Shown here: positions 1 to 64,000 of the stretch, in pieces
Layout: the number at the start of each line of letters is the position of its first letter
Position numbering within the stretch: the stretch's first letter is position 1
NCBI GenBank assembly: GCA_038823825.1
Contig: JAWBCC010000003.1
Span: forward strand, 69,351 to 133,350
Direction of reading: 5' to 3'
Length of the DNA: 64,000 bases
Origin: Candidatus Hadarchaeales archaeon
Lineage (GTDB): Archaea; Hadarchaeota; Hadarchaeia; Hadarchaeales; Hadarchaeaceae
The notes under the pieces: generated by a model
Seen by the model: only the letters and a program-made list of their open reading frames with translations
Databases searched by the model: none
What the model was told of the DNA's origin: nothing
Position numbers and translations under genes: made by a program

Positions 1-221
1 TTGAGAATAGATGCAGTTTCGGCCATGAAGTCCACACCACAGAAAACAACTAGATTTTTATCGATCTTCGTGCACGCAAGTGCGAGTTCTAGCGAATCTC
101 CAACGAAGTCCGCCAAATCTTGGATTTCCGGGATCTGATAATTGTGTGCTAAAATGACAGCTTTTTTCTTTTCCTTGAGTTCTACGATTTTTTCAACGAT
201 TTCATCTACTTTCCTCATCAT
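1..221 (-). CDS. nadA: Quinolinate synthase NadA, N-terminal fragment. The gene continues beyond the window start.
   Basis: Reverse-strand translation from the ATG at 221 gives [68 protein letters not shown]. This matches the NadA N-terminus (AHYY/AHNYQ, PEIQ, DSLE, FMGETAKIL motifs). Confidence 0.75.
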
Positions 222-223
222 GT

Positions 224-940
224 TCACCAAGTCCCGAACATGAAATCTTGATACTCGACATATCTTTTGTAAAGGCGGGATCTCCTCCTTTTAACGTAAA
301 TTCCGGCGAGAACTCCGACGACTATTCCAATTAGATGGGCAAGGTTCGCGACCGAACTTTGCGGAAGAGTAAGAGCCATGAGGGCCGAGAGAATTCCAAA
401 GCCCGTGATGAACATCCAGAGGCGCATCGGAATGAAGAAAAAAAGGAGGACCGGGAGTCTAGGCATGATAACCGCTAGGGTTCCGAGTAGTCCAAGAATC
501 GCTCCGCTGGCCCCGAGGACGATGACGTCTGGAGGGCTAACTGAAAGCTGAGCGAGTGCGGCAATTACGCCTGAGAGGAAAAAGATAGCGAGAAAGTTTG
601 CCTTTCCTATTTTCATCTCTAGCATCGGGGAGAAGGAAATGAAGACGATAATGTTCACAAGCAGGTGGAGAATCCCCCCGTGTGCGAATATCGATGTGAT
701 GAGAGTCCACGGTCTCTCAGCCAGAGTTCTTCTTGATGGGCACAAATAGTAAAGAAAAGAATTCCTGTCTCCAGAAATAAAGTAGTTTTCGCCAAGACTG
801 ACTTCTGCAACGATCTGAAGGATGAAAACTCCAATTATTGCTGCGGTCAAGATATAAGTGGCAATGGGTCTTTCCAATCTGCGGAAGACGAAGCGCACAG
901 TTGATGGCTCGTATTCGACGTATCCAAATTCTATGCTCAT
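224..940 (-). CDS. Rhomboid family intramembrane serine protease
   Basis: Polytopic membrane protein. It has the GASGAILG catalytic serine motif (GxSG) and a downstream AHLIGIVVG histidine motif. It sits immediately upstream of nadA on the same strand. Confidence 0.8.
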
Positions 941-1021
941 CTATGAAAATGCAGATATCATTGGATTTAAATCACACTCCTCGAAAAACTTAAAGTCATG
1001 TGACGAAAAAAGAGAGAATAG

Positions 1022-1099
1022 GGGCCGGTAGCTCAGCCTGGTATGAGCACTCGCTTGGCATGCGAGGGGTCGCGGGTTCAAATCCCGCCCGGTCCACCA
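1022..1099 (+). tRNA. tRNA-Ala (anticodon GGC)
   Basis: Cloverleaf drawn by hand. Acceptor stem is GGGCCGG/CCGGTCC with the G3:U70 alanine identity pair. Anticodon loop TTGGCAT gives GGC. T arm is GCGGG-TTCAAAT-CCCGC. CCA is encoded. Confidence 0.85.
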
Positions 1100-1109
1100 A
1101 TTCTATTTT

Positions 1110-4100
1110 TTGTTGAATAAGAGGTGTTTAAATACCCCTAAAGGGATTGGTTTTGGTGCAAACGTGGATGAAAGTGGTAGTAATGTGCTGAGCACCTTTT
1201 TTGGTACATTGCTTTTAATATCGCTTCTCGCCTTCTCTGTTTCGTTTGTGTTTCTGTTTTCTGCGAGAACGGTTTCCGCATCGCCTGACTCTCACGCTCC
1301 GATATACATAGTTGGGAATGAAAACTTCACGCCTGCAAACGGTGTTCGCTCGGGTTCTGGAACCGAAACAGATCCTTACATAATCGAGAACTGGGAAATC
1401 GATGCTTCCACGGGACACGGGATCCACATTAAAAACACCACTGCATATTTCGTAATCAGAAATGTGTTGGTTGAGAACGGGAGCGGTGCTTACTATGGGA
1501 TTTATCTAGAAAACGTGGTTAACGGCAGGCTCAGTAATAACATCGTGGGGAACAACGAGTGCGGTATTTATCTATACTCCTCAGACAATAACACTCTCTC
1601 GGGGAACGTCGTTGAGAACAACGAGACCGGTATTTACCTTGACAATTCCAACAGCAACTTTCTCTTCGGCAACATCTTGGCGAACAACGGCACCGGCATC
1701 TTGCTCATTTATTCAGAAAATAATACTCTATCGGGAAACAATTTGGAGAACAACGAGTACTACGGTGTTGATCTATACTACTCCGACAACAACACAATCT
1801 CCGGGAACAACATAGAAAGGTCATGGGACACGGGAATATGCATTGATGAGTCATCCGAAAACAACTATTTGAGCAACAATCAGATTAGACAATCTGATTA
1901 TGGTTTTTATTTTTACTACTCCGGGAACAACTTTTTAGAAAATAATCTGGTTGAAAACTCTTCATACTCGGCGATATGGATAGATCACTCCGAAAATATA
2001 AAAATGCGGAAAAATGTGATGAAATTAGGACCCAGCCTCGTTATACAGGGCGGGTACCTCTTCCATTTCCTTCACGATATCGACAACTCAAATCTCGCGA
2101 ACGGAAAGCCAATCCTCTATTTGACAGGGAAGGAGAACAACCTCGTGATCAACCAGGACAACAAAGTGGGATGGCTCGGTCTGGTGAACTCCGAGAACAT
2201 GCGGGTTGAAAACATTGTCGTTGAGTCCATTCTGCTAGCTTTTACGTCAAAAAGCAAAATCGAGAACGTAATGGTTGAAAATGGATACTATGCAATCGAA
2301 CTTTTCAAATCTTCCAACAATAGAATTCTGAGATCTTACATTGCTAGGGGTTTATATGGCATCTATTTACAAAACTCTCCCAACAATTTGATCTCTAGCT
2401 GCGAACTGGAAAGATCTTACTATAGTGTATGTGTCACTTATTCCGATAACATCGAAATCTCAAACAACATCGTGAGAATTGCGAGCCTTGGCATATATCT
2501 CTATCAGTGCGACAATATGGTTATCGCGGGAAACACGATTCGAGACATCGAAAATTTTGCGGGAGTTGAGAGCTTTAAACTCACTAATAGCAGGATTTCA
2601 AATAACAGCTTTATCAACGTTTCTGCTCAGTATGTGATTGTCAGTTACGGCTATTCTGAAAATATTTCTATTACCGGAAATATTATCGGAGGAGGAGGCA
2701 ATTATTATGGGATATACACCGAACATTGGAATGAAGCGTTTATCTGTGGGAATACTATCGAGAACAACGTGGTCGCGGGCATATATCTCCATAGCCCTGA
2801 AAATTGCACAATTGAGAACAATATCTTAAGAAACAACCCAACTGGTATTTCTCTCTCCTACAATGCGAAAAGCAACAAAATTTCTGGGAACTGGCTGGAA
2901 AACAACAATAACTCCTCTCTCAGTATAACGAGTTATTCGGATAACAACAGGATAGTAAATAACACGATTAAGAAAAGTTCAGAGATGCGCATTAATTGGT
3001 CTAATTTCATCACGGTGGAAAATAATACAGTAGAAGACAGTTCCGGCTTCGCGTATTTATACTCATCCGACAACAATCTCATCTCAAACAATAAAATAAC
3101 GAATGTTATTAGCGGGATAACCATGAGCACTTCTTGCGAGTACAATAGAATAGAAAACAACTTTATTACTAAAGTAGCTACTAGCGGGGTCTTGCTAATG
3201 AGCACTAATTGTCAGTGGAACAAGATCTCTGGAAATAAGATTGAAAATTCCAATTGGGGCATAGAGGTAAGTTATAAAAATAACGAAATCTTTTCGAACG
3301 TGGTGAAGTTTTCAAGTAAAGGAATTTATGTCTATGGACAGTCGGATAATACCACAATCTTCGGAAACATTTTGGAGAATAATGAGGAGGGCATCCGCGT
3401 ATCTAACTCAAAGGCAGAAATCACGGGGAACGATTTAAAGGGAAACACTTATGGAATTTACCTAGCGACAAAAACAACCACTGTCTTGCATAATACGATA
3501 GTGGATGGCAATTATGGAATTTATTCATACTACTCCGAAAACATTCTGATCGAAAACAACGTAATAGAGAGAAATTTGCTCGCAGGCATCTATTTTGATA
3601 GTTCAAAGAGCAATTTGATCGAAAACACCAAGATAGAAGGAAACGTTCAGTACGGCATATATCTTTTCTACTCGGATAACAACAGAATTCTAAACAACGA
3701 TATCTTGAGCAGTTATCAAGGAATGTATCTATATCAGTCTAAGGACGCTGTGATCTCCGGTAACAGAGTGGAAAATAATGAGCAGGGAATATATCTTATG
3801 TACTCGAGTAAGGACAACATTCTAAACAATACTATACGTAGCAATAAATTTGGCGTTCTAATCGTCTGGGCTTCGTTAAATAATATAGTTGAGAACAACG
3901 AGGTCGATAGCAACCGGACCGGTGTGTATCTGTTTGGATCAAAATCTAACATCCTCCGCAGCAACAAAATCCTGTGGAGCACGGACACCGGGATAGGCGT
4001 TTACAATAATGCGGAGCTTAACAGGCTGGAAAACAATACCTGCGAGAACAACGCATTTGGGATTCGCTTGGACACGGCGAAAAAAACCATTTTGAGAGGC

Positions 4101-7028
4101 AACAAACTCGAGAATAACGTTTGGTATGGGTTGTTCGTCAGCGGCTACCAGATGGACTACTACGACCACGATATCGACAACTCGAACGAACTCAACGGAA
4201 AACCGATTCTCTATCTGGTGGGAGAAAACAACATAGTGATTAACCAAGACAACGATCCGGGCTTTCTAGGTCTCGTAGGTCTGGAGAATGTGAGGGCGGA
4301 AAATCTACAACCGGAATCTATTCTTCTCGTATTTACCGAAAACGTTTTGCTTAGAAATCATGCCGCACGCAGTCTCATTATGTGTTTTTCTGAAAACTGT
4401 AGACTAGAAAATAGCATCTCCGAGAACGGCATGTTTGGCATTTTAATTTGGTGGTCTAGAAATCTAACACTCCGAGCGAACCAAGCAAGAAACTGTCTCT
4501 ATAATTTTGGCGTCGAAGGATGGGAGCTTCCTCATTACCTACATGATATTGATAACTCGAACTCGGTAAACGGGAAACCGGTCATCTATCTGATAAACGA
4601 AAACAACATCACGATTGAGCAGGGCGATCAGCCGGGTTACTTGGGCCTCATTAATCTGAGCAGCGCGAAGGTTAAAGATGTCAAATTTGAGAAAAACTGT
4701 CAGGGAATTCTGCTTTTCAGCGTAGAGAACATAGAAATCGAGAATGTCGATCTCAAAGCCAACTGGTTAGGTCTGGAGGCCAGCTTTTTGAAAGGTGGCG
4801 AGGTTAGCAACAACAGGATCGAAAATAACCTTGAAGGTTGCGTAATCCGGGATTCGAATAGCAATCTTTTCCATTCGAACATAGTGAGGAATAACCAAGA
4901 AGATGGTTTTTTGGTGAAAACTTCGGAAAACATTGTTTTCAGCGGAAACTTCGTTGAGAACAGCAATTATGGTATTAATGCATCCGAAACGGACAACATT
5001 ATCATCACCGGGAACACAATAGAGCACACCTCAGAGTTTGGAATATACCTCGATATGATTTTAGGTGGCAGCGTGACTTTCAACAATTTGCGGAACAATC
5101 AAACCGGAATTAGAGTTGACAGCGGCAGTCGATTGGTTATTTCCTACAACGTTATTGAGAACAGCTCGGATCGAGATATCATATTTAATGGAGAAAATTC
5201 TGTTTTCGAGGCAAACGTCTACACAACAGCAGACGGCATTCCTCACATACATTCAGTTTCTGTTACGAACATCACGCAGACATCTGCAACGATAACTTGG
5301 GTTACTGATGAGGACTCAACAACCGTTGTAGAATACGGACCAACAACGGCATACGGATACACCGCCACCGATGGTGTGACGAAAAACCATCAGGTGAACC
5401 TCTCCAACCTTTCACCTGGAACAATCTACCACTTCCGCGTCCTTTCAACCGACAGTGAAAACAACCTTGAGATATCAAGGGACTTCACCTTCATGACGGC
5501 TTCACCTCCACCTCCACCGCCCCCACCGCCTCCTCCACCTGCCCAGATCTCAACATCCATAACGATCGAGCCATTTGCCTTCTCCATTGTCTCAGGAGGT
5601 TCTAGAGAGATAACAGCCATTCTGAGGGATAACGGAGGGAACCCGCTTTCCGGAAAGACGATATCGTGGAGCACAACCGCTGGAACAATAACCCAGACGA
5701 GCGTGACAGACAACCTTGGGAGGGCAATCGCAACCTTCACGGCTCCTGTTGTCACGCGAGTGGAAAATGTGACTATCACGGCAACATTTGCTGGTGATGC
5801 AAGCTATTTGGGGAGTCAGGCAAACGCCCTATGTACGGTTTCTCCAACTCCTCTCATCCCAACAACCTTGAGAATTTCACCGCCAAGTTTCACAGTCAGA
5901 GTTGGTGGAAGGACAACACTGACCGCAATCCTCTTGGATAACGCTGGAAATCCGCTCCAAGGGAAGCAGATAGTTTGGAGCACAAATTCCGGTTCGATTG
6001 AACCGATGAGCGGTCTCACGGACAACTACGGGAGAATGGAGGTGACGTTTTTCGCACCGTCGGTCAGCGGATCTGTTGAAATCGGAGCTATGTTCGCAGG
6101 AGATTCCACACATACTGGAAGCCAAGCTGCATGTGAGGGAACCGTTTCCCCTCTTCAGGCCAGGATAGACATAACTCCTGATGTCATCTACAGAGGTTCC
6201 CTGCCACGCTGGATCTTCTGCTACATAGAGATCCCGGAGGAGAATGTGGAAGAGATAGATGTTGGCAGCGTTAGGCTTCAGCAAATTCCTGTTGATCCTA
6301 GCGCTCCGACGTCAGTCGGAGATCATGACGGGAACGGAATCCCAGACATTCTTCTAGGATTCAGCTCCCAGGCTCTTGCGCTTCCAGATTCCCCGGGCAT
6401 TCTGCAACTTTCCGTCATCGGATTCGTTAAAGGACTGGAGTTCAAAGGCACAACCGCTGTCCTTTACACAACCATTTCAGAAAACTTGAAGCCGATGATT
6501 TTTATTTTAGAAAACCTCCAGCCCGGCTCCTGGCCGGTTTTCTTGGAAAACATCTCTCTAAACCGGATTGACATCATCCTCGAGAACTATAGGGAAAGAG
6601 CCCAGCTCTTTGTTCTAGAACTTTTCAGTCCTCCGGAGGGAATTCCTTCGGCCCCAGGAATAGTCTACAGATATCTCTTGATAACCGTGGAGAACCTGGA
6701 GGAGGTAGAAAACGTTTCCCTGACTTTTGCCGTAAGCCGCTCTTGGATTTCCTCCTCAAACATCTCTGAAAATCTGATTTTCCTAAAGAGATTCGACGCA
6801 TCTGAAAACATATGGGAAAACATACCGATCACGTTGGTCGGAGAAGATGAAAGCTACGTCTACTTCCGTGCAAACTTGCGAGGTTTCTCTCTTTTTGCTA
6901 TCTCCGGTCTCCCCGCAGCTGCGCCTAAACCAGAGGCCAAGCCAAGGACTGAGATCCTGATAGCTGTGATCGTCGTCATTATCATAATCCTTCTTTTTAT
7001 CCTAATCTCTCTTAGGAGAAGGCAGTGA
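1110..7028 (+). CDS. Giant secreted cell-surface protein (1972 aa). It has a signal peptide and many right-handed parallel beta-helix (PbH1/NosD-like) repeats. A ~130-aa module is present three times. These are followed by an FN3 domain, a poly-proline linker, two bacterial-Ig-like (Big) domains and a C-terminal TM anchor with a basic tail.
   Basis: Repeated N-rich motifs NNxxxGIYLxxSxNN throughout. The module HDIDNSNxxNGKPILYLxxENNxxINQDNxxGxLGL occurs at aa ~305, ~1015 and ~1150. VTNITQTSATITWVTDED...YHFRV is FN3-like. SPPPPPPPPPPPPPA follows. Two ITAILxDNxGNPLxGKxIxWST Ig-like repeats follow. The C-terminus is ...ILIAVIVVIIIILLFILISLRRRQ. The real start is probably the in-frame GTG at 1185 (signal peptide VLSTFFGTLLLISLLAFSVSFVFLFSARTVSA), because a TATA-like tttaaata lies at 1127-1134 inside the annotated 5' end. 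Confidence 0.8.
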   Translation: MLNKRCLNTPKGIGFGANVDESGSNVLSTFFGTLLLISLLAFSVSFVFLFSARTVSASPDSHAPIYIVGNENFTPANGVRSGSGTETDPYIIENWEIDASTGHGIHIKNTTAYFVIRNVLVENGSGAYYGIYLENVVNGRLSNNIVGNNECGIYLYSSDNNTLSGNVVENNETGIYLDNSNSNFLFGNILANNGTGILLIYSENNTLSGNNLENNEYYGVDLYYSDNNTISGNNIERSWDTGICIDESSENNYLSNNQIRQSDYGFYFYYSGNNFLENNLVENSSYSAIWIDHSENIKMRKNVMKLGPSLVIQGGYLFHFLHDIDNSNLANGKPILYLTGKENNLVINQDNKVGWLGLVNSENMRVENIVVESILLAFTSKSKIENVMVENGYYAIELFKSSNNRILRSYIARGLYGIYLQNSPNNLISSCELERSYYSVCVTYSDNIEISNNIVRIASLGIYLYQCDNMVIAGNTIRDIENFAGVESFKLTNSRISNNSFINVSAQYVIVSYGYSENISITGNIIGGGGNYYGIYTEHWNEAFICGNTIENNVVAGIYLHSPENCTIENNILRNNPTGISLSYNAKSNKISGNWLENNNNSSLSITSYSDNNRIVNNTIKKSSEMRINWSNFITVENNTVEDSSGFAYLYSSDNNLISNNKITNVISGITMSTSCEYNRIENNFITKVATSGVLLMSTNCQWNKISGNKIENSNWGIEVSYKNNEIFSNVVKFSSKGIYVYGQSDNTTIFGNILENNEEGIRVSNSKAEITGNDLKGNTYGIYLATKTTTVLHNTIVDGNYGIYSYYSENILIENNVIERNLLAGIYFDSSKSNLIENTKIEGNVQYGIYLFYSDNNRILNNDILSSYQGMYLYQSKDAVISGNRVENNEQGIYLMYSSKDNILNNTIRSNKFGVLIVWASLNNIVENNEVDSNRTGVYLFGSKSNILRSNKILWSTDTGIGVYNNAELNRLENNTCENNAFGIRLDTAKKTILRGNKLENNVWYGLFVSGYQMDYYDHDIDNSNELNGKPILYLVGENNIVINQDNDPGFLGLVGLENVRAENLQPESILLVFTENVLLRNHAARSLIMCFSENCRLENSISENGMFGILIWWSRNLTLRANQARNCLYNFGVEGWELPHYLHDIDNSNSVNGKPVIYLINENNITIEQGDQPGYLGLINLSSAKVKDVKFEKNCQGILLFSVENIEIENVDLKANWLGLEASFLKGGEVSNNRIENNLEGCVIRDSNSNLFHSNIVRNNQEDGFLVKTSENIVFSGNFVENSNYGINASETDNIIITGNTIEHTSEFGIYLDMILGGSVTFNNLRNNQTGIRVDSGSRLVISYNVIENSSDRDIIFNGENSVFEANVYTTADGIPHIHSVSVTNITQTSATITWVTDEDSTTVVEYGPTTAYGYTATDGVTKNHQVNLSNLSPGTIYHFRVLSTDSENNLEISRDFTFMTASPPPPPPPPPPPPAQISTSITIEPFAFSIVSGGSREITAILRDNGGNPLSGKTISWSTTAGTITQTSVTDNLGRAIATFTAPVVTRVENVTITATFAGDASYLGSQANALCTVSPTPLIPTTLRISPPSFTVRVGGRTTLTAILLDNAGNPLQGKQIVWSTNSGSIEPMSGLTDNYGRMEVTFFAPSVSGSVEIGAMFAGDSTHTGSQAACEGTVSPLQARIDITPDVIYRGSLPRWIFCYIEIPEENVEEIDVGSVRLQQIPVDPSAPTSVGDHDGNGIPDILLGFSSQALALPDSPGILQLSVIGFVKGLEFKGTTAVLYTTISENLKPMIFILENLQPGSWPVFLENISLNRIDIILENYRERAQLFVLELFSPPEGIPSAPGIVYRYLLITVENLEEVENVSLTFAVSRSWISSSNISENLIFLKRFDASENIWENIPITLVGEDESYVYFRANLRGFSLFAISGLPAAAPKPEAKPRTEILIAVIVVIIIILLFILISLRRRQ

Positions 7029-7112
7029 TGAGAATTCCATATTAACAGAGTTGATGGACGACTCGCAAAACAGTTTTTAACGTTGACTAAATGATGAACT
7101 TTGGAGAACTGT

Positions 7113-7508
7113 ATGAAACGAAGGGAAATTATAAAAATCACATCTGAGTCCGGTGTGGAGATTTTGTGCGAAATCCGTTTTGACAAAAATCCGAAGACGG
7201 CTGAGGCTCTTATGAGGGCGATACCTTTCGAGACTCGAGCGGAGCTGTGGGGAAAAGAGGTCTATTTTGAGGTACCGTTTCGGATAGCTCTTGAAAATGC
7301 AGATGAAACGGTGAATCTGGGTGATGTGGCTTATTGGCCAGATGGTCCCTCTCTCTGTCTGTTCTTCGGACCAACTCCTTTAAGTCCTTCCTCAAAGGTC
7401 ATCAAGCCCTATAGTCCTGTGAATGTGATAGGTAGAATTATTGGAGATCTGAGAATTCTTGAAAAAGTGAGAGAAGGCGAAAAGCTCGAAGTCGAAAGAG
7501 TTCCATAA
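7113..7508 (+). CDS. Cyclophilin-like fold protein (TM1367/PF04126-like)
   Basis: ~130 aa. The motif GDVAYWPDGPSLCLFFGPTP...VNVIGRI resembles the TM1367 cyclophilin-like family (GDVAYYAPWGNLAIFY...VPLGKV). The ATG at 7113 is preceded by a GGAGAA RBS. The TTG at 7101 in the ORF track is less likely. Confidence 0.5.
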   Translation: MKRREIIKITSESGVEILCEIRFDKNPKTAEALMRAIPFETRAELWGKEVYFEVPFRIALENADETVNLGDVAYWPDGPSLCLFFGPTPLSPSSKVIKPYSPVNVIGRIIGDLRILEKVREGEKLEVERVP

Positions 7509-7512
7509 ATCA

Positions 7513-7917
7513 TCATTTTTGCTCGGACACAGCCAGCCAGCTTTCCCAAAGATGGGGGACGGTGTCTAAGGACTTCATTTCCTCTGGGGTAATCCATCTT
7601 GCCTCCACATGCTCCCAGTCAATCTTCACCTCTCGATTTCTTACACGAAATCTAAAAGGATGAATTACCCAGATAATCCCGAGTTCCTCGTCCTTAAACT
7701 CGTATGGTTCTCCCTCCGCCATCAGTTCGAAATCCTGAATGCCGGTCTCTTCTCGTATTTCTTTTTCGGCAGCTTCTCTAGGGGTTTCTCCCTCTTCGAT
7801 GTAGCCAGCCACGGCGCCCCATTTACCTTGGTAAGTTCCAACTTTTTCGCTTCTTTTAAGCAAGAGAATCTTGCCCTCGCACTCTACGAAGCATGTTACG
7901 ACTCGTTTCCTGAGCAT
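7513..7917 (-). CDS. NUDIX hydrolase
   Basis: Nudix box GYIEEGETPREAAEKEIREETG (Gx5Ex7REUxEExGU). Confidence 0.85.
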   Translation of the reverse strand: MLRKRVVTCFVECEGKILLLKRSEKVGTYQGKWGAVAGYIEEGETPREAAEKEIREETGIQDFELMAEGEPYEFKDEELGIIWVIHPFRFRVRNREVKIDWEHVEARWITPEEMKSLDTVPHLWESWLAVSEQK

Positions 7918-7970
7918 ACAATAGAATTTGCAAAGAGATTTATTTATCTCATTACGATATTCTCTACGGA

Positions 7971-8046
7971 GGGCCCGTGGTCTAGTGGTTATGACATCAC
8001 CCTGACACGGTGAAGGTCGTGGGTTCGAATCCCACCGGGCCCACCA
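7971..8046 (+). tRNA. tRNA-Val (anticodon GAC)
   Basis: Acceptor GGGCCCG/CGGGCCC. Anticodon stem TCACC/GGTGA with loop CTGACAC gives GAC. T arm GTGGG-TTCGAAT-CCCAC. CCA encoded. Confidence 0.85.
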
Positions 8047-8114
8047 TCGTCAAAATTTTCAAAAATTTTACTAGAAAAATTTATTAACTCTCTTTGTGAA
8101 TAACTCAGGTTATT

Positions 8115-9146
8115 ATGAGAACCACACCATACTTTGTGGAAAAGGTGAAAGCGATAGAAGTCAAAGGAAAGAGAATCTCCGAACTTCTTAAGGAGATGGG
8201 AGACACAGGTTTTCAAGGAAGAAAGCTCGCAGAAGTCGTTGATGTTTGGGAGGAGATGATAAAGCAAAAAGATCTCACGATAATAATGGGATTGACGGGC
8301 TCAATGAGCACAACCGGCATGTGGAAGATTATCTGTTGGTTAATCGAAAATCGATATATCGATATCTTGGTTTCCACCGGTGCAAATATTTCCGAGGACA
8401 TACTTGATGCCATGGGTGCGGGCTATTGGAAGGGTTCTCACCTCGTTGATGACGAGGATCTGCTGCGTCACAAAATAGACAGATTCTACGATGTTTTTGC
8501 GGACGAGCTCGAATACCGGAAAATGGAGGAATTGATTGCAGAATTCATGAAGTCTATCGATGTGAACAAACTGTACACAACTAGGGAGTTCCTCTATAAA
8601 TTTGGTAAATGGCTGGATGAGCGCGGAATTTATTGTATACTCTCTGCAGCATACAGACATAAGGTCCCAGTCTACTGTCCAGCCCTTGTCGATAGCGGAT
8701 ATGGAATAGCTTCCCTTTGTGCGGAGAATAATCTGATGATAGACATGATGGAGGATTTTCGAGAACTCGTTCATGCTCTTAAAGACAGCAAGACGGGCGT
8801 GATTTACATAGGAGGAGGGGTCCCGAAAGATTTCGTTCAGCTTGTTGCAGTGGGTAGGGAATACCTACACGGTTGGAAAAATGTTCATCCTCATGAGTAC
8901 GCTATTCAGATTACTACGGATTCTCCACAGTGGGGAGGACTCAGCGGATGTACTCTAGAAGAAGCGGTTAGTTGGGGAAAGACCTCTCCAAAGGGAAAGA
9001 AGATCACATGTTATTGTGATGCCACAATTGCTCTTCCGTTTGTTTCACATGCTCTAGCGGAGAGAATAGGAAAGCCTAGAAAGGGCCCTGATTTTTCAGA
9101 GCTTTGCGAGAGAGAACTAAAAATTTATATCACCACAAAAAAATAA
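8115..9146 (+). CDS. dys: Deoxyhypusine synthase
   Basis: 343 aa. Motifs IIMGLTGSMSTTG, VSTGANISEDILDAMG, IYIGGGVPKDF and C-terminal CDATIALPFV resemble DHS NAD/spermidine-binding regions. Confidence 0.65.
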   Translation: MRTTPYFVEKVKAIEVKGKRISELLKEMGDTGFQGRKLAEVVDVWEEMIKQKDLTIIMGLTGSMSTTGMWKIICWLIENRYIDILVSTGANISEDILDAMGAGYWKGSHLVDDEDLLRHKIDRFYDVFADELEYRKMEELIAEFMKSIDVNKLYTTREFLYKFGKWLDERGIYCILSAAYRHKVPVYCPALVDSGYGIASLCAENNLMIDMMEDFRELVHALKDSKTGVIYIGGGVPKDFVQLVAVGREYLHGWKNVHPHEYAIQITTDSPQWGGLSGCTLEEAVSWGKTSPKGKKITCYCDATIALPFVSHALAERIGKPRKGPDFSELCERELKIYITTKK

Positions 9147-9263
9147 TTCTTTGAGAAATATGGCCTGCAAGTCCGCGAAGAAGAAAAAGAAGGAAGAAAA
9201 GAAAGGAGTCTGCTAAAAGGGATTGCTCCGTCATCAAAAGCCTCTTTATATCTAAGCTTTTGG

Positions 9264-10229
9264 TCACTTTTGGGTCTCGAAAATACATTCCTCAGGAGAT
9301 TTGTCTCTTCTTAGGCGCAAAAAAACAGGGGCTCTTAACTTGAGGTCATCAGTTACTTCTAGAAATCTCACCTCACAGACGAACTCTGGTCTAACCCATC
9401 GGACTTCGTAAGGTGGTTCCTCTTCAACTGGTTTTTCTGGAACTTCGATTTTTTTGAGTTCTGATGTGAGATATCTGATTGTTTCCTCATCAAATCCAGT
9501 TCCAACCTTCCCAAGGAAAATCAACTTTTCACGATCGTACGCTCCTATCGCAAGTGCTCCGAAGTAATCCTTCCGTTCTCCTTCCCCCGGCGTATAGCCC
9601 AAAATCACGCAGTCCATCGTCTTGAAAGTCTTGACCTTTATCCAATCCTCGCTTCTCTTCCCCTGCTGATAGGTGCTCTCGAGCTTCTTACCCATCACTC
9701 CCTCCAATCCCATCGCTTTTACGCTCTCCCACAGTCTTCTGCCATCCTCAGTATACATGCAGAGTCTCAGACGTTCGCTTTCTTTCACGATCTCTGAAAG
9801 TTTCTGCTTTCTTTCTCTGAGTGGTTTGTTTGTCATATCTTCTTCATTGGCAAGCAGAACGTCGAACGCGAAAATAACAGCCGGGTACATTTTGGAAAGT
9901 AGCTCTATTTTGAGTGGATGCTCCTGCTGTTCTCTAAGCTGCAAGAGTTGAAAATCTGGCTTGTTGTTTTTATCGAGCACAACGATCTCGCAGTCGAGAA
10001 TGCAGGGGTCGGCGAGGATGTTTCTGTGAATGCCTGAAAGTTCAGGATATCTGTGTTCAATCCACTTCTTTCTTCTGTTCAGAATTTTTATCCTCTCACC
10101 TTTTTTGTAAACGATCGCTCTTGTTCCGTCGAGCTTAGGTTCCCAGATGTAGTGGGGTTTGCTGAGATCATTTTCGCTTCCCAGCCTTGCAAGCATCGGG
10201 CTTATGATGGGTGGCCAGTCTGAGTTCAT
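9264..10229 (-). CDS. ligD: ATP-dependent DNA ligase, LigD ligase-domain type (NHEJ ligase)
   Basis: 321 aa with the KLDGTRAIVYKKG motif I (KxDG). Size matches a stand-alone LigD LigDom. It overlaps the upstream Ku gene by 4 nt (ATGA), which indicates an operon. Confidence 0.8.
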   Translation of the reverse strand: MNSDWPPIISPMLARLGSENDLSKPHYIWEPKLDGTRAIVYKKGERIKILNRRKKWIEHRYPELSGIHRNILADPCILDCEIVVLDKNNKPDFQLLQLREQQEHPLKIELLSKMYPAVIFAFDVLLANEEDMTNKPLRERKQKLSEIVKESERLRLCMYTEDGRRLWESVKAMGLEGVMGKKLESTYQQGKRSEDWIKVKTFKTMDCVILGYTPGEGERKDYFGALAIGAYDREKLIFLGKVGTGFDEETIRYLTSELKKIEVPEKPVEEEPPYEVRWVRPEFVCEVRFLEVTDDLKLRAPVFLRLRRDKSPEECIFETQK

Positions 10230-11044
10230 ACCTCGGTTACCTTCTTCTTTTCAGCGATTCGTAAACTCTCCTCTAGGGCTTTCATGAGATCCACGGTTGT
10301 CGGTGCTTCGGCCGGTTTCTCAAGTTTTATAGCAGCTCCTTCAGCCTTTCCTCTGATCAATTCGAGCAACGCTTCCCGGTATGCATCTTTAAGTTCCTCT
10401 GGTCTAAATTCTCCTTTCATCTGCTCTATCAGCTTTTTAGCAAGATCTCTTTCCCTATCCGAGGTTTCCGGAATTCTCTGGATTTCTGTCAGTTCATCTG
10501 TAGGAACGATTTCGTCGAAATAGTGAAGAAGGGTTAGATGAAGACAGTTCTGTCCGGGCCTTATCACAACCGGATATTCTTTATTCCGAAGGGTGAGCTT
10601 CCCGAGAGCAGCGGACCCTGTCTCTGCGAGAGCATGGAAAAGCAATCCATAAGCTCTCTCTCCACCCTCCTCGGGAGCGACGTAGTAATGCTCAGAGAAG
10701 TAAGTCACGTCTATGTCTCTAATTTCAATGAAATTCGAAATTTCAATGATTTTTGTGCTTTTAACTTTAATACCTTCCAATTCTTCTTCTGTTACTTCGA
10801 TAAACTTATCTTTAGCAAGCTCGAATGCCTTTACGAGTTCTTCGTCTGCAAGTTCTTTCTGGCATTTTGTGCACCACTTCTTGTATTTTACCGGTGTTTT
10901 GCACTCCTTGTGAATTAGATGAAATGAGATAGACTTGTCTCTCGTTGCTTTGTAAAGCTTGACGGGTATGTTGACGAGACCGAAAGATATTGCTCCTCTC
11001 CAAATTGCTCTAGGCATATCCTTCCCCCAAAAGAAACCTTCCAA
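10226..11044 (-). CDS. ku: Ku DNA end-binding protein
   Basis: N-terminus MPRAIWRGAISFGLVNIPVKLYKATRDKSISFHL is the canonical prokaryotic Ku start. 272 aa with an acidic/basic C-terminal tail. Confidence 0.85.
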   Translation of the reverse strand: MEGFFWGKDMPRAIWRGAISFGLVNIPVKLYKATRDKSISFHLIHKECKTPVKYKKWCTKCQKELADEELVKAFELAKDKFIEVTEEELEGIKVKSTKIIEISNFIEIRDIDVTYFSEHYYVAPEEGGERAYGLLFHALAETGSAALGKLTLRNKEYPVVIRPGQNCLHLTLLHYFDEIVPTDELTEIQRIPETSDRERDLAKKLIEQMKGEFRPEELKDAYREALLELIRGKAEGAAIKLEKPAEAPTTVDLMKALEESLRIAEKKKVTEV

Positions 11045-11061
11045 CCATTAAATAAAAAACA

Positions 11062-11361
11062 ATGCAAAAGCCAATATTTTTGATGCCGGAAACGACCGTG
11101 CTGCTTGACGAAATGTACATGGGGCTTAAGCCCTTCCTACAAGTCCTCGGCTGGAATGTTTTAACAGTTGACGATGTTGGTCTCAGAGGAGCTTCAGATG
11201 TTGAAGTTGTGGAGTTTGCATCAAAGCAAGGATATATATTGGTTTCTCAGGAGCCCAGAGTTGGGGAACTTGCGAGGCTTAAGAATGTTCCGTGTGTTGT
11301 CGTGGGTCTAGCGGACATCGCAAAGGTGATAGACGCTAGGTTGCGCGAGATAAAAAAATAG
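11062..11361 (+). CDS. DUF5615-like small PIN-like protein (putative toxin-type domain)
   Basis: LLDEMYMGLKPFLQVLGWNVLTVDDVGLRGASDVEVVEFASKQGYILVSQEP matches the DUF5615 pattern (vDEnLp...GhdV..v.d.gl.GasDeeil.~A..egrvLvT). No DUF433 partner was seen. Confidence 0.45.
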   Translation: MQKPIFLMPETTVLLDEMYMGLKPFLQVLGWNVLTVDDVGLRGASDVEVVEFASKQGYILVSQEPRVGELARLKNVPCVVVGLADIAKVIDARLREIKK

Positions 11362-11393
11362 GATTTTATTGACGGGTTCCAGATAGAGATTGG

Positions 11394-11469
11394 AGCCCCG
11401 TGGGGTAGCGGTCAATCCTGCCGGACTCTGGATCCGGCGACGCCGGTTCGAATCCGGCCGGGGCTACCA
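11394..11469 (+). tRNA. tRNA-Gln (anticodon CTG)
   Basis: Acceptor AGCCCCG/CGGGGCT with the archaeal Gln-type A1:U72 pair. Anticodon stem CCGGA/TCCGG with loop CTCTGGA gives CTG. T arm GCCGG-TTCGAAT-CCGGC. CCA encoded. Confidence 0.8.
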
Positions 11470-11537
11470 TCTGTCTGAGTAAGGGTTATATATTGCGGTT
11501 CATCATAAAAATGATAAAACGAAAAGGTGATCATCTG

Positions 11538-12554
11538 ATGCACAAGATACTCCCGAAAGAGAATTTGAGAAATTTTTTTGAAAAGCTGAAAGAGCTTGGA
11601 GAGGTGCACGCTCCCGTTAGACGCGGAACTATCTTCGCTTTTTCCAAGATAGAGTCCGTTGAACAAATCGAGTTTTCTTACGTAAGAACGATGATACCAC
11701 CAAAAAAATATTTCATTCAGACTTGTGAGGAGATCCTTAGGTTTACGCCGGATAAGGGTTATTCTCCGGTTACTACGGAAACTAAAAAAGTGGTTTTGTT
11801 TGGTGTTCATGCTTGCGATATTAATGCGATTAAAATTCTAGACAATGTGTTTTTGGAAGAGCCGGTCGATCTCTTTTATGAGGAGAGGAGAAAAAACACA
11901 TTTATAGTTGGGATTTCATGCGAACCAGACGATTTTTGCTTCTGTAAATCTGTGGGTGCTGACTCTGTTCAGGATAATTATGATCTTTTTTTGTACGACC
12001 TCGGGGATAGATACCTCATCGATACGGGAAGCAGAGCAGGTGAGGAGTTTCTTTTAAGTCTTAACCTGCAGAATCCGACTTCTACGGATTTTGAAGTCTT
12101 AAGAAAAATGCTTTCTGAGCGTGATCTGAAGTTCAAAAAAACTCTTAATGCTCAGGGTCTTGCGCAGATAGTAGACTCGAACCCATCTAGCGAGGTGTGG
12201 GGGAGATATGCTGAAAAATGTCTTGCCTGTGGAGGATGTACTCTCGTTTGTCCAACTTGTCGCTGTTATTCGATCGATGAGTTTAGAGATCTCTCGCTTG
12301 AAAAAAGCACAAGGACGAGAAGGTGGGATTCATGCTTTCTGAGAAGCCATGCTCTGGTTGCCGGTGGCTTAAACTTCCGTCCAACAAGGCTCGACAGATT
12401 TAGGCACAGATACAACTGTAAGAGTTCGATCGAGTGGAAATCTGGTGGACTCTTTTGTGTTGGATGTGGAAGATGCAGCGCCTTTTGTCCGGCGGGAATT
12501 GACCATGTGGAAGTTTTAAACAACCTTGTGCATCTTTCGGTGATGACGATATGA
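11538..12554 (+). CDS. hydB: Sulfhydrogenase / group 3b [NiFe]-hydrogenase beta subunit (Fe-S)
   Basis: From the ATG at 11538 (RBS AAAGGTGA), MHKILPKENLRNFFEKLKELGEVHAPV...IEFSYVRTMIPPKKYF closely parallels the Pyrococcus HydB N-terminus. Cys clusters CLACGGCTLVCPTCRC and CVGCGRCSAFCP are present. Confidence 0.8.
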   Translation: MHKILPKENLRNFFEKLKELGEVHAPVRRGTIFAFSKIESVEQIEFSYVRTMIPPKKYFIQTCEEILRFTPDKGYSPVTTETKKVVLFGVHACDINAIKILDNVFLEEPVDLFYEERRKNTFIVGISCEPDDFCFCKSVGADSVQDNYDLFLYDLGDRYLIDTGSRAGEEFLLSLNLQNPTSTDFEVLRKMLSERDLKFKKTLNAQGLAQIVDSNPSSEVWGRYAEKCLACGGCTLVCPTCRCYSIDEFRDLSLEKSTRTRRWDSCFLRSHALVAGGLNFRPTRLDRFRHRYNCKSSIEWKSGGLFCVGCGRCSAFCPAGIDHVEVLNNLVHLSVMTI

Positions 12555-13429
12555 CGTCTCTCCCACCCCTTCAAGTGCCGAAATTGGCAAAAATAGTTGA
12601 AATCGTTGAGATGACGGCGATAGAAAAAATGTTTAAGCTTGAGTTTCTTGATGGTAGCACTCTGAGCTTTAAGCCTGGGCAGTTTGTAGAAATCAGCGTA
12701 ATGGGAGTTGGAGAGGCACCGATTTCCATATGTAAATCGCCCACAAGATCTGGACCTCTCGAGATAATAGTGAGAAAGGTGGGAAGAGTGACAAAAGCTT
12801 TACATGCTATGAAGCCGGGCGATAAGGTCGGGGTTAGAGGACCATTCGGAAACGGGTTCCCGATGGAGAAGATGAAAGGAATGGATGTTCTGCTTGCTGC
12901 GGGAGGCCTTGGAATGGCACCGCTGAATTCGGTTCTCCAATATGTTCTGGATAAGAAAGAGGAATACGGGAAAGTAATTCTCATGTATGGGATCAGAAGT
13001 TATCAGGACGCACTTTTTAGAGAAGAGGTTTTTAAAATGCTTGAGAGCCAGACAGAACCGGTTGTGTTGCTCGCTTATGAGCGTGATGATCCTTTGCTCG
13101 CGAAGATTGCGGAGAAATATCCGCACAATGTTAGGAAAGGGGTGATAACCGTTCTCTGCAAAGAGTGTCTTCTTCCACACTTGAGAGCTGATAGAACGTG
13201 TGCGGTGGTTTGTGGCCCGCCGATCATGTATAAATTTGTGCTTAAGGAGTTGGTTGGTCTCGGAATACCCCCCGAGAGAATTTACATGACGCTTGAGAGG
13301 AGAATGGAGTGTGGAATGGGTAAATGTGGTCATTGTATCGTGGGCGGTGCATCGACAATCAGATATATTTGTAAAGATGGTCCGGTTTTTACGGGTGTCG
13401 ATGCTCTTACGATAAGGGGCTTGATATGA
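12551..13429 (+). CDS. hydG: Sulfhydrogenase gamma subunit (FAD/NAD(P)-binding, 2Fe-2S)
   Basis: FKPGQFVEISVMGVGEAPISICKSP, GPFGNGF and the C-terminal LERRMECGMGKCGHCIVG...YICKDGPVFT are almost motif-for-motif the P. furiosus HydG pattern. Confidence 0.85.
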   Translation: MTSLPPLQVPKLAKIVEIVEMTAIEKMFKLEFLDGSTLSFKPGQFVEISVMGVGEAPISICKSPTRSGPLEIIVRKVGRVTKALHAMKPGDKVGVRGPFGNGFPMEKMKGMDVLLAAGGLGMAPLNSVLQYVLDKKEEYGKVILMYGIRSYQDALFREEVFKMLESQTEPVVLLAYERDDPLLAKIAEKYPHNVRKGVITVLCKECLLPHLRADRTCAVVCGPPIMYKFVLKELVGLGIPPERIYMTLERRMECGMGKCGHCIVGGASTIRYICKDGPVFTGVDALTIRGLI

Positions 13430-14196
13430 AGCCGAAGGTTGGGTTTTACGAATTAACGGGTTGTGCTGGCGAAATGCTTCACATTTTGAATATGGAGGAT
13501 ATTTTAATTGATGTTTTTAGCAAAATCGATTTGGTCGAGTTCAGGATAGCGAGCAGTGTGAAGAGACCAGAAAGAGTTGACATCGCTTTTGTTGAAGGTT
13601 CTGTGACAACTGAGGAAAACTTGGAAGCCCTGAAGTCGATAAGAGAGAAGTCTGATGTTCTCGTTGCGATCGGAGATTGTGCCGTATGGGGAGGGATTCA
13701 GGCCTCCACAACCGGCGAGGATTGGAAGACATTGATGAAAGAAGTTTATGGTGTTGAGGAGAACTACTTCAGATTTCTGGGGGAGCATAAATCACTATCC
13801 GAGTGTGTGAAGGTGGACTATGAACTTCCGGGATGTCCGATTGAGCAAGACGAATTTGTCAGACTCTTCATCGAGCTTTTGGAGGGGATTGAGCCTAAAA
13901 TCAAGGATTATCCTGTTTGTGTTGAGTGTAAGATCAAAGAGATACCATGTCTTATCGTGGAGAAGAGAGAGCCATGTTTGGGTCCAATCAGTGTTGGGGG
14001 CTGCAAAGCCCGATGTCCATACTACGGAACACCGTGCATAGGTTGCAGAGGCCCCGTGAGGGAGGAGGCGAATGTCGCTGGAGAGGTTTCGACACTTGTG
14101 GAAAAAGGCTGGAGAAAAGAAGATATCGTGAAGAGGATGGAGCTTTTCGCCAAGAGATATAAGGATATTGAGAAACTTGTGGAGGTCAAAAAATGA
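13426..14196 (+). CDS. hydD: [NiFe]-hydrogenase small subunit (delta)
   Basis: Position and size (256 aa) fit. Cys-rich Fe-S ligand motifs (GCAGE, CPIEQDE, CVECK, GGCKARCPYYGTPCIGCRG) match a hydrogenase small subunit. Confidence 0.85.
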   Translation: MKPKVGFYELTGCAGEMLHILNMEDILIDVFSKIDLVEFRIASSVKRPERVDIAFVEGSVTTEENLEALKSIREKSDVLVAIGDCAVWGGIQASTTGEDWKTLMKEVYGVEENYFRFLGEHKSLSECVKVDYELPGCPIEQDEFVRLFIELLEGIEPKIKDYPVCVECKIKEIPCLIVEKREPCLGPISVGGCKARCPYYGTPCIGCRGPVREEANVAGEVSTLVEKGWRKEDIVKRMELFAKRYKDIEKLVEVKK

Positions 14197-15482
14197 GGGA
14201 AATCCTGGTTGAACATCTGGCGAGAGTTGAGGGTCACGGCAATATAAGAGTTGTTGTTGATAAGGAGAACGTTCGGGAGGTGAAGATGGAGATTTTGGAA
14301 GGACCAAGGTTTATTGAGAAAATTCTTGTTGGAAGGAGCATAGACGAGGCGCCGGACATAGTTGCAAGAATATGCTCGATTTGCCCGGATCCACACTCGG
14401 TTGCATGTGTGAACGCGATAGAGAAGGCCATAGGCTTTAGGCCGAGTGAACAAACGAGAGTTTTGAGAGAGCTTCAGCTTATATCGGATGTTATATCGAG
14501 CCATGCTCTTCATCTTTTCCTCCTAGCTCTTCCAGACTTTCTTGGTTATCCAGATGCAATTTCTATGGTTTCCAAGTATGGGAAGGAGGTGGCCTTGGGT
14601 TTGAAGGTCAAAAAGGCGGGGAACGTGATCAAGGAGGTTCTGACGGGCAGATCGGTTCACGGATGTACGGTAAAGCCGGGTGGATATACGAGAGTTCCGA
14701 CCCAGGAGGAATTAGAAAAGCTTGAAAAGAGTCTGGCGGAAGCGATGGATGGTGCAAGGCTTGCGGTGGATTTGTTTGCTTCTTTCGATCTTCCAGAGGT
14801 CTTCAGAGAGGAAAATATGTTTATGGCGGTTGATCCCGGGGAGGTTTACGGTTTTTCGGGTGAGCACATTTTAATATCGAATGGAGAGAGGAGACCTGTT
14901 GAGAATTATAGACTTCTAACGAATGAGAGGGTTGTTCCTCACTCAACCGCCAAGCACTCATATTATCAGGGCGAGTCCTTCATGGTTGGAGCTCTCGCTC
15001 GAATCCTTCTCAACAGGGGAAAGCTAAAGGGTGAAGCGGTGGAGCTGGCGGATAGAATTTGGGAGAAGCTGGATCCGAAGAATCCTCTGGCGAATAACCT
15101 CGCGCAGGCGTTGGAACTCGTGTATTCGGTTGAGAGAGCTATTGAGCTCATCGAATGGCTCCTTGATCATGGCATAGGGGAACCTAGAGGGGAGATGAAG
15201 ATAAAGGCTGGGGTGGGTGTGGCGGCAGTCGAAGCCCCTCGTGGAATTTTGTATCACTTTTATGAGGTTGACGGGGAGGGAAAGATAGCTCGTGCGGACA
15301 TAGTCACTCCCACTGCTCAAAATGCCGCGAACATTGAGAAATATCTGAGGATATCTGCGCAGAGACTTTTGGAGAGAGGAGTGGATAATCTCGAGCCTCA
15401 CCTTGAGATGCTTGTTAGGGCTTATGATCCGTGCATTTCCTGCTCGGCGCATCTTGTTAGGGTTGTGAGGTTGAACGAGTGA
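14193..15482 (+). CDS. hydA: [NiFe]-hydrogenase large subunit (alpha)
   Basis: N-terminal RVEGHG plus RICSICPDPH (L1 motif). C-terminal DPCISCSAH (DPCxxCxxH Ni-binding motif). 429 aa. Confidence 0.9.
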   Translation: MREILVEHLARVEGHGNIRVVVDKENVREVKMEILEGPRFIEKILVGRSIDEAPDIVARICSICPDPHSVACVNAIEKAIGFRPSEQTRVLRELQLISDVISSHALHLFLLALPDFLGYPDAISMVSKYGKEVALGLKVKKAGNVIKEVLTGRSVHGCTVKPGGYTRVPTQEELEKLEKSLAEAMDGARLAVDLFASFDLPEVFREENMFMAVDPGEVYGFSGEHILISNGERRPVENYRLLTNERVVPHSTAKHSYYQGESFMVGALARILLNRGKLKGEAVELADRIWEKLDPKNPLANNLAQALELVYSVERAIELIEWLLDHGIGEPRGEMKIKAGVGVAAVEAPRGILYHFYEVDGEGKIARADIVTPTAQNAANIEKYLRISAQRLLERGVDNLEPHLEMLVRAYDPCISCSAHLVRVVRLNE

Positions 15483-15910
15483 AATTTGTACTCTGTTTGG
15501 GCAGTTTCTTCGCCTCTGACGATGTTTTTGGTCTTCTCGTCGCAAAGGAGTTAACGAAAAAGGGCTTGAAAAATGTTCAGATCTGTGGTTCGGATCTTTC
15601 TCCGCTTATCTCGAGGATAGAAGAGGTGGAGACTCTGATAATAGTGGATGCCGTCGATTGGGGGGCAAAACCCGGGGAGATTTTTGTGAAAAATTTGGAA
15701 GAAATTGAGGATTTTTCAGGTTTGGTTACTCACGGCCTTTCTCCAATTTTTATTGTCAGGATTCTTAGAGAATTGACAGGGAAGCCGAAGGAGGTCTATA
15801 TCGTTGGAGTTCAACCAGCCAAAGTTGAGCTTGGTGTGGAAAGCTCTGAAGATATTGAAAAATCGGTTGAAGATGTTGTTGAAATAGTTTTGGATCTTCT
15901 CAAGTCCTGA
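15479..15910 (+). CDS. Hydrogenase maturation endopeptidase (HycI/HoxW family)
   Basis: 143 aa, N-terminus MKFVLCLGSFFASDDVFG, overlaps hydA by 4 nt. Typical placement and size for the large-subunit C-terminal protease. Confidence 0.75.
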   Translation: MKFVLCLGSFFASDDVFGLLVAKELTKKGLKNVQICGSDLSPLISRIEEVETLIIVDAVDWGAKPGEIFVKNLEEIEDFSGLVTHGLSPIFIVRILRELTGKPKEVYIVGVQPAKVELGVESSEDIEKSVEDVVEIVLDLLKS

Positions 15911-16454
15911 CCTTTCCCTTCTTGATGATCCCTTTTGTATCCATTATCGTGATGAAGGCTTCGGGGTCGGTTTTTCTAACAAGTTTGAGGAAGTCGGAAA
16001 GATGTCTTCGGGCTATGACTGACTGATAGATTAGTCTGTTTCCGCGCAATCCGCGTCCTTTGATTATTGTCATTGGGTAACCTGCATTTCTAAGGGCCAG
16101 TCCGATTTCTCTGCTTTTGGTCACTGAAATGACCTGAACTGTGACATGACCTACAGCCATTTTTTCCTCAATGTTTACGCCGAGGTAAGTTCCGAGTGCG
16201 TATCCTAGGGAAAAAGATATGAAATAGCTGATGCCGGCGAGACTGAAAGGAGCATCGAGGAAGTTCTTCAAAACGACCCCAAAGGTGATGAACCAGATTG
16301 TGGTCTCTAAAAAGCTCAGAAAAGAAGCACGAAATCTCTGGCCTCTGAGAACCCATATGTCTCTGACCGTTCCGATTGTGTTTTGCAGAAGTCGGGCAAA
16401 GAACACGGAAATGCAGACAGTGGATATCTTCAGTATTTCACTCATCAAAATCAA
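15900..16454 (-). CDS. DUF2179 / UPF0316-like membrane protein
   Basis: Two to three N-terminal TM helices followed by a conserved C-terminal soluble domain (VQVISVTKSREIGLALRNAGYPMTIIKGRGLRG) typical of the YitT/DUF2179 family. Confidence 0.45.
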   Translation of the reverse strand: MILMSEILKISTVCISVFFARLLQNTIGTVRDIWVLRGQRFRASFLSFLETTIWFITFGVVLKNFLDAPFSLAGISYFISFSLGYALGTYLGVNIEEKMAVGHVTVQVISVTKSREIGLALRNAGYPMTIIKGRGLRGNRLIYQSVIARRHLSDFLKLVRKTDPEAFITIMDTKGIIKKGKVRT

Positions 16455-16524
16455 GAAACATGAAAAATATTTAAAAAGAGATGCTTTTTATTATCGAGAA
16501 AAGAAGAATTGCAGAGGTGAAAAT

Positions 16525-16743
16525 ATGACAACAGATCTGGATCCAAGGACGCTGAAAGTTTATGAGACGATGAAGAAGCTCGGGGCTACCTCGCCAAACT
16601 CTCTGAAGACCGCGGACGACATAATGCGCGCCTGTGGTCTTCCGAAGAGCGTGGTGAACAACGCTCTAATGACTCTTGTGAACAAGGGTTATGCGAAGAG
16701 GGTGGCGAGGGAGAAGGCTGCCGGTTACTATCTTTTGAAGTGA
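16525..16743 (+). CDS. Small winged-helix DNA-binding protein (72 aa)
   Basis: The ATG at 16525 is preceded by a GAGGTGA RBS. The 5' part of the listed long ORF overlaps the opposite-strand membrane protein and is rejected. PNSLKTADDIMRACGLPKSVVNNALMTLVNKGYAKRV is a wHTH pattern. Confidence 0.45.
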   Translation: MTTDLDPRTLKVYETMKKLGATSPNSLKTADDIMRACGLPKSVVNNALMTLVNKGYAKRVAREKAAGYYLLK

Positions 16744-16806
16744 CTATTTTCCGGCACCTGGCCCTCCACAGTTTCTTTTTTCTTTTCTTTTTCCAAGGTT
16801 TAGCTG

Positions 16807-17916
16807 ATGAAAAGAGTGGGTGTTGCGGAGCTTCCTCTTCATGGCGGGAAATGTCCTCCTTGGCTTTTCGGCAGGATGAAGAGACTTGGGGGCGCTATTG
16901 CGGAGCTCATCGTCAGAGAGTACGGGAGGAAGGAGTTTCTCCGCAGGCTGGGAGATCCGTTTTTCCTCCAGTCTCTTGGTTGTGTTTTGGGTTATGATTG
17001 GCATAGCTCTGGTTTGACGACTGTGACGATGGGTGCTCTTAAAGAGGCACTTGCTGAGAGGGATCTTGGGATAGTCGTCTGCGGCGGAAAGGGTCTGGTT
17101 TCAAGGAGGACGCCGGACGAGATAGAGAAGGTTGCGGAGAAGTTCTCTTTCTCGACCGCGGAGAAGGAGAGGCTGAAGTATGCGAGTAGGATGGTTGCGA
17201 AGGTGGACAATGCTTGTGTTCAGGATGGATATCAGCTTTACCATCATACTTTCGTTTTGAGTGAGGATGGGGACTGGGCGGTTGTTCAGCAGGGGATGAG
17301 GGAGAAGTTTGCTAGGCGGTATCATTGGATATCGGAGGGTTTGAAGAGCTTCGTGGAGGAGCCGCATTCGGGGATAGCTGGAGAGAGAAAGGAGGATGTT
17401 GTTTTGGATATGACGGCTGAGGAGAGCGAAGAGGCGAGGAAGACGAGCGTGGATTTGGTGAGGGAGAACCCGAGGAGACTTCTCTCTTATGTTAGGGGTG
17501 CGGAGCAGAAGCTTTTGGATGAGTATCTGGAGAAGAAGCCGGAGGTTAAGGTTCTTCTCATGCCTGCGGGGCACAGGATATCGGAGTTGACGGAAAAGAC
17601 GATTGCGGCGCTTAAGAGGGCTTACGAGATTCAGCCTGAGAATTATGAAGAGCTAGTGGCAATAAAGGGAATTGGTCCGAAGGCGATAAGGGCTCTTGCT
17701 CTTGTCTCAGCGGTTATCTATGGGAAGCCGCCATCTTGGAAGGATCCTGTGAGGTATAGCTTCGCGCATGGAGGGAAGGACGGGATTCCGTATCCTGTTG
17801 ATAGGAAAACATATCAGACGACGATCGAGATTCTCGAAGAGGCGATAGAGGGAATGGAAGCTGGGAAGGAGGAGAAAATCCGAGCTCTTCGGAGACTTCA
17901 CGAGTTTGTTGGGTAG
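16807..17916 (+). CDS. DUF763 family protein
   Basis: N-terminal MKRVGVAELPLHGGKCPPWLFGRMKRLGG is the signature start of DUF763 (PF05559) proteins. 369 aa. Confidence 0.55.
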   Translation: MKRVGVAELPLHGGKCPPWLFGRMKRLGGAIAELIVREYGRKEFLRRLGDPFFLQSLGCVLGYDWHSSGLTTVTMGALKEALAERDLGIVVCGGKGLVSRRTPDEIEKVAEKFSFSTAEKERLKYASRMVAKVDNACVQDGYQLYHHTFVLSEDGDWAVVQQGMREKFARRYHWISEGLKSFVEEPHSGIAGERKEDVVLDMTAEESEEARKTSVDLVRENPRRLLSYVRGAEQKLLDEYLEKKPEVKVLLMPAGHRISELTEKTIAALKRAYEIQPENYEELVAIKGIGPKAIRALALVSAVIYGKPPSWKDPVRYSFAHGGKDGIPYPVDRKTYQTTIEILEEAIEGMEAGKEEKIRALRRLHEFVG

Positions 17917-18337
17917 TGCACAGCTGTGCATAATTTCGCTTCATTCACAAATTTGACTAGGGTTGAGTTCACAGCTGTGCATTCCCTTATAAACCGCTTT
18001 CAACTGATGGATCGGTGGGAGTGCACAGCTGTGCACGGTCGAGTAATTCTTTTCACGTGGGAGCTTAAGGAGAGCTCAAAATCTCGGCGTTGGTTTTACG
18101 CAAATCTCAGGCGACTGCTGGATGAGCTTCCGCGAAACAGCTGGTGTAAACTTGGGGGTTCGGTCTATCTCGTGGAAAAACGATATTCTGTGAGATTTCT
18201 AATGCTTCTCAAAAAGTTTGAAGGACCGGAACTAACGTGGTATTCGTTCGAGATAGTGCGTCAGGTTTGAGTTCACAGCTGTGCACAACGCCCCCGCTGA
18301 TCACGGGAAATCCCACCACAGCAGTGCACAGCTGTGC
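17917..18337. repeat. Array of five ~21-bp direct repeats, each ending in a perfect 14-bp palindrome T(G/T)CACAGCTGTGCA. They fall in two phased groups.
   Basis: Copies at 17917-17930, 17968-17981, 18022-18035, 18272-18285 and 18324-18337. Each is preceded by GGTTGAG/GGTGGGAG/GGTTTGAG-like flanks. Spacings are 51, 54 and 52 bp within groups. A 250-bp gap between the groups holds the body of a small ORF. Confidence 0.75.
18007..18270 (+). CDS. Hypothetical small protein (87 aa from the internal ATG) embedded in the palindrome array
   Basis: ORF track 17926..18270. The first 27 codons of the GTG-start version run through repeats 1-2 and are likely non-coding. The core RVILFTWELKESSKSRRWFYANLRRLLDEL...GGSVYLVEKRYSVRF has a beta-alpha pattern that loosely recalls Cas2/VapD-like ferredoxin folds. 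This is a weak pattern match only. Confidence 0.3.
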   Translation: MDRWECTAVHGRVILFTWELKESSKSRRWFYANLRRLLDELPRNSWCKLGGSVYLVEKRYSVRFLMLLKKFEGPELTWYSFEIVRQV

Positions 18338-18388
18338 ATAGTTTCGTGTGCGTAAATTCTAAAAATCGGTGAATAGATGTAGAAATGG

Positions 18389-18479
18389 GCCCGCGGTAGC
18401 TCAGCTTGGTAGAGCGGCCGGCTGTAGACCCGTCGGCCGAAACCGGCATGTCGGGAGTTCAAATCTCCCCCGCGGGACC
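18389..18479 (+). tRNA. tRNA-Tyr (anticodon GTA) with a ~14-nt intron at the canonical 37/38 position
   Basis: Acceptor CCCGCGG/CCGCGGG. D arm GCTC...GAGC. Anticodon stem GCCGG with loop CTGTAGA gives GTA. The 3' half of the anticodon stem (CCGGC) appears only after an inserted CCCGTCGGCCGAAA. T arm GGGAG-TTCAAAT-CTCCC. CCA encoded. Confidence 0.8.
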
Positions 18480-18502
18480 ATGAGTCCATTTCAATCGCCT
18501 GC

Positions 18503-19306
18503 TTAAGGATGACTGGAGAACACTGGAATCGGGGCCGCTTTCGTACACTTTTCCCGATATCCGCACGCACCACATTTTTCAGCTTTTCTGGTCGGTTTGG
18601 CGTTTCTTCTTTCCTCCCAAAACGGTATCGCCCATTCAAGCTTTTCGATTGCGCTTTCCAGCGAGAAGGGGTACATCCAGACCACTAGTCCAGGAATGTC
18701 GAGATCAACCGGTTCTTTTTTATACAGTTCAGGTATGCTCAGCATGCATATTGTCTGGTTGAGACTCTCGATCTTTTCTCTGTTCAGATCGTGTGGTGCT
18801 ACAGAGATGGCGTATCTCAGCTCAGAAGTTTCGAAGCCAAGGTCATGGAGAAGATATCCGTAAACCAGAGCCTGAACGTGATAACTCGGAAAAATCTTCG
18901 GCTTTCTGGAAAACTTGTATTCGATGAGCAGCGTGGGTTTTCTGCGCCTGAAGAGTATATAGTCCGGTCTACCTGCGATTACGCATTCCCGGTACTTTCC
19001 GAGTAGAAGCATAGAAGCCCCAACCGTTGGCTTTTGAAATATGTCTCTCCAGAGATCCTCTCTTTTTACAGGAATCATGCCGGAAAGAGTCAGTTCATGC
19101 TTTTCATCACCCTTTTCCATTTCTTGGGTCTGAATCTTCCCGTAGGTGTATTTGAGTTCCACTTTTTTCTCGCAATAAAACTGTTCTGCTATCTCCGAGG
19201 CATTCACAAAATGTAGTCCAAAGCGGAGCCTTTTTTTACTCTCTTTTGCTTCCTCCAGCAATGACATAAATCTTCTAAACGGTTTCCACCTTTTCATGGA
19301 ACCCAC
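18503..19306 (-). CDS. Cas4-family (DUF83) PD-(D/E)xK nuclease with a 4-Cys Fe-S cluster. It stands alone; no CRISPR array or other cas genes are in the window.
   Basis: N-terminal Cys in SEIAEQFYCEKK. Nuclease motifs GRPDYILF (D), LLIEYKFS (ExK) and YHVQALVYGYLL (QxxxY). C-terminal CGACGYREKC supplies three more Cys. Confidence 0.7.
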   Translation of the reverse strand: MGSMKRWKPFRRFMSLLEEAKESKKRLRFGLHFVNASEIAEQFYCEKKVELKYTYGKIQTQEMEKGDEKHELTLSGMIPVKREDLWRDIFQKPTVGASMLLLGKYRECVIAGRPDYILFRRRKPTLLIEYKFSRKPKIFPSYHVQALVYGYLLHDLGFETSELRYAISVAPHDLNREKIESLNQTICMLSIPELYKKEPVDLDIPGLVVWMYPFSLESAIEKLEWAIPFWEERRNAKPTRKAEKCGACGYREKCTKAAPIPVFSSHP

Positions 19307-19388
19307 AAAACTAAATTAGGGTTTTGTCATAAAATACGCTTGGGCAGTTAACAAGATCCCACAAACGAGAGTAGTTTTTTAAATTTCG

Positions 19389-19826
19389 TTGTTTATAAAG
19401 GAGCTTCATTCAATCAGCTTGTGGGTTGTTTTGTCAGGTGTTCGGATATCATCGCCGCATGACATATTTGCTCTCGTAAAAGGAGATTTCTCGAATGATA
19501 GCGAAAAGGTGGAGCTTGTAATGCTAGATTCGATGTGCAACGTTCTCGCAAAGGAAATTGTTTCCGAGGGAAGCGAGAACTCGGCTCCCCTCCATCCCCG
19601 TCAAGTGCTTGCCGTGGCTCTTCGATATCCGACGGTTTTCATTGTTCTTGTTCATAACCATCCGAAAGGTTGTGTGGAACCCAGCGAGGAGGATATAGAG
19701 GTAACGAGGAAAATTGCAAAGGCTGGAAAAATGGTTGGCGTTTACCTACTCGATCACCTGATAATTGGGAATGGGAAATTCTTTAGTTTCCTTCAGCAAG
19801 GTCTAATTTCTCCTTCAATTAGATAA
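19389..19826 (+). CDS. RadC-like JAB/MPN domain protein
   Basis: JAMM-type motif VLVHNHPKGCVEPSEEDIEVTRKIAKAGKMVGVYLLDHLII (HxHPxG...S..D) typical of RadC/DUF2466. Divergently transcribed from the Cas4-like gene. TATA-like boxes lie in the 80-bp spacer. Confidence 0.75.
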   Translation: MFIKELHSISLWVVLSGVRISSPHDIFALVKGDFSNDSEKVELVMLDSMCNVLAKEIVSEGSENSAPLHPRQVLAVALRYPTVFIVLVHNHPKGCVEPSEEDIEVTRKIAKAGKMVGVYLLDHLIIGNGKFFSFLQQGLISPSIR

Positions 19827-19864
19827 GCAGAAATTAAAGCTGCTTATCAGATAAGTTTATATGC

Positions 19865-21646
19865 ATGAAAGAAGAAAATTATAAGATTAATTTGGCAAAA
19901 AGAATCGACAGATGGCTAGAAAATAGGCGAATTTTGCTCATGAAAACTTTTGGGACTAGAGAATTTACCCGTAGAGAAGCTACAGATGTCCTAAAAGAAA
20001 AATTTGGTGATGATGAGAAAGCAGTTGCTGCAGTTCTCTCGGAGTTAAAGCATGCTGGTTATCTCGAGATGAGACCGGATCCTACTGACGCCAGGAAAAC
20101 GATATACTGCCTAAAAGAAGTCAAGATTCTCAAGCCTGAAACAGAGGAGCTGACAAGGGATGAGCTAGAATCGCTCCTAAAAAGAGCCGCGGATCTCATA
20201 CGAACTCGTGTTGATTACAAGTTCATTCTCATTCTGCTCTTTCTCAAGAGAATAAGTGATAAGTGGGAGATGGAGTTTAAACAGGTTTACGAGCAGCTTC
20301 TCCGGAATGGACTTTCGGAGGAAGAAGCCGAGGAGGAAGCTAAGAGCAGCATCTACCACGAGTTTGATTTGCCTGAGAAGTTCCTTTGGGAAAACCTTCG
20401 CAAAGATGTGGCTAGACTCCCGGAGAGACTCGCTGAATGTCTCAAAACCCTCGCCGAACGCAACCCGGAGTTGAAGGATGTGGTGGATAGGGGAGATTTT
20501 CTCCAGTTTGCGAGAAGTTCGGAAAATGCGGAGATTTTGAGGCAGCTTGTTGAACTCTTCAGTTCTCGCAAGCTCCACCACGTTTCTCCCGATGTGCTCG
20601 GAGACGCGTATGAATGGGTTTTGAGGTACTTTGCTCCGGAAAAGGCGAAAGAGGGAGAAATCTACACACCAAGGGAGGTCATAAAACTGCTCGTTGAGAT
20701 TTTGAATCCGAAATCTGGAGAATCTGTTTATGATCCAGCGTGCGGATCGGGTGGAATGCTCATTTTGTCGTTCAAGAATGTGGAGGAAAAGGAGGGGAGG
20801 GAGGCAACCCGAAAGCTCTCCTTGTACGGACAGGAGGCAAACCGGGAGATTTTCGCTCTCTGCAAAATGAATATGTACATCCACGATATTAGGGATGTCA
20901 ACATTGAGTGGGGTGATACGCTTCTCTATCCAAAGTTCATTGAGGGGAACAGGCCAAAGACTTTCGACGTTGTGATGGCGAATCCACCTTGGAATCAGGA
21001 TGGTTATCACGAGGAGGTTCTGAAGAAGGGAGAGTTCTGGGGAGAGAGGTTTGTCTACGGTTTCCCGCCCAAACAGTCTGCGGACTGGGCATGGATTCAG
21101 CATATGCTGGCTTCCGCCGACGGGAAAAACGGAAGGGTTGGGGTTGTTATAGACAACGGTTGTCTGTTCAGGGGAGGGAAGGAGCGGGCAATAAGGGAGA
21201 GGGTGCTGAGAGATGACCTGCTGGAGTGCGTGATCCTTCTGCCGGAGAAGCTCTTTTATAACACCGGAGCCCCGGGAGCCATTCTGATTTTCCGTAAACA
21301 TAAGCCAGCCGAGAGGAAGGGGAAGATCCTGTTCATTAACGCGAGCCAGGAGTATGAGAAGCATCCAGAGGTGAGGAAGCTGAACAGGCTTGGGGAGGCA
21401 AACATAAGGAAGATCGCTGAGGCCTACAGGAACTTCAAGGATGTTGAGGGTTTCGCCAGAGTGGTTTCGCTGGGGGAGGTGAGGGAGAACGATTACAATC
21501 TAAACGTCACGCTGTACGTCTTTCCGGAGGAGAAGGTCGAGGAGATAGACGTGGCGAAGGAGTGGGAGGAACTCCGCAAGATTGAGAAGGAAATTACAGA
21601 GGTTGAGGAGAAGATTCAGGGATATTTGAGGGAGGTTGGAGGTTAA
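19865..21646 (+). CDS. hsdM: Type I restriction-modification system methyltransferase subunit HsdM
   Basis: N6-adenine MTase motifs DPACGSGGML (motif I) and ANPPWNQDGY (motif IV, NPPW). Typical N-terminal HsdM domain. 593 aa. Confidence 0.9.
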   Translation: MKEENYKINLAKRIDRWLENRRILLMKTFGTREFTRREATDVLKEKFGDDEKAVAAVLSELKHAGYLEMRPDPTDARKTIYCLKEVKILKPETEELTRDELESLLKRAADLIRTRVDYKFILILLFLKRISDKWEMEFKQVYEQLLRNGLSEEEAEEEAKSSIYHEFDLPEKFLWENLRKDVARLPERLAECLKTLAERNPELKDVVDRGDFLQFARSSENAEILRQLVELFSSRKLHHVSPDVLGDAYEWVLRYFAPEKAKEGEIYTPREVIKLLVEILNPKSGESVYDPACGSGGMLILSFKNVEEKEGREATRKLSLYGQEANREIFALCKMNMYIHDIRDVNIEWGDTLLYPKFIEGNRPKTFDVVMANPPWNQDGYHEEVLKKGEFWGERFVYGFPPKQSADWAWIQHMLASADGKNGRVGVVIDNGCLFRGGKERAIRERVLRDDLLECVILLPEKLFYNTGAPGAILIFRKHKPAERKGKILFINASQEYEKHPEVRKLNRLGEANIRKIAEAYRNFKDVEGFARVVSLGEVRENDYNLNVTLYVFPEEKVEEIDVAKEWEELRKIEKEITEVEEKIQGYLREVGG

Positions 21647-22301
21647 ACAAATGAAAAGATCAAATGATGAGATTCGCGAGTTAATTCTAAGAGAATTATA
21701 TGAAGTTCACAAAAAAGCTAGGAGTCTAAAAGCCACGGGAAAAAGCATAAGCGAGTTGAAACGCCAACTTAAGAAGCAATATGGACTAAGTGAAAAAGAA
21801 ATTGTGCCCAATCTTGATTTTTTAATCCAATGCGGTTGGGTAAAGGTAGAGAAAGAAACATCCGAGTTTAAAACTCCAAGAGGGTTTATAAAGAAACAGG
21901 AGAAAGGTATCTTCAAAATTTCAGATATGGGTATCAACTATTTTGAAGGACAATCCAAATTCCAAAGGATAGAGAGATCGCTTGCTGGTATAAACATAAC
22001 TAATATAGGTGGGGTCACAGTCTTAGGGGACGGAAATGTAGTTGTAAATGTAAACTATGTTGATTTATACAAAGAACTGTCTATGCTTTCAGAGATCATA
22101 AGAAAAAGTGATCAACTCAAAGATGTTGACAAATTAAACTACATCGCGGAAATTGAAACAATAAAATCCCAGTTGATGAAACCGGAACCTGACAAGAACA
22201 TAATAAAGCAAGCTTGGGAAAAACTAAAGCCACTTGCAACTATTGCTGGCATAGCTTCGTTTTTCGAGCGAGTTGTTAAATTAATGGGGGCATTGTTTTG
22301 A
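21636..22301 (+). CDS. Uncharacterized 221-aa protein embedded between hsdM and hsdS (N-terminal wHTH-like region, C-terminal coiled-coil/Gly-rich region)
   Basis: Overlaps hsdM by 11 nt and hsdS by 4 nt, so it is translationally coupled inside the R-M operon. Very AT-rich coding sequence. No recognizable catalytic motif. Confidence 0.5.
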   Translation: MEVKQMKRSNDEIRELILRELYEVHKKARSLKATGKSISELKRQLKKQYGLSEKEIVPNLDFLIQCGWVKVEKETSEFKTPRGFIKKQEKGIFKISDMGINYFEGQSKFQRIERSLAGINITNIGGVTVLGDGNVVVNVNYVDLYKELSMLSEIIRKSDQLKDVDKLNYIAEIETIKSQLMKPEPDKNIIKQAWEKLKPLATIAGIASFFERVVKLMGALF

Positions 22302-23563
22302 AAACCGGTTACAAACAAACGCCAATCGGTAGTATCCCGAAGGAGTGGGAGGTTGTCAGGCTTGGGGATATTTCTAAGGTATCTTCGGGGAATACAGCAC
22401 CGCAAGATAAAAAATATTTTGAAAATGGGAAATATCCTTTCATAAGAGTTCAGCACCTTAGTACATTGCTAGAAAATAAATATCCTATTATTTGCGATTT
22501 TGTAAATGACTTGGCTGTTGAGGAACTCAAATTGAAAAAATTCAAGAAAGGTTCTATAATATTTCCGAAAAGCGGGGAGTCTATAAGGCTTGAAAAAAGG
22601 GCGATACTAAGAGAGGATTCCTATGTGGTAAACCACTTAGTTGTTGTCGAAGTTTTTTCAAATAACGTAGATACAAACTTTTTATATTATTATTTGTCAA
22701 GCCTCAGAACAAGTAGTTACCTTTCTAAAACTACAATGCCATCACTCAATCTTTCAGTCATTAAATCATTTTTAATCCCCCTCCCACCCCTCCCCGAGCA
22801 ACGTAAGATCGCCGAGATCCTCTCAACAGTCGACCAAGCCATCCAGAAGGTGGACGAAGCCATAGCCCGGACTGAGAGGTTGAAGCGTGGGCTGATGCAG
22901 AGGCTGCTCACCCGGGGTATAGGGCACAGGGAGTTCAAGGACACGGAGATAGGGAGGATTCCGAGGAAGTGGGAGGTTGTCAGGCTTGGAGACAAAAAAA
23001 TTACAGAAGAACTTTTCTACGGTATAACCGCTAAAGCTGTCGATAAGGATACTGGAGTAAAAATGTTGAGAACTACGGATATCAAAGAGTATTCTGTGGA
23101 CTGGGAAAAACTTCCTTTTTGTGAAATCACTGAAAGGAGGGGTAACTTAACTAGATATCTTCTGAAGAAAGGAGACCTGATTGTAGCAAGGGCTGGAACT
23201 GTGGGCGTTTCTATTCTTGTGGATAGAGATTTTGACAACGTGATTTTCGGATCATATCTGATAAAAGTGAAGCTAAAACCAAGCATACATCCAAAATTTG
23301 TTCACTATTTCTTCCAATCCTCACTTTATTGGAAACACCTGCAAAAGGCTCAAGGAAGTACTTTAAAAAACGTAAACCTGCCTTTGTTAAAATCTCTCAA
23401 GATCCCCCTCCCACCCCTCCCCGAGCAGCGCAAGATCGCCGAGATCTTCTCAATCGTCGACAAAAAGCTCGAACTCGAAAGAAAAAGGAAGGAAAAACTC
23501 GAGCGGATCAAGAGGGGTCTGATGAACGATTTGCTCACCGGGAAAAAGAGGGTGAAGATATGA
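22298..23563 (+). CDS. hsdS: Type I R-M specificity subunit HsdS (two target-recognition domains)
   Basis: Duplicated conserved segments: IGSIPKEWEVVRLGD and IGRIPRKWEVVRLGD open the two TRDs. LIPLPPLPEQRKIAEILSTVD and KIPLPPLPEQRKIAEIFSIVD form the central and C-terminal conserved coiled-coil regions. Confidence 0.85.
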   Translation: MKTGYKQTPIGSIPKEWEVVRLGDISKVSSGNTAPQDKKYFENGKYPFIRVQHLSTLLENKYPIICDFVNDLAVEELKLKKFKKGSIIFPKSGESIRLEKRAILREDSYVVNHLVVVEVFSNNVDTNFLYYYLSSLRTSSYLSKTTMPSLNLSVIKSFLIPLPPLPEQRKIAEILSTVDQAIQKVDEAIARTERLKRGLMQRLLTRGIGHREFKDTEIGRIPRKWEVVRLGDKKITEELFYGITAKAVDKDTGVKMLRTTDIKEYSVDWEKLPFCEITERRGNLTRYLLKKGDLIVARAGTVGVSILVDRDFDNVIFGSYLIKVKLKPSIHPKFVHYFFQSSLYWKHLQKAQGSTLKNVNLPLLKSLKIPLPPLPEQRKIAEIFSIVDKKLELERKRKEKLERIKRGLMNDLLTGKKRVKI

Positions 23564-24534
23564 TTGACCAACATTTGGAAAAAGAAAGAGTGATCGTGGA
23601 CGAAAAATTAAAACAAAATGAAGAGACCAAAGTATACGAAATTTTTCGTGAAGTTATGAAGAGTTATCTCGGAGTAGAAATAGAAAAAGAAAAGGCAGGA
23701 CGAATTTTAGAATTTTTCATGACAGTAATGTATAACTTGACTTTGAATCCAAGCGCCATCGTTAGAGGGTACTACCTTTGCGCAGAGCAAGATTATGAAG
23801 CCGCTAAGTTATTGAGTAAAAAATTTCCCTCCCTCGCCGTTTTTCATTTACAACAGACCGTAGAAAAAATAACTAAAGCTTACGCGCTCCACATGGGATT
23901 GATAAAAGAAGAAGAATCGTATAAAAAACGAGGAAATAAAGTCGGGACCGAAGTTGTTGGTCATATCTCACCTAAGGCTTTTATTTTGTTGTTGAAGAAA
24001 AGAGGCGCTGCAGAATTCGTCGATACGGTTTTTCTTGCATGTCCAGAAATTCCCAAAATAACTGTTAAAGAAGTTCTTCAAAAATTCGAAAAATTACTAC
24101 AAAAAACGGATGAATTGGCAAAACTCTCAAAAAATGAAATAAACCATTTTATAAAAAGATGCGAAGACATCCAAGACGCCATTAGAAAAATTGACATCAG
24201 GAAAACAAGGGAAAATTTCAAACGCCTCAAAGTAGGGTTTATTGCAAGACTAAGATCTGCGGTTTCACCAGAGATAGTTGAAGATATCAAGAAAAAATTT
24301 AACGCGATAGAAAGGAAGATCGGTTCAATAATCAATGAACTTCTAACGTTTTCGCAACTATATGCTCTGGCGATAATCACCTTTCCGCACTTCTCCTACA
24401 GTCGATACCCTGGAGGCAAAATAACATTTGCTGACTATCACGAAGGGCTGGGTATAGTAGATTCTCTCGATGATATTTTGATCTCTATCGGTTCTATTAT
24501 GAAAAGTCTAGAAAAAATTTGTGCGAGAGGGTGA
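23560..24534 (+). CDS. HEPN-like domain protein (324 aa) inserted between hsdS and hsdR, in the PrrC position
   Basis: Start ATG at 23560 overlaps the hsdS stop (ATGA). AEQDYEAAKLLSKKFPSLAVFHLQQTVEKITKAYALHMG matches the PF05168-type HEPN N-terminal helix pattern (A..D...A..LL..g.y..a.f.a.Qa.EKalKA). A C-terminal SRYPGG recalls the HEPN RYPd motif but sits after an unusually long ~200-aa insert. Confidence 0.4.
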   Translation: MIDQHLEKERVIVDEKLKQNEETKVYEIFREVMKSYLGVEIEKEKAGRILEFFMTVMYNLTLNPSAIVRGYYLCAEQDYEAAKLLSKKFPSLAVFHLQQTVEKITKAYALHMGLIKEEESYKKRGNKVGTEVVGHISPKAFILLLKKRGAAEFVDTVFLACPEIPKITVKEVLQKFEKLLQKTDELAKLSKNEINHFIKRCEDIQDAIRKIDIRKTRENFKRLKVGFIARLRSAVSPEIVEDIKKKFNAIERKIGSIINELLTFSQLYALAIITFPHFSYSRYPGGKITFADYHEGLGIVDSLDDILISIGSIMKSLEKICARG

Positions 24535-24536
24535 AA

Positions 24537-27500
24537 ATGCCAATCTTTACCGAAAAATCCACTGTTGAAAGCTACATCATAGAAAAGCTGAAGGAAAAAG
24601 GCTGGAAGCATGTTCCCGGAGAAGAATTAGAGCGAGAAGACTACTCCGAACCGCTTTTGGTGAGGCATCTTCTTGAAGCAATCCACAGAATAAACCCCCA
24701 CCTAACCCTGACAAAAAAGGATCTGGACAGAATTCTGCTAGAACTCAGGAGCCTTCCATCCACATTTGATGGTTCCAAGCGACTGCTCAAGTTCCTAAAA
24801 GAAGGAATCCCAATAGAACTGGAAAAAACAGGAGAACTCAGATATGTCTCTCTGCTCGATTACGAAAACCCAAAGGAGAAAAACGAGTTCATCGTAAGCG
24901 ACCAAGTACCTTTCCACGGGCCTAAAGAAAGATGTAGACTTGACATAGTCCTCTACGTAAACGGAATCCCGCTTGTAGCAATAGAGTGCAAAAACCCGAC
25001 CGACCCGACCAGAGACTGGGAAACTGCCTATAAACAGATAAAATCTTACGAAAAGGCTGTCCCAGAACTCTTCAAGTATGTCCAGTTCAGCATAGCCGCC
25101 GCCGCGACCACCAGATATTTCCCGAACGTCTTAGGAGCCGAGGATGTCAAAATCTACTTCCCTAAAGGGAAAGATACTCCCGAGTCCCTGGATCGAACAC
25201 TTGACCTCCTCCTAAATCCAGACGCTCTCCTCGATCTTGTTGCAAACTTCATTTTCGCGAGGGAAGAGCATGGAAAGTTCACAAAAGTTTTGCCCTACTA
25301 CTACCAGTACGAAGGCGCCAACCAAATCTACCAAAGAGTCCTTAACAACCTGTCTGAGAAGGAAAAAAAAGAGAAGGGGTTGATCTGGCATTGGCAGGGT
25401 TCCGGAAAAACCCTCACGATGATTTACGCCGCCCGTAAACTTTACCTTTGCCCCCTGCTTGAAAACCCCACCATCTTCTTCGTCGTCGACAGAGAGGAGC
25501 TTGAGGAGCAACTGTTTAAAGAATTTTCTTTCTTAGACCTCGGCATACCCTCACCTGAGGTCATTTCTTCGATCGAGCACCTCCGTCAGATTCTGACCTA
25601 TGACGAGGGAAGAGGAAAGAGGGGGATGTTCATCACTCTCATTCACAAGTTCGGCGAAAAGCTTGCCGATCTCGTTTTTGAGGACAAGGACATGAAAAAC
25701 ATTTCAAACAGGAGAAACGTCATCGTTTTAATAGACGAGGGACATCGGACGCAGTACGGAGAGTATGCCGGCCGTATGCGAGGCATACTCAAGAAAGCTT
25801 TCTTCTTCGCTTTCACGGGAACTCCTTTCTCCACGAAAAAGAGAGATACCTTCGCCGCTTTTGCTTATCCCGAGGAGGGCGAACTCTATCTTCACAAATA
25901 TTTTGTCCGAGAATCAATTGAAGACGGTTTTACCCTCCCCATTGTTTTCCAGACTAGGATGGAAAAAGAGGTCGGCCTAGAAAAAGAACTACTGGAAGAG
26001 TTTTTGGAGCAAGAGCTGGAGGAAATCACCGAAGAATCCCTCCGCCTCGCCCTAGAAGGAAAAATCAGCAGACGATTGACCCAGATCGTTGTATTCTTTG
26101 AGAATCCAGAAAGAATAGAAAAGATTGCCAGCGATATCGCCACTCATTTCAAGGAAAACGTGGACGGAAAGTTCAAAGGCATGGTTGTGGCGGCTTCAAG
26201 AAAAGCGTGCATCTATTATAAGGAGGCTCTCGATCGGCTGCTGGGACCGGAATACTCCGAGATTGTTATGACGTTCAATCCTCGCACGGACCCCGAACCG
26301 ATCAAATCCTATTACGAAAAGTTGAGGCAGAAATATCATGGCAAGGAGATTGAGGAAATCTGGGATGAGATAATCGAGAAGTTCAAAGAAAGGGAATATC
26401 CGAAAATTTTAATCGTCACGGACAAACTTCTGACAGGTTTTGATGCTCCAATTCTCCAAGTGATGTATCTAGACAAGCCGCTGAAGGAACATAGGCTTCT
26501 TCAAGCAATAGCAAGAACCAATCGTCCATTCAAAGAACTAAAACCAGCGGGTCTCATCATAGACTATGTCGGAATTCTCAAAGAATTCGAAAAAGCCGTG
26601 GCCATTTACGAAAAGCAGGATATTCAGTACGTAGGCTTCAAGCCGGAAGAAAAGATAGATGAGCTTCGAAAGCTTATCAGCGATGCGGAGGAGACCCTTG
26701 AGGGTGTGGATAAAACAAAAACCGATTTTGAAACTCTTAAAGCCGCAGCAAAACTGCTCTTTCATTATCCAGAAAAGCAGAGAAAATTCTCCCAAACGTA
26801 CAAACAGGCTAGAAATCTTTACGAGTTTCTTCTCCCCTTCGGGCTGGACAAGAAGACTGTGGAGAGATTCAAATGGCTGGCCGCAGTCTACAACTTTCAT
26901 CGCCAATGGGTGGAGCAGGAGAAGTCAGAGGAAATGGAAGAAAACTTTAGAAAATTCTATCCAAGAGTTGTTGAGCGCGTTCACAAGGCCATCCAAATAG
27001 AAATGAAAGAAGAGTTTCCAAGTTTAACGCTTGATAAAGAATATCTTGAACGGTTGGGCAGATTGGGTTTAGAAGACCAAGTTTATAACATGGTTTTCGG
27101 TCTAAACAAATATATCCGCGTAGACCGTCCGTTCAGTCCTATTTATGAACCAATCGCCAAACGCGTGGAAAAACTAGTTGAAAGGTGGCGAAACAAAAAG
27201 ATTTCGGTCGAGGAGGCTTATAACGAAGCAGTTTCCATTTTGCAGGAAACGAGAAAAACCGAGGAGAGAATAAAAACGCTCGGATTCTCAGAGCCAGAAT
27301 ACTTCATTCTCAAAGTTCTTGAAAAGGAACTGGGAGAATCTGAGGATCTAGTCCAAGAAGTCCGGAGTCTCTGGAGAAAATGGGAGAAGACTGGAAAAAT
27401 ATTCCCAGGATGGACTCGAAAAATGAGTATCCTAAAGGAACTCGTGCGAGATATAAGAATGTTCATGGTAAAGAAAGGTATCCCACTTAAAAGGAGGGAA

Positions 27501-27545
27501 GAGCTCTGTGAGGAGATCATCAACGGACTCAAGGCCACTTCATAA
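24537..27545 (+). CDS. hsdR: Type I R-M restriction subunit HsdR (SF2 helicase/endonuclease)
   Basis: Walker A WQGSGKT, DEAH-box VLIDEGHRTQ, helicase C-terminal motifs (QAIARTNR), ~1000 aa. Start taken at the ATG at 24537 (MPIFTEK...). Confidence 0.9.
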   Translation: MPIFTEKSTVESYIIEKLKEKGWKHVPGEELEREDYSEPLLVRHLLEAIHRINPHLTLTKKDLDRILLELRSLPSTFDGSKRLLKFLKEGIPIELEKTGELRYVSLLDYENPKEKNEFIVSDQVPFHGPKERCRLDIVLYVNGIPLVAIECKNPTDPTRDWETAYKQIKSYEKAVPELFKYVQFSIAAAATTRYFPNVLGAEDVKIYFPKGKDTPESLDRTLDLLLNPDALLDLVANFIFAREEHGKFTKVLPYYYQYEGANQIYQRVLNNLSEKEKKEKGLIWHWQGSGKTLTMIYAARKLYLCPLLENPTIFFVVDREELEEQLFKEFSFLDLGIPSPEVISSIEHLRQILTYDEGRGKRGMFITLIHKFGEKLADLVFEDKDMKNISNRRNVIVLIDEGHRTQYGEYAGRMRGILKKAFFFAFTGTPFSTKKRDTFAAFAYPEEGELYLHKYFVRESIEDGFTLPIVFQTRMEKEVGLEKELLEEFLEQELEEITEESLRLALEGKISRRLTQIVVFFENPERIEKIASDIATHFKENVDGKFKGMVVAASRKACIYYKEALDRLLGPEYSEIVMTFNPRTDPEPIKSYYEKLRQKYHGKEIEEIWDEIIEKFKEREYPKILIVTDKLLTGFDAPILQVMYLDKPLKEHRLLQAIARTNRPFKELKPAGLIIDYVGILKEFEKAVAIYEKQDIQYVGFKPEEKIDELRKLISDAEETLEGVDKTKTDFETLKAAAKLLFHYPEKQRKFSQTYKQARNLYEFLLPFGLDKKTVERFKWLAAVYNFHRQWVEQEKSEEMEENFRKFYPRVVERVHKAIQIEMKEEFPSLTLDKEYLERLGRLGLEDQVYNMVFGLNKYIRVDRPFSPIYEPIAKRVEKLVERWRNKKISVEEAYNEAVSILQETRKTEERIKTLGFSEPEYFILKVLEKELGESEDLVQEVRSLWRKWEKTGKIFPGWTRKMSILKELVRDIRMFMVKKGIPLKRREELCEEIINGLKATS

Positions 27546-28269
27546 AGTGCTGAGGATAGAAGGAGAAAGCATACCTTATACTGTCGAATGGAGGAAAGTG
27601 AAATATCCGCGTTTGGAACTGAAAACCGGGAAGCTAAAGATAATTCTTCCAAAAGGAGTAAAGGACGAAACACCCATTCTGGAAAGAAATCTCCAGTGGA
27701 TACTTAAAAGGCATGAAGAAATCAAGAGGGCAAAGGAGAACATAGCAAACTCCTTGAGCGGAAATGGGATTCTCATCTTCGGCTCTTTCTATAAAGTCGA
27801 GCCGGGCATACCCCTCGTCATTTTCCTGAACGGGATACAGAAAAAGTTCGACCTGATGAAAGAAAGAGACCAGGTTAAACTAAGAAACTTTCTAAAAAAG
27901 ATTCTGAGAGAGGAGCTGAGGAAGTTAGTGAACCACTATTCATCAAAATTTGGTCTGAGATTCGGAAGAATATACATAAGAAACCAGAAAACAAAATGGG
28001 CAAGTTGTTCCTCCTCGGGTAACCTGAGCTTTAACTTCCGGCTTGTTCACGTACCATATGATATTTTAAAGTATGTTGTCTGTCATGAGGTTCTTCACCT
28101 AGCTGAAAAAGGTCATTCGAAAAAATTCTGGGAAAAAATCAGAGAGGAGTTTCCAAACTACAAAGAGATGGAGAAAAAACTTTTCGAATACTGGTTTTTC
28201 ACGATGGATTCCCAATTTCCAGATATTCGTTTTATTGGAAAGCGAAAAACCTCAAGAAATTTGGAATGA
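27508..28269 (+). CDS. DUF45/YgjP-like (WLM/SprT-like) zinc metallopeptidase, commonly linked to type I R-M hsdR
   Basis: HExxH motif in VVCHEVLHLAEKGHSKKFWEKI. Size and placement immediately after hsdR (overlapping its 3' end) are typical of this family. Confidence 0.7.
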   Translation: MRRSSTDSRPLHKVLRIEGESIPYTVEWRKVKYPRLELKTGKLKIILPKGVKDETPILERNLQWILKRHEEIKRAKENIANSLSGNGILIFGSFYKVEPGIPLVIFLNGIQKKFDLMKERDQVKLRNFLKKILREELRKLVNHYSSKFGLRFGRIYIRNQKTKWASCSSSGNLSFNFRLVHVPYDILKYVVCHEVLHLAEKGHSKKFWEKIREEFPNYKEMEKKLFEYWFFTMDSQFPDIRFIGKRKTSRNLE

Positions 28270-28293
28270 AAAAGACAGAGAAACCTTCAAACA

Positions 28294-28330
28294 TTAGGCA
28301 AACCTAACTTTTTATGTTAGGCTCACCTAA
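28294..28330. promoter_or_regulatory. Two DtxR/IdeR-type iron-box half-palindromes (TTAGG-N4-CCTAA) bracketing a TATA-like box upstream of dtxR-feoB
   Basis: TTAGGCAAACCTAA at 28294-28307 and TTAGGCTCACCTAA at 28317-28330, with CTTTTTATG between them. Compare the classical DtxR box TTAGGTTAGCCTAACCTAA. Confidence 0.5.
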
Positions 28331-28338
28331 TTTTCTCG

Positions 28339-29040
28339 ATGAGAAAACGTCTCTCACAGTCCGAGGAAGAATATCTAGAGGCGATTTACAGAGAAACTCG
28401 CACAGGCAAGGATGCAAAAATCTCCAAGCTGGCTTCATCGCTCAAGGTAAAATCCCCAAGCGTAGTCCAGATGATAAACAGACTTTCCAGACGCGGCCTG
28501 ACCAGCAAAACGAAAGAAGGAGTCCGACTTACAAAAAAGGGAGAAGCCTCCGCGGCGAAGATAGTTAGGAGACATAGACTGGCAGAACGACTTTTGAGCG
28601 ACATTCTCGGCTGCGATCTTCCAAGCGTCCACGAGAAAGCCTGCGAGCTCGAGCACGTGATCGACGACGAACTCGCAGAAAAACTGGAGAAGGTCCTTGG
28701 AGCCCCCTCATGCCCTCACGGCGCCCCCATCCCCGACAGAGAAGGGAAGACGCCCGACATAGGCACCATCCCCCTCAGCGAGGTGGGTGAGGGGAAAAAA
28801 GCCATCATCTTCAGGATTCCAGAAGACAGATTGGCCGTTCAAAGGCTTCTATCCCTTTGCATTTTGCCCGGAGCCGAGGTAGAGGTGCAGAGGAAATCCC
28901 CAGGAGGTTCCGTGATCATAAAAGTTGGTAAAACAAACGTCGCCCTGAGCGGAGATCTCTCGAGAAATATAGAAGTCGCAAGTCCAGCCGTCTGGAGGAG
29001 GTTCAGACACAGATGGCGCTGGGGGATAAGAAAACCCTGA
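28339..29040 (+). CDS. Iron-dependent transcriptional repressor, DtxR/MntR family, with a C-terminal SH3-like/FeoA domain
   Basis: N-terminal SQSEEEYLEAIYRE (DtxR wHTH). Metal-site and dimerization region. C-terminal IPLSEVGEGKKAIIFRI...GAEVEV is FeoA/SH3-like. Confidence 0.8.
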   Translation: MRKRLSQSEEEYLEAIYRETRTGKDAKISKLASSLKVKSPSVVQMINRLSRRGLTSKTKEGVRLTKKGEASAAKIVRRHRLAERLLSDILGCDLPSVHEKACELEHVIDDELAEKLEKVLGAPSCPHGAPIPDREGKTPDIGTIPLSEVGEGKKAIIFRIPEDRLAVQRLLSLCILPGAEVEVQRKSPGGSVIIKVGKTNVALSGDLSRNIEVASPAVWRRFRHRWRWGIRKP

Positions 29041-30977
29041 AGATAGCCCTGGTTGGAACACCAAACGTAGGTAAGAGCGTTTTCTTCCACCAAATCGCCG
29101 GCGCGGACGTGATCGTCTCAAACTACCCTGGGACAACGGTGGAAATTCACGAAGCAAAGGTGAAAAGAAACGACTTTGAAATATCGCTCTTTGACCTGCC
29201 AGGAATATACTCACTTGGTGCACTCTCAGAGGACGAGATCGTTGCCAGAAAGGCCATACTTGAACAGCGCCCCGACGTCGTAATCGATATCCTCGACGCT
29301 TCCAATCTAGAAAGAAGTCTCTATCTCACGCTCCAACTGCTTGAGCTAAACATCCCCCTCGTAATCGCTTTGAACATGGTCGACCTAGCCGAATCGCAGG
29401 GTCTTCATCCCAACCCAGATAAACTTTCCAAAATTCTCGGCAGCCCAGTGATTCCAACGGTTGCGACTCGCGGAAAAAACATTTCTAAAGTCTTCGATGT
29501 CGCCATCACAATCGCTCAAAAAAGCACCAAACCAGAATGGAAGCCCAAGCTTTCAGGAGACCTCGAGGGCGCAGTCGGCAAACTTTCCCGCGTGATAAAA
29601 CGTAAATTCCGAGAAATCCCATACAATCTTCCGCCAGAAACCATTGCTCTCCGAATTCTTGAAGGAGATGCCCACATCATAGAGACGATCGCCGAAATCG
29701 AAGGAAGCGAGGATGTCCTAGAAGAAGCGGAAAGACTCGTGAAAAAAATAGAAAACATCCGCAAGGAGCCGCTTGCCATCACCATCGCCCGCGAAAGACA
29801 CAGCCTCGCCGCCATGATCGCAAAAAACATCACCGAAATAAAAAAGCCGAGGAAATCCAAGCTAGAAAGATTAGATTCAATTCTGACATCTCCAAAGACC
29901 GGGTTACCAATAGCTGCAATGGTTTTCGTTCTCGTGCTTCTAACTCTCATATACTTCGGCGGTTTGATCGAGGACATTCTCACAAATGGATGGGAAAATC
30001 ACATTTCCCCATCTCTCACTTCAGCCTTCTCTCATATGGGCAAGCTAGGCGAGGCTCTGAACATAGGACTCAACTGGGGAATCCAAGGAATCCTCGCAGT
30101 CATCATACCATACATTCTTCCATTCTTCATCATTATGGGAATTCTCGAGGACGTCGGCTATCTTCCAAGAATCGCCTTTCTTCTCGATTCCCTTATGCAC
30201 AAGATAGGACTTCACGGAAGAGCTGTGATTCCCCTCTTCGGCGGTTTCGGCTGCAACGTTCCGGCCATCATGGCGACGAGAACCCTCCTTTCCAAGCGTG
30301 AAAGAGTTATCGCAAGTATTCTTATCACAATGATCCCCTGCTCAGCCAGAACAGCGGTCATCCTCGGTTTGGTCGGAAACTATCTTGGCGTTCTCTACGC
30401 TCTAACAATATACGCCATAATCCTTTTCCTCATCTTTCTGGTGGGATTTCTCCTCAATCGCTGGATTCCCGGAAAAACCCCAGGAATGATCATGGAGGTT
30501 CCGCCACTCCGTGCCCCAGCTTGGAAACCCATCCTTGCAAACACGTGGATAAGAATGAAACACTTCCTATTTCTCGCCATGCCTCTTCTCCTCGTTTCAA
30601 GCTTCATCATCGGGCTCATGCAAGTCGGAGGAATTCTCGATGCCATAGTGCCGGTTTTCTCTCCTCTCACCACAGGTCTTCTCGGACTCCCAGCCATTAC
30701 AATCATTCCCCTCCTCTACGGTTTCCTAAGAAAGGAAGGCGGTCTTGTTCTCTTGGTGACCGTTGCCGGGACAAGCAACCTTCTGGAATTCATGACACCG
30801 TTACAGCTCTACGTCTACGTCCTCGTTCTGAGCATATACATTCCATGCGTGGCAACAGTCGCCGTCATAAGGAGAGAACTGGGCTGGAAGATTGCACTCT
30901 CAACAGCTTTTGGCACATTCATGCTCGCCGTAGCCGTGGGAGGTCTCGTCTTCCACTTTAATCCTCTTCGTCTATGA
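29013..30977 (+). CDS. feoB: Ferrous iron transport protein B
   Basis: N-terminal G-domain IALVGTPNVGKSVFFHQIAG (G1) and DLPGIYSL (G3), followed by a polytopic membrane domain with Gate motifs. 654 aa. Confidence 0.9.
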   Translation: MALGDKKTLKIALVGTPNVGKSVFFHQIAGADVIVSNYPGTTVEIHEAKVKRNDFEISLFDLPGIYSLGALSEDEIVARKAILEQRPDVVIDILDASNLERSLYLTLQLLELNIPLVIALNMVDLAESQGLHPNPDKLSKILGSPVIPTVATRGKNISKVFDVAITIAQKSTKPEWKPKLSGDLEGAVGKLSRVIKRKFREIPYNLPPETIALRILEGDAHIIETIAEIEGSEDVLEEAERLVKKIENIRKEPLAITIARERHSLAAMIAKNITEIKKPRKSKLERLDSILTSPKTGLPIAAMVFVLVLLTLIYFGGLIEDILTNGWENHISPSLTSAFSHMGKLGEALNIGLNWGIQGILAVIIPYILPFFIIMGILEDVGYLPRIAFLLDSLMHKIGLHGRAVIPLFGGFGCNVPAIMATRTLLSKRERVIASILITMIPCSARTAVILGLVGNYLGVLYALTIYAIILFLIFLVGFLLNRWIPGKTPGMIMEVPPLRAPAWKPILANTWIRMKHFLFLAMPLLLVSSFIIGLMQVGGILDAIVPVFSPLTTGLLGLPAITIIPLLYGFLRKEGGLVLLVTVAGTSNLLEFMTPLQLYVYVLVLSIYIPCVATVAVIRRELGWKIALSTAFGTFMLAVAVGGLVFHFNPLRL

Positions 30978-31799
30978 TTTCCGGAAAAGTTTTCTCACCT
31001 CTGAAATTCCCTTCCTCCCTATTTTTTCAGGTTCATCCGGATTAAAAAGCTCCACTATCAACGCTCCCGAATAATCGATTTTCCAGAAAGCAGCCACAAT
31101 AGGTTTAAAATCGATTTCTCCCTCACCCGGTACGAGATGATCGTCCTTAAACCCTCTATTATCGTGGACATGCACGTGAACGATTTTTTCGCAAAGTTTT
31201 TCGATTTTCTCAGCAATCTTTTTCTCCGGAGATTTCGACCTTTTTCTCTCGACCAAATATGCATGCCCAATATCCAAACATATCCCCACATCGAATTTTT
31301 TCAAAAGCTCAGGCAATTCCTCAAGCACAGCGTAAGGCCCAAAGGCCGAGCTTCCATTCTCAACCGCAATCTTCACATTTAGCCGTTTTGCAAATGCACA
31401 AACTTCTCTCATGGTCTTTTCGTATATCTCTCCAGCTTTCCTCCACATCCACTCCACTTCAGGGATTGGACATTTTCCAGCGTGAAGCACAACGGGACCC
31501 CCGTCCAGCTTTGCGCAGACTTCAATCCCAGACTTAATTCTTTTAACCGCTGTTTTCCTGACCTCAGGAATAATGCTTGCCGGATTGATATCCCAAAAGC
31601 TGGCGTGAACAGAAATTTCCAAGCCGGCGTCCCTAATTATTCGACCGATTCTCTGTAGGTCGGGTTTCTCACATCCAGGCGCAAAGTGCGGAAAATCCCA
31701 GATGATTTCCACCCACTCTGCTCCGAGTTCAGCACAGACCTCCACAGCTTTCTCCAGAGAATACCTCGGGAACAAGAGTGTGGATAATCCGATTTTCAT
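30972..31799 (-). CDS. Sugar phosphate isomerase/epimerase (xylose-isomerase-like TIM barrel)
   Basis: MKIGLSTLLFPRYSLEKAVEVCAELGAEWVEI... Metal-ligand pattern (HAPYAV..., HDN..., E) typical of the AP-endonuclease-2/xylose-isomerase-like fold. Start taken at MKIG (31799). Confidence 0.6.
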   Translation of the reverse strand: MKIGLSTLLFPRYSLEKAVEVCAELGAEWVEIIWDFPHFAPGCEKPDLQRIGRIIRDAGLEISVHASFWDINPASIIPEVRKTAVKRIKSGIEVCAKLDGGPVVLHAGKCPIPEVEWMWRKAGEIYEKTMREVCAFAKRLNVKIAVENGSSAFGPYAVLEELPELLKKFDVGICLDIGHAYLVERKRSKSPEKKIAEKIEKLCEKIVHVHVHDNRGFKDDHLVPGEGEIDFKPIVAAFWKIDYSGALIVELFNPDEPEKIGRKGISEVRKLFRKS

Positions 31800-31871
31800 T
31801 CTTTCCCTCCCCAGCTTTTCTGGTAGTGTTTGGTTTTCCACGTTATTATAAAATACCGGAAAAGGCACCGG

Positions 31872-32540
31872 CTATTTCTCATCTTCTTTCATGGCTTTGG
31901 TCGCTCTCTCGTGGGCAAGCATGATAGGCTCAGGTAATCGTCTCCCCCTACATGTTTCGAGTGTTATTTTGATGGCGCTCTCAAGTGAAATTTTATGTCC
32001 AATGCTCACGTAGACCGGTTTCTCCCCTTTCAGCGTCCTAACAATAGCGCCGACGACTTCATCCCCATCGATCAAAGGTTCCCAAGCCCCGGCTTTATCT
32101 GCGGGAATCTTCCCCTCTCCAACAAGCTTACTTTTCGCCACCCCGAGAGTAGGCCTATCGATCACAACGCCAAGATGGCAGGCCAGCCCAGCTCTTCTCG
32201 GATGCGCGAGCCCCTGTGCTCCAACCATATAAACATCCGCTTCCCTGCCAGTCAAAACTTTCAGAAGTCCCTCGAGTTCTCTGAATGCAAGGAATGTCGG
32301 AATGTAGGGAAATGTTAGCTTGACAGGTGCGATTTTCTCCTCCAAATCTTCAAGCGTCCTGTAATCCAGCACTACGCAGGCCGCATAAGCCTTATCACCT
32401 CTGCTGAACGAGATGTCGCAACCTGCAATTCTCTCGATTTTAGAAAAATCGTTTTCTCTTTTCACGAGCTGGGCAACCTTTAGCTGTATCTGCTTTAGCT
32501 CCTCCAGATTTAGACTCTTCGGTTTGAGCAACGGTAACAT
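31872..32540 (-). CDS. nfi: Endonuclease V (deoxyinosine 3' endonuclease)
   Basis: GCDISF (GxDVSY-like), YIPTFLAFRE (YIPGLLSFRE) and GAQGLAHPRRAGLACHLGV motifs. Confidence 0.8.
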   Translation of the reverse strand: MLPLLKPKSLNLEELKQIQLKVAQLVKRENDFSKIERIAGCDISFSRGDKAYAACVVLDYRTLEDLEEKIAPVKLTFPYIPTFLAFRELEGLLKVLTGREADVYMVGAQGLAHPRRAGLACHLGVVIDRPTLGVAKSKLVGEGKIPADKAGAWEPLIDGDEVVGAIVRTLKGEKPVYVSIGHKISLESAIKITLETCRGRRLPEPIMLAHERATKAMKEDEK

Positions 32541-32615
32541 CTCAAAAACATCCTCATTCGGGCGTATTTAGCTATCGCGAAGATATTAATTCTTCCAAAT
32601 TCCAAGTTTATCCCG

Positions 32616-32804
32616 ATGAGGCTGAAAGGACCGAAGTGCATGATCTGTGGGGAGAAGATACAGATAATGAGTATGGACTCGGCCTACGTGAAGTTTGTTA
32701 GACCTGGCGAAGCCAAAGGAATCTTCATCTGCTGGAAGTGTGCTGAAAAGGAGTTCGGCGAAGTCCTGCAGGATATCCTGACAAAGGTCGCTGGTAAGGG
32801 GTGA
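32616..32804 (+). CDS. Small zinc-ribbon protein (62 aa, CxxC...CxxC), translationally coupled to the downstream AEP gene
   Basis: CMICGEK...CWKCAEKE. Stop overlaps the start of the next gene by 4 nt. Confidence 0.45.
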   Translation: MRLKGPKCMICGEKIQIMSMDSAYVKFVRPGEAKGIFICWKCAEKEFGEVLQDILTKVAGKG

Positions 32805-33886
32805 TCTCCTTGACGGTCACTCCCCAAGATCACATCCTGATGACCCTAGCCATCAAAAGGATAGGAAAATTCGTAGATCTCGAACACATAAGGGAAAAGC
32901 TCTGCAGGGACGGAGGAAGGGATTTCTCTCTGGAAGAGACGAAGATGCTTTTAGATTCATTGATCGGAAAGGGTCTCGTGCAGGAGAAAGGAGGGGAGTA
33001 CGCTCTCACGGAAAAGGGCCGCGACTTTTTCGAGAAAAGATGGAGAGAAGTTAAAGATCATCTGAATCAAGACTATCTAAAGGTCTACCGGGCAAAGCGA
33101 TATTACCCCCATGTTTCTAAAACCATCCTAGAGTTCTGCAAGGACAGATACGTTTCAGTTTTCAGGCTCTTTACAGACCGTGCCTGGCTTCAAAGGAAAC
33201 TCGGTCCCCGCTGGATAACGATAAAGAGCGAGGACGACATACAATACTGGCTGGACATTCACGGCATCGATTTCATCCCCTACATTCACAGAATTGGAAG
33301 CGATAGGCCCGACTGGCTCGTCATAGATTTTGACGCCGGAAAGAAAGTAGAGTTCGAGCAGACGAAGAAGGTTGTCATGACAGCCGCCGAAGTTTTACAT
33401 AATTACGGAATCGAGGTTGCGTTGAAGTTCAGCGGTTCCCGTGGCTTCCAGCTTTGGGCGGTTTTCGAGCCTCACGATCTGCCGACAGATTACCAACCAA
33501 AAAAGCTGAAAACGGAACGCAGGGAACGAAACTTTTTCACCTTTTACTCGGATATCATAAGATTTGTCGAAAGCAGAGTAGCGAAAAAACTCCCGAATCT
33601 CACAACCTCGGAAACGGCGAAAAAAGAAGAGAGGGAAGACAAAGTCCTCCTCGACGCCTCCATAATAAAGCCGATGGGAGACGTCAGGGCTCCCTATTCC
33701 ATGCATCACCGAACTGGTCTCATTTCCATGCCAGTGGGTTTAGATGAGCTAGAGGAATTCGAACCCAAGCAGGCAGATCCAGATCTTGTCGTTCAGCGCT
33801 ATAGGAAAAGGGGAAACGAATTTAAGCTCAAGCCTTGTGATGGTTCAAAGTTGTTCGAAGATTTGGTCAAATGGTGCAAAGAGTAA
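32801..33886 (+). CDS. Archaeo-eukaryotic primase (AEP) superfamily primase-polymerase of the LigD PolDom / NHEJ-polymerase type, with an N-terminal winged-helix domain
   Basis: Motif I LVIDFDAG (hhhDhD). Motif II FSGSRGFQLWAVF (SGxxGxH-like, with Gln where His is usual). Motif III LLDASIIKPMGDVRAPYSMHHRTGLISMPV matches the PolDom pattern D.S....G...APYS...R.G..S.P. The N-terminal ~100 aa is wHTH-like. Confidence 0.65.
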   Translation: MISLTVTPQDHILMTLAIKRIGKFVDLEHIREKLCRDGGRDFSLEETKMLLDSLIGKGLVQEKGGEYALTEKGRDFFEKRWREVKDHLNQDYLKVYRAKRYYPHVSKTILEFCKDRYVSVFRLFTDRAWLQRKLGPRWITIKSEDDIQYWLDIHGIDFIPYIHRIGSDRPDWLVIDFDAGKKVEFEQTKKVVMTAAEVLHNYGIEVALKFSGSRGFQLWAVFEPHDLPTDYQPKKLKTERRERNFFTFYSDIIRFVESRVAKKLPNLTTSETAKKEEREDKVLLDASIIKPMGDVRAPYSMHHRTGLISMPVGLDELEEFEPKQADPDLVVQRYRKRGNEFKLKPCDGSKLFEDLVKWCKE

Positions 33887-33937
33887 GACTTTCTAGATTA
33901 TCCCTTTTCTTTCTGCATCGATTTCTAAAATCCAAAT

Positions 33938-34223
33938 AGGAGGGCCCCCGCTGTTCCCCGACACACTAACCCCCGGCTTCATCGTTTGCCTTTTCGGCGC
34001 TCTCCGCCAGGTAACCCTCATGGCGGGGATTCCACGGGGACCTGATCGCCTGTTCCGCACAGGGGTTGTCTTCGGGTCATGGGCAGACGGTTCGCCACTT
34101 CCTCCCCGAAGGACCCGTCCGCGCGGTTTCTCGGCGGTCATAGCTCCAGTGTCTCCGCGGCCTTGCCCAGCGTTCATAAAAAATCCCGCTGCCCTCGTAG
34201 CCGCGGAACTCCCCTCTCATCGC
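33938..34223. ncRNA. GC-rich, highly structured ~290-nt intergenic region. Candidate structural ncRNA in the SRP (7S) RNA or RNase P RNA size class; strand unresolved.
   Basis: GC content is far above the flanking coding DNA. It is dense in local complementarity (e.g. CCGCCAGG...TGGCGG, GACGG...CCGTC enclosing a UUCG tetraloop). The only ORFs are Arg/Gly/Pro-rich shadows. It sits between convergent and divergent protein genes, with 400 bp of otherwise unused space. Confidence 0.4.
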
Positions 34224-34295
34224 AAATAACCATATCTCACGCAAAGGGTATTAACTTAACGTTTCCAAGTTTATTATCTCACGAGGGGTGCGGTA

Positions 34296-36368
34296 ATGAA
34301 GAAGGTGTTCGTGATATGCGAAAAGCCGTCAGCTGTTCCTAAGATAGCTGAAGCGATAGCCGGGAGAAAGGTTACCCAGAAAGAGCTGATGGGTATCCCA
34401 TATTGCGAGTTTGAAAGAGACGGAAAGCTCTTCGTCGTCGCACCGGCGATGGGACATTTGTTTACTCTAAAAAGTATAAAGTCTCTCAAAGATTATCCGG
34501 TTTTTGACCTCAAATGGGTGCCCATCCATGAGGTCGAGAAAAACGCAAAAAATGCGGCTAGATTCATAAAAGCCCTGAGAGAGCTCTCAAAGAACGCAGA
34601 GGAGTTTATAAGTGCCTGTGATTTTGACGTCGAAGGAAGCGTTATTGCCTTCAACGTTCTCCGCTTCATCTGCGGGAGTGATGTCATATCCAAAGCGAGG
34701 AGGATGAAGTTCTCCACGCTCACCCGCGAAGAGTTAAAGAAATCTTTCGAGAATATGCTGCCCACATTAGACTTTGAAGTTATAAATGCCGGTCTCGCAA
34801 GACATTATCTCGACTGGTATTGGGGGATGAACGTCTCAAGATTTCTAAGCTCTGCAGCCGAGAAGGCTGGAAATAGATTTGTAAAGTTATCGGCCGGTCG
34901 TGTTCAAACCCCCACTCTTAAAATCCTTCTCGATCGCGAGAGAGAAATAAAGAACTTTGTTTCGGTTCCCTTCTGGGTTTTGAAAGCCGTGATCGAAATC
35001 GGCGGGGAAGAGTTCATCGCTGAACATGAAACAGAAAAATTTTGGGAGAAAGAAAAAGCTGAGGAAGTCTACTCGGCATGCCTTGGGCAACCGGCGAGGG
35101 TAGTCGAAGTCAAACGCAGAAAAATAAACAGAAATCCTCCACCTCCGTTTGATCTAGGAACGCTCCAGTCGGAGGCATACAGATGTTTTGGTTTCACACC
35201 TATGAGGACGCAGATGATCGCCCAAGATCTCTATCAAGCCGCGCTTATCAGTTATCCAAGAACGAGCAGCCAAAAGCTCCCCAGCTCGATAGGCTACCGC
35301 GATATTCTACAGAGAATTGCGAAAATCTCACCAGACTACGCTGAAATCGCTCTAGATCTTCTGAGACAGCAAAAATTAGTCCCGGTCGAAGGTAAGAAAA
35401 CGGACCCGGCGCATCCGGCCATATTTCCGACGGGCGAGCCACCTGAAGAGCTCCCAAGCACCCATCAAAAGCTGTATGACATGATCGTCCGCAGATTCCT
35501 CGCTGTTTTCAGCAAGCCCGCTATGCTCGAAAGCACGCATGCAGATTTGGACATAGGCGGTCAAAGGTTCTTCCTCCGCGGTCAAAGAATACTCGATCCA
35601 GGATGGCTTGAATCCTACGGAAAGTATGTTTCCTACGAGGAACAAATGATTCCGGAGATAGAGAAAGGCGAAGAGCTGAAAGTCAAGAACATTCTGTTGG
35701 AGGAAAGAAGGACACAACCGCCGCCCAGATTTAACCCAGCATCGCTCGTGAAAGAGATGGAGGCGCGCGGTCTCGGGACGGAGGCGACCAGAGGCCCCAT
35801 TGTGCAAACCCTTTACCAGCGCGGGTATATTCAGGGTAGACAGATAACGGTTACACGGCTGGGGGAAACCGTGGTTGAAAGTCTTAGGATATGTCCGGCA
35901 ATTCTGAGCGAGGAACTCACCGCCAGATTCGAGCGGGAGATGATGGAAATTCAGGAAGGAAAGGCAAATTGGGAAGACGTTGTCAAAAAAGCTGAGCGAG
36001 AACTCTCCACTTTGCTGGAAGAAATGAAAGCGAGGGAGAAAGAGGTCGGAGAGAGATTGATTGAGGCTTACAAGCTTGCCTTGAGAAAATCCTTTGGAAA
36101 ATGCCCAAAGTGTGGAAAAAATCTGAGAATGGTGATTGCACAAAAGAGCGGGAAGAGGTTTGTCGGCTGTGAGGGTTATCCATCCTGCGACTTTTCTCTG
36201 CCACTACCTCAGCAGGGAAGCATAGAAATTCTAGATACTCCTTGCAAGATCTGTGGTTGGCCGGTCATTCTCGTGAGAAGAAGTGGCAAGCGACCTTACA
36301 GAACATGTTTGAACCCATCTTGTTCGTCGAAAAATCGCTTGAAGGATGTGTATAACCAGCAGGAATAA
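34296..36368 (+). CDS. topA: DNA topoisomerase I (type IA) with C-terminal zinc ribbons
   Basis: Toprim start VFVICEKPSAVPKIAEAI. Active-site Tyr region (ISYPRTSSQ). C-terminal Cys4 zinc ribbons (CPKCGKNL..., CKICGWP...). At 690 aa it is too short for reverse gyrase. Confidence 0.85.
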   Translation: MKKVFVICEKPSAVPKIAEAIAGRKVTQKELMGIPYCEFERDGKLFVVAPAMGHLFTLKSIKSLKDYPVFDLKWVPIHEVEKNAKNAARFIKALRELSKNAEEFISACDFDVEGSVIAFNVLRFICGSDVISKARRMKFSTLTREELKKSFENMLPTLDFEVINAGLARHYLDWYWGMNVSRFLSSAAEKAGNRFVKLSAGRVQTPTLKILLDREREIKNFVSVPFWVLKAVIEIGGEEFIAEHETEKFWEKEKAEEVYSACLGQPARVVEVKRRKINRNPPPPFDLGTLQSEAYRCFGFTPMRTQMIAQDLYQAALISYPRTSSQKLPSSIGYRDILQRIAKISPDYAEIALDLLRQQKLVPVEGKKTDPAHPAIFPTGEPPEELPSTHQKLYDMIVRRFLAVFSKPAMLESTHADLDIGGQRFFLRGQRILDPGWLESYGKYVSYEEQMIPEIEKGEELKVKNILLEERRTQPPPRFNPASLVKEMEARGLGTEATRGPIVQTLYQRGYIQGRQITVTRLGETVVESLRICPAILSEELTARFEREMMEIQEGKANWEDVVKKAERELSTLLEEMKAREKEVGERLIEAYKLALRKSFGKCPKCGKNLRMVIAQKSGKRFVGCEGYPSCDFSLPLPQQGSIEILDTPCKICGWPVILVRRSGKRPYRTCLNPSCSSKNRLKDVYNQQE

Positions 36369-36407
36369 ATCATCTTTATAAAATAACTCATCCCAAGTAA
36401 AAGGGAG

Positions 36408-37919
36408 GTGATAGAAATAAAGAGGACCATCGCGGAGATAAACGAGAAAATCAAGCGAGGGGATGCCGTAATTCTCACGGCGGAAGAGATGGTAGAATTG
36501 GTCAGGGAAAAAGGTGCCGAGGCAGCCGCAAAGGAAGTTGACGTTGTGACCACAGGAACATTCGGCCTCATGTGTAGTTCTGGAGCATTTCTAAACTTCG
36601 GTCACTCGGATCCTCCGATAAAATTCGGAGGAGGAGAAGTCTACCTGAATGACGTTCCGGCCTACGCTGGCCTAGCTGCAGTCGATGTGTACATAGGTGC
36701 AACGGCTCTCTCCAGGAGCAAGGGCATTGAGTACGGCGGCGGCCACGTCATCGAGGATTTAGTCAGCGGGAGAGAGATAGAGTTGGAGGCCAAAGCATAT
36801 GGGACCGACTGTTATCCGCGACGAGAAATAAAGCTTACGTTCACGATTCACGATCTGAACCAGGCGATCCTCTGTAACCCAAGAAATGCTTACCAGCGAT
36901 ACGTCGCAGCGACAAATTCAACAGACGAAACGCTTTACACATATATGGGCACGCTTCTTCCGAAATTCGGAAACGTGACATTTGCGGGAACGGGTGAGCT
37001 TGGTCCGCTCGCGAAAGATCCGAACTACGAAACTATTGGAATCGGAACTAGGATTTTCTTAGCCGGTGCCCAGGGATATATAGTAGGCGAAGGAACGCAG
37101 CACGATCCAAAAAAGCAACGTGGAACGATAATGGTTGCTGGAGATCTAAAGCAGATGGATGCAAAATATCTACGTGGTGCGACAGTACATAAGTACGGGA
37201 CGTCGCTTTTTGTGGGAATCGGAATACCCATTCCGATTATCAGTGAGCGAGTTGCCGCATCTGCCGGAATCAGCGATGAGCAAATAATGATAGATCTTCT
37301 AGACTATGGGGTTCCGAGACGGGAAAGGCCGATTATCAGGAAAGTCAGCTATGCTGAGTTAAAGTCCGGTAAAGTGGAGATTTACGGAAAGGATGTTCCC
37401 GTTAGCCCGCTTAGCAGCATAAAAATCTCGAGGGAGATTGCAGAGAAGCTTAAGGAGCTCATAGAAAAGGGAGAATTCTTGCTTTCCGAGCCCGTCGCAA
37501 GACTTTCGACGGAGAGGGAATTCAAACCAATGCGTCAGCCGGAAAGGGTTATTGTGGCCAAAGATTTGATGACGAGGGAGGTTATAACCTGCAAGCCGGA
37601 AACCCCGATAGCGGAGGCTGCAAGAATTCTAGCTAGGGGAGGCTTCGATCACTTACCAGTGGTAGACGACTCAGGGACCCTAGTTGGTATTGTCACTTCT
37701 TGGGATCTAGCCATCTCTATAGGTTCTGGCAAAAACAAGGTTGCCGAGATAATGACGAGAAAGGTGATAACGGCCGTAGAGAATGAACCTATCGAATCGG
37801 TCGCCAGAAAACTAGATGAGCATGGCATCTCGGGGGTCCCAGTTATTGACGCCTTCCGCAGGGTTGTTGGAATAATCACTACCGACGACATCTCCAAGCT
37901 GATCGGGAAGAGGAGGTGA
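36408..37919 (+). CDS. COG1900/DUF39 protein with tandem C-terminal CBS domains (homocysteine biosynthesis protein, MA1821-like)
   Basis: GTG start with a GGGAGG RBS. N-terminus IEIKRTIAEINEKIKRGDAVILTAEEMVELV is typical of DUF39. Two CBS domains at the C-terminus (HLPVVDDSGTLVGIVTSWDL; GVPVIDAFRRVVGIITTDDI). Confidence 0.8.
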   Translation: MIEIKRTIAEINEKIKRGDAVILTAEEMVELVREKGAEAAAKEVDVVTTGTFGLMCSSGAFLNFGHSDPPIKFGGGEVYLNDVPAYAGLAAVDVYIGATALSRSKGIEYGGGHVIEDLVSGREIELEAKAYGTDCYPRREIKLTFTIHDLNQAILCNPRNAYQRYVAATNSTDETLYTYMGTLLPKFGNVTFAGTGELGPLAKDPNYETIGIGTRIFLAGAQGYIVGEGTQHDPKKQRGTIMVAGDLKQMDAKYLRGATVHKYGTSLFVGIGIPIPIISERVAASAGISDEQIMIDLLDYGVPRRERPIIRKVSYAELKSGKVEIYGKDVPVSPLSSIKISREIAEKLKELIEKGEFLLSEPVARLSTEREFKPMRQPERVIVAKDLMTREVITCKPETPIAEAARILARGGFDHLPVVDDSGTLVGIVTSWDLAISIGSGKNKVAEIMTRKVITAVENEPIESVARKLDEHGISGVPVIDAFRRVVGIITTDDISKLIGKRR

Positions 37920-37923
37920 TTTC

Positions 37924-38325
37924 ATGAAAAAGAAAATTCTTCTGAAATATTCAGCAACGAAAGCAACGGAACCGGTGCTGGCTTCAGCTATAAAAGAGAC
38001 TGGACTCCTTGTCAACATCCTCTACGCGGACATCGACAGTTCCGGTGGAGAAATAATGATTTCTGTGGACGCACCTCAGCATGAGCTAGAAAGACTCCTT
38101 CAGAAACTCAGAGATTTGGGTGTTGAGGTGGAAGAGATCAGAAGAGTCATAAAGCTCGATGAGTCGCGCTGCGTTCATTGTGGCGCTTGCGTTTCGATAT
38201 GTCCGACGCAAGCTTTACGTCTCACAAATGATTTCTCCTTGAAGCTTGATGAAGAAAAGTGCGTTTATTGTGAGGCATGCATTCCGACATGCCCCATGAG
38301 AGCTCTCAAGATCGGGAGGTGGTAA
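37924..38325 (+). CDS. NIL-domain / 2x[4Fe-4S] ferredoxin protein (MA1822-like partner of DUF39)
   Basis: N-terminal NIL-like domain. C-terminal CVHCGACVSICP and CVYCEACIPTCP motifs. Confidence 0.8.
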   Translation: MKKKILLKYSATKATEPVLASAIKETGLLVNILYADIDSSGGEIMISVDAPQHELERLLQKLRDLGVEVEEIRRVIKLDESRCVHCGACVSICPTQALRLTNDFSLKLDEEKCVYCEACIPTCPMRALKIGRW

Positions 38326-39056
38326 CCTTTCTAACGGCGAGATGGAGACGAGGAGAAACAACTCTGCTCATTAAGGCTAAATCCAAAGAAGCGATTCTTG
38401 CAGCCATTGAGGCGGCTAAGCAAGCTAGATTCGAAATAGAAGGATACGTTCTGCGTTATCCCGAGTTCAGATATTCTCTCCATCCGCTGAAAATTAGGGA
38501 CCCTGAGAAGCCAAAGGTGGTTTCTCTTATGTTGAGAGCAGCTGAAATCGCAGGTGTCGGACCTTTTGCAGCGGTAGCAGGAGCTATCGCTCAGGTTGCT
38601 TCCGTAGCAGCTTCCGAGGTGGGTGGGGCTATTGTTGAGAACGGTGGAGACATCTCGGCGTCCGGAAAATTCGATTTTTCGGTCGGAATCTTCGCCGGGG
38701 ATTCTCCACTTTCGGGTACCATCGGCTTCAGGATAACAAGTGGAGATCTCCCAATCGGCATATGCACGAGTTCCGGAACCGTTGGTCATTCTATAAGTTT
38801 TGGTGTGGCAGACGCAGTTGTAGTAGTAGCAGACGAAGCCTCGGTTGCAGATGCGGCAGCAACTGCAATAGCAAATGAGGTGACAGGAGAAGACATCGAA
38901 CAATCTATAAAAAATGGCTTGGAAAAAGCCGACGAGATAGACGAAGTAAGAGGGTGTCTAATAATTCGCGGAAAAATGGCTGGAATGAAAGGAAAGCTTC
39001 CCAAGCTTATTCCGACCGAAAGAAAAAGTGTTTTAAAAGAAATAGATTGGGTCTAA
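38313..39056 (+). CDS. Ala/Gly-rich ApbE-like protein, possibly COG2122/UPF0280 (a candidate third component of the sulfide-to-homocysteine module)
   Basis: TTLLIKAKSKEAILAAIEAAK... then GVGPFAAVAGAIAQ...GGAIVENGGDISASG...ISFGVADAVVVVADEA. The start is uncertain: an in-frame GTG at 38313, or an ATG at 38277 inside the upstream gene. Confidence 0.4.
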   Translation, partial: REVVTFLTARWRRGETTLLIKAKSKEAILAAIEAAKQARFEIEGYVLRYPEFRYSLHPLKIRDPEKPKVVSLMLRAAEIAGVGPFAAVAGAIAQVASVAASEVGGAIVENGGDISASGKFDFSVGIFAGDSPLSGTIGFRITSGDLPIGICTSSGTVGHSISFGVADAVVVVADEASVADAAATAIANEVTGEDIEQSIKNGLEKADEIDEVRGCLIIRGKMAGMKGKLPKLIPTERKSVLKEIDWV

Positions 39057-39059
39057 TCG

Positions 39060-39542
39060 GTGAATCAATTGGAAAACCGAAAATATCTTTTGATTTTTGT
39101 AGCCCTCGTCTTGGCAGGCTTATTGTGCTATTTCATTTTCAGGATTGGGCGCTCTAAAACTTCCGAAAATTTCCCAAGCTTTGTGGAAAGAATAGTAATA
39201 GTCAAAAGGGTGATCGACGGGGACACAATTGAATTAAACAACGGTGAGAGGGTAAGGCTTGTCGGAATAAACGCTCCAGAGCTTTACCACGATCCTCCTG
39301 AGCCCGGGGCGTTAGAGGCTAAAGAATTCTTAGAAAACCTGTGTCCTCCTGGGTCAACAGTAGGTCTGAACGTTGACGACATGAAACCACATGATTTCTA
39401 CGGCAGAACTCTGGCGGTCGTCTATGTGCTAGTGGATGGAAAATGGATAAACGCGAATGCGGAGCTGCTTAAGCACGGTTTTGCTGAAATTTTATTCATT
39501 CCACCATCGGAGTTCAACCCATGGGAGTGGCTAGAGGATTAA
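39060..39542 (+). CDS. Membrane-anchored thermonuclease (staphylococcal nuclease homologue)
   Basis: N-terminal TM helix. VIDGDTIELNNGERVRLVGINAPE is the classic SNase active-site region. Confidence 0.8.
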   Translation: MNQLENRKYLLIFVALVLAGLLCYFIFRIGRSKTSENFPSFVERIVIVKRVIDGDTIELNNGERVRLVGINAPELYHDPPEPGALEAKEFLENLCPPGSTVGLNVDDMKPHDFYGRTLAVVYVLVDGKWINANAELLKHGFAEILFIPPSEFNPWEWLED

Positions 39543-40420
39543 AAAATTGTGCCTGCCATGAAAGAGAGCAGACCGAAAAACATCCCGAGTTTACAATAGT
39601 TTGAGGCCATCGCTGCAGATTTCTTTGTTTGGGCTTTCACAATTTCACCTATGGCCGTGATGAAAGCGAACAACGACATCGGTAAAAAGAGAACGTAACC
39701 TGTTCTCAATATGCCGCAAACAAGCGGTAAGGGAGACAAGCAGATGGCAACAAGAACAAATATACTGGCAACGGCCGCACCAGTTCTTTTACCATATCTT
39801 ATTGGAAATGTTTCTAATCCCAGTCTTTTATCTCCCTCGAAATCCTGGATGGATTTTATGATTTCCCTTCCAACAGTCGAGAAGAAAGATAGAAGAACAA
39901 GCAAAAGCAAGGACGCCGGTAGAAACTCTTGTCTGAAAGGATAGAGTGCAATCCCGCCGAAAAGAAATGTGGATCCAACGAGATATCCGATCGTAATGTT
40001 GCCTGGCAATCCGGTTCGCTTGAGTCGGGCCGAGTATGCTACAAGCATGAGAGCGTTGAATCCGGCTAAAAGCAAGCATGGCATGTTTCTCATGAGCGTG
40101 GCGGTCGCAAATCCAGTGAGAAATAGAATCTTGGAGATTTTAACAGCTTCAGCCGGCTTTATTTTTCCAGAAGGTATTGGTCTATCCGGCCTGTTGATCT
40201 TGTCGATCTTCCTGTCGAAGAAATCGTTGATGGCGTTTCCGCCTCCCGAAATCATAAACGCGGTCAAAAAGGCGAGCAGGTAGAAATACCAGTCTGCTTT
40301 ACCTCCGGCTACAAAAGCTCCGATGATGACAGCTATGCCCGCCAGCAGACAGTTCAGCGGTCGTATGAGCTTCAAGCCAGCAGATAGTTTCTCGATTTTT
40401 GACGGAATATGTTCACCCAC
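39539..40420 (-). CDS. UbiA-family prenyltransferase (possibly digeranylgeranylglyceryl phosphate synthase)
   Basis: NAINDFFDRKIDKINRPDRPIPSG (NDxxDxxxD). Second Asp-rich motif. ~8 TM helices. 293 aa. Confidence 0.75.
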   Translation of the reverse strand: MGEHIPSKIEKLSAGLKLIRPLNCLLAGIAVIIGAFVAGGKADWYFYLLAFLTAFMISGGGNAINDFFDRKIDKINRPDRPIPSGKIKPAEAVKISKILFLTGFATATLMRNMPCLLLAGFNALMLVAYSARLKRTGLPGNITIGYLVGSTFLFGGIALYPFRQEFLPASLLLLVLLSFFSTVGREIIKSIQDFEGDKRLGLETFPIRYGKRTGAAVASIFVLVAICLSPLPLVCGILRTGYVLFLPMSLFAFITAIGEIVKAQTKKSAAMASNYCKLGMFFGLLSFMAGTIF

Positions 40421-40472
40421 CCCTCTCTCCCCGCAAATAACTTAAGAGTTATCCCGGAGCTTCTACCAGACG

Positions 40473-41522
40473 ATGAACGAAATTACTCTGGAAGACTCTA
40501 TTATGAAGCTCGTCGAGGAAATAAGATTCTACGAGATCAGAAGGATGAAGCTTATCAAGAAAATTCTGGAGAAAAATGTTTTCTCCAAGCTGAAAATGAG
40601 GATACAAAAGTTGACCATGGACGAAATTTCTGTTTGTGGAGTGGACGGAGGAATGTTGCAGTTGCAGTTGAACGGTTTAGATGTTGTCGCGATCAGAGCT
40701 GTGGCCGTCGTTTTTCATTATCTAGCAGGTAGACTGGCTTCGGTTGAATATTTTCCTTCAGGTCCAGCCCCAATTCATTTCTTTTTGGTCAAGGAGCCGT
40801 TAGACAAAGTTAAGACGGACTCATTGGCAGGCATGAGAAGACAAATACTAGAAGTTTCTAGGGCTAGAGAAGTGATAGGGAAAGGGGCAGCGCAACTCGT
40901 TTTGTTAGATGGATCGATTCTTCCGCAATATGTAGAGAGATTTCAGGATTGCAGGGAGTACGCCGAGCAATATGACGAGCTTATAACCTCATATAGAAGG
41001 CTTTTCGAGGAAGCAGAAAGCAAGGGCGTTTTGTTGGCCGGCCTTGTGAAGGATAGCAGGGGAAAGAGATTTTGTCAAATGCTTGCAGAGTTAGCAGAGT
41101 TGGACGGAGAAGATAAAGACTTTCTTCTCAGCTACCGCGATATCGCTATTCTCGATGAAATCTTATCCGAGAAAGAGCGTACGATCGCTTTCCCTTACAC
41201 CGAGGAATTTCCTCCGCAAACCTTGGGAGGTCTTGAGGATTTCGGTAGAAAAGTTAACGTATTCTATGCGAGGATGTCGCAGTTTGATGTGCCGTTTCGT
41301 GTTGAGTTTTTAGCAACCAGGAATTCTGAAGAAGTTGCGGATGAACTCTCCTCGATCTTGGAATTCCTCTTTTCTTTCGGTTTTGGGTTTTCGATTCCAC
41401 CCGTCCTGGTGGAGGCAGATTTCAGAGCGAGATTAAGAGAGGAGGCGGAATGGATCCAAGAAAGGGTTTTCGATGTTATTGGTCCAAGATTCTTGACGAG
41501 GCGGGATCGGAGACCTCTGTGA
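40473..41522 (+). CDS. nurA: NurA 5'-3' nuclease
   Basis: ISVCGVDGG (GIDGS-like), VLLDGSILPQ and GLVKDS motifs of the NurA domain. Confidence 0.75.
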   Translation: MNEITLEDSIMKLVEEIRFYEIRRMKLIKKILEKNVFSKLKMRIQKLTMDEISVCGVDGGMLQLQLNGLDVVAIRAVAVVFHYLAGRLASVEYFPSGPAPIHFFLVKEPLDKVKTDSLAGMRRQILEVSRAREVIGKGAAQLVLLDGSILPQYVERFQDCREYAEQYDELITSYRRLFEEAESKGVLLAGLVKDSRGKRFCQMLAELAELDGEDKDFLLSYRDIAILDEILSEKERTIAFPYTEEFPPQTLGGLEDFGRKVNVFYARMSQFDVPFRVEFLATRNSEEVADELSSILEFLFSFGFGFSIPPVLVEADFRARLREEAEWIQERVFDVIGPRFLTRRDRRPL

Positions 41523-41531
41523 GGTGGTCTG

Positions 41532-43088
41532 GTGGAGCTAGGTACTGTCATCGCTACGCCCGATGGGCCCACTCCCAGAAAATTCTGCTTTGTGGTAAAA
41601 GAAGGAGTTGTGGTTGGACTAAACAAGTTTGTGAAAGTAGAAGTCGACGGAAACTGGGCTTACGGTTATGTCAAGAACGTTGTGAGAATGAACAGGTATT
41701 TCCAAAAGACCGATGCTGTGTGGGAATATGAAAGAGGGGGAGGATTGAGCGCGGCTTTTCCGACGAGCATGTGGGAATATTCCATCGCAGAGGTTTGGGT
41801 TTTTGGATATTTGAAAGAGGGTTTTCTCAGAAGACCCTCCTTGCCACCATCGCCAGGCAAAGTTGTTTTCGATTTAACGGATGAAGAACTTAGATTTGTG
41901 CTCGGTTTAGACGAAGATGGATTAGAAATTGGGGAACTCGAGGAGCAAAATCTCCTAGTTAGACTTAACCCAACTCGTCTTTTACAGAAACATCTCGCCG
42001 TGCTCGCGATGTCCGGTGCAGGAAAAAGTAACTGCGCAAAGGTGATTGTGGAGGAGCTTTTGAAGAGAAACCCGGAGAGAGGGAGGCCAGCAGTTCTGAT
42101 ATTTGACGTTCACGGGGAATATTCTGATCTGGTTCGAAGTTTTCCCGGACAGGTTGTTGAGGTTAAGGCAGAGAACATTAAAATAAATACTTCTGAGCTG
42201 ACGGTTTGGCATTTCCGAGAATTCATTCCAGAAATGACTGGCAGCCAAGCCAGAGAGCTCGCTCAAATACTCGATGATCTCAAATCGAAGAAAGGATTTT
42301 TCGAGATCTGGGACATCATAAATCGTCTACGGGAGTTGGAAGGATTAAACAAGAATCTGAGAGGGGCGTTGGAAGGATGGCTTTTTGACTTACAATCTCT
42401 TGGTATTTTCGGCAGAGAAGACTGTCCTAGATGGGACTCGCTGATTTTTCCAGGACGCGCAGTTGTGGTGAACATGGAAAGGATGACGAGTCTGACGAAG
42501 AAGCAGATTCTGCTGACATACATTGTTAACAGGATTTTCCATCTGCGGAGGAGAGGACTAGTCCCACCGATAGTTCTGGTGATCGAAGAAGCACACACTT
42601 TTGCCCCAACGGAAGCAGCGATTTCTAAACATGTTCTGGAGACGGTCGCAAGGGAAGGAAGAAAATTCCACATTTCGCTCGTTGTCATTTCCCAGCGACC
42701 TGTTAGGCTTTCGACCACGTTGCTCTCGCAAACGAACACGAATATAATCTTAAGGATAACGAATCCATATGATCTTGAACACATAAAGAAATCTTCCGAA
42801 ATGGTGACCGGGGAGGTGGCAGAATCTATATCTAGTTTAGCTGTTGGTGAAGCACTTGTCGTTGGAGAAGCCGTGAACGTTCCAATCTTCGTTAGAATCA
42901 GGCGAGTATCATCACCCATCTCCTTTGAATTTAGCTTGGAAGAAGCAGCAAGACTTTACGAGCTTTCGCTTTCCGTCGGAATTGAGAGAACTGCGAAAGA
43001 AGAGCACTCATCGAGCCTTAGTATGACATCTGACGGAAGCACCTGTTCCTCCGCATACTCGTCCAGAACCGGTGAGAGATCGACATGA
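41532..43088 (+). CDS. herA: HerA bipolar DNA helicase (FtsK/HerA ATPase)
   Basis: N-terminal HAS barrel. Walker A LAMSGAGKSN. Walker B VLVIEEAHTF. 518 aa, immediately after nurA. Confidence 0.85.
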   Translation: MELGTVIATPDGPTPRKFCFVVKEGVVVGLNKFVKVEVDGNWAYGYVKNVVRMNRYFQKTDAVWEYERGGGLSAAFPTSMWEYSIAEVWVFGYLKEGFLRRPSLPPSPGKVVFDLTDEELRFVLGLDEDGLEIGELEEQNLLVRLNPTRLLQKHLAVLAMSGAGKSNCAKVIVEELLKRNPERGRPAVLIFDVHGEYSDLVRSFPGQVVEVKAENIKINTSELTVWHFREFIPEMTGSQARELAQILDDLKSKKGFFEIWDIINRLRELEGLNKNLRGALEGWLFDLQSLGIFGREDCPRWDSLIFPGRAVVVNMERMTSLTKKQILLTYIVNRIFHLRRRGLVPPIVLVIEEAHTFAPTEAAISKHVLETVAREGRKFHISLVVISQRPVRLSTTLLSQTNTNIILRITNPYDLEHIKKSSEMVTGEVAESISSLAVGEALVVGEAVNVPIFVRIRRVSSPISFEFSLEEAARLYELSLSVGIERTAKEEHSSSLSMTSDGSTCSSAYSSRTGERST

Positions 43089-43609
43089 AAGAAATTGAGA
43101 GTGATGCAGCTCTCGATCGGTTCTTGAGTGCAAGGAAGGGAGCCGGTTGTCCGAAAACGCCTATACTGCTGAACGGCTCTGCGGAGTAATTGATGTTCGC
43201 CTTTTAAGAATTCCTTCCCTACGAGTTTTGCATTTAGACCCTCCAAAATTTCGGAGCAGAGCTCTTCCTCAATGGAAACGACCGGAAATCCTAAATGAGA
43301 AGCTAATAAAATCGTTCTGAGATCCGTAAGAGATATTTCTCGTTCCTCGAGGAAAAGCAATCTTCTGGCCAGCTCGTCCAAGATCTCTGGCAGATAAAGG
43401 GCGAAGATTTCGCCGTTTCGCAAAAGCTGGTTTACAAATGTATATTTTATGACGTGCTTTCTTACTTGAATCAGTTTATCTCTGGCCAGCCAAGAATACG
43501 TAACTGAAGGTATGAAAAGGTCTCCATCTAGGAGAAGACGTACCCTTCTGAAATTCTGGAAAGAAGAGAGAATCCCAACATCGCAGACAGCTCCGTATCT
43601 AAACATCAA
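42956..43609 (-). CDS. Hypothetical protein (217 aa). Its 3' end overlaps the herA 3' end on the opposite strand by ~130 nt.
   Basis: Long ORF with no recognizable motif. The overlap suggests either a shorter true product or a spurious call. Confidence 0.3.
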   Translation of the reverse strand: MMFRYGAVCDVGILSSFQNFRRVRLLLDGDLFIPSVTYSWLARDKLIQVRKHVIKYTFVNQLLRNGEIFALYLPEILDELARRLLFLEEREISLTDLRTILLASHLGFPVVSIEEELCSEILEGLNAKLVGKEFLKGEHQLLRRAVQQYRRFRTTGSLPCTQEPIESCITLNFFHVDLSPVLDEYAEEQVLPSDVILRLDECSSFAVLSIPTESESS

Positions 43610-43647
43610 CTGGCTTTTAAAACGAGGAGGTTAAATAATCCGAACAT

Positions 43648-44574
43648 TTAAAAATCAAGTCTTATTTTCTGGTTTTTTATGAACTTCAGAACCTCCTCGA
43701 GTGTTGGCATGGAGGGCATTGCTCCGATTTTTGTCACAACCAAGCTTCCCACCGCGTTGGCGAAGATGGCAGTTTTTCTCACATCCCATCCTTTCAGAGT
43801 TCCATAAATAGCGCCTCCCATAAATCCATCTCCTGCTCCAGTTCTATCTACCACTTCAACGTCGGGCACACCCAGATATCCTCTTTGATCCCCCTCCGCG
43901 TAGTAACATCCTTTTGGACCCAGTGTGAGGAAAACCCTCCTCGCGTATCTTAAAACCTTGTTGACCCCTCTCTCTATGTCTTCCCCAAAAAGAAAGCGTA
44001 ACTCTTCGTCATTCATTTTGACAATATCAGCCATCATAAGACCTTGCACGATCATCCTCTTTGCCTTAGTTTCGCTATCCCACAAGTTCAGCCTGAGATT
44101 AGGGTCAAAGGAAATTATCGCCCTGTTTTTCCTTGCGACTTCTATGGCTTTCAAAGTTGCACTCCTTGAGGGTTCACAAATCATAGAAATGCTGCCAAAA
44201 TGGAAAATCCTGCAGCCCGCGAGCTTTTCTCTGTCGATTTCCGATGGTTTGAGATTCGCATCAGCGCCTCTTCTAAACTCAAACCTCCGCTCCCCCGTTT
44301 CATCAACGAAGACGAATGCTAGAGTAGTCCCGATTTTATCTTTCAAGATTCCATCGACATCGACTCCAGCTTCGCTCATAGTTTTTATCAAAAATCTTCC
44401 AAATTGGTCATCTCCAACCTTCCCGATGAATGCGGTTTTTAGTCCGAGTCTTGCACACGCAACGGCAACGTTTGCTGGGGCACCTCCTGCACAACAGGTG
44501 AAAGTCTTACCTCCATCCTTCGAAATCATATCCACCAAAAGTTCTCCCAAGCATATGACGTCAAGACGCTTCAT
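43648..44574 (-). CDS. PfkB-family carbohydrate/nucleoside kinase
   Basis: N-terminal GxGGxxxN-like CCAGGAPANVA and a C-terminal GAGDGFMGGAIYG anion hole. Confidence 0.8.
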   Translation of the reverse strand: MKRLDVICLGELLVDMISKDGGKTFTCCAGGAPANVAVACARLGLKTAFIGKVGDDQFGRFLIKTMSEAGVDVDGILKDKIGTTLAFVFVDETGERRFEFRRGADANLKPSEIDREKLAGCRIFHFGSISMICEPSRSATLKAIEVARKNRAIISFDPNLRLNLWDSETKAKRMIVQGLMMADIVKMNDEELRFLFGEDIERGVNKVLRYARRVFLTLGPKGCYYAEGDQRGYLGVPDVEVVDRTGAGDGFMGGAIYGTLKGWDVRKTAIFANAVGSLVVTKIGAMPSMPTLEEVLKFIKNQKIRLDF

Positions 44575-44730
44575 CTTTTCTCCTTCAAAGGCTGCCTTTT
44601 TATTTCTTCCCTATAAACCCATCAAAACAAAGAGTGAAAGCGGAGCATTAAGAGTATTACCTTTTAAGAGTAATCCCCATACCGCCGGCTTCAATGATTC
44701 GCCGTAGGGGTAAAAATAAATTGCATATAT

Positions 44731-45186
44731 ATGGGAGTTTCACCCAATTTCTTCAGGGTGAATGGAATGCAAATCAGAGTAAATCTCACATACATCTCGG
44801 CGGAAAGATTGATGGAGCCCGGGGAGACCGGTCCGCCTCAGGTACAGATCTCCACGAATGTGAATATCATCGGTGCTGAATTTAAACGAGAAAACTTGGT
44901 AATCCCCTTTATAGTGACCATAAACTATTCCCCTTCTATTGCTCAGATAAGCATGAAAGGTCAAGCATTTATCTCGGGTGAACCGGACGAACTGAAAAAG
45001 ATAGAGACTGGATATAAGGGAAAATCCCCACCATCTCCGCAAATACTACAAGCCATAACGAGTGCATCCTTGATCGAAGCGACAATCATTTCAAGATCCC
45101 TAAACATACCCCCACCACTTCCTCTGCCTTCCATCTCTCAGCAGATGAAATCCGAGGATAAGGAGAAACCGTCCTATGTTGGTTGA
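44731..45186 (+). CDS. Hypothetical protein
   Basis: ORF only. A possible internal start at MQIRVNL. Pro-rich C-terminus. Confidence 0.3.
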   Translation: MGVSPNFFRVNGMQIRVNLTYISAERLMEPGETGPPQVQISTNVNIIGAEFKRENLVIPFIVTINYSPSIAQISMKGQAFISGEPDELKKIETGYKGKSPPSPQILQAITSASLIEATIISRSLNIPPPLPLPSISQQMKSEDKEKPSYVG

Positions 45187-45217
45187 GGGTTCCTGTAGGT
45201 TGGACCCGGCAAACTGG

Positions 45218-45288
45218 CTCCCGGCCGCCATGCCCTGCAGGAGCTCTGGAGTCTCTCCAGCCATGGCTGCAGGTCCACCAGCCGGGAC
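45218..45288. other. Compact GC-rich nested-symmetry element. An inverted repeat CTCCCGGC/GCCGGGAC flanks a direct repeat of CCATG(C/G)CCTGCAGG, which in turn flanks a central CTGGAG-TCT-CTCCAG hairpin.
   Basis: Seen directly in the sequence. Only Arg/Pro/Gly-rich shadow ORFs overlap it. It lies in a 138-bp intergenic gap. Confidence 0.35.
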
Positions 45289-45324
45289 CAGGTCGATAGG
45301 TCCGTTCCAAGATAGGTAGATTAA

Positions 45325-45594
45325 ATGGAAGTAGTGGTGAGACTTCATCCAAGCCTCAAATCCGAAATAGGAACATGCGAGGTCAGAGTGCAGATATCAG
45401 ATTATGAGACAATTGATACGCTTATGATGAAAATAAGTCGCAGATATCCGAAGCTCCTAGAAATGGTTATCGATCCAACTACGGGTGACATAAGAACAGA
45501 CTTCGAGATTTTATTAAACGGCCGGAGGATAAAAGATATCCATACAAAGCTAAAGCACAAGGACGAGATTTCTGTAAATCCGGTTCAAACTTAA
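45325..45594 (+). CDS. Small beta-grasp (MoaD/ThiS-like) protein lacking the C-terminal Gly-Gly
   Basis: EVRVQI..., DFEILLNGRRI and KDEISVNP resemble the ThiS/MoaD core, but the protein ends in PVQT. Confidence 0.3.
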   Translation: MEVVVRLHPSLKSEIGTCEVRVQISDYETIDTLMMKISRRYPKLLEMVIDPTTGDIRTDFEILLNGRRIKDIHTKLKHKDEISVNPVQT

Positions 45595-46790
45595 AGTTTC
45601 TTTTTCATGGTGAGTTCAATCATTTTTTCAATTTCCATTTTAAGCGGTTCTGGGAGATCTGTGAGAATATTCGGATTCATAAAACCCTTCACTATGAGAG
45701 ATCTTGCCTCGTCTTCTGAGAAGCCACGAGACATGAGGTAAAAAATTTGTTCCTCCGCGATCTTTCCCACCGCCGCCTCATGTGAGAGTTCCGTCCCCTC
45801 GACCTCGGCTATAAGTTCCGGAAACGCTCTGATCACAGCACCTTCTGAAAGTATCAATCCCATGCACTCCAGGTGCCCCCGACTCTCCTTATCTTTCCCG
45901 ATTAGCAGTCCCCTGGCAGTCATATCAGCCCGGTCGGCCGCAACAGATCTCGAAATTATTTCACCCCTACTTTTCTTTCCTTCCAAGAGTATCTTTGTCC
46001 CAGCGTCTATCTTAGATTCTCCAGAGCCGTAGATTATGGAATTGAAAACAGCTCTTGACCCATCCCCGCGACAGTAGGCGGTTGGAAACATCTGTAGACT
46101 TCTGACAGGCTTCAACGAAACATAGTTGCTCACAAACGTAGCACCATCTTCGAGCAATACTCCGGTTCTCGGTCTGACAATCAGTTCTTCTCCCCACGCG
46201 TGGATCATCGTGAATGTCAGTTTTGCGTTTTCTTTGACGAAAAATTCGGAAATTCCAACGTGTAGCCCACTGCGAACATTTGGATGCACGGTACAACCGG
46301 TTATTATATGTGCTTCCGACCCTGGCTCGGCGAGTATCACATTGTGTACATTTTGGTCCAAATTGTTTGTGGAGATGAAAAGACATGCTTGTAGTGGCAG
46401 CGTTATTTTTTGATTTTCAAAAATCCTGATGAAATAACCGTTGTCCCATTCATTTGCTGCCAATCGGGTGTATTCATCCGCTTCTTTGTCGATGATCGAC
46501 CAGACAAATTTTTCAAGCCATTTATATTTTTTCATGGCATCCCTCACGCTCATGATTTCAGCCTTTCCTTCGAAAGCTTTCTGGATCCTTGAGAACACAA
46601 CAGAATGATCTATCTGAAAATACGCCCCGGATCTATCATTCATATCTGGCCTAACTCCGACCTCTTGCGCTCTTTCAGCTATATCCCTTGGGAGCTCAGA
46701 AAGCTGGCAGGGACCCCAAGCCTTAGCTGTTCTCTTAAATTTCCACCCCTCGCCAATCAACACCTCTTCTCCAGACATTTTTCGCACCAT
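45591..46790 (-). CDS. sufB: Fe-S cluster assembly protein SufB/SufD family
   Basis: 399 aa with the SufBD beta-helix core. Directly downstream of sufC, with overlap. Confidence 0.75.
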   Translation of the reverse strand: MVRKMSGEEVLIGEGWKFKRTAKAWGPCQLSELPRDIAERAQEVGVRPDMNDRSGAYFQIDHSVVFSRIQKAFEGKAEIMSVRDAMKKYKWLEKFVWSIIDKEADEYTRLAANEWDNGYFIRIFENQKITLPLQACLFISTNNLDQNVHNVILAEPGSEAHIITGCTVHPNVRSGLHVGISEFFVKENAKLTFTMIHAWGEELIVRPRTGVLLEDGATFVSNYVSLKPVRSLQMFPTAYCRGDGSRAVFNSIIYGSGESKIDAGTKILLEGKKSRGEIISRSVAADRADMTARGLLIGKDKESRGHLECMGLILSEGAVIRAFPELIAEVEGTELSHEAAVGKIAEEQIFYLMSRGFSEDEARSLIVKGFMNPNILTDLPEPLKMEIEKMIELTMKKKL

Positions 46791-47551
46791 TTGTATCCGT
46801 TTCTCATTATTTGGTTAAAGATCTTCTCAGGATCGCCACTGCAAGCGACGGTACCATTTATAATAACGTGTGCCCTGTGAACTCTTACATGTTTCAAAAT
46901 GTGCCCCGTGTGTGTGACAAGTAAACCGCTTCTTTCTTCGAGGAATTCTCCTATGATCCTACCTATCGCGTGTAAGTTCTCTACGTCGACCCCCGAATCT
47001 GGTTCATCAAATATAGCAAACTTCGGATTTTGTGCCATTACCTGCAGGATCTCCGAACGCTTGATTTCACCGCCCGAAAATCCTACATTGAGATCGCGTT
47101 CTAGAATCTCCTGCGATAGGTTAAGACTTCGCGTCAATCCAAGTATTCTCTCCTCATTACTCAGTCTGGTTACAATGGTTTTCAGTTTGACACCTTTCAC
47201 GGCGGGTGGCGACTGATAGGCTACGCCAAGCCCAAGTTTAACGCGTTCATTAAGCGGCAGGTTCGTTATATCTCGACCGTCAAAGATTATTCTCCCGCTT
47301 ACAACTTTGTAAGCTGGGTGACCGAGAATACTCATAATCAGCGAAGACTTCCCTGAACCATTAGGTCCGAAGATCACATGTACTTCTCCGCTAGGAATTT
47401 CTAACTCTACATCGTGAAGTATTTTCCTTCCAGCGATTTCAACTGAAAGTTTTTCGATCTTCAACATGTCCATAAAAACTCTGTCAATTTCGTTTATATG
47501 AATGAAGTTTCTTTCTCGAAGCAGAGATATTAACATACGTTGTGTGAACAT
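46757..47551 (-). CDS. sufC: Fe-S cluster assembly ATPase SufC
   Basis: Walker A GPNGSGKSSL. ABC signature FSGGEIKRSEIL. Walker B FAIFDEPDSG. H-loop. Confidence 0.85.
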   Translation of the reverse strand: MFTQRMLISLLRERNFIHINEIDRVFMDMLKIEKLSVEIAGRKILHDVELEIPSGEVHVIFGPNGSGKSSLIMSILGHPAYKVVSGRIIFDGRDITNLPLNERVKLGLGVAYQSPPAVKGVKLKTIVTRLSNEERILGLTRSLNLSQEILERDLNVGFSGGEIKRSEILQVMAQNPKFAIFDEPDSGVDVENLHAIGRIIGEFLEERSGLLVTHTGHILKHVRVHRAHVIINGTVACSGDPEKIFNQIMRNGYKWCEKCLEKRC

Positions 47552-47556
47552 TCATT

Positions 47557-48165
47557 GTGCAGCCAGAGGTTGTTTTCGTCGGCAGGTCGAATGTTGGCAA
47601 GTCCAGCCTGATAAGAGCACTTACGGGACTGCAGGTCAGAGTGGGAAGAAGACCCGGACTCACTAGGAGAATTTTGAGGTATCCTCTTGATGGTCTCTCG
47701 ATTGTTGATATGCCAGGTTTTGGCTTCATGGCTGGTTTACCCAGAAAAGTTCAAGAAAAAGTAAAAACGCAAATTGTCAGATATCTGGAGGGGAATAAGG
47801 AAAAGATACTCTTTGCCATAGAGGTTCTCGATGTCAGAGCGTTTTTAGAAATATGCAAGCGATGGGAGAAAAGAAACCAGATTCCAGTGGATGTTGAGAT
47901 GTTTTATTTCCTCGATGAGTTGGGTCTTGATCCGATTTTGGCGATCAACAAAATTGACATCATCCATCCGCTAGATAGAGATTTCATTTTGGATGCTATT
48001 TGCGAAAAACTTGGTATGTTGCCTCCTTGGCGGCAATGGCTAGACATAGTAGTTCCAGTTTCAGCGAGAACTGGCGAGGGCCTAAAGGAGCTTCGAGCTC
48101 TTATACTCGATAGGCTCAAAAGAAAGAAAGCGGAACATTTGATAAAGTGTTTTAAGAAGTTCTGA
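47557..48165 (+). CDS. engB: GTP-binding protein EngB/YihA family
   Basis: G1 VVFVGRSNVGKSSLIRALTG. G3 DMPGFG. G4 NKID. Confidence 0.75.
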   Translation: MQPEVVFVGRSNVGKSSLIRALTGLQVRVGRRPGLTRRILRYPLDGLSIVDMPGFGFMAGLPRKVQEKVKTQIVRYLEGNKEKILFAIEVLDVRAFLEICKRWEKRNQIPVDVEMFYFLDELGLDPILAINKIDIIHPLDRDFILDAICEKLGMLPPWRQWLDIVVPVSARTGEGLKELRALILDRLKRKKAEHLIKCFKKF

Positions 48166-49048
48166 TTTCGGAAAACGCAGGCACTTTAACCATTTTTTCC
48201 AGAATCGTGGAAAGATCGAAGGGGAGCTTTTCACCTTTTCTCAAATTCTCAACTGCGAGAAGGGTTTCCAATCCTATTTTTATCATGTCTTCCTCCAGCT
48301 TTGATTTCTTGATATCTTCCTTAAGCTCTATGGGTCCACTCTCTCCGGGCGATGCGAGAATCGCGAGAATCTCGCCCACGCGAATTTTCCCGGCTCTTTT
48401 CATCTGATAGAAATCTCTGAGAATACAGTAGACAGAAAACTCCATTGAGCTTGCAAGTACTCCCATTTGCTTGTATGAGTCAAGCTTGGGTTTCAAGATC
48501 TCGTAGAGAGGAGAGAAATATGGTGTTTCTCTGAAGTATAAGTCATCTTTAACGTGTGTGATACCAATCCATAGATTTCGCAAAAATTCATAGCCGTACA
48601 TTTCCGCGGTTCCCACAATTATCGGAACCAGTTCTGGATCGGCAATCGCTGGAAATTCTGCTCCGACCACGGCTTGGGTGGTTCTCTCATCCCTCACACA
48701 ACCAGTTGTTATAACAAGATGACCTGGCTTGACAAAGTTTTGAAGTGCGCCAGCTGTACCGAGTCTTAAAATCGTTAATGGACCTTCTGTCAATTCGATA
48801 GCTTCTGGGAGAGTTATCGCAGCACTCGCCGGACCCATACCCGTTGCGAAAGCAGAAACCATGATTCCCTTGTATTCGCCGTGAACTACGGTCAGACCTC
48901 TGTCTCCATCGATTATCTCCGAATTTTTAAGATACTTGCTGATTTTTCTCACTCTTCCTGGAGATCCGGCTGTAAGAATATTTGGGTAAAATTTTTCAGA
49001 CTCGAGGTGATATGCCTTGCCAGTAGGTGTTTTGAAAGTTATCCTCAT
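48152..49048 (-). CDS. Nucleoside phosphorylase (PNP/UDP-1 family; purine nucleoside or uridine phosphorylase)
   Basis: Start taken at MRITFKTPTGKAYHL (the ATG at 49048 has a GGAGG RBS). Motifs SPGRV, MGPASAAI and MEFSV. Confidence 0.65.
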   Translation of the reverse strand: MRITFKTPTGKAYHLESEKFYPNILTAGSPGRVRKISKYLKNSEIIDGDRGLTVVHGEYKGIMVSAFATGMGPASAAITLPEAIELTEGPLTILRLGTAGALQNFVKPGHLVITTGCVRDERTTQAVVGAEFPAIADPELVPIIVGTAEMYGYEFLRNLWIGITHVKDDLYFRETPYFSPLYEILKPKLDSYKQMGVLASSMEFSVYCILRDFYQMKRAGKIRVGEILAILASPGESGPIELKEDIKKSKLEEDMIKIGLETLLAVENLRKGEKLPFDLSTILEKMVKVPAFSEIRTS

Positions 49049-49098
49049 TTCCTCCTTATAAATTTTGTCTGCAATGTTAATAAACCACAAGAAGTAAG

Positions 49099-49632
49099 AT
49101 GTTTGAAGGAATGGGGAAATTAGAAATAACGCTTCTGGTTGGAGATCTAACAAAGCAGGAGGCCGACGCGATTACGAATCCTGCCAACAGTTTGATGTTC
49201 ATGGGCGGGGGTGCAGCCGGAGCTCTGAAAAAAGCAGGAGGAGAAGAGATAGAAAAAGAAGCTCGGATGAAGGCGCCCATACCAGTGGGAAAGGCAGTGG
49301 CAACGACTGCGGGTAGACTGAAAGCGAAATTTGTCATTCATGCCCCCACGATGGAACGTCCTGCCATGCCAACAACTAGAGAAAAGGTCTATCTTGCCAC
49401 AAAGGCTGCAATAGAATGTGCTGACGAGGTTGGCGCAAAGAGTTTAGTGATCCCCGGAATGGGCACAGGAGTGGGTGGTTTATCTTTTGAGGAGGCCGCG
49501 GAGGCAATGATTTCCGCTATCAAAGAGATTTCTAAGAAATTAAAAAATCTTCAAAAAATAATTCTTTGTGACATAAACGAGCAAATGGTCAAAGCTTGGA
49601 GAAAGGAACTAGAGCGGCAAGGTTTACTTTGA
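49099..49632 (+). CDS. Macro-domain (ADP-ribose-binding/processing) protein
   Basis: DAITNPANSLMFMGGGAAGALKKAGG with IPGMGTGVGGLSFEE are the canonical Macro-domain motifs. Confidence 0.8.
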   Translation: MFEGMGKLEITLLVGDLTKQEADAITNPANSLMFMGGGAAGALKKAGGEEIEKEARMKAPIPVGKAVATTAGRLKAKFVIHAPTMERPAMPTTREKVYLATKAAIECADEVGAKSLVIPGMGTGVGGLSFEEAAEAMISAIKEISKKLKNLQKIILCDINEQMVKAWRKELERQGLL

Positions 49633-50313
49633 GAATTCTACAACCTCGAGCAGATCTGCAATGCTTTTAATCACCGCATCGGGCCCATATTTCTCTAGCA
49701 ACTCGCGTCGCATCAGCCCAGTCAAGACCGCGACAGTTTTTGCTCCAACCTTTTTCCCATCTCTGATGTCGTTCCAGTAGTCTCCGACTATTACGCATTC
49801 CTGCGGTTTGACGCCTAGCTTTTCAATCGCAATCCTAAAGATTTCTTCCTTGGAGAAGTGATGTTTTTCATTCAGGTCTTTTATAGCATCCCTGCCCGTC
49901 ACGATCGTGTCCACAAATTCTCCAAGACCGAGCGAATCTAACTCTAGCTTTAATCTTTGGGCAGGGAGAATGCAGCTTGTGATGACGGCAATGGGAATTC
50001 CCTTTTCCTTAAGTTTTTTGAGAGTTTCTAAACTTCCATTGATCGGTTTGTTTCCCGCATCCTCCTCTCTGTATCTCTCCAAAAATTTCAGCCAGAACTT
50101 GTGCAAGTCTGTTTCAGGTCCGAGTCTTTCTAGAATCACATCATCAAGTGTGTCGTCGATGTACCTCTTCAGAAACTCGTCCCAGCTGATAGTTTTCCCA
50201 CCCTCTTGTGCGATGAGTTCGTTGAAGACCACGAAAAACCTAGGAAGAGTATCAACGAGAGTCCCATCGGTGTCGAAAATTACAGCCTTAGCTTGGATTT
50301 TTTGACTAGACAT
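49624..50313 (-). CDS. HAD-superfamily hydrolase (phosphatase)
   Basis: Motif I VIFDTDGTLVDT. Motif III/IV region GDYWNDIRDG. Confidence 0.75.
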   Translation of the reverse strand: MSSQKIQAKAVIFDTDGTLVDTLPRFFVVFNELIAQEGGKTISWDEFLKRYIDDTLDDVILERLGPETDLHKFWLKFLERYREEDAGNKPINGSLETLKKLKEKGIPIAVITSCILPAQRLKLELDSLGLGEFVDTIVTGRDAIKDLNEKHHFSKEEIFRIAIEKLGVKPQECVIVGDYWNDIRDGKKVGAKTVAVLTGLMRRELLEKYGPDAVIKSIADLLEVVEFSK

Positions 50314-50416
50314 GACGGGTCCCTTTAATCCTAGTTCTCAACACTTCATGAAGTTTTAAACTTTTTCATGTCTTGAAAAAGAATAAAAAACAAAGACGCA
50401 TTAGTCAAAGGGTGAG

Positions 50417-51172
50417 TTGATGGAAAGAAGAAACGCCATAAATCTGATCTCAGGTGGGGTAGACTCCGTTACTACTGCCTATTACGTCAACAAAGTTTTG
50501 AAGCCAGCCAAGCAGCTTCTCATATTCTGCAACTACGGACAAAGGACATATGTTGAGGAGGAGTTTTGCATAAAAAAGATTTCGGAGCTTTTGGGTGTTC
50601 CGCTCAAAATAATCGATCTCCGCTGGCTCGGGGAGATAAGCACATCTCTGCTCACGAAGCCAGACGTGCCTATCCCGGAAACGAAAACAGAAGATCTTTG
50701 GGATCCGGACAAAGCAAAACAAAGAATACTACGATGGTGGGACCCATGCAGGAATGCGATTCTTCTTCTCGTGGGTCTTGCACATGCGGAATCCTTCTAT
50801 ATTTCAAAGGGAGAAAGATATGATGTTTACATTGGAATAAGACGGGAGACTCCTGTGAGGATGAAGGATAATACCCCCGAATTCATGGATGAGATGAACA
50901 GACTCGCAGAACATGCGACCCATCACGGTGGATATAGACTACTTGCTCCACTGATCGAGCATGACAAGGACATGGTCGTGAAGCTAGGCGAGTCTCTTGG
51001 AGTTCCTTGGGAATACACGTACAGCTGTTATCAGGGCGGTGGACTTAAAGATGTGGGTGGGAGGATTCTGCCCGTCCACTGTGGAATCTGCTCAAATTGC
51101 AGAAGAAGGGCCATAGCTTTTAAAGATGCAGGCGTCAAGGATCCAAGCATCTACGCAAAACCGCCCATCTAG
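50417..51172 (+). CDS. queC: 7-cyano-7-deazaguanine synthase QueC
   Basis: PP-loop LISGGVDSVTTA. C-terminal zinc site CGICSNCRRR. Confidence 0.8.
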   Translation: MMERRNAINLISGGVDSVTTAYYVNKVLKPAKQLLIFCNYGQRTYVEEEFCIKKISELLGVPLKIIDLRWLGEISTSLLTKPDVPIPETKTEDLWDPDKAKQRILRWWDPCRNAILLLVGLAHAESFYISKGERYDVYIGIRRETPVRMKDNTPEFMDEMNRLAEHATHHGGYRLLAPLIEHDKDMVVKLGESLGVPWEYTYSCYQGGGLKDVGGRILPVHCGICSNCRRRAIAFKDAGVKDPSIYAKPPI

Positions 51173-51193
51173 AATCGATTAAACTTAAACATC

Positions 51194-52372
51194 GTGAATG
51201 TTTTTCGGGGGATAGATCTGGAAGTCATTGAGATTCGGAAATGGACGGATGGTTCAGAAGAGAAAATAAAGAGGTCGCTGGCAGAGAAAAAAATCGTCGC
51301 AATACTATGTGATGTTCCACTCGTGGAGGAAATGGAAATAAAGAAAGCTGATGATGGGCTTCTTCTCGGTCCTTGTTGTTCATTCTCGCTTATCAACGGC
51401 AAGGGCGTGGGAATATGGAACGAGATCAAAAAAGGACCAATTGGGCTTATCGGAAGTTCCTCAAGCGGTCTCAGGATGTTGGCTTGCATGCTCTCGGAAG
51501 TGGGAATATCACATGCCATACATGTGGGATGGCGGGATTTCTCCCAGGCGATCGGAGGTCTCTCAACGATAAAAGCTCTAAAGTTTCTTAAGGAAGATCC
51601 CGATACAGAATGTATAGCAGTCATCGGAGTTCTGCCAAACCAGCAAGTTGTGAAGAGAATAATGAAGGAGACGGAGGGCGATAAACCAGTGCTTTTTCTT
51701 TTTCTGGGTTATAAAGCTGAGGAATTGCAGACTCTTGAGAAATTTGCTCAGAGGGTGGCTCAAATAGTTGGTTGCGAGTTAAAACCTGAGCCATCAGACG
51801 AGAAACTTGAAAAGTTTGCGGAAGAAGAAGCCTCCAAGCTTGCATACGGGCAAAAATACGTAAGGGGCATTTTTTCTGGAAGGTTCGCTTGTGTCGAAGC
51901 TCAGCTGATCCTGTCGTGGTTTGGTAAAACGGTTTATTCAAACGTTCCACTTAAACCGCGACTCAGGCTTCCGGATCCGACTTCTAGTCAGGGGCATACG
52001 TTTGTTGATATTTCCATGCCGGAGCCCAGTCCAGGGGTCAACCCGATTGTTGATCCAAGCCCCTACGTGGAGAGAATTGTTAGGGAAGCGAAAGATGAGC
52101 AGATCGGCGCCTTGGTTTTTGACATTGTTTTGGGTCATGGTGCTCACGAGGATCCTGCATCAGTCCTCTCTGAGGCGGTCATCAAAGCTCGCAGAGTTTG
52201 CGAGTCTACTATGGGATATCTTCCGGTTTTTGCCACCATAGTCGGAACGGATAAGGACCCCCAAAATCTAAGCAAGCAGAGGAAGAAATTGGAAGAAACA
52301 GAGGTGATTTTGACATCTTCGACATCTAGAGCTATCACATTGGCCGCCATGACTGCGGGGTTTCAAAAATGA
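51194..52372 (+). CDS. FdrA-like protein (succinyl-CoA-synthetase-alpha-like CoA-binding superfamily)
   Basis: GLIGSSSSG and VGISHAIHVGWRDFS resemble the SucD/FdrA phosphohistidine-loop region (ISQAIGVGGRD). Confidence 0.45.
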   Translation: MNVFRGIDLEVIEIRKWTDGSEEKIKRSLAEKKIVAILCDVPLVEEMEIKKADDGLLLGPCCSFSLINGKGVGIWNEIKKGPIGLIGSSSSGLRMLACMLSEVGISHAIHVGWRDFSQAIGGLSTIKALKFLKEDPDTECIAVIGVLPNQQVVKRIMKETEGDKPVLFLFLGYKAEELQTLEKFAQRVAQIVGCELKPEPSDEKLEKFAEEEASKLAYGQKYVRGIFSGRFACVEAQLILSWFGKTVYSNVPLKPRLRLPDPTSSQGHTFVDISMPEPSPGVNPIVDPSPYVERIVREAKDEQIGALVFDIVLGHGAHEDPASVLSEAVIKARRVCESTMGYLPVFATIVGTDKDPQNLSKQRKKLEETEVILTSSTSRAITLAAMTAGFQK

Positions 52373-53229
52373 TAGTAAAATTTAAACCGGTGATTTTGCC
52401 GGTTATCACAAAATGGGTTGCGGAAAAAATTCTCAAATCCGGCGATGGAGAGTTAGAGGTCTCTCTCGATCTCGGTTTATCAAAAGCAAAAGTGACTATC
52501 TCCGGTGGTTTGGTCAGTCTTCCAACTGGCGATGTTATCAGTTTGAAAGTTTTAGAAAAATTGGAAGAGGGGGACGTTTACATTGTTCGCGAAAACGAGA
52601 TTTTCAAGGCAGAGTTTTTTGCCGAAGGTAAGTATTATCGATTGTTTGCTCCTTATCCAGAAGATGCTCCAACACTAGAAATCTCCGGAATAAGAATGCA
52701 TAGGACGGAAGAAGTGACTCCATGGGAGGATGCAAAGATGAAAGTGGTATCCATAAAGGTTTTCCCCAATGCATCCGTGCTGGATATAGGAACCGGGCTG
52801 GGTTACACGGCCATATGGTCGATCAACTTCGGTGCTTCCTCCATAATGACAATTGAAAAAGACCAGAATGTTTTAAAAATGGCGGAGATTAACCCTTGGT
52901 CGAGGAAGCTCGCCGATACAAGAATAACCATCCTACTCGGAGACGCGTCGGAGTTGATCGAAAAATTCGACGATTGTTTGTTCGACAGAGTGATAAACGA
53001 TCCTCCCCGCTTTGCCTTGGCAGGAGAACTCTACAGCCGGGAGTTTTATTATGAGATTTTCAGGGTTTTAAAACCAAAAGGGTGGCTTTATCACTACGTC
53101 GGAGAACCAGGGAAACGGAGAAGAAAGGACATACCGGCAGGAGTTATAAAAAGGTTAAAGGAGTGCGGTTTTGAAAAAATCCGTAGGCAGGATGTAGGAA
53201 TCGTAGCCAGAAAACCGGCAGGTGTCTGA
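52369..53229 (+). CDS. Class I SAM-dependent methyltransferase with an N-terminal accessory domain
   Basis: Motif I VLDIGTGLGYTA. A VINDPP(R) motif reminiscent of (D/N)PP(F/Y) amino-methyltransferases. Confidence 0.55.
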   Translation: MIVKFKPVILPVITKWVAEKILKSGDGELEVSLDLGLSKAKVTISGGLVSLPTGDVISLKVLEKLEEGDVYIVRENEIFKAEFFAEGKYYRLFAPYPEDAPTLEISGIRMHRTEEVTPWEDAKMKVVSIKVFPNASVLDIGTGLGYTAIWSINFGASSIMTIEKDQNVLKMAEINPWSRKLADTRITILLGDASELIEKFDDCLFDRVINDPPRFALAGELYSREFYYEIFRVLKPKGWLYHYVGEPGKRRRKDIPAGVIKRLKECGFEKIRRQDVGIVARKPAGV

Positions 53230-53908
53230 TTTGGTCAGAAAGAAAAGAAATGGACGCATCATAGATTTCATACCGGGAATATTCGGGTCCATGGTTTTTG
53301 TTTTGCTCTGCATTCTGTTTTTCGTCAGTGGATTCAAAGGGGAATCATCTTACTTGAGTCTTTCATTGGATAAGCCATGGGGAATTTTTACGTCGACCTA
53401 CGTGCATGCGGATTTTAATCATCTCTGGAACAATATTTCGGCCATCCTAATTTTCTCATCAATGATTTTCGTCGTAAACATGTGGGTACCTAAAAAAATC
53501 AGAAAAACCATAAGTTCGACTATGCTTGTTCTTCTTTTCTTCACCGGACCTCTGGTGGGTTCCTTAGAGTATCTGATTTGGCTAGCTACTAGTAGTTTTG
53601 ACGTTTCTTCGGTTGGAGCTTCCGATGTCGTCTATGCGGTCTCTGCTCTCGCTCTGGTTTCATTTGGTCTAAACATTCCGATTTTCTGGAAGGTGTCATC
53701 TGGGCGCAGAAAAAGTCGTGCTGCGACCTTTCTTTTTATCGTCGGGATTTTCATAGTTTTTATTTTCTTCTTTTCACTCATACAATCCCCGGAGGTTTTT
53801 TTCAGTGTGGCTCCTGGCGTTGACGTTTTAGCGCATGTCTTTGGCTTTATCATAGGGCTACTCGTTTCCTTCCGTTTTCTCCTTCCGGTTTACCGGCGGC
53901 TGATGTAG
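53222..53908 (+). CDS. Rhomboid-like membrane protein (second paralogue)
   Basis: Six TM segments. HADFNHLWNN. VGASDVVYAV (Ser in GxS context). LAHVFGFIIG (His motif). Confidence 0.55.
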   Translation: MSDLVRKKRNGRIIDFIPGIFGSMVFVLLCILFFVSGFKGESSYLSLSLDKPWGIFTSTYVHADFNHLWNNISAILIFSSMIFVVNMWVPKKIRKTISSTMLVLLFFTGPLVGSLEYLIWLATSSFDVSSVGASDVVYAVSALALVSFGLNIPIFWKVSSGRRKSRAATFLFIVGIFIVFIFFFSLIQSPEVFFSVAPGVDVLAHVFGFIIGLLVSFRFLLPVYRRLM

Positions 53909-53946
53909 TTTCCGTTTTTTAGGAAGACCGCAAAAGGATAATTGTT

Positions 53947-55203
53947 ATGACGACAAAGGACGCGAAATTCCGCTACCAGTTCAAGAAGATGGTGGAGGAA
54001 CTGGAGGCTTTCAGGGGCAGGGGAACCGAGTTGATATCAGTATATATCCCACCCGATTTCGACATGGCGAAAGTTCTTCAGCAGCTCAGAGAAGAGTATG
54101 GTACGGCAGCGAACATAAAGTCGAAGTCTACACGAAAAAACGTCCAAGCCGCAATTGAGAGAATAATCCAGTTCCTCCAAAGTTATATGAGAACGAATAA
54201 AAAGCCACCCGAGACCGGGCTAGCAATCTTTGCAGGAAACGTTGCAGAAAGGGAAGACTATACGGATATCCAGCTCTACTGGATAGAACCACCGGAGCCC
54301 ATAACAACGAGACTCTACAGATGTGATCAACAGTTTGTCGTAGAACCCTTGAAAGAAATGCTGGAAGTTAAAGAGACACTCGGGGTGCTCGTTATGGACG
54401 GAAACGAGGCAACAATTGCTACTGTGCGGGGAAAGCACGTAGAAATCGTCAGGAGATTGACTTCCGGAATTCCCGGAAAGCACAGTAAAGGGGGGCAGTC
54501 AGCCAGGAGATTTGAAAGATTACGGGAAATAGCCACACATGAGTATCACAAGAGGGTGGCGGAAGCGGCGGCCGAAGTTTTCTTGCAGATTCCGGATCTG
54601 AAACGCATTTTGATCGGTGGTCCTGGTCCGCATAAGGAGGATTTTCTGAAGGAGGAGCTTCTCCATCCGGAACTCAAAAAGAAAATCGCCGCTGTAATCG
54701 ATACAGGATACACAGATGAGCAAGGTGTGAAGGAGGTCGTCAATAAGGCCGAGGAGGTTTTGGGCGAACTTGAGATAGTGCAGGAAAAAAAGATTTTTCA
54801 AAAATTCATGGAGGAAGTTGCCAAAGAATCTGGCTTGGCTGTTTATGGTAAGGAAAAAGTGAGGGAAGCCCTTGAGCACGGTTTGGTCGATACTCTTCTG
54901 ATATCTGAGGCGTTTGGTGAGGTTACAGCAACCATAAGATGTCTAAATTGTAATAATCAGTTTCAGAAAACCGTGAAAAACATTGAAACCCTGAAAAGAC
55001 AGCTTCTCTCACAGGAGTGCTCCGTCTGTGGAGAAAAACAATTGCAGATCGTGGAGACAAAAGACGCAGTCCGAGAGTTCCTTGATTTAGCCGAAAGATT
55101 CAACGCGAACGTACACTTCATCTCCACTGAAACGGAGGAGGGGGAGCAATTTTATAGAGGGTTCGGTGGAATCGCCGCGATTTTGAGATATAAAACAGCA
55201 TAA
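53947..55203 (+). CDS. prf1: Peptide chain release factor aRF1
   Basis: NIKS motif (ANIKSKSTRKNV). GGQ motif (GGQSARRFERLRE). 418 aa. Confidence 0.9.
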   Translation: MTTKDAKFRYQFKKMVEELEAFRGRGTELISVYIPPDFDMAKVLQQLREEYGTAANIKSKSTRKNVQAAIERIIQFLQSYMRTNKKPPETGLAIFAGNVAEREDYTDIQLYWIEPPEPITTRLYRCDQQFVVEPLKEMLEVKETLGVLVMDGNEATIATVRGKHVEIVRRLTSGIPGKHSKGGQSARRFERLREIATHEYHKRVAEAAAEVFLQIPDLKRILIGGPGPHKEDFLKEELLHPELKKKIAAVIDTGYTDEQGVKEVVNKAEEVLGELEIVQEKKIFQKFMEEVAKESGLAVYGKEKVREALEHGLVDTLLISEAFGEVTATIRCLNCNNQFQKTVKNIETLKRQLLSQECSVCGEKQLQIVETKDAVREFLDLAERFNANVHFISTETEEGEQFYRGFGGIAAILRYKTA

Positions 55204-55232
55204 ACTTCATCCACACAGGACATTCCGAGAAG

Positions 55233-56468
55233 TCATGTTCCGAATTTCCAAGATTTCAAGTAGTTCTTTTGTTCAGCGGTGAGCTTTTCCATTTTGATTT
55301 TGAGAGAACGGAGTTTTAATTTTGCAACTTTCTTGTCTATCTCTTCAGGCACTTGATAAACCTTGGGTTCCAGCTCTGTACCGTGTTTGGCCAGATATAC
55401 TGTGCACAAAGCCTGAAGCGAGAAGCTCATATCCATTATTTCTATCGGATGCCCAAGTGAGCGCTTACCCGCCAGATTGACTAGACGCCCCTCCGTGAGA
55501 AGATATAAACGTTTTCCGTTCCTAAGCTTGAATTCCTTTACGTCCTCGATGATTTCTCGTTCGGAAGTGGCCAGCTTTTCCAGTCCCTTCAGATCTATTT
55601 CCACATTGAAGTGGCCAGCATTCGCGAGGATGGCACCGTCTCTCATTTTTTGCATATGCTCTGGGCGTATCACATTGACGTTGCCAGTTGCCGTGATGAA
55701 AATGTCCCCATCACGCACGGCTTCCTTCATGCTACCAACACGAAATCCATCCATTGCGGCTTCGAGTGCTCGGATAGGATCGGTCTCCACCACAATGACG
55801 TTCGCTCCAAGCCCTCTTGCACGTGAAGCTATCCCTCTCCCTACATATCCGTAACCTACAACCACCACACACTTGCCCGCAATCAGAGTGTTCGTGATGC
55901 TCATTATCGCCTGCAAAGTCGATTCTGCTGTCCCAAATCTGTTATCGAAAAGGCGCTTTGCTGGCGTATCGTTTACAGCAATAACCGGAATTTTAAGTGC
56001 TCCATCTTTTTCCATAGCTCGTAGTCTCATGACACCAGTTGTTGTTTCCTCACACCCACCGATCAGCCTCTCAAATTCTGGATGTTTTTCATGTGCAAGA
56101 ACGGTGAGGTCTCCTCCATCGTCGATTATTAAATCAGGAGCATGAGAGAGGACCTTTTCGAGGTTTCGATAATATTCTTGTTCGCTTTCCCCTCTTTTCG
56201 CGTATACAAAATTACCTTCCTCCGCAAGGGCTTCAGCAACTTCATCCTTGGTCGAAAGCGGATTACATCCTGCAATAGCGATTTCTGCCCCCGCATCGCG
56301 TAGTGCCCTGACAAGTACACCAGTTTTGGCTTCTACATGTAGCGCCATTCCCACCTTGAGTCCTTTCAATGGTTTCTTTTTCGAGAGCTCCCGTCTCACT
56401 TCGGCCAGAACTGGCATGCGTGATTCGGCCCAGTTTAGCATTCTTTCCCCGATATCTTTGGGTTTCAT
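55233..56468 (-). CDS. ahcY: Adenosylhomocysteinase (or S-inosylhomocysteine hydrolase)
   Basis: NAD-binding VVVVGYGYVGRGIASRARGLGANVIV. Conserved substrate-binding blocks. 411 aa, the archaeal short form. Confidence 0.9.
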   Translation of the reverse strand: MKPKDIGERMLNWAESRMPVLAEVRRELSKKKPLKGLKVGMALHVEAKTGVLVRALRDAGAEIAIAGCNPLSTKDEVAEALAEEGNFVYAKRGESEQEYYRNLEKVLSHAPDLIIDDGGDLTVLAHEKHPEFERLIGGCEETTTGVMRLRAMEKDGALKIPVIAVNDTPAKRLFDNRFGTAESTLQAIMSITNTLIAGKCVVVVGYGYVGRGIASRARGLGANVIVVETDPIRALEAAMDGFRVGSMKEAVRDGDIFITATGNVNVIRPEHMQKMRDGAILANAGHFNVEIDLKGLEKLATSEREIIEDVKEFKLRNGKRLYLLTEGRLVNLAGKRSLGHPIEIMDMSFSLQALCTVYLAKHGTELEPKVYQVPEEIDKKVAKLKLRSLKIKMEKLTAEQKNYLKSWKFGT

Positions 56469-57754
56469 CTGCTCACCAGATCTTCAGCAACCTGCTGTGC
56501 CTTTTCGATTACTTGTTCTTCATCGACCGTCAATATGTGTCTATCTTCCATAATGATTCTGCCGTTGACGATGACTGTGCACACATCGCAGCCACTTGCT
56601 GAGTAAACCAAATTAGAAACAACGTTATGTAGCGGTGTGAGGTGAGGTTTTCTAAGATCAACGAGAATAATATCAGCTTTTTTCCCAATTTCTATGGATC
56701 CGATTTCTCTTTCAAGCCCGACCGCTTTTGCGCCGTTTATGGTTCCAATTCTTAAAGCTGTCATCGCATCCACAACCGTTGGGTTTCCAGCTTTAACCTT
56801 GGCCAGCAAGCTACAGGTTCTGATCTCCTCAAACATGTCAAGGTTGTTGTTGCTTGCAGCACCGTCAGTTCCTATCGCCACCGTGATCCCTCTTTTGATA
56901 AAGTCCCAGATAGGAGCAATTCCAGAAGCCAGTTTGAGGTTACTTTGGGGATTGTGTGCCACCTTTACGTCATTTTTCTTTAGAGTCTCCGCCTCTTCTT
57001 TGCTTACTTGAACACAGTGTGCAGCCAGTATCTCGGGACCGAGAAAACCGATGTTTTGTAGAAATTCTATCGGCTTCTCCCCTTGAAACGAAATGGTATT
57101 TTGAACGTCTTTCTCGCTCTCTGCGAGGTGAATCATTATTCCGACTTTGAACTTTCTAGCTAAATCCTTGATCTCCAAGAGGCACTCTCTCGAACATGAG
57201 TAAGGAGCATGTGGTCCAAACATCGTTAGAATTCTTCCATCGGCTTTGCCGTGAAAATCTTTTACAATTCTGACGGCTTCTCTGATATCTTTTTCCCTTT
57301 TTTCTTCATCTCCCAAGTCAATGATTCCATGAGAGATGAAGCCCCTCATTCCCGTTTCCTCGATTGCTTTCGCAACAGCATCCATGAAGAAATACTGATC
57401 CACGAAGCAAGTAGTACCACTCTTTATCATTTCGACACAGCCAAGAAGAGCTCCCCAATAAACATCGTCTCTTTTGAGCTTCATTTCGAGTGGCCAGATT
57501 TTTTCCGTTAACCAGCTCATCAGCTCCATGTCATCGGCTATTCCGCGGAAGAGCGTCATTGCAAGATGAGTGTGTGCATTTATGAAGCCCGGGAGTGCGA
57601 CTTTTCTTTTTCCGTTAATCACATAGTCAGTCTTCTCCCTAACATCTCCTAGTTTTGCTATCCGATTTTCTTCGATCAATATGTCTCCTCGGAAGACCTC
57701 GTTTCTTGGATTGCATGTGACAATTTGGACGTTTTTGATTAGAATGCTTTCCAA
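56465..57754 (-). CDS. Amidohydrolase of the MTA/SAH deaminase (MtaD/DadD) family
   Basis: Metal-binding LPGFINAHTHLAMTLFRG plus downstream His/Asp ligands. Overlaps the ahcY start by 4 nt. Confidence 0.8.
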   Translation of the reverse strand: MESILIKNVQIVTCNPRNEVFRGDILIEENRIAKLGDVREKTDYVINGKRKVALPGFINAHTHLAMTLFRGIADDMELMSWLTEKIWPLEMKLKRDDVYWGALLGCVEMIKSGTTCFVDQYFFMDAVAKAIEETGMRGFISHGIIDLGDEEKREKDIREAVRIVKDFHGKADGRILTMFGPHAPYSCSRECLLEIKDLARKFKVGIMIHLAESEKDVQNTISFQGEKPIEFLQNIGFLGPEILAAHCVQVSKEEAETLKKNDVKVAHNPQSNLKLASGIAPIWDFIKRGITVAIGTDGAASNNNLDMFEEIRTCSLLAKVKAGNPTVVDAMTALRIGTINGAKAVGLEREIGSIEIGKKADIILVDLRKPHLTPLHNVVSNLVYSASGCDVCTVIVNGRIIMEDRHILTVDEEQVIEKAQQVAEDLVSR

Positions 57755-57758
57755 GCGT

Positions 57759-58277
57759 TCACCTCAACAGTTCTGCGATTTTCTTACCGAATTCTCTTGC
57801 TGCGTGTGGACCATTAGCAGTAACGATTTTTCCGTCTACTTCGACATTTTTTCCCGTATACTTTGCTCCACCGGCTTCAAGCATTTTGACGAAATCTCCA
57901 TCCCAGACGGTCGCCCGCCTACCCTTGAGAATTCCAGCGTTAGCCAGTATCACCGGTGCTATACATATTGCTCCAACAACTTTACCGGCGGAAAAAGCTT
58001 CCTTTGCTATGCTCAGTGCATGTTTGTTGGAGAAGTAAATGGAAGAGCCACTTCCCCCGACAAATATCACAGCATCGTAATCTTCGACCTTCACTTCCTC
58101 AATGGTCAGCTCGGCCGTTGCTTTTCCGCCGAGCATCCCTTTTGCTTCCCCCTTCTTCGTACTGGCGATTTTAGTCACTATTCCGGATTTTTCAAGAACC
58201 TCTTTGGTATGGAAAAGCTCTTCGTCGCGAAAATCCTTTGGAGCGATTATCAACAGGGCTTTCATCCAATTTTTCAT
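57759..58277 (-). CDS. DJ-1/PfpI family protein
   Basis: AVIFVGGSGS and the nucleophile-elbow region AICIAPVILANAGIL. Confidence 0.8.
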   Translation of the reverse strand: MKNWMKALLIIAPKDFRDEELFHTKEVLEKSGIVTKIASTKKGEAKGMLGGKATAELTIEEVKVEDYDAVIFVGGSGSSIYFSNKHALSIAKEAFSAGKVVGAICIAPVILANAGILKGRRATVWDGDFVKMLEAGGAKYTGKNVEVDGKIVTANGPHAAREFGKKIAELLR

Positions 58278-58345
58278 TTTCTCTCTTTAGAATAAAAATG
58301 GCAGAGGCGGAGGCGGTCAATAACTTGGGGAGAATCTCTTAAAGT

Positions 58346-60193
58346 ATGGCGTGGATGGAGATAGGTGGGTGTATGGGAAAGTTCTACATAACAACTCCCA
58401 TATATTACATAAATGCCGTTCCACACATCGGTCACGCCTACACGACCGTAATAGCAGATATCATAGCCAGATGGCGCAGGCTGGCAGGCGACGATGTTTT
58501 TTTCTTGACAGGACTCGATGAGAATTCGTCCAAAACCGTGGAAGCGGCGGAAAATATGGGATTCGAAAATCCGCAGGAGTATGCCGACTGGATGGCTGAG
58601 AAGTGGAAGAATGTTTGGCGAATTTTATGCATAAGCAATAACGATTTCATTCGCACGACAGAGGAGAGACACAAAAAGAGAGTTCAAGAGATTTTCCAGC
58701 GTCTTCTGGAAAAGGGCGAGATATATCCTGGAATTTACGAAGGGCTCTATTGTGACGGTTGTGAGGCCTACGTTTCCGAGGAAGACCTCGTTGATGGAAA
58801 GTGTCCTTTGCACGGAACGGAGCCGAAGAAAGTTAAAGAGGAGAACTATTTCTTCAGACTTTCCGCTTATCGCGATGCCTTGCTGGAGCACTTGCGGAAC
58901 AATCCGGATTTCATAATACCGGAGGCAAGGAGGAACGAAGTAGTGAGTTTTCTCCAGAGGGGTCTGAAAGACGTCAGCGTTACCAGGCGAGGTTTGAAGT
59001 GGGGAATCGAGGTCCCAGGAGATCCTGAACAGAGGATATGGGTCTGGTTTGATGCCTTGATAAACTACTTGGTTGCACAAGATTACTGGCCAGCCGATGT
59101 TCATCTAATTGCAAAGGACATTCTCAGATTTCATTGTATTTTATGGCCAGCTATGCTGATGGCCGCCAACTATCCTTTACCTAAAAAAATCCTGTCGCAT
59201 GGCTTCCTGACAGTTAACGGGAGAAAGATAAGCAAATCCCTTGGCAATGTTATAGACCCAGTATATCTGGCGGAGAAATATTCCCCCGATGTTCTCCGCT
59301 ATTTCTTAGCTAGGGAGATCTCGCTCGGACAGGATGGTGACTTCTCAGAAGAGAATCTTAGAAGAAGACTAAACGACGAGTTGGCAGATGTTCTCGGAAA
59401 TCTCATTCACAGGGTTTTAACCTTCATCCATGCGAGATACAACGGTAGGGCCCCAGAGGGAGAACTAGACAGAGAATTTTTGGAGGAGGTGAACAAGCGG
59501 GTGAGAGAAATCATTCGTCTAATGGACCGGTTCGAAGTCACGAGAGCGGCCGAGGAGATAGTAAATTTGGCTAGACTGGGAAACGAATACTTTCAGCGAT
59601 GCAAGCCGTGGGAATCGATTTCAACAAAGCCTGCGGAGGCCGCGAAGTGCCTTCTCAGTTGTTTAAACTTGGTTGGAACGATCTGTGTTCTGCTTTCTCC
59701 GTTTATGCCAATCACCGCAGAACGTTTGAGCAAGCAGATGAATTTTAAGGTAGAAAGGCTTGACCAGGCCCTGAGGCCGGGAATCCTTCCGGGCCACGAA
59801 ATTGGAAAGCCTGAGCCGCTTTTCAGGAAGGCTCAAGATGAGAAAACGGCTGAGGCCGCAGTAAGTCGAGAAGTAACAGTTTCCGACTTTGAAAAAATGG
59901 ATATTAGAATAGCAAAAGTTCTTTCCTGCGAAAAAATAAAAGGCTCCGAAAAATTGCTCAAGCTCTCGGTTGATGTGGGCGGAGAGGTACGGACAATCGT
60001 GGCTGGGATAGGAAAGTCCTATTCACCGGAGGATTTAGTCGGTAGACTTGTTGTTGTGGTTGTTAACATAAAGCCAGCAAAAATAATGGGAGTAGTTTCA
60101 CATGGGATGCTGTTGGCTGCCGGTGACGATGAGAATAAACTCTCTCTACTGGTTCCCGATAGGACGCAGGAGCCGGGCACCAAGGTGAGATGA
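58346..60193 (+). CDS. metG: Methionyl-tRNA synthetase with a C-terminal tRNA-binding (EMAP/Trbp111-like) domain
   Basis: HIGH (PHIGHAYT). KMSKS (KISKSLGN). Zn knuckle CDGCEAY...CPLHG. C-terminal IRIAKVLSCEKIKGSEKLLKLSVDVG OB-fold domain. The likely start is the internal MGKFYITTP (58373). Confidence 0.9.
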   Translation: MAWMEIGGCMGKFYITTPIYYINAVPHIGHAYTTVIADIIARWRRLAGDDVFFLTGLDENSSKTVEAAENMGFENPQEYADWMAEKWKNVWRILCISNNDFIRTTEERHKKRVQEIFQRLLEKGEIYPGIYEGLYCDGCEAYVSEEDLVDGKCPLHGTEPKKVKEENYFFRLSAYRDALLEHLRNNPDFIIPEARRNEVVSFLQRGLKDVSVTRRGLKWGIEVPGDPEQRIWVWFDALINYLVAQDYWPADVHLIAKDILRFHCILWPAMLMAANYPLPKKILSHGFLTVNGRKISKSLGNVIDPVYLAEKYSPDVLRYFLAREISLGQDGDFSEENLRRRLNDELADVLGNLIHRVLTFIHARYNGRAPEGELDREFLEEVNKRVREIIRLMDRFEVTRAAEEIVNLARLGNEYFQRCKPWESISTKPAEAAKCLLSCLNLVGTICVLLSPFMPITAERLSKQMNFKVERLDQALRPGILPGHEIGKPEPLFRKAQDEKTAEAAVSREVTVSDFEKMDIRIAKVLSCEKIKGSEKLLKLSVDVGGEVRTIVAGIGKSYSPEDLVGRLVVVVVNIKPAKIMGVVSHGMLLAAGDDENKLSLLVPDRTQEPGTKVR

Positions 60194-60197
60194 TCTG

Positions 60198-60833
60198 ATG
60201 AAGTTAGATCTACACGTTCACTCGCGTTATTCTGTCAAGGATTGTTCTTCGAATTTGAAAGATCTCGTGAAAATCGCAAAAATGAAAGGGTTGGATGGTT
60301 TTGCTCTCACGGATCACGACACCGTTGCAGGTCTCAGGGAGGCTAAAAGATTTTCTTCAAAGGGATTCCTGATAATCCCCGGCGTTGAAGTTTCCACAAC
60401 CGGAGGTCATGTTCTCGGGCTCGGCGTGAGCGATGAAATCCCCAAAGGACTAAAACCAGAGGAGACTGTCGAAAAAATACACGAGCAGGGCGGAGTCGCT
60501 GTGGCGGCCCATCCTTTTTCACTCGGCAGAAGAGCGTCTCTTGTCTACAGGACGAAGTTTGACGCTATCGAGATTCTCAATGCCCGGGCAGGGTGGCTCT
60601 CCAACAAGCTGGCAGAAAATTTTGCGAAAAATCATGGCATTGTTGGAGTTGGTGGCTCAGACGCCCATTTGTTAACGGATGTTGGCACCGCTTACACTGT
60701 TTTGAACTGTGGGTCTAAAATAGAGGAAGTGCTAGAAAGTATAAGAGGGGGAGAGACATCAGTAGGCGGGCGATCTCTCCCCCTCCCCTTGACCCTGTGG
60801 AGGATCCTCCAGCGCACCCTCCACAAAGGGTGA
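60198..60833 (+). CDS. PHP-domain phosphoesterase
   Basis: MKLDLHVHSRYS...ALTDHDTV with later His/Asp/Glu ligands (AAHP, GGSDAH). Confidence 0.75.
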   Translation: MKLDLHVHSRYSVKDCSSNLKDLVKIAKMKGLDGFALTDHDTVAGLREAKRFSSKGFLIIPGVEVSTTGGHVLGLGVSDEIPKGLKPEETVEKIHEQGGVAVAAHPFSLGRRASLVYRTKFDAIEILNARAGWLSNKLAENFAKNHGIVGVGGSDAHLLTDVGTAYTVLNCGSKIEEVLESIRGGETSVGGRSLPLPLTLWRILQRTLHKG

Positions 60834-60842
60834 GCGCAAAGG

Positions 60843-60869
60843 CGGGGAGGCTTTATCTCCCCGCCTATG
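60843..60869. terminator. Perfect 10-bp-stem hairpin (AGGCGGGGAG-GCTTTAT-CTCCCCGCCT) between convergent genes
   Basis: Inverted repeat read directly. It sits in the 60-bp gap between the PHP gene (+) and the RHH gene (-). Confidence 0.45.
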
Positions 60870-60894
60870 CTGGCTAGACCCGAGAGGCGATGGT

Positions 60895-61143
60895 TCAGCG
60901 TGATTTTTTCGCATATTCAACGAATCCTTTAACTTTCTCCAAGTTTGCCATCATCCAATCATGAATCATTTTTCTGACAACCTCGCTTCTATTCGCTCCA
61001 TAGCCGGCTCCAACGAGGTCGTCAATGATCTTGAGATAAAGACCTTCAACAAACACCCGGACTTCGACCTTGTGTTGTCCGGATGTTTTTTCTTGTTCAA
61101 CCATTCTTTTCATCCCTCCAGTTAACTGTAACTTCACTGACAC
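60895..61143 (-). CDS. Ribbon-helix-helix (CopG-like) small DNA-binding protein
   Basis: Beta-strand VEVRVFV followed by two helices (LYLKIIDDLV...GANRSEVVRKMIHDW). Confidence 0.4.
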   Translation of the reverse strand: MSVKLQLTGGMKRMVEQEKTSGQHKVEVRVFVEGLYLKIIDDLVGAGYGANRSEVVRKMIHDWMMANLEKVKGFVEYAKKSR

Positions 61144-61248
61144 ATAGCTGGATGGTAATATAAAAAACTTTTGGGAGTTTATAAAGCGAAAGTTTCGGCA
61201 ATTTTGCGAAAGCTTTATTTAGTCAACAACAGAAAGCGGGACGAAACC

Positions 61249-64000
61249 ATGAGAGTAGAGAAAGGAGCAGCGTTTGTGTTTTTATTATCTTTCGTGATCG
61301 CGCTTTTGATAATACCAAACCAGATGATTTTGGCTTCCCCATCCTCCATCGACGCTTATCTGGAAAACATCCATATTTCCGATCCATATCTTCTAAAGAT
61401 GTTCAGAAATACCTTCGTGAACACGATTCAGACAACAGTAGGACTAAAAGACGACAATACAACGTATGTGATTACTGGCGACATCAACGCAATGTGGGTA
61501 AGAGACTCCTGCGCTCAGGTGTACCCCTATGCTCTCATTTGCATAAATGATGCATATCTTCAGCGCGTAGTCCGTGGAGTGATGCTCCGCCACTTCAAGC
61601 ATTTTAATTCTTCCTACCCCATGTCCACGATCATAAACTCGTGGAAAGAGGATTATACTCCTTGGGAATATAAGTACGAACACGATGGCATAGCGTATTT
61701 AATTAGACTTTGCTGGGTCTACTGGAAAGTTTCAGGGGATGATTCTTGGGCTCATCTTTCTGGTGATTTCAACGCTCAGAAGGCGTTTGGGAAGGCGCTA
61801 AGGCAGATCTTGGACAACATGGATGTGACAACCGGTCTTGTGAGAGTTTCTCATAGGCCCAGCGATGATTCAACTGTTTATCCTTTTTTGATTCCGACAA
61901 ACATGTTCATCGCAGCCACGATGCCGATGTTGAAAGAGATGTATCTTAACCTATGGGAAAATGAGGTAGGCGCCGACCTCTGCGATAAAATAAGGGAAAA
62001 CATTATGCGCGGAATAGAGACGTACGCGGTATACAACGATCCAGTCTTCGGAAGGATATGGGCATACGAAGTTGATGGACGGGGAAGATACCTCCTTATG
62101 GATGACGCAAATGTACCGAGTTTGCTTTCTGCACCTTACATAGGATTCACATCAACAGACAACGATGTCTATCAGAACACGCGCAGATTTTTGCTTAGTT
62201 CTTCAAATCCCTATTTCTTTTCCGGAAGCTATATTTCTGGAATTGGAAGTCCTCACACGCCAGGATCGAGAGTGTGGCCAATGTCACTGATTGTCCAAAT
62301 TCTCACTTCGGATAATCATAAAGAAATAGAAAGTTGTTTGGAGCAGCTGAAGATTTCGGACGCCGGAACGAAATTGATGCATGAGAGCATAAATCCGAAC
62401 AACCCGGCGGACTACACGCGCTCTTGGTTTGCTTGGGCGAATTCTCTTTTTGCCGAAATGGTGATCACAAAAGTTGTTGGGTTACACATCGATAACGGCG
62501 AAATTTGGGTCAGGCCTCACCTGAACAAACATTTGAGCGAAATAGAAGCAAAAGACATTCCTTTCTGGAATTTTTCCTCACTGACGATAAAGGCGAAGGG
62601 GATAGATTCAACGATAAGACAAGTTCGAAGGAATGGGCAACCCGTGAATTTTGACCAGCGTATGGGTGTAAAAATCACAAATGATGAGCAGCAGATTGAA
62701 GTTTGCACGACTCAGCTTAGATTGACTCAAACACCGGTCGATCTTTCTTCATATTTTAACAGAGATGGAATCAGCTGGGACAATAACAGGGGAAATCTTG
62801 ATGGTTCTGAGGGTTATGACGCAGACGGGTTCTCCGACAACATCACCTGCCGAGATTGCGGTATTCTTTTCCTTATAGGCAGCAGGATGGACGGACAGAA
62901 AAACATGGTTTCGACCTCTTCTCAGACGATCGATTTGCCAAATGGACATTATTCCGCTTTACATATCTTGGGAGCATCAATTGGAAGCGGAAGTGTCCAG
63001 AGTGGAACGCTTCGCGTGAATTACCAAGATGGGTCATATTCTAACGTTACCCTGAGGTTGAGCGATTGGTGTCAGAGTCCGGAAACGGGAGAACATGTCG
63101 CCATTTTAATTGGCCATAGGCATTCTGGGGGGCAGGATCAAGTTGTTAAATGTAGAGTTTTTCACCGAGAAATTTCTCTCGATAGCAACAAAATTGTCGA
63201 AAATATAGTTTTGCCAAATAACCAGTACATGCGAATTCTAGCGATCACAGTTAGTAGACGGGATTATCCAATTCTAGTTAAGCCGGAGAACTCTTCCCAG
63301 ATAAATGACAACACGCCTATCTTCAGCTGGATACCCGCCGAGTTGCAGGATAACCAGAGATTCTTGCTCGATGATGATCTTTCCTTTTCTTCCCCAATTG
63401 AAAACATCATTTTGCCTCCTTCTGTCGAAAATTTTGAGGTGATTTCTGGTCTACCAGACGGCCGGTATTATTGGAAAGTAGTTCCGATTTTCGAAGGAGA
63501 GGAGTTCGATTCAGACGTTTGGGAGTTCAGCGTCGACACCCAACCACCGCAAGTCCCAACTCCATTGTCTCCAGAAAACGGTTTCAAGATTGTTGGACTA
63601 TCCGTAATATTCTCTTGGTCCGGATCTGAGAATGTTCTCTATAACCTACAAGTTACCACAGGAGTCACGGATTTAGACTACTTCACTTATGAGAATCAAA
63701 CTGAAATTCAGCTTCCGGACCACGGAATATACTACTGGAGAATTAGGGCGATGGATCAGGCCGGCAACTGGAGTGATTGGTCAGAATTTAGAAGACTCGA
63801 TGTCCTTTACAGTTGGTGGAACCAAGAATGGACCTGCCGGAGGAAAATTGAAATAAGTGGAAATCACCCTGAAAACTTCCAGATAAAAGTAGTTCTTCCG
63901 TCGGACATCGAAAATACAATTTATCCAAGCATAAGATTTTTGGAGGATGAAAACAGGGGTTTTCTTCCATATTGGATAGAGAAAGCGGAGAATGCTTACA
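61249..64000 (+). CDS. Secreted glycoside hydrolase family 125 (DUF1237, exo-alpha-1,6-mannosidase-like) with C-terminal beta-sandwich, two FN3-like domains and the start of a DUF2341-like domain. 3' partial; it runs off the window.
   Basis: Signal peptide MRVEKGAAFVFLLSFVIALLIIP. GH125 signatures YVITGDINAMWVRDSCAQ and LLMDDANVPSLLSAPYIGF. FN3-like repeats (...YYWKVVPIFEGEE; ...YYWRIRAMDQAGNWSDWSEF). Then WTCRRKIEISGNHPENFQIKVVL resembles the DUF2341 start. Translated by hand with no in-frame stop to position 64000. Confidence 0.7.
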   Translation, partial: MRVEKGAAFVFLLSFVIALLIIPNQMILASPSSIDAYLENIHISDPYLLKMFRNTFVNTIQTTVGLKDDNTTYVITGDINAMWVRDSCAQVYPYALICINDAYLQRVVRGVMLRHFKHFNSSYPMSTIINSWKEDYTPWEYKYEHDGIAYLIRLCWVYWKVSGDDSWAHLSGDFNAQKAFGKALRQILDNMDVTTGLVRVSHRPSDDSTVYPFLIPTNMFIAATMPMLKEMYLNLWENEVGADLCDKIRENIMRGIETYAVYNDPVFGRIWAYEVDGRGRYLLMDDANVPSLLSAPYIGFTSTDNDVYQNTRRFLLSSSNPYFFSGSYISGIGSPHTPGSRVWPMSLIVQILTSDNHKEIESCLEQLKISDAGTKLMHESINPNNPADYTRSWFAWANSLFAEMVITKVVGLHIDNGEIWVRPHLNKHLSEIEAKDIPFWNFSSLTIKAKGIDSTIRQVRRNGQPVNFDQRMGVKITNDEQQIEVCTTQLRLTQTPVDLSSYFNRDGISWDNNRGNLDGSEGYDADGFSDNITCRDCGILFLIGSRMDGQKNMVSTSSQTIDLPNGHYSALHILGASIGSGSVQSGTLRVNYQDGSYSNVTLRLSDWCQSPETGEHVAILIGHRHSGGQDQVVKCRVFHREISLDSNKIVENIVLPNNQYMRILAITVSRRDYPILVKPENSSQINDNTPIFSWIPAELQDNQRFLLDDDLSFSSPIENIILPPSVENFEVISGLPDGRYYWKVVPIFEGEEFDSDVWEFSVDTQPPQVPTPLSPENGFKIVGLSVIFSWSGSENVLYNLQVTTGVTDLDYFTYENQTEIQLPDHGIYYWRIRAMDQAGNWSDWSEFRRLDVLYSWWNQEWTCRRKIEISGNHPENFQIKVVLPSDIENTIYPSIRFLEDENRGFLPYWIEKAENAY

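Follow-up and report, generated by a model that had tools for sequence, protein, structure and literature searches.

What role does a small gene have when it lies exactly between hsdM and hsdS, in the middle of an archaeal type I restriction-modification (R-M) operon? Nested genes in operons of the restriction, BREX and related kinds have been a fruitful source of new defence systems. To our knowledge, few nested defence genes have been described in archaea, and very few are non-enzymatic. We examined one such gene, here called gene X, in a stretch of Candidatus Hadarchaeales DNA of 64,000 nucleotides (the window), together with the operon that contains it and its homologues in other genomes.

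The original prediction placed an open reading frame at 21636..22301 (+) between hsdM and hsdS, and this frame is indeed present with both genes as its direct neighbours (Table 1). Read from the TTG at 21636 it would encode 221 amino acids. We consider this start less likely than the ATG at 21651; the alignment of X homologues begins at the methionine of that ATG, and a candidate ribosome binding site precedes it. With the likelier start, the proposed 11-nt overlap with hsdM gives way to a 4-nt gap between the hsdM stop codon (TAA, 21644-21646) and gene X. The proposed 4-nt overlap with hsdS proved real, and exactly the same overlap is found at 33 of 48 homologous junctions. This arrangement indicates that X is translationally coupled to hsdS and that the coupling is a conserved state. 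The suggested AT-richness of the gene was also borne out: its GC content of 35.6% is below that of the window (45.5%) and of hsdM (48.4%). Within the operon, AT content is highest in X and in a second embedded gene at the hsdS-hsdR junction.

Table 1. Features of gene X and of the operon that contains it; positions count from the first nucleotide of the window.
Feature	Position	Strand	Description
RadC-like JAB gene, operon head	19389..19826	+	Pfam RadC 5e-36
hsdM	19865..21646	+	593 aa; Pfam N6_Mtase 1e-113, HsdM_N at residues 101-232
GGAGG, ribosome binding site-like	21637..21641	+	9 nt upstream of ATG 21651, within the last hsdM codons
Gene X	21651..22301	+	216 aa, from ATG 21651 to TGA 22301
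Winged helix-turn-helix of X (predicted)	21651..21950	+	Residues 1-100; long beta-hairpin wing; basic, pI 9.6
Conserved motif of X, GINITNIGGVTVLGDGNVVVNVNY	21987..22058	+	Residues 113-136, 24 aa; N/G/V/I-rich beta motif
Four-helix bundle of X (predicted)	22050..22298	+	About residues 134-213/216; signature EIETIKxQLxKPxPDKxII...W
X/hsdS junction, TTGA	22298..22301	+	TTG start of hsdS overlaps TGA stop of X by 4 nt
hsdS	22298..23563	+	421 aa; Pfam Methylase_S 1e-51, two stretches
Second embedded gene, hsdS-hsdR junction	23563..24534	+	323 aa; GC 36.3%
hsdR	24537..27545	+	About 1002 aa; Pfam HSDR_N, SWI2_SNF2, T1R_D3-like, ResIII
YgjP-like metallopeptidase gene	27508..28269	+	Pfam YgjP-like 1.7e-41; overlaps the end of hsdR

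The hsdM product carries an extra N-terminal extension of ~100 aa which is itself winged-helix-like, and a direct comparison indicates that it is unrelated to the winged helix of X (BLASTP E 7.3). The hsdS gene encodes two target-recognition domains (TRDs) and contains internal direct repeats, D1 and D2. The product of the second embedded gene is weakly HEPN-like (Pfam HEPN E 1e-3, under the curated cutoff), and homologues of this gene hold the same position in two related loci (L031 and L052). The YgjP-like gene that follows hsdR is a conserved partner in most related operons.

A Candidatus Hadarchaeales MAG encodes a 'hypothetical protein' that is 100% identical to X. A first search returned homologues in 142 clusters at 90% identity, and an exhaustive search extended the family to at least 574 clusters at 50% identity (E<=1e-3). 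Almost all members have 205-230 aa and a single architecture; matches of 130-165 aa, considered as forms consisting of the motif and bundle only, turned out to be calls that are truncated at the N-terminus and otherwise share this architecture. One member (P0254) is fused to HTH_36, sigma-70 region 4 and zinc-ribbon segments, and no domain was detected in the N-terminal extensions of three others (P0135, P0183 and P0210). The homologues are all annotated as 'hypothetical' and belong to no Pfam or NCBIfam family, and no published description of the family was found in the literature on PDC-M14, on genes between hsdM and hsdS, or on nSTAND1 partners.

An artefactual reading frame, whether a duplicated fragment of an hsdS TRD, an insertion sequence (IS) remnant or a non-coding spacer, would be suggested solely by the unusual position and the low GC content, and its likelihood is practically negligible. 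Full-length homologues number in the hundreds, dN/dS against them is 0.04-0.15, as expected for strong purifying selection over the full length, and the AlphaFold2 (AF2) fold of X is confident. A TRD fragment and an IS remnant were the two origins that the original prediction had named as fatal to its proposal, and neither is seen: X compared with the adjacent HsdS gave a BLASTP E of 4.4 and no match to Pfam Methylase_S, and X matches no transposase family in Pfam and is not flanked by terminal inverted repeats within 19300-24600. X is a real, conserved protein-coding gene of an unnamed family.

The protein has a predicted architecture of three parts. The winged-helix-like N-terminus followed by a helical region, proposed from the sequence, is supported on both counts by the predicted fold. 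The winged helix is of a DNA-binding type and PadR/MarR-like, and the predicted structure combines it with a C-terminal helical region of the dimerisation type, as in the PadR/MarR fold. Its nearest structural relatives are transcription regulators, an observation which sits uneasily with an immune role. The recognition helix (EKEIVPNLDFLIQ) is acidic and hydrophobic. X has no match to PadR, MarR, MarR_2 or HTH_xx at gathering score, none to HTH_3/HTH_XRE in Pfam, and none to any Pfam family at E<=0.01. Scans against NCBIfam and PHROGs gave nothing significant (the NCBIfam matches were noise only), the family profile had a single spurious match, to a designer-PPR, among PDB sequences, and Foldseek against viral structures returned only generic winged-helix matches (E>1e-3). 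The absence of an enzymatic motif had been anticipated correctly, in that X matches no enzymatic family in Pfam or NCBIfam.

A conserved segment, FEGxSKFQR (residues 98-106), precedes the motif, in which 19 of the 24 residues are N, G, V or I. Three positions of the motif are invariant (G126, N129 and N133) and five nearly so (G113, I114, N118, G121 and D127). AF2 models it as a hairpin at low confidence (pLDDT 56-72), and a six-frame scan of the window found no second copy. This internal motif is what had been described as a Gly-rich tail, and the supposed C-terminal coiled-coil is predicted to be a compact four-helix bundle (residues 134-213; pLDDT 92.7 and pTM 0.84 in a model of the C-terminal domain only). 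The bundle is generic and has no detectable relation to Bell, HeLo, MLKL or Bab. Conservation in X is highest in the linker motif and the bundle, not in the recognition helix.

The genomic distribution of the family was evaluated in 74 informative non-redundant loci. The order hsdM-X-hsdS is found in 34 of them and recurs across HsdM lineages that are 25-70% identical to the HsdM of the window, which supports the earlier view that the position is biologically meaningful. X lies in or beside a type I locus in some other arrangement in 8 loci, and hsdM or hsdS adjoins X in 11 further loci at contig edges. The other 32 copies are solo one-gene cassettes that are accompanied by no type I genes and often reside in defence islands. 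The family occurs in archaea and some bacteria, and the type I slot is occupied across several archaeal phyla and in some thermophilic bacteria. The contexts of some distant bacterial relatives are not obviously defensive.

On the tree, the embedded copies comprise one large archaeal clade, which includes the Hadarchaeales copy, and at least two independent captures; embedding beside very different HsdM proteins (25-26% identity) is seen in L012 and L018. Embedding is stable over the phylogeny, with 6 changes vs 24 expected, and persists down to about 45% identity, and the solo state appears ancestral. Identities of X and of HsdM are uncorrelated (rho -0.07) and there is therefore no signal of co-evolution between them. 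X stays directly upstream of hsdS despite genes inserted between hsdM and X in L035 and L071, and a small ORF separates X from hsdS in five loci (L004, L034, L036, L037 and L039). Other defence genes are also found at the hsdM-hsdS junction, namely SoFic in L035 and a SIR2/pAgo-associated-like gene in L071. These comparisons indicate that a large archaeal clade of the family was captured at the hsdM-hsdS junction and has been retained there. Such long retention, together with the coupling to hsdS, also fits a tie to the methyltransferase and to that extent speaks against an immune module.

Solo copies have in common ~130-170 nt upstream and ~90 nt downstream of the gene, beyond which the flanks are unrelated. 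The upstream regions had resembled tRNA 3' ends, and no intact tRNA was found beside X in the solo loci. Neighbouring genes of the solo copies encode a PLD nuclease, Mrr-NACHT-WD40, SLFN/AlbA_2, KAP NTPase, type III Mod, TIR, AbiJ, Fic, a pPIWI-associated nuclease, an Eco57I methylase and MzaA. Clustering of the neighbours revealed no recurrent partner of X beyond hsdM and hsdS. As a one-gene cassette, the family moves through defence islands in archaea and some bacteria. Two roles suggested at the outset can be set aside. An anti-restriction factor of viral origin is not supported: no match to X was found in 50,697 phage records, and the 2.9 million contigs of IMG/VR contain only three distant relatives. 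The idea of an extra specificity or phase-variation component is at odds with a region in which no inverton, simple repeats or recombinase were found, and with the occurrence of X apart from R-M genes in its solo loci.

The rear half of X links it to proteins in two other settings. Four PDC-M14B HMMs match the C-terminal half (best E 3.5e-8), and in every family member tested the match is confined to residues ~100-215. PDC-M14 is a phage-defence candidate identified through guilt-by-embedding and included in PADLOC (Payne et al. 2024, bioRxiv 10.1101/2024.01.29.577857), and is a two-gene cassette, FAM_02625>>FAM_00494. PDC-M14B and X are alike in being embedded in R-M/BREX-type systems and in being candidates. 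The match is not full-length, since X aligns with profile positions ~155-260 only; the profiles have 261-276 positions, of which the N-terminal ~155 are unmatched by X, which has its winged helix there. No PDC-M14A partner of X was found among 80 neighbours or selected small upstream ORFs, and in the window X is preceded by hsdM.

The second setting is a cyanobacterial family of ~170-aa proteins, itself unnamed, to which the motif and bundle of X align with an hhalign probability of 97.8% (E 8e-13, 105 columns). The two have in common the motif region and the four-helix bundle, including the KPxPDK signature, and differ at the N-terminus, where the cyanobacterial proteins have a short conserved helix in place of the winged helix. 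In 4 of the 4 loci examined, the cyanobacterial gene lies upstream of an nSTAND1-WD40 gene and is coupled to it by 4 nt (for example Nostoc WP_179052045 / WP_179052046). Both kinds of gene are thus coupled to the gene downstream, which is an nSTAND1-WD40 ATPase gene in the cyanobacteria and hsdS in the case of X. Similar motifs occur in the small cyanobacterial proteins and at the N-termini of the ATPases, for example SQNIGGINIGSGNSDIAFNQ and QQNISNVSIGDSNVVTFNQ, although this likeness is statistically weak (z about 2-4 vs shuffles). Unlike the cyanobacterial proteins, X has no NLR-like ATPase partner, and no ORF with a partner motif was found in 115 related loci searched with a motif HMM or in the window. 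By these profile comparisons, the motif and bundle half of X is homologous both to the partner proteins of nSTAND1-WD40 ATPases and to the C-terminal half of PDC-M14B.

Because X has long been held at the junction in many archaeal operons and its rear half is related to NLR partners, we tentatively favour the explanation that X serves as an accessory immune module housed in the type I R-M operon and not as a subunit of the enzyme. The winged helix would stand in for a separate NLR-type sensor, with DNA or a DNA-like or DNA-bound invader cue as its ligand. On binding, X would self-assemble through the strand motif, comparable to the short motifs common to NLRs and effectors in signalling of the amyloid type. 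The assembled bundles would then produce an output, either growth arrest or cell death, or would recruit another factor. The host would thereby gain a second line of defence that is expressed and transferred along with the methyltransferase core. The defence-island neighbours, the homology to NLR partners and the homology to PDC-M14B lean towards an autonomous module of the defence type. X might more specifically be a single-chain immune switch of a new kind that combines a winged-helix sensor, a prion/amyloid-like assembly motif and a new helical output domain, a proposal that we regard as quite unlikely in this full form.

Control of transcription is still considered, as the fold of X resembles PadR/MarR regulators, and we judge it unlikely. 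X would then control the operon as a PadR/MarR-like protein and be the type I counterpart of a C protein. As a dimeric winged-helix repressor or activator made together with M and S, it would either feed back on the promoter or gate the expression of hsdR and cargo, and in this way methylation would be established before restriction in a new host. The basic N-terminal domain fits such a role, as do the linkage of X to several types of DNA methyltransferase (type I, type III Mod and Eco57I-like) and the fusion in P0254, but X belongs to no HTH sequence family, PadR and MarR included, and its conservation peaks in the linker motif and bundle while the recognition helix is acidic and hydrophobic. 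The conserved region upstream of the solo cassettes could hold an auto-operator; in the operon of the window, X lies mid-operon and not ahead of regulated genes, and neither an inverted repeat of >=16 nt nor an operator candidate was found in 19300-24600, shorter operators being below the reach of that scan. Promoters were scanned with a sigma-70 model, and those of the archaeal host fall outside such a model. X is also found solo with unrelated neighbours and beside very different R-M lineages with presumably different promoters, and its rear half is common to partners of NLR-like ATPases, which is not the context of a regulator.

More doubtful again is a role in the HsdM2S core, either as an accessory subunit or as a modulator, in which X would associate with M and/or S and adjust DNA targeting, assembly with HsdR or restriction alleviation, or might shield the complex from DNA-mimic anti-restriction proteins. 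The place directly upstream of hsdS is strictly kept, overlap included, even where genes are inserted between M and X, the embedded state is long-lived, and unrelated type I lineages have acquired X anew at this junction, all of which would be expected of a subunit. Against this stand the many loci devoid of type I genes, the apparently ancestral solo state, the lack of a co-evolution signal with HsdM and the small ORFs that separate X from hsdS in several loci; ordinary type I systems such as EcoKI and EcoR124I, as far as we know, require no such subunit. It is highly improbable that X is a selfish or neutral hitch-hiker, either an addiction or exclusion gene or a DNA binder resembling a xenogeneic silencer, which exploits a well-expressed and often-transferred hsdM-hsdS junction and gives no aid to host defence. 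Its behaviour as a mobile one-gene cassette with flanks of its own, its AT-richness relative to the host and its variable neighbours, which include IS, toxin-antitoxin and integrase genes, would suit a hitch-hiker, but the gene is under strong purifying selection over its full length, its neighbours are enriched for defence genes, its rear half is homologous to NLR-partner proteins and it is nearly absent from viral collections.

The significance of these findings lies in part in the family itself, which is large, has neither a name nor a Pfam model and occupies one precise slot in type I operons. The rear half of X ties together archaeal R-M operons, cyanobacterial NLR-like pairs and an embedded bacterial candidate, and defines a common module, so that a test of its role in one of these contexts could inform the other two. 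If the reading of the motif as an assembly element is true, X would provide a compact, testable model of a defence signal that operates without a separate NLR. Were X a single-chain switch, the cyanobacterial nSTAND1-WD40 ATPases would use the same output module in trans, the switch would have been wired into type I R-M operons in archaea, motif-templated signalling of the amyloid type would reach the restriction systems of archaea, and a new effector or adaptor domain would be common to PDC-M14B, the nSTAND1 partners and the X family. Should X prove to be a controller, no earlier example of a protein dedicated to transcription control would have been described in type I R-M systems.

Comparison with known systems places the favoured immune module among several partial likenesses. 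C proteins are Xre-type HTH proteins of ~80-100 aa, encoded ahead of the R gene and acting at palindromic C-box operators. Like them, X is encoded within an R-M operon, but it is a 216-aa winged-helix protein of non-Xre type in a mid-operon position. PrrC is encoded between hsdS and hsdR and combines ABC-ATPase and HEPN nuclease domains. PrrC and RloC resemble X as accessory genes nested in hsdMSR and co-transferred with it, with the logic of a guard behind the R-M system. X differs in its place at the hsdM-hsdS junction and in having no enzymatic domain, with matches to ATPase and HEPN families absent; the PrrC-like position in the window is held by the weakly HEPN-like second embedded gene.

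The remaining comparison is with amyloid-signalling pairs, namely Bell-BASS/NLR (Dyrka et al. 2020) and the Bab/Agp abortive infection system (Ibarlosa et al. 2024). In those pairs, the adjacent NLR or sensor carries a matching motif, which is absent in X loci; X has no motif-bearing partner, and templating by a sensor, the core of the amyloid model, therefore cannot apply to it as such. The domain order is also reversed in X, where the motif precedes the helical domain, and the bundle is not of the Bell/HeLo/MLKL effector type. Bacterial amyloid signalling motifs have 20-25 aa and are rich in Q, N, G, V and I (bioRxiv 10.1101/2020.01.06.895854), and the motif of X matches them in both length and composition. 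As in the amyloid pairs, X has an N/G/V/I-rich motif of ~24 aa beside a small helical domain, and the homologues of its module adjoin NLR-like ATPases which carry a similar N-terminal motif and are joined to them by a 4-nt gene overlap.

The 221-aa open reading frame reported between hsdM and hsdS in the original prediction is present as listed, and Pfam confirms the identity of both flanking genes. Within it, an RBS-like GGAGG at 21637-21641 precedes an in-frame ATG at 21651, and the alignment of homologues begins at the methionine of this codon. These features point to the ATG as the most likely start of the gene (here X), leaving a 4-nt gap behind the hsdM stop codon (TAA, 21644-21646) in place of the 11-nt overlap first described. 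The 4-nt overlap with hsdS holds, with the TGA stop of X (22299-22301) set against the earliest possible hsdS start (TTG, 22298), as does the AT-richness of the gene (GC 35.6%, against 45.5% for the window, 48.4% for hsdM and 36.3% for the second embedded gene of the operon).

Features of the restriction-modification operon containing X and of the divergent gene at its head, with coordinates in the window
Feature	Coordinates	Strand	Basis
PD-(D/E)XK Cas4-like nuclease gene	18503-19306	-	Pfam
RadC/JAB gene	19389-19826	+	Pfam
hsdM, 593 aa	19865-21646	+	Pfam N6_Mtase 1e-113, HsdM_N
X, ORF as listed, 221 aa from TTG	21636-22301	+	ORF listing
X, likeliest gene, 216 aa from ATG	21651-22301	+	Sequence and homologue alignment
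hsdS, 421 aa	22298-23563	+	Pfam Methylase_S 1e-51
Second embedded gene, 323 aa	23563-24534	+	Weak Pfam HEPN, E 1e-3, under cutoff
HsdR gene	24537-27545	+	Pfam
YgjP-like (DUF45) metallopeptidase gene	27508-28269	+	Pfam

X is a genuine gene, and the family to which it belongs is large and unnamed. A "hypothetical protein" encoded in a Candidatus Hadarchaeales MAG matches its product at 100% identity, and the product has 142 homologous clusters, none of them named or carrying a Pfam domain, the best 120 of which show 47-78% identity and derive from Bathyarchaeia, Caldarchaeum and others. An exhaustive profile search recovered 574 clusters at 50% identity with E<=1e-3 (113 with E<=1e-30), almost all of 205-230 aa and matching X over its full length. 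Genome scans added Methanosuratincola, Methanomicrobia, Archaeoglobaceae and Woesearchaeota among the archaea and Aquificaceae, Levybacteria, KSB1, Actinomycetes, Gammaproteobacteria and Patescibacteria among the bacteria, and dN/dS of X against its homologues is 0.04-0.15. No member of the family occurs in 50,697 phage records, and IMG/VR nearly lacks it, with three distant matches only. Sequence comparison found no similarity to HsdS, Pfam gave no transposase match and no flanking inverted repeats were found; X is therefore neither the hsdS fragment nor the IS remnant that the original prediction had set against itself. The sole multi-domain architecture met in the family is that of P0254, a 540-aa protein from the representative search in which a full X-like region (residues 14-202) is joined to HTH_36, sigma-70 region 4 and zinc-ribbon-like segments, and which may be either genuinely fused or an artefact of gene calling.

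X encodes a three-part protein that is conserved and non-enzymatic. An alignment of 37 sequences yielded an AF2 model of mean pLDDT 88, in which residues 1-100 are predicted to fold as a winged helix whose wing is a long hairpin, in agreement with the winged-helix-like N-terminus proposed earlier. Confidence is low for residues ~100-133 (pLDDT 56-72), yet these are among the most conserved of the family and hold FEGxSKFQR and GINITNIxGVTVxGDxNxVVN; G100, S102, F104, Q105, G126, N129 and N133 are invariant. The motif proper (residues 113-136) comprises 24 aa, with N, G, V or I at 19 of them. Residues 134-213 are modelled as a four-helix bundle, reaching pLDDT 92.7 and pTM 0.84 when modelled alone, so that the supposed coiled-coil plus Gly-rich tail is replaced by a bundle following an internal Gly/Asn/Val-rich motif. 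Pfam, NCBIfam and PHROGs scans gave nothing, in line with the lack of an obvious enzymatic motif in the original prediction, and PDB sequence and viral-structure searches gave nothing specific.

A survey of the genomic context of the family drew on 27 genome loci, 80 metagenome loci and those around selected proteins (110+ in all), with ORFs labelled by comparison with the window's own Hsd proteins; 95 loci were non-redundant and 74 of these fully informative. The order hsdM-X-hsdS was found in 34 of the 74; in eight, X lay within or next to a type I locus, an additional gene intervening; and 32 had no detectable type I gene (solo X). In eleven further loci truncated by contig ends, hsdM or hsdS adjoins X. 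The X stop and hsdS start overlap by exactly 4 nt at 33 of 48 junctions, and the genes inserted between hsdM and X are of defence type (SoFic in locus L035 and, in L071, a SIR2/pAgo-associated-like protein). When 79 X proteins with embedded or solo states were placed on a neighbour-joining tree, embedded copies fell into one large clade that includes the window's X and shows a few reversions to solo; loci L012 and L018 branch among the solo lineages as independent embedded cases. At least 6 state changes are needed on this tree, whereas shuffled labels required 24 on average and never fewer than 16. Taken with the two separate cases, embedding is therefore old and stable, with X captured repeatedly at the same junction and translationally coupled there.

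X is also an autonomous cassette. Five Bathyarchaeia solo loci (L002 at ~7830-8750, L019, L091, L093 and L084) have in common ~130-170 nt upstream and ~90 nt downstream of X, beyond which their flanks are unrelated; the mobile unit is therefore X alone, a one-gene cassette that brings its own upstream region. The conserved upstream segment contains ...GCTGTTACGATGTTGATCATTCATCTAGATT...CTATTTTAAAC...GTTGCATTA..., and a GCGCGCGC run lies near the left edge of several of these cassettes. Upstream of solo X in L090 (~470-520), L098 and L101 are tRNA 3'-end-like sequences, e.g. ...GAGTTCGAATCTCACCCCCTGTACCA, at which ARAGORN found no intact tRNA and which may be attachment-site remnants of integrated elements. 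No recurrent neighbour of solo X was found; defence genes are frequent beside it (PLD nuclease, Mrr-NACHT-WD40, SLFN/AlbA_2, KAP NTPase, type III Mod, TIR, AbiJ, Fic, pPIWI-associated nuclease, Eco57I-type methylase, MzaA), and the contexts of some distant bacterial relatives are unremarkable.

Several other features of the operon were observed. The Cas4-like and RadC/JAB genes diverge at its head, a pair also present in L031 (metagenome contig Ga0105162_1005611). This contig matches window 18506-23563 with 99.4% identity over 3.9 kb, running from the Cas4-like gene through X to the first ~75 nt of hsdS before diverging; its hsdS is half-size (208 aa), with one different target-recognition domain, and a HEPN-like gene comes next. 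The pattern is one of population-level hsdS allele exchange beginning just 3' of X. HsdM carries ~100 additional N-terminal residues before HsdM_N (19865-20170, +) with a winged-helix-like sequence pattern; this extension is unrelated to the winged helix of X (BLASTP E 7.3), has no PADLOC match and is lacking from the HsdM (~510 aa) of some related operons. The second embedded gene, also without a PADLOC match, occupies the hsdS-hsdR slot, the position of PrrC in EcoprrI, and its homologues hold this slot in L031 and L052. Most related hsdM-X-hsdS...hsdR operons differ in the cargo at this junction (e.g. L066 9871-11784, L049 2397-3266, L061 4549-5487, L005 9879-11246, L009 2204-3811), which includes an OLD-family ATPase-TOPRIM nuclease, a HEPN protein, a weak FokI-cleavage-like protein and several family-less proteins; the S-R slot is therefore variable and the M-S slot always holds X. 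The YgjP-like gene overlaps the hsdR 3' end in the window and in most related operons, a conserved hsdR-ygjP pairing.

The sole library match to X came from PADLOC, in which four PDC-M14B profiles matched residues ~100-215 only (E 3.5e-8), and seven other family members matched in the same region. PDC-M14 is a two-gene "guilt-by-embedding" candidate, FAM_02625>>FAM_00494 (Payne et al. 2024, bioRxiv 10.1101/2024.01.29.577857); no A-type partner was present beside X among the neighbours checked. A tblastn search of plasmids gave one weak match, in Nostoc pTCL26-01_C, to a 172-aa hypothetical protein whose gene overlaps that of a 1215-aa WD40 protein by 4 nt; the family of this small protein is cyanobacterial and comprises 65 clusters. 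The small gene lies 4 nt upstream of a ~1200-codon nSTAND1-WD40 gene in four of four divergent loci. Profile-profile comparison of this family with the motif and bundle of X (probability 97.8%, E 8e-13, 105 columns) spans the motif region and the bundle, including a KPxPDK signature, and the cyanobacterial small proteins match PDC-M14B in the same region as X. Judged from these profiles, NLR-like ATPase partners and an embedded defence candidate are homologues of the rear module of X. The cyanobacterial unit (L115 5719-9881, Nostoc plasmid NZ_CP040300.1; L116, L118, L119) encodes a small protein of ~170 aa with a conserved MPKYSVSEVLDIIK... N-terminus, an N/G/S-rich motif and a four-helix bundle. 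Similar motifs occur in the small protein and at the ATPase N-terminus (SQNIGGINIGSGNSDIAFNQ and QQNISNVSIGDSNVVTFNQ; SQSMSGVTITGSSEIGLSQIQ and EQTIHDVSVVSSQNVTFNQTQ), their alignments within pairs scoring only 2-4 sd over shuffles. The unit looks like an undescribed NLR/effector pair, and our literature search found no paper describing a cyanobacterial ~170-aa/nSTAND1-WD40 pair.

We tentatively favor a role for X as an accessory immune module, in which the winged helix would stand in for a separate sensor, the strand motif would drive trigger-dependent self-assembly and the helical bundle would provide the output as effector or adaptor; no recognizable effector chemistry was found in X. Through embedding, X would be expressed and transferred together with the methyltransferase, like PrrC in EcoprrI. 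The main rival, that X is a PadR-like controller, draws on its fold and is somewhat less likely. An accessory subunit of M2S would suit the strict junction position, but is improbable given the solo state and the lack of co-evolution with HsdM: adjoining HsdM proteins range from 25% to 99% identity to that of the window, and the identities of X do not follow those of HsdM (rho -0.07).

Defence genes nested in type I operons are already known (PrrC; Payne et al. 2024). X could not be placed with HsdS or IS elements, C proteins, PDC-M14 as a system, Bell/BASS pairs as defined or PrrC/RloC, and its family is undescribed, lacks a Pfam or NCBIfam model and is only half-recognized by PADLOC candidate profiles. 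It offers a large, clean and testable family and an unexpected link between archaeal restriction-modification operons and cyanobacterial NLR-like systems. The amyloid-type signalling motifs of bacterial NLR/effector pairs are 20-25 residues long and rich in Q, N, G, V and I (bioRxiv 10.1101/2020.01.06.895854); the X motif is like them in length and composition and has an IGDxNVV core in common with the motifs of the cyanobacterial pairs, whose layout is that of the amyloid-type gene pairs. Unlike those pairs X has no partner, its motif being unique in the window and absent from neighbours in 115 loci. By analogy, X would function most similarly to the effector partner in an NLR/effector pair, its sensor being part of the same protein in cis.

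Follow-up and report, generated by a model that had tools for sequence, protein, structure and literature searches.

What is the protein encoded between hsdS and hsdR in this archaeal restriction-modification (R-M) operon, and does it act in the manner of PrrC, whose gene holds the same position in the E. coli prr operon (hsdM-hsdS-prrC-hsdR; PMC3014915)? A previous reading, made from the sequence alone, had proposed a HEPN-like protein in a PrrC-like slot. The window, i.e., the whole stretch of DNA that was analysed, comprises 64,000 nucleotides of a Candidatus Hadarchaeales archaeon.

The host operon and the gene between hsdS and hsdR

The operon is type IC-like, with the order RadC-hsdM-variable cargo-hsdS-X-hsdR-YgjP, where X is the gene under study. 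The gene order of the window thus bears out the PrrC-like slot. The features are as follows:

19389..19826, + strand: RadC-like JAB gene just upstream of hsdM (PF04002, E = 5.4e-36)
19865..21646, + strand: hsdM, 593 aa (N6_Mtase, E = 1.3e-113; HsdM_N)
21636..22301, + strand: 221-aa gene in the variable hsdM-hsdS cargo slot (PADLOC candidate-defence family PDC-M14B, E = 2.9e-8)
22298..23563, + strand: hsdS, 421 aa, two target-recognition domains (PF01420, E = 1.3e-51)
23560..24534, + strand: gene of the long HEPN-T protein (ORF, ATGA overlap, homologue clusters, HEPN fold)
24537..27545, + strand: hsdR, 1002 aa from the ATG, type IC-like (HSDR_N, SWI2_SNF2, T1R_D3-like, ResIII)
27508..28269, + strand: YgjP-like metallopeptidase gene, overlapping the 3' end of hsdR (PF01863, E = 1.7e-41)

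The combination of N6_Mtase/HsdM_N, two Methylase_S domains and HSDR_N/SWI2_SNF2/T1R_D3-like domains in one operon identifies a type I R-M system. The nearest solved structure to HsdR is the type IC EcoR124I HsdR (E~1e-34). An alternative upstream start of hsdR, a TTG at 24519, is also possible. The RadC-like gene occupies the same position in two related loci (L047 and L049), and the YgjP-like gene is the constant last gene of the operon, present in all gene-called loci with a contig that extends past hsdR. The hsdM-hsdS slot of related loci holds TIR+OLD, SLFN/HATPase, PIN_2, EVE/ASCH or DUF3800+TIR genes. Relatives in this HsdR lineage number >2000 proteins at E<=1e-100. When metagenomes were scanned with the HsdR N-terminus as the query, only one near-identical locus was seen among the matches listed. 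A scan for sigma-70 promoters and terminators was set aside as not informative for an archaeon.

The gene between hsdS and hsdR encodes 324 aa plus a stop codon. Its ATG (23560-23562) overlaps the hsdS stop TGA (23561-23563), which confirms the ATGA coupling described from the sequence, and the same 4-nt overlap was called in L001, L004, L006-8, L009, L010, L042, L049 and L050. The hsdR ATG at 24537 lies 2 nt past the stop, with a ribosome-binding-like GGGTGA ahead of it, within the 3' end of the HEPN gene. The GC content is 0.36 in the HEPN gene vs 0.47 in hsdR. An identical protein, annotated as hypothetical, is present in one Ca. Hadarchaeales MAG. The homologues fall into 16 close and >650 distant clusters, and the long-HEPN family as a whole comprises 654 clusters at E<=1e-10, mostly archaeal, with proteins of 240-340 aa. 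The reading as a chance ORF was rejected, since conservation of its start, length, overlap and residues extends over hundreds of clusters. No dedicated model for the family was found in the libraries searched (Pfam, NCBIfam, PADLOC), the PADLOC and NCBIfam searches of the 324-aa protein gave no meaningful match, and tblastn against plasmid and phage collections gave no match.

Fold and conserved residues of the HEPN protein

The gene product belongs to a large, unnamed, mostly archaeal branch of the HEPN-T (PF05168) family. The HEPN core is split by an insertion, and in this clade the protein carries a two-helix N-terminal extension. The layout is as follows:

23560..23754, + strand: residues 1-65, two-helix N-terminal extension (secondary structure: helices 4-37 and 43-60)
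23755..24000, + strand: residues 66-147, HEPN helices 1-3 (PF05168 match over residues 75-113; conservation 95-100%)
24001..24318, + strand: residues 148-253, family-specific helical insertion of 5-6 helices between HEPN helices 3 and 4
24319..24534, + strand: residues 254-324 plus stop, HEPN helices 4-5 (conservation 91-100%)

The PF05168-like helix pattern noted earlier is real, although weak in this copy (E = 1.1e-3, 19.5 bits, below the cutoff of 22). Most homologues exceed the cutoff, with family members scoring 25-39 bits, and a precomputed PF05168 match was present in 12 of 15 close homologues. The AF2 model of the window protein had a pLDDT of 78.6 and a pTM of 0.78, and the four-helix up-and-down HEPN fold was identified in the protein. 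A PDB profile search with the full-length protein, before the insertion was removed, gave HEPN matches at E~0.15 only; the insert-deleted profile matched ST0689 at 5.7e-6 and TM0613 at 1.9e-5. Foldseek analysis of the whole protein against the PDB returned nothing significant. There was no ATPase domain by Pfam, NCBIfam or PADLOC analysis and no Walker A motif, in agreement with the proposal that the protein has no ABC-ATPase.

The N-terminal extension is poorly conserved, with a low column occupancy, and is missing from two divergent slot occupants (L049 and L050). The first HEPN block holds D78, Q98-Q99, E102-K103-x2-K106 (the Ex3K motif) and the invariant His135 (codon 23962-23964). The second holds T274-x-P276-H277-x4-R282-Y283-P284, Y293 and G298-I-V, with His277 at 24388-24390 and Arg282 at 24403-24405; the late SRYPGG motif lies at residues 281-286. 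The earlier estimate of a ~200-aa insert between the two motif blocks requires correction. The blocks lie ~168 aa apart, and the true insertion relative to the solved HEPN protein ST0689 (1wol) is ~105-125 aa, roughly residues 148-253. Furthermore, His135 (in 'GHISP') is part of the HEPN core, and falls between the two blocks that had been described as separated by an insert.

Conservation was computed over 152 cluster representatives. His135 and His277 were conserved in 100%, Tyr283 and Tyr293 in 99%, Arg282 in 97%, and Glu102, Lys103 and Lys106 in 99%; Glu102-x3-Lys106 corresponds to the Ex3[KR] motif that was defined for the second core helix in PMC3710099. His135, Arg282-Tyr283-Pro284, Tyr293 and Glu102/Lys103/Lys106 are also invariant in L049 and L050, and L050 has a leucine in place of the family-specific His277. 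The absence of a conserved basic/His pair, which would have argued against a nuclease, was thus not observed. His135 aligns with His60 of ST0689, and the RYP of the window protein aligns with the SRYPD of ST0689 and the TRYPD of TT1696.

In the literature covered, the Rx4-6H motif is needed by every experimentally proven HEPN RNase (PMC3710099; AbiV work). This motif, which the sequence-only reading had suggested looking for, is absent throughout the protein by a full-length regex search. The residues at +4 to +6 from Arg282 are G, K and I, and His294 of the window protein is not conserved. The Rx4HxY motif with an AMPylated tyrosine is likewise absent, Tyr283 and Tyr293 being in a different sequence context. 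A missing Rx4-6H is typical of the AF0298-type HEPN-T subgroup, for which an alternative site has been proposed that combines the retained Arg, a conserved His on its N-terminal side and Ex3[KR] (PMC3710099). As judged from the alignment, His135 and Arg282 would provide such a site, and His135, His277 and Arg282 are predicted to cluster in 3D on the basis of the ST0689 alignment and the published AF0298 description. It is equally possible that the invariant residues bind a ligand instead of being catalytic. Some motif-lacking HEPN domains are probably non-catalytic binding domains (Anantharaman et al., PMC3710099). No demonstrated RNase with the His+Arg alternative site was found among PF05168-type proteins in the HEPN literature covered.

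Cassette exchange, genomic contexts and competing explanations

We favour, with a probability of about 0.5, the interpretation of the long HEPN-T protein as a PrrC-like, restriction-coupled latent RNase or RNA-targeting effector in a cassette slot, which is plausible. The protein is made together with HsdS and HsdR through the tight coupling on both sides, and its dedicated slot is refilled in related genomes by cassette exchange. Its most likely activity is that of a latent RNase that does not depend on metal, or otherwise of an effector that targets RNA, and it would serve as a second line of defence upon restriction failure in the manner of PrrC, without an ATPase, and with a presumed abortive outcome. 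The inserted helical domain and/or the N-terminal extension may provide docking, sensing and auto-inhibition, and catalysis may be performed by the alternative HEPN-T site, with His135 and Arg282 (together with Tyr283, Tyr293, His277 and Glu102/Lys106) replacing Rx4-6H. One might further speculate that the R-M complex silences the HEPN protein and that the RNA cleaved is tRNA.

The hsdS-X-hsdR arrangement was found with 11 distinct long-HEPN alleles (the window, L001, L004, L006, L009, L010, L014, L026, L042, L049 and L050), and of three close HsdR relatives picked at random, two carried a long HEPN in the slot. Between the L001 and L006 loci, HsdR is 87% identical vs only 37% for the HEPN protein. 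The blastn map showed ~87% DNA identity across hsdR and the flanks; the homology ends in the central region of hsdS and restarts 13 nt into hsdR, with no DNA homology by blastn over the second target-recognition domain (TRD2) of hsdS and the HEPN gene. The central conserved region of hsdS is a recombination breakpoint in these relatives, and the HEPN gene is exchanged as a cassette among related genomes. An initial indication of co-inheritance, a correlation between the divergence of HsdR and that of the HEPN protein (rho 0.77, n = 8), was withdrawn, as the correlation was lost when more loci and all pairs were included (rho 0.12, p = 0.61) and the blastn map shows cassette replacement instead.

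These results bear on whether the protein is instead a non-catalytic accessory subunit that modulates how the type I enzyme assembles or works, for example by gating HsdR loading or restriction alleviation. The HEPN domain would then serve as an adaptor, or as a binding domain for a nucleotide or another small ligand, and would not cleave RNA. The tight, conserved coupling to hsdS and hsdR alike would suit such a subunit, as would the absence of the canonical Rx4-6H and the view of Anantharaman et al. on motif-lacking HEPN domains cited above. However, an accessory subunit should co-diverge with its partners, yet the HEPN gene is replaced as a cassette beside an HsdR of 87% identity. Moreover, the close relative L047 has no HEPN in the slot, and the enzyme therefore does not need it; many family members also have no R-M neighbour. 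We consider this explanation unlikely.

Linkage to R-M genes recurs in other forms, as long-HEPN genes were found next to an EcoEI-type hsdR (L018), type IIG-like genes (L015, L027) and a type III-like system (L045). Other neighbours include defence genes such as SLFN and RES, and one long HEPN is fused to a Cas4/DUF2779 nuclease. Among the members with informative flanks, about one half are not adjacent to any R-M system. The long-HEPN protein alone is probably not freely toxic, because solo copies exist, of which at least one (L043) lies amid housekeeping genes with no candidate antitoxin.

The solo copies, and those beside unrelated defence genes or several R-M types, could point to an autonomous, self-regulated defence or toxin gene with an RloC-like logic, present in the operon only for co-expression and co-mobilisation. 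The R-M complex would then neither bind nor silence the HEPN protein, and its own inserted domain would sense the trigger. An all-vs-all search of the neighbours revealed no conserved partner gene in the solo loci besides R-M components. In a rough NJ tree the R-M-embedded members are intermingled with the solo ones, but the tree is star-like and does not distinguish a single capture into the slot from several. The neighbouring hsdM-hsdS slot is, in addition, a clear cargo bay for unrelated defence genes. Against this, the hsdS-hsdR slot holds a single family in all 11 alleles while the other slot is promiscuous, and the conserved 4-nt hsdS overlap and near-abutting hsdR start suggest a stoichiometric relationship. 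On balance, full autonomy appears doubtful.

The HEPN protein is very improbably the orphan toxin of a HEPN-MNT (type VII-like) toxin-antitoxin system with its nucleotidyltransferase encoded elsewhere. Minimal nucleotidyltransferases (MNTs) are the classical partners of PF05168 HEPN domains (PMC3710099), the tyrosines beside the Arg are invariant and L047 has a wHTH-MNT gene in the same slot. However, no MNT (NTP_transf_2) adjoins any long-HEPN copy in the loci examined. The MNT of L047 replaces the HEPN gene rather than lying alongside it, and phmmer found nothing similar to it in the 64-kb window.

A more specific version of the restriction-coupled effector is also possible, although we hold it only tentatively. 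In a widespread lineage of archaeal type IC-like restriction systems, the junction of hsdS and hsdR would be a dedicated, breakpoint-bounded cassette site that houses a hypervariable HEPN effector free of both an ATPase and Rx4-6H. Its insertion would dock on the restriction complex and read its state, and the non-canonical His/Arg(/His/Tyr) site would cut RNA once restriction is blocked. The HEPN alleles would travel with the hsdS TRD2, such that specificity and back-up effector diversify as a unit.

Significance and comparison with known systems

The idea of a back-up effector is itself not new. HEPN genes inside R-M operons, including those of the PF05168 type, were described with the same interpretation in 2013 (PMC3710099, PMC3632139), the general concept having been published since 2012-2013, and the exchanged HEPN gene fits this long-predicted type of antiviral effector by analogy. 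The experimental basis of 'immunity-suicide coupling', in which HEPN toxins in R-M loci act on restriction failure, is almost entirely PrrC. The long-HEPN family, as a single small ATPase-free protein that is abundant in archaea, is a simple test case that could show whether HEPN-T proteins encoded within R-M loci are indeed nucleases, whether the alternative His+Arg site of classical HEPN domains is catalytic, a question standing since the 2013 survey, and how such an effector stays silent. The operon is also a clear example of conserved anchors (hsdM, the hsdS centre and hsdR) combined with two exchangeable defence slots. Should the more specific version hold, the protein would represent an archaeal counterpart of PrrC with a different mechanism, and a function would be assigned to the alternative HEPN-T active site for the first time.

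Among the closest known systems are the 'classical' HEPN-T domains of the AF0298 (2hsb), TT1696 (1ufb) and ST0689 type, with which the window protein shares the QQxxEKxxKA helix, the (S/T)RYP motif and a conserved His ahead of helix 3. As in AF0298-type HEPN-T proteins, the His of Rx4-6H is missing and the upstream conserved His is kept. These types are ~120-135-aa single domains, often beside or fused with an MNT, whereas the long-HEPN proteins have the ~105-125-aa insertion, usually an N-terminal extension, no MNT partner and an additional near-invariant His277, five residues before the Arg.

AbiV, the abortive-infection HEPN RNase of Lactococcus (PDB 9bj5), is likewise a HEPN defence protein without an ATPase; it stands alone, without R-M linkage. 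It has been grouped with HEPN-T for its alternative His (Anantharaman et al., PMC3710099); however, its rRNase activity needs the RNHKSKH (Rx4-6H-type) segment, which the window protein does not have, and is controlled by the RNA antitoxin abiV2. The HEPN_AbiV model (PF18728) had no match in the window protein, and a weak, sub-threshold match (E = 0.009) in the slot homologue of L049.

RloC is rarely R-M-linked and prrC always is (PMC3458546). The solo long-HEPN members, similarly to RloC, must be self-regulated, but RloC's canonical HEPN motif and its zinc-hook Rad50-like ABC ATPase are absent here.

PrrC is physically silenced by the type IC EcoprrI, and EcoPrrC has the catalytic triad Arg320-Glu324-His356 (PMC1484252). 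Unlike PrrC, the window protein has neither an ABC-type NTPase domain nor an Arg-Glu-His triad, a helical insertion splits its HEPN core, which belongs to the PF05168 (HEPN-T) class, its host is archaeal, and its family also occurs away from R-M systems. Both are nevertheless HEPN-superfamily proteins encoded between hsdS and hsdR of a type IC-like operon, and by analogy the window protein is predicted to share the role of a second-strike effector coupled to restriction.

Operon organization and fold of the HEPN protein

The HEPN gene is a real plus-strand open reading frame encoding 324 aa, and lies in an operon in which all of the genes are on the plus strand and overlap or abut:

19389-19826 (+), RadC-like JAB-domain gene, directly upstream of hsdM
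19865-21646 (+), hsdM
21636-22301 (+), 221-aa gene, PADLOC candidate-defence family PDC-M14B (E = 2.9e-8)
22298-23563 (+), hsdS
23560-24534 (+), HEPN gene
24537-27545 (+), hsdR
27508-28269 (+), YgjP-like metallopeptidase gene (PF01863), overlapping the hsdR 3' end by 38 nt

Coupling to hsdS was confirmed, the HEPN-gene ATG (23560-23562) overlapping the hsdS stop codon TGA (23561-23563). Two bases separate the HEPN-gene stop from the hsdR ATG at 24537, and a Shine-Dalgarno-like GGGTGA is present within the HEPN-gene 3' end. Among solved structures, HsdR was nearest to the type IC enzyme EcoR124I. The RadC-like gene may belong to the operon; it also directly precedes hsdM in the related loci L047 (722-1117) and L049 (1084-1485). 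The ~100 N-terminal residues of HsdM preceding the HsdM_N domain (19865-20164, +) had no Pfam match. The 221-aa gene overlaps both of its neighbours, hsdM and hsdS, and its GC content is low (~0.36). A divergent gene for a 267-aa PD-(D/E)XK/Cas4-like nuclease just upstream of the RadC-hsdM operon (18503-19306, -) may mark the edge of a defence island. Upstream of the island, a gene for a DUF763 protein with a helix-hairpin-helix motif (16807-17916, +; E = 3.9e-135) appears unrelated to the HEPN finding.

The sequence-only reading of the HEPN gene holds, with the size of the insert corrected. The N-terminal HEPN pattern corresponds to a weak match to the Pfam HEPN model PF05168 (residues 75-113, 19.5 bits; cutoff 22), the late SRYPGG motif lies at residues 281-286, and neither a Walker A motif nor an ATPase domain was found in the protein. 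The two motif blocks are present, but the insert of ~200 aa proposed between them is too large; the true insertion is about 105-125 aa, and the invariant HEPN-core His135, in 'GH(I)SP', also lies between the blocks. The protein is laid out as follows:

residues 1-65, N-terminal extension of two helices
residues 66-147, HEPN helices 1-3
residues ~148-253, five or six inserted helices
residues 254-324, HEPN helices 4-5

The AlphaFold2 model was entirely helical (pLDDT 78.6, pTM 0.78). As Foldseek matched nothing significantly over the full length of the protein, and only ~115-125 residues aligned in each structural match, no solved counterpart was found for the insertion. Removal of residues ~149-252 from 24 family members strengthened the profile match to the solved HEPN protein ST0689 from E~0.15 to 5.7e-6, and the same profile matched TM0613 with E = 1.9e-5. 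In this insert-deleted alignment, His135 corresponds to ST0689 His60, and Arg282-Tyr-Pro to ST0689 SRYPD. By fold and motifs, the protein is a member of the HEPN-T (PF05168-type) clade, but an aberrant one, with an insertion, an extra His and no minimal nucleotidyltransferase (MNT) partner.

A word-indexed search identified 15 homologues (31-60% identity) and an identical 'hypothetical' protein from a Candidatus Hadarchaeales MAG. An exhaustive profile search gave 1712, 654 and 97 clusters at 50% identity (E<=1e-3, 1e-10 and 1e-30, respectively); nearly all of these homologues were 240-340 aa, with an alignment spanning the insertion. No dedicated model for this long-HEPN family was present in Pfam, NCBIfam or PADLOC.

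In an alignment of 152 cluster representatives, the conserved residues were His135 and His277 (100% each), Glu102, Lys103, Lys106, Tyr283 and Tyr293 (99% each), Gln99 and Arg282 (97% each), Asp78 and Gln98 (95% each), Gly298, Ile299 and Val300 (93-94%), Thr274 (93%), Pro284 (91%) and Pro276 (90%). There was no Rx4-6H motif anywhere in the 324-aa protein, and the sole His/Arg pair at that spacing is the inverted His277-x4-Arg282. In L050, a more divergent occupant of the hsdS-hsdR interval (the slot), His277 is replaced by Leu; His135, Arg282-Tyr283-Pro284, Tyr293 and the invariant Glu102/Lys103/Lys106 are retained. The same residue pattern was described by Anantharaman et al. for AF0298-type HEPN-T proteins, in which the Arg of Rx4-6H survives without its His; a His further upstream, strongly conserved, was proposed to form an alternative active site together with an Ex3[KR] motif (PMC3710099).

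The hsdS-hsdR slot and cassette exchange

The order hsdS-X-hsdR was found in 11 distinct HEPN alleles, comprising the window and L001, L004, L006, L009, L010, L014 (Nitrososphaeria), L026 (a Caldisericaceae bacterium), L042, L049 and L050. A 4-nt overlap with hsdS was present in every slot locus with genes called, and wherever the contig extended past hsdR, YgjP followed, with which operons of this type consistently end. In contrast, the hsdM-hsdS interval of related operons carries unrelated defence genes (TIR with OLD-type ATPase/TOPRIM; SLFN_AlbA_2/HATPase; PIN_2; EVE/ASCH-like; DUF3800 with TIR).

Three HsdR relatives with 60-61% identity to the window HsdR were sampled. Two carried a long HEPN of the same family (284 or 290 aa, without the N-extension) in the slot, and the third, L047 (HsdR 61% identical), carried three non-HEPN genes (5164-6953). 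The slot is therefore usually, not always, filled by a long HEPN, and the restriction enzyme has no strict need of it. The L047 genes encode proteins of 106 aa, 264 aa (SEC-C/HEAT) and 218 aa; the last joins a wHTH to a minimal nucleotidyltransferase, a family that is the classical partner of HEPN toxins.

The HsdR proteins of L001 and L006 are 87% identical, and their HEPN proteins only 37%. By blastn, L001 and L007 shared ~87-88% DNA identity over the hsdM-hsdS cargo and the hsdS central conserved region, and again over hsdR, ygjP and the chromosomal flank; no DNA homology was detected from the second hsdS target-recognition domain (TRD2) through the entire HEPN gene, and homology restarted 13 nt inside hsdR. 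L006 and L007 were 99.7% identical from mid-hsdS on, with unrelated sequence upstream. Loci otherwise ~87-99.7% identical differ wholly in TRD1 and cargo or in TRD2 and the HEPN gene. The conserved centre of hsdS and the start of hsdR (~13 nt) act as recombination breakpoints (L001 7449-8991 against L007; L006 2837 against L007 2586), and the sharp boundaries indicate that the HEPN gene and TRD2 are exchanged together between conserved anchors. At 0.36, the GC content of the HEPN gene is well under the values for hsdR (0.47) and the flanks (~0.49). An early correlation between HsdR and HEPN divergence in a small sample was lost with more data (all pairs, rho 0.12, p = 0.61).

This pattern is the behaviour of immune specificity or effector modules, unlike that of a co-evolving structural subunit. 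It weakens the alternative that the HEPN protein is a non-catalytic ligand-binding or adaptor subunit, as does the L047 slot without HEPN, and we consider that alternative unlikely.

Contexts outside the operon and proposed mechanism

Elsewhere, the long-HEPN gene lies immediately upstream of an EcoEI-type hsdR, with RhuM nearby (L018), follows YgjP of another type I system (L028), adjoins type IIG-like enzymes (L015, L027) or is first in a type III-like methylase-helicase operon (L045). Without restriction-modification (R-M) genes, it adjoins SLFN or RES toxin genes (L017, L012) or a PD-(D/E)XK nuclease (L013), or stands alone, sometimes amid housekeeping genes (L016, L019, L022, L024, L025, L030, L031, L043). 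In the fusion protein P0102 (770 aa), also without R-M, residues ~493-768 form a complete long-HEPN module, which follows an N-terminal part that is Cas4-like/DUF2779 (RNase_H_2-like). In the Methanoperedens contig L021 (4285-8027), a full hsdS and two hsdS fragments flank the gene, with hsdR ~4 kb downstream; this may represent hsdS shuffling or a rearranged locus.

R-M components aside, neighbour comparison among the solo loci gave no conserved partner gene, and R-M-embedded and solo members were interleaved in a rough, poorly resolved neighbour-joining tree. No long-HEPN matches were found in the plasmid and phage collections. That the gene is a self-regulated defence gene, for which the operon is merely a ride, is doubtful. 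An orphan MNT-HEPN toxin is very improbable; no MNT was found beside the long-HEPN copies at the loci examined.

At a probability of roughly 0.5, we favour a HEPN effector that stays latent until restriction is defeated and that probably acts as a metal-independent RNase. The gene, its fold, conserved residues, slot, coupling and exchange are shown; activity, binding, trigger and outcome are inferred. The effector would be made alongside the restriction enzyme and kept in check by that enzyme and/or its own inserted domain. Defeat of restriction would release it, and RNA would be cleaved at the putative His135/Arg282 site.

That HEPN genes are embedded in R-M operons is already published as a general phenomenon. 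We found neither the long-insert HEPN subfamily, nor its constant position between hsdS and hsdR in archaeal type IC-like operons, nor exchange of the long-HEPN cassette described in the literature. In a type IC operon, PrrC occupies the same slot, and the encoded restriction enzyme physically silences it (PMC3014915, PMC1484252). The window HEPN gene shares this position, but its product has neither the ABC NTPase nor the Arg-Glu-His/Rx4-6H site that define PrrC; its overall logic would be that of PrrC, minus the NTPase.

Follow-up and report, generated by a model that had tools for sequence, protein, structure and literature searches.

A probable three-unit H/ACA guide RNA gene next to topoisomerase I in Hadarchaeota, divergent from the HgcG sRNAs

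Results

A conserved GC-rich block between two genes

In the 64,000-nt stretch of Hadarchaeales DNA analyzed here (the window), a PrimPol-like ORF (32801..33886, plus strand) is followed by the gene for topoisomerase I (34296..36368, plus strand), and the intergenic region between them harbors a block without a gene call, be it on the public MAG contig or on the SRA assemblies that contain this locus. A 120-nt scan across all 64 kb gave a mean GC content of 0.455 (sd 0.056), and the island from 33931 to 34231, with 0.625, was both the longest and the most GC-rich in the window. In 200-nt windows, the values were 0.58–0.635 within the block compared with about 0.44–0.50 in the flanks. The strong GC enrichment that the initial annotation had pointed out was thus borne out, and the boundaries it gave, 33938–34223, nearly coincide with those of the conserved RNA block (34224 to 33938/33943). 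Arg/Gly/Pro-rich ORFs, regarded there as shadow ORFs, are indeed found on either strand, with lengths of 94 aa for the minus strand and of 69 and 87 aa for the plus strand.

The block is kept in five Hadarchaeota loci or MAGs, which nhmmer retrieved with E = 1e-15 to 4e-29 for a single-sequence query and with E = 1e-84 to 1e-101 for a profile query. The alignment used throughout comprises six sequences, the window and its five Hadarchaeota orthologs, which are about 70–75% identical, and the extent of conservation in it delimits an sRNA block of about 282–287 nt on the minus strand (33938..34224). Searches with the nhmmer profile and with the CM of module 3 (the third hairpin described below) revealed no further homologs in L001, L004, L007, L014, L015, or the topoisomerase loci from outside the Hadarchaeota, nor did they find the RNA a second time within the window. 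A near-identical strain differs at 4 positions, all of them outside the helices, guides, and boxes.

Judging from conservation, the 5′ end of the sRNA is predicted near 34224–34226 on the minus strand, and the 3′ end would lie after the last helix, at 33943, or in a U-rich tail (33936–33925). The TATA-like element TTAAGTTAATA is located at 34249..34259 on the minus strand, 25–36 nt upstream of the conserved 5′ end, and AAACTTTTAGCC-type elements occur at an equal distance in the five orthologs, so that a TATA-like element is found in all six loci. This element is a putative promoter; a sigma-70 promoter scan gave no match, as expected for an archaeon.

Strand and relation to Rfam families

A permissive Rfam scan of the region yielded a match to the full HgcG/Pab40 model (19.7 bits, E = 0.0028) and a match to HgcE at the K-turn of hairpin 3. 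These two H/ACA families were the only families of any kind in the scan, both were on the minus strand, and no C/D families were among the matches. Full-length HgcG matches were also obtained at the equivalent locus and strand of the orthologs L016 (26.3 bits) and L003 (21.3 bits), and HgcG is the best Rfam family for the window RNA and for these two. All of these scores are far below the gathering score of 77 bits that is required for curated membership in RF00064, for whose model the RNA is too diverged.

The initial annotation had left the strand open; the minus strand can be assigned since a plus-strand reading would turn many conserved G-U pairs into C-A mismatches. A plus-strand RNA was rejected for this reason, and also because the motifs described below are absent there and the z score of its folding energy is only −0.45; the folding energy of the whole molecule is likewise unremarkable on the minus strand (z = −1.6). 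The RNA also falls outside the box C/D sRNAs: such RNAs have a C box (RUGAUGA), a D box (CUGA), C′/D′ boxes, and a methylation guide of 10–12 nt upstream of D or D′, but this one has a single C/D-like K-turn only (GAUGA paired with C-GA), and no canonical CUGA, no C′/D′ pair, and no methylation guide segment were found in it.

Three tandem units with additional helices

The coordinates of the elements, all on the minus strand, were derived from a hand parse that reproduces all sequences exactly and, for unit 3, also from an Infernal alignment. Full-length MAFFT with RNAalifold misaligned and misfolded hairpin 3, and per-module MAFFT shifted some of the window strands by one column. Compensatory changes are column-based counts from the alignments. 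In the parse of all sequences, 97.8% of the proposed pairs are canonical. The RNA consists of three units joined by linkers of 0–2 nt, each with a lower stem H1, a pseudouridylation pocket, an upper stem H2, a K-loop or K-turn in which tandem GA/GA is accompanied by a 3-nt bulge of the 3′ strand, and an ACA box.

Unit 1 (34150..34208), which aligns to HgcG motif 1, is composed of an H1 of 9 bp (34208–34200 with 34161–53), the 5′ guide UACGAGGG (34199–92), an H2 of 5 bp (34191–87 with 34172–68; 6 bp in the orthologs), a K-loop (34186–73), the 3′ guide GGCAAG (34167–62), and the ACA box (34152–50). In this module, 94.4% of the cells are paired, versus 35–44% when the partners are slid. At the base, a fourth K-turn, which is C/D-like, closes the unit; the 5′ strand of this K-turn (34214..34224) comprises UGC (C-stem), the 3-nt bulge GAU, GA, G, and AG (NC-stem), whereas the 3′ strand, CU-G-GA-GCuA (34141..34149), directly follows the ACA box. 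The six sequences share an unchanged AUGA and the GA opposite to it, and the pairs of the C-stem and the NC-stem are kept, with one NC pair appearing as AU, GU, or GC. Because this variation is one-sided only, the support for the basal K-turn is moderate.

Unit 2 (34051..34126) is enclosed by an outer helix, formed by GACCGCC (34133..34139) and GGCGAUC (34044..34050; 34139–34133 with 34050–34044), the latter starting directly after the ACA box; 2 of its 7 pairs show double, compensatory changes across the orthologs. The unit itself contains an H1 of 8 bp (34126–19 with 34062–55), the 5′ guide ACGGGUC (34118–12), an H2 (34111–05 with 34076–70) of 6 bp plus a Watson-Crick 3b–3n pair, a full K-turn (GA at 34104–03, C-stem 34102–01 with 34083–82, bulge CAU at 34081–79, GA at 34078–77) with an apical hairpin (34096–86), the 3′ guide ACAACCC (34069–63), and the ACA box (34053–51). 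Pairing amounts to 96.8%, versus 35–42% with slid partners; 5 pairs are changed on both sides, and none of 500 shuffles reaches this result. The UUCG-capped stem reported in the initial annotation turned out to be a misreading: CUUCGGG (34111–34105) makes up the 5′ side of this hairpin's upper stem and pairs with CCCGAAG (34076–34070). This pairing covaries, and in one ortholog the strand reads CUUCAGA, so that UUCG is gone.

Unit 3 (33952..34029), which aligns to HgcG motif 3 and to HgcE, is surrounded by a second outer helix of GGUCCCCG (34035..34042) and CGGGGGCC (33943..33950; 34042–34035 with 33950–33943), the latter strand lying one nucleotide past the ACA box. This helix is 97.9% paired and nearly invariant, that is, conserved without covariation. 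Within it are an H1 of 10 bp (34029–20 with 33966–55), interrupted on the 3′ strand by two single bulges, the 5′ guide GAGGGUUA (34019–12), an H2 of 6 bp (34011–06 with 33977–72), a K-turn (G-GA at 34005–03, apical part 34002–33984, bulge GAU at 33983–81, GA-A at 33980–78), the 3′ guide GGUUA (33971–67), and the ACA box (33954–52). In the Infernal alignment of the six sequences, 89.9% of the module is paired, versus 36–57% with slid partners, and 7 pairs are changed on both sides; the covariation score was reached by none of 500 shuffles. The comparison with the orthologous block of the relatives thus revealed covarying helices, most clearly in modules 2 and 3.

The units were compared with the archaeal box H/ACA criteria of Muller 2008 (PMC2377435) and Toffano-Nioche 2015 (PMC4652768), namely, an H1 of at least 7 bp with the ANA box (mostly ACA) at once or nearly at once after it, pocket strands of about 5–11 nt, an H2 of 5–6 bp leading from the pocket to a K-turn or K-loop with tandem sheared G-A pairs, and pairing of both pocket strands with rRNA flanking an unpaired 5′-UN-3′ or UNN. 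All three H1 stems of the window are longer than 7 bp, and only 6–7 bp are found for units 1 and 2 in some orthologs. The 5′/3′ pocket strands measure 8/6, 7/7, and 8/5 nt in units 1, 2, and 3, every H2 is within the 5–6 bp range, and the box is ACA in each unit and invariant in all six sequences. Also invariant are the guide cores (CGAG/GCA, GGGUC/CAACCC, and GAGGGUU/GUUAGU) and the GA/GA of the K-turns, except for unit 3 of L005, which has GAA on the 5′ strand. The distance from H2 to ACA is 15 nt in unit 1, 16 nt in unit 2 of all six sequences, and 17 nt in unit 3; the last value is effectively 15 nt because it includes the two bulged H1 nucleotides, and subfamilies with a bulged stem 1 have been described (PMC4652768). 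Distances of 14–16 nt have been reported among all folds, but only 14–15 nt among productive folds (PMC4652768).

Predicted targets in 23S rRNA

Complementarity was computed on archaeal 23S rRNAs from metagenomes, which were picked by means of a pattern that the guides of hairpin 1 predict. This pattern, TGCTNYCTCGATGTCGGCTC, was present in at least 120 metagenomic stretches, and the two that were examined with Rfam, L019 and L041, are full-length archaeal LSU rRNAs. E. coli rRNA was tried as a proxy and was largely uninformative, with a C at position 2496 and a different A-loop stem; it was weakly useful for H69 only. Averaged over 40 diverse rRNAs, the raw guide-target scores did not exceed the best scores that shuffled guides attain anywhere, and the rank at a-priori homologous sites replaced them as the test statistic.

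The target predicted for unit 1 is U2496 (E. coli numbering), at the base of helix 89 beside the peptidyl-transferase center. In the arrangement CUUGC-U2496-N-CCUCG, the guide segment GCAAG would pair with CUUGC (2491–95) and CGAGG with CCUCG (2498–2502), that is, with 5 + 5 bp. Most of the stretches listed carry an extra CU that is absent from the pattern and completes CUUGC, and the target U aligns with E. coli 2496; since the 23S set was chosen with the hairpin 1 pattern, only this extra CU and the position count as independent evidence. E. coli 2496 corresponds to P. abyssi 2588 (an offset of 92, derived from the Pab35 sites), which is an experimentally validated target of Pab40 motif 1 (PMC2377435). 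In the five orthologs, hairpin 1 has GCAUCA as its 3′ guide, which would form only 3 bp with rRNA of the CUUGC type, and no rRNA fitting this guide (UGAUGC-U) was found among the at least 120 loci listed.

For unit 3, the predicted target is U1915 in the loop of helix 69, where GUUA would pair with UAAC (1911–14) and GAGGGUUA with URACCCUC (1917–24), yielding 4 + 8 bp. With the hairpin 3 guides, U1915 of the H69 loop ranked first of about 610 uridines in 13 of 24 archaeal 23S rRNAs, compared with 1.4% for shuffled guides. The corresponding H69 position is targeted by Pab40 motif 3, Af4.3, and an M. jannaschii motif (PMC2377435, PMC4652768). In units 1 and 3, both pocket strands thus fit metagenomic 23S rRNA on either side of an unpaired 5′-UN-3′ or UNN, and the two units match the HgcG type of targeting, with motif 1 at helix 89 and motif 3 at the H69 loop.

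The evidence on unit 2 points weakly to a uridine of domain V, either U2554/U2555 of the A loop or else U2586. The A loop ranked first in 5 of 24 archaeal 23S rRNAs, versus 6.6% for shuffles, and the alternative site U2586 allows a fit of 5 + 4 bp. The presence of U2551 with GGGGUUGUUCGCCC in the 23S rRNA of the host would favor the A loop. In the GC-rich archaeal 23S rRNAs (L041, L019, L069, and L079), all three units rank 1–3 at the expected sites.

Discussion

The results described above make it very probable that the block is a minus-strand gene for a single sRNA of about 285 nt with three tandem box H/ACA guide units, the divergent counterpart of Pab40/Pf7/Afu4 (HgcG). Our verdict on the RNA is that of a new and divergent member of a known family, with an unusual scaffold. 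Its transcription, protein binding, and pseudouridylation activity are predicted functions. By analogy with the family, L7Ae would bind the K-loop or K-turn atop each unit, Cbf5-Nop10-Gar1 would dock on the lower stem and the ACA box, and the strands of the internal loop would pair with 23S rRNA on both sides of the target uridine, which Cbf5 would then isomerize to pseudouridine.

Three-motif sRNAs are known as Pab40 in P. abyssi, Pf7 in P. furiosus, Pho40, and Afu4 in A. fulgidus, and form the Rfam family RF00064, HgcG (PMC2377435). The Hadarchaeota RNA shares with HgcG/Pab40 the three tandem H/ACA units in the same order. The pocket of unit 1 (CGAGG ... GCA) resembles the HgcG consensus GCGAGG ... 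UGCGA and is directed at the same helix 89 uridine; that of unit 3 (GGGUUA ... GUUA) resembles GGUUAG ... UGUUA, with the same uridine of the H69 loop (P. abyssi 2016) as the predicted target. For motif 2 of Afu4/Pf7, the sites under discussion are the same two as the candidates for unit 2, A loop 2555 or 2586 (PMC2377435; PMC4652768). Unlike HgcG, in the consensus of which the lower stem of motif 2 directly follows the ACA box of motif 1, with no enclosing helices and no basal K-turn, the Hadarchaeota RNA has the fourth K-turn closing unit 1 and the outer helices around units 2 and 3. It further differs in the full K-turn with an apical hairpin and the 16-nt spacing of hairpin 2, in the two bulged H1 nucleotides of hairpin 3, and in its host lineage, Hadarchaeota as opposed to Thermococcales/Archaeoglobales.

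An H/ACA sRNA with a C/D box motif is also represented by Pab21/Pf1, the topology of which was compared from its text description only. In the Hadarchaeota RNA, by contrast, the 5′ leader (GAUGA) and the stretch just after the ACA box of unit 1 (C-GA) together make up the extra K-turn, so that it encloses the unit, and neither a canonical D box (CUGA) nor a methylation guide is evident. The double-hairpin RNAs Hvo1/Hvo2 of Haloferax volcanii and the eukaryotic snR10/snR191 types are guides for the same conserved large-subunit sites, but they differ in the number of hairpins and have no detectable sequence similarity to the Hadarchaeota RNA, and the eukaryotic guides lack K-turns. In yeast, pseudouridine 2923 of the A loop, the equivalent of E. 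coli U2554, is guided by snR10, and the H69 pseudouridines are guided by snR191. Hvo2 targets the H69 loop positions L1956 and L1958 (PMC4652768).

A variant of the main reading is that the 285-nt transcript is a precursor from which three mature single-hairpin sRNAs are released, with the outer helices and the basal K-turn serving as processing or protection signals. Each unit is closed by its own helix, the linkers are 0–2 nt, and Pab21 has been reported in two forms, with and without the C/D motif (PMC2377435). However, the descriptions of Pab40, Pf7, and Afu4 are of sRNAs with three motifs (PMC2377435), and no bulge-helix-bulge was evident by eye at the unit junctions. We consider such processing rather unlikely.

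It is less plausible still, and in our judgment improbable, that the RNA binds L7Ae through H/ACA-like hairpins without guiding rRNA pseudouridylation, be it as a non-productive scaffold, a non-ribosomal guide, or a chaperone of 50S assembly that pairs with rRNA but leaves it unmodified. Such a role would agree with the ACA boxes in internal loops under outer helices, with the 16-nt spacing of hairpin 2, and with raw target scores that are not significant alone, and for Pyrococcus and Pyrobaculum, H/ACA-like and non-productive folds as well as targets outside the ribosome have been considered (PMC4652768). Against it, the cores of the guides do not vary, two pockets out of three are directed at the exact sites of the homologous Pab40 motifs (PMC2377435), and the H2 stems of 5–6 bp and the spacings of hairpins 1 and 3 fit the rules for productive folds.

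The Arg/Gly/Pro-rich ORFs could, in principle, belong to a small protein-coding gene or to a decayed one, the latter having been the fallback of the initial annotation. Stop-free frames of 91–110 aa do exist on both strands of the block in the window, but at a GC content of 62%, chance alone is expected to leave frames open. The window differs from each ortholog by 7–13 indels whose lengths are not multiples of three, stops occur in all three RNA-sense frames of every ortholog, the open antisense frame varies between orthologs, and the substitutions are compensatory in helices rather than codon-like. The frameshifting indels therefore exclude coding, and a decayed remnant is dismissed on the same indels and the stops in the RNA-sense frames; the probability we assign to a present or former protein is very small. 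An archaeal SRP or RNase P RNA, as proposed in the initial annotation and compatible with a GC-rich, unannotated locus of about 290 nt, is practically dismissed, given that no SRP or RNase P family reaches its gathering score in the window and neither of these two appears in the region even at E ≤ 10, that no universal SRP domain IV or RNase P P4/CR-I-V motifs were found in the block, and that three independent hairpins with ACA boxes and K-turns are unlike either fold. The more general proposal of an unannotated structural RNA, set apart by its GC content in the genome of a thermophile-type archaeon, is upheld by conservation, covariation, and motifs.

Returning to the tripartite H/ACA guide as the preferred reading, its scaffold deserves attention. 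Owing to the basal K-turn of unit 1 and the outer helices around units 2 and 3, every ACA box sits in an internal loop, and an ACA in such a helix-closed loop differs from the described context for binding by the PUA domain of Cbf5. The outer helices and the basal K-turn would likely allow the three units to fold independently and stably at high temperature, and the extra elements might recruit a further L7Ae. We tentatively raise the possibility, itself doubtful, that these elements amount to an H/ACA architecture of its own, “caged” and with four K-turns, in which each ACA box is held in an internal loop by an outer helix and unit 1 is clamped by the C/D-like K-turn. If so, RNP assembly in this lineage would be unlike that of the described archaeal H/ACA sRNPs: Cbf5 might recognize an internal-loop ACA, opening of the outer helices, or excision of the units, might be a required and regulated step, or stacked outer helices might provide a rigid scaffold on which three catalytic modules face H69, helix 89, and the A loop of the nascent 50S subunit. 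In any case, the outer helices and the basal K-turn represent a testable structural variant for studies of H/ACA RNP assembly.

The gene fills an annotation gap, having been missed both by the curated thresholds of Rfam and by the gene calls on the MAG contig and the SRA assemblies, and a limited literature search (Hadesarchaea and pseudouridine) found no description of H/ACA guides in Hadarchaeota. The six-sequence alignment, together with the guide and target assignments, could serve as a seed for a broader covariance model. That helix 89, H69, and the two candidate motif 2 sites coincide with the sites of the RNAs in Thermococcales and Archaeoglobales points to an old origin of the tripartite guide. 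If this is the case, one RNA for modifications that cluster at the functional center of the ribosome would be common to distant archaeal lineages.

Results

Location and gene neighborhood

The block, an intergenic locus at ~33938-34224, shows local GC contents of up to 0.58-0.635, with ~0.44-0.50 in the flanks. No other GC island across the 64-kb window was as long or as rich in GC as 33931-34231 (0.625 vs. a window mean of 0.455), which bears out the GC enrichment reported in the initial annotation. A second GC-rich island (45151-45321; 0.596) lies outside all stop-free frames of at least 100 aa and is overlapped by short minus-strand ORFs of 82-88 aa; Rfam yielded nothing meaningful there, just a chance-level miRNA match, and the island could represent another sRNA locus or a short gene. 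Another GC-rich element, the hairpin GGCGGGGAG-GCUUUAUC-UCCCCGCC (60811-60876), lies where two convergent ORFs (60198..60833, plus strand; 60895..61143, minus strand) leave a gap of 60 nt; its Rfam matches were weak and at chance level only (FinP, 24.9 bits vs. a gathering score of 45), and the structure is possibly terminator-like or protective.

The plus-strand neighbors of the block are, on one side, a PrimPol-like ORF (32801..33886) and, on the other, the gene for topoisomerase I (34296..36368); endonuclease V and a homocysteine-biosynthesis gene are farther away. Directly upstream of the PrimPol-like gene and overlapping its start is a zinc-ribbon-like ORF of 62 aa (32616-32804) that contains two CxxC pairs, has no Pfam family, and is also annotated as a gene in public contigs. 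The identical locus is present on MAG contig JAWBHM010000008.1 (GCA_038834995.1) and in SRA assemblies, none of which has a gene call in the block gap.

Identity of the block

Arg/Gly/Pro-rich shadow ORFs are indeed present on both strands, yet they were rejected as genes because they are unconserved, each ortholog block differs from the window by 7-13 indels whose lengths are not divisible by three, and stops occur in every RNA-sense frame in all orthologs. At curated thresholds, Rfam detected four tRNAs only in the window. SRP RNA and RNase P RNA, the archaeal versions of which had been considered on account of size, were both absent and were thus rejected. A tRNA-Tyr (GTA) at 18390-18480 is unusually long (88 nt according to Rfam, 91 nt according to ARAGORN), compatible with an intron-containing archaeal tRNA-Tyr.

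The Rfam comparison proposed in the initial annotation was informative below the gathering scores: a permissive scan of 33700-34450 gave two matches, both on the minus strand and both to archaeal H/ACA guides. HgcG (RF00064), the three-motif sRNA known as Pab40, Pf7 and Afu4, matched from end to end of its 276-position model (19.7 bits vs. a gathering score of 77; E = 0.0028), and HgcE covered the K-turn hairpin of unit 3. Read on the minus strand, the block consists of three hairpins, each followed by an ACA.

The closest relatives of the adjacent topoisomerase (54-57% identity) are from Hadarchaeota/Hadesarchaea MAGs, and five of these loci contain a block homolog in the corresponding orientation (nhmmer E = 1e-15 to 4e-29), directly upstream of the topoisomerase gene in four and 3 kb away in one. 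Profile and covariance model searches revealed no homologs in other Hadarchaeota loci or more distant archaea, and no second copy within the window. HgcG was again the Rfam family found at ortholog loci (L016, 26.3 bits; L003, 21.3 bits). In Candidatus Hadarchaeum yellowstonense (L005:2705-3033), where the sRNA does not adjoin the topoisomerase gene but lies ~3 kb away, the unit 3 K-turn 5' strand is G-AA instead of G-GA, and the H1 of this unit is more irregular.

Conservation and covariation

The six sequences share ~70-77% identity; the stems vary, and the ACA boxes, the guide cores and the GA dinucleotides of the K-turns are invariant. In column-based counts for module 1, 94.4% of the cells were paired vs. 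35-44% with slid partners, with two double changes; variation was too low for a shuffle test. For module 2, the values were 96.8% vs. 35-42%, with five pairs changed on both sides, and for module 3, 89.9% vs. 36-57%, with seven double changes, the latter counts being from an Infernal alignment biased towards the model. The covariation test among relatives that had been suggested was positive for modules 2 and 3: neither the observed values of the former nor the covariation score of the latter was reached in any of 500 shuffles. Conserved G-U pairs establish the strand as minus.

A near-identical strain locus (L140:2200-2537, SRR27730034) encodes an identical topoisomerase protein and differs by four substitutions in or around the sRNA (34234, 34231, 34032, 33939), none of them in helices, guides or boxes, a pattern weakly consistent with a structured sRNA.

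Anatomy of the three units

All coordinates are from a parse checked to regenerate every sequence, and all elements are on the minus strand. Unit 1 comprises a lower stem (H1) of 9 bp (34208-34200/34161-34153), the guides UACGAGGG (5') and GGCAAG (3'), an upper stem (H2; 34191-34187/34172-34168), a K-loop (GGA-U6AU-GAA) and an ACA at 34152-34150. Unit 2 has an 8-bp H1 (34126-34119/34062-34055), the guides ACGGGUC and ACAACCC, a full K-turn (GA ... CAU-GA) that has an apical hairpin and a C-stem of 2 bp, and an ACA at 34053-34051. Its H2, CUUCGGG/CCCGAAG, is a covarying helix (CUUCAGA paired with UCaUGAAG in one ortholog), the 5' strand of which had been mistaken for a UUCG cap. Unit 3 has a 10-bp H1 (34029-34020/33966-33955) with two single bulges in the 3' strand, the guides GAGGGUUA and GGUUA, the H2 CCUGGC/GCCGGG, a K-turn (G-GA ... 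GAU-GA-A) and an ACA at 33954-33952.

All three units match the published description of archaeal H/ACA motifs, in which H1 is 7 bp or longer, the pocket strands measure 5-11 nt, 5-6 bp of H2 lead up to the K-turn or K-loop, and an ANA box is present (PMC2377435). The H2-to-ACA spacings are 15, 16 and 17 nt, with the two bulged nucleotides counted in the last. In productive folds, the spacing is 14-15 nt, and subfamilies with a bulged stem 1 are recognized (PMC4652768). Thus, unit 2 is one nucleotide too long.

A TATA-like element is located 25-36 nt upstream of the conserved UGCGAUGA at all six loci (34259-34249 in the window) and therefore predicts a start at ~34224-34226; U-rich runs follow the last helix on the 3' side.

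Predicted rRNA targets

E. coli rRNA is a poor target proxy; the rRNAs tested were metagenomic, not the organism's own, from loci picked with the hairpin 1 pattern, and averaged raw guide-target scores were no better than those of shuffled guides. In five of the six sequences, the unit 1 5' guide includes AUCGAG, the complement of the universal CUCGAU (2499-2504), and the predicted target is therefore UGC-U-N-YCUCGAUGUCGG. This pattern occurred in at least 120 stretches of the metagenome collection; two loci checked with Rfam were both full-length archaeal LSU rRNA. Most matches listed read GG-CUUGC-U-(A/U)-CCUCGAUG, where the CU of CUUGC, outside the search pattern, completes the complement of GCAAG in unit 1 of the window. 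The target U aligns with E. coli 2496, which, given the offset of 92 between the E. coli and P. abyssi positions of the Pab35 sites, corresponds to P. abyssi 2588. The P. abyssi positions of these sites are published, and 2588, in helix 89, is the validated target of Pab40 motif 1 (PMC2377435).

The H69 loop sequence UAAC-U1915-A-U(R)ACCCUC is complementary to GUUA and GAGGGUUA of unit 3, and H69 variants with the predicted ACCCUC strand occur. U1915 ranked first of ~610 uridines in 13 of the 24 archaeal 23S rRNAs (shuffled guides, 1.4%). The same position is the target of motif 3 of Pab40, of Af4.3 and of a motif from M. jannaschii (PMC2377435, PMC4652768).

For unit 2, there are two candidate targets, either of which fits. 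The A loop would pair by 7-8 + 4-5 bp around U2554/U2555 in 23S variants reading GGGGUUGUUCGCCC, and was the first target suggested for motif 2 of Afu4 (A. fulgidus 2601, equivalent to P. abyssi 2647 and E. coli 2555); its rank control was modestly positive only (5 of 24 vs. 6.6%). U2586 would pair by 5 + 4 bp, and its equivalent (A. fulgidus 2632, P. furiosus 2701) is the alternative of Muller et al. for motif 2. In five archaeal-type 23S loci of the metagenome scan (L057, L076, L108, L114 and L040), the peptidyl-transferase motif is separated from the A loop by extra sequence, at least ~30 nt in the stretch inspected, that the other loci lack; in L038, the PTC motif is present twice, ~3 kb apart.

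Discussion

Taken together, the block is very probably an unannotated gene that encodes, on the minus strand, a pseudouridylation guide made up of three box H/ACA units, a divergent Hadarchaeota counterpart of Pab40/Pf7/Afu4; its transcription, protein binding and catalysis are predictions from sequence. H/ACA guides are well known as a kind, whereas this member, its lineage and its scaffold are new to the literature searched.

Compared with Pab40/Pf7/Afu4, it is the enclosing scaffold that is unusual. The 5' leader (UGC-GAU-GA-N-RG) makes a K-turn with CY-N-GA-GCA, the sequence that immediately follows the first ACA. This K-turn has C and NC stems of 3 and 2 bp, respectively, a 3-nt bulge and a tandem GA that is invariant, and its variation is one-sided only. 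A 7-bp outer helix with double changes in two pairs encloses unit 2, and a conserved, invariant 8-bp helix, GGYCCCCG/CGGGGGCC, encloses unit 3. Each ACA is therefore situated within an internal loop (5-7 by 3-5 nt). Neither the outer helices nor the basal K-turn is present in the HgcG consensus; Pab21, an H/ACA sRNA with a C/D-type motif (PMC2377435), is a partial precedent. These extra elements would allow separate, thermostable folding of the units and perhaps provide an additional L7Ae site.
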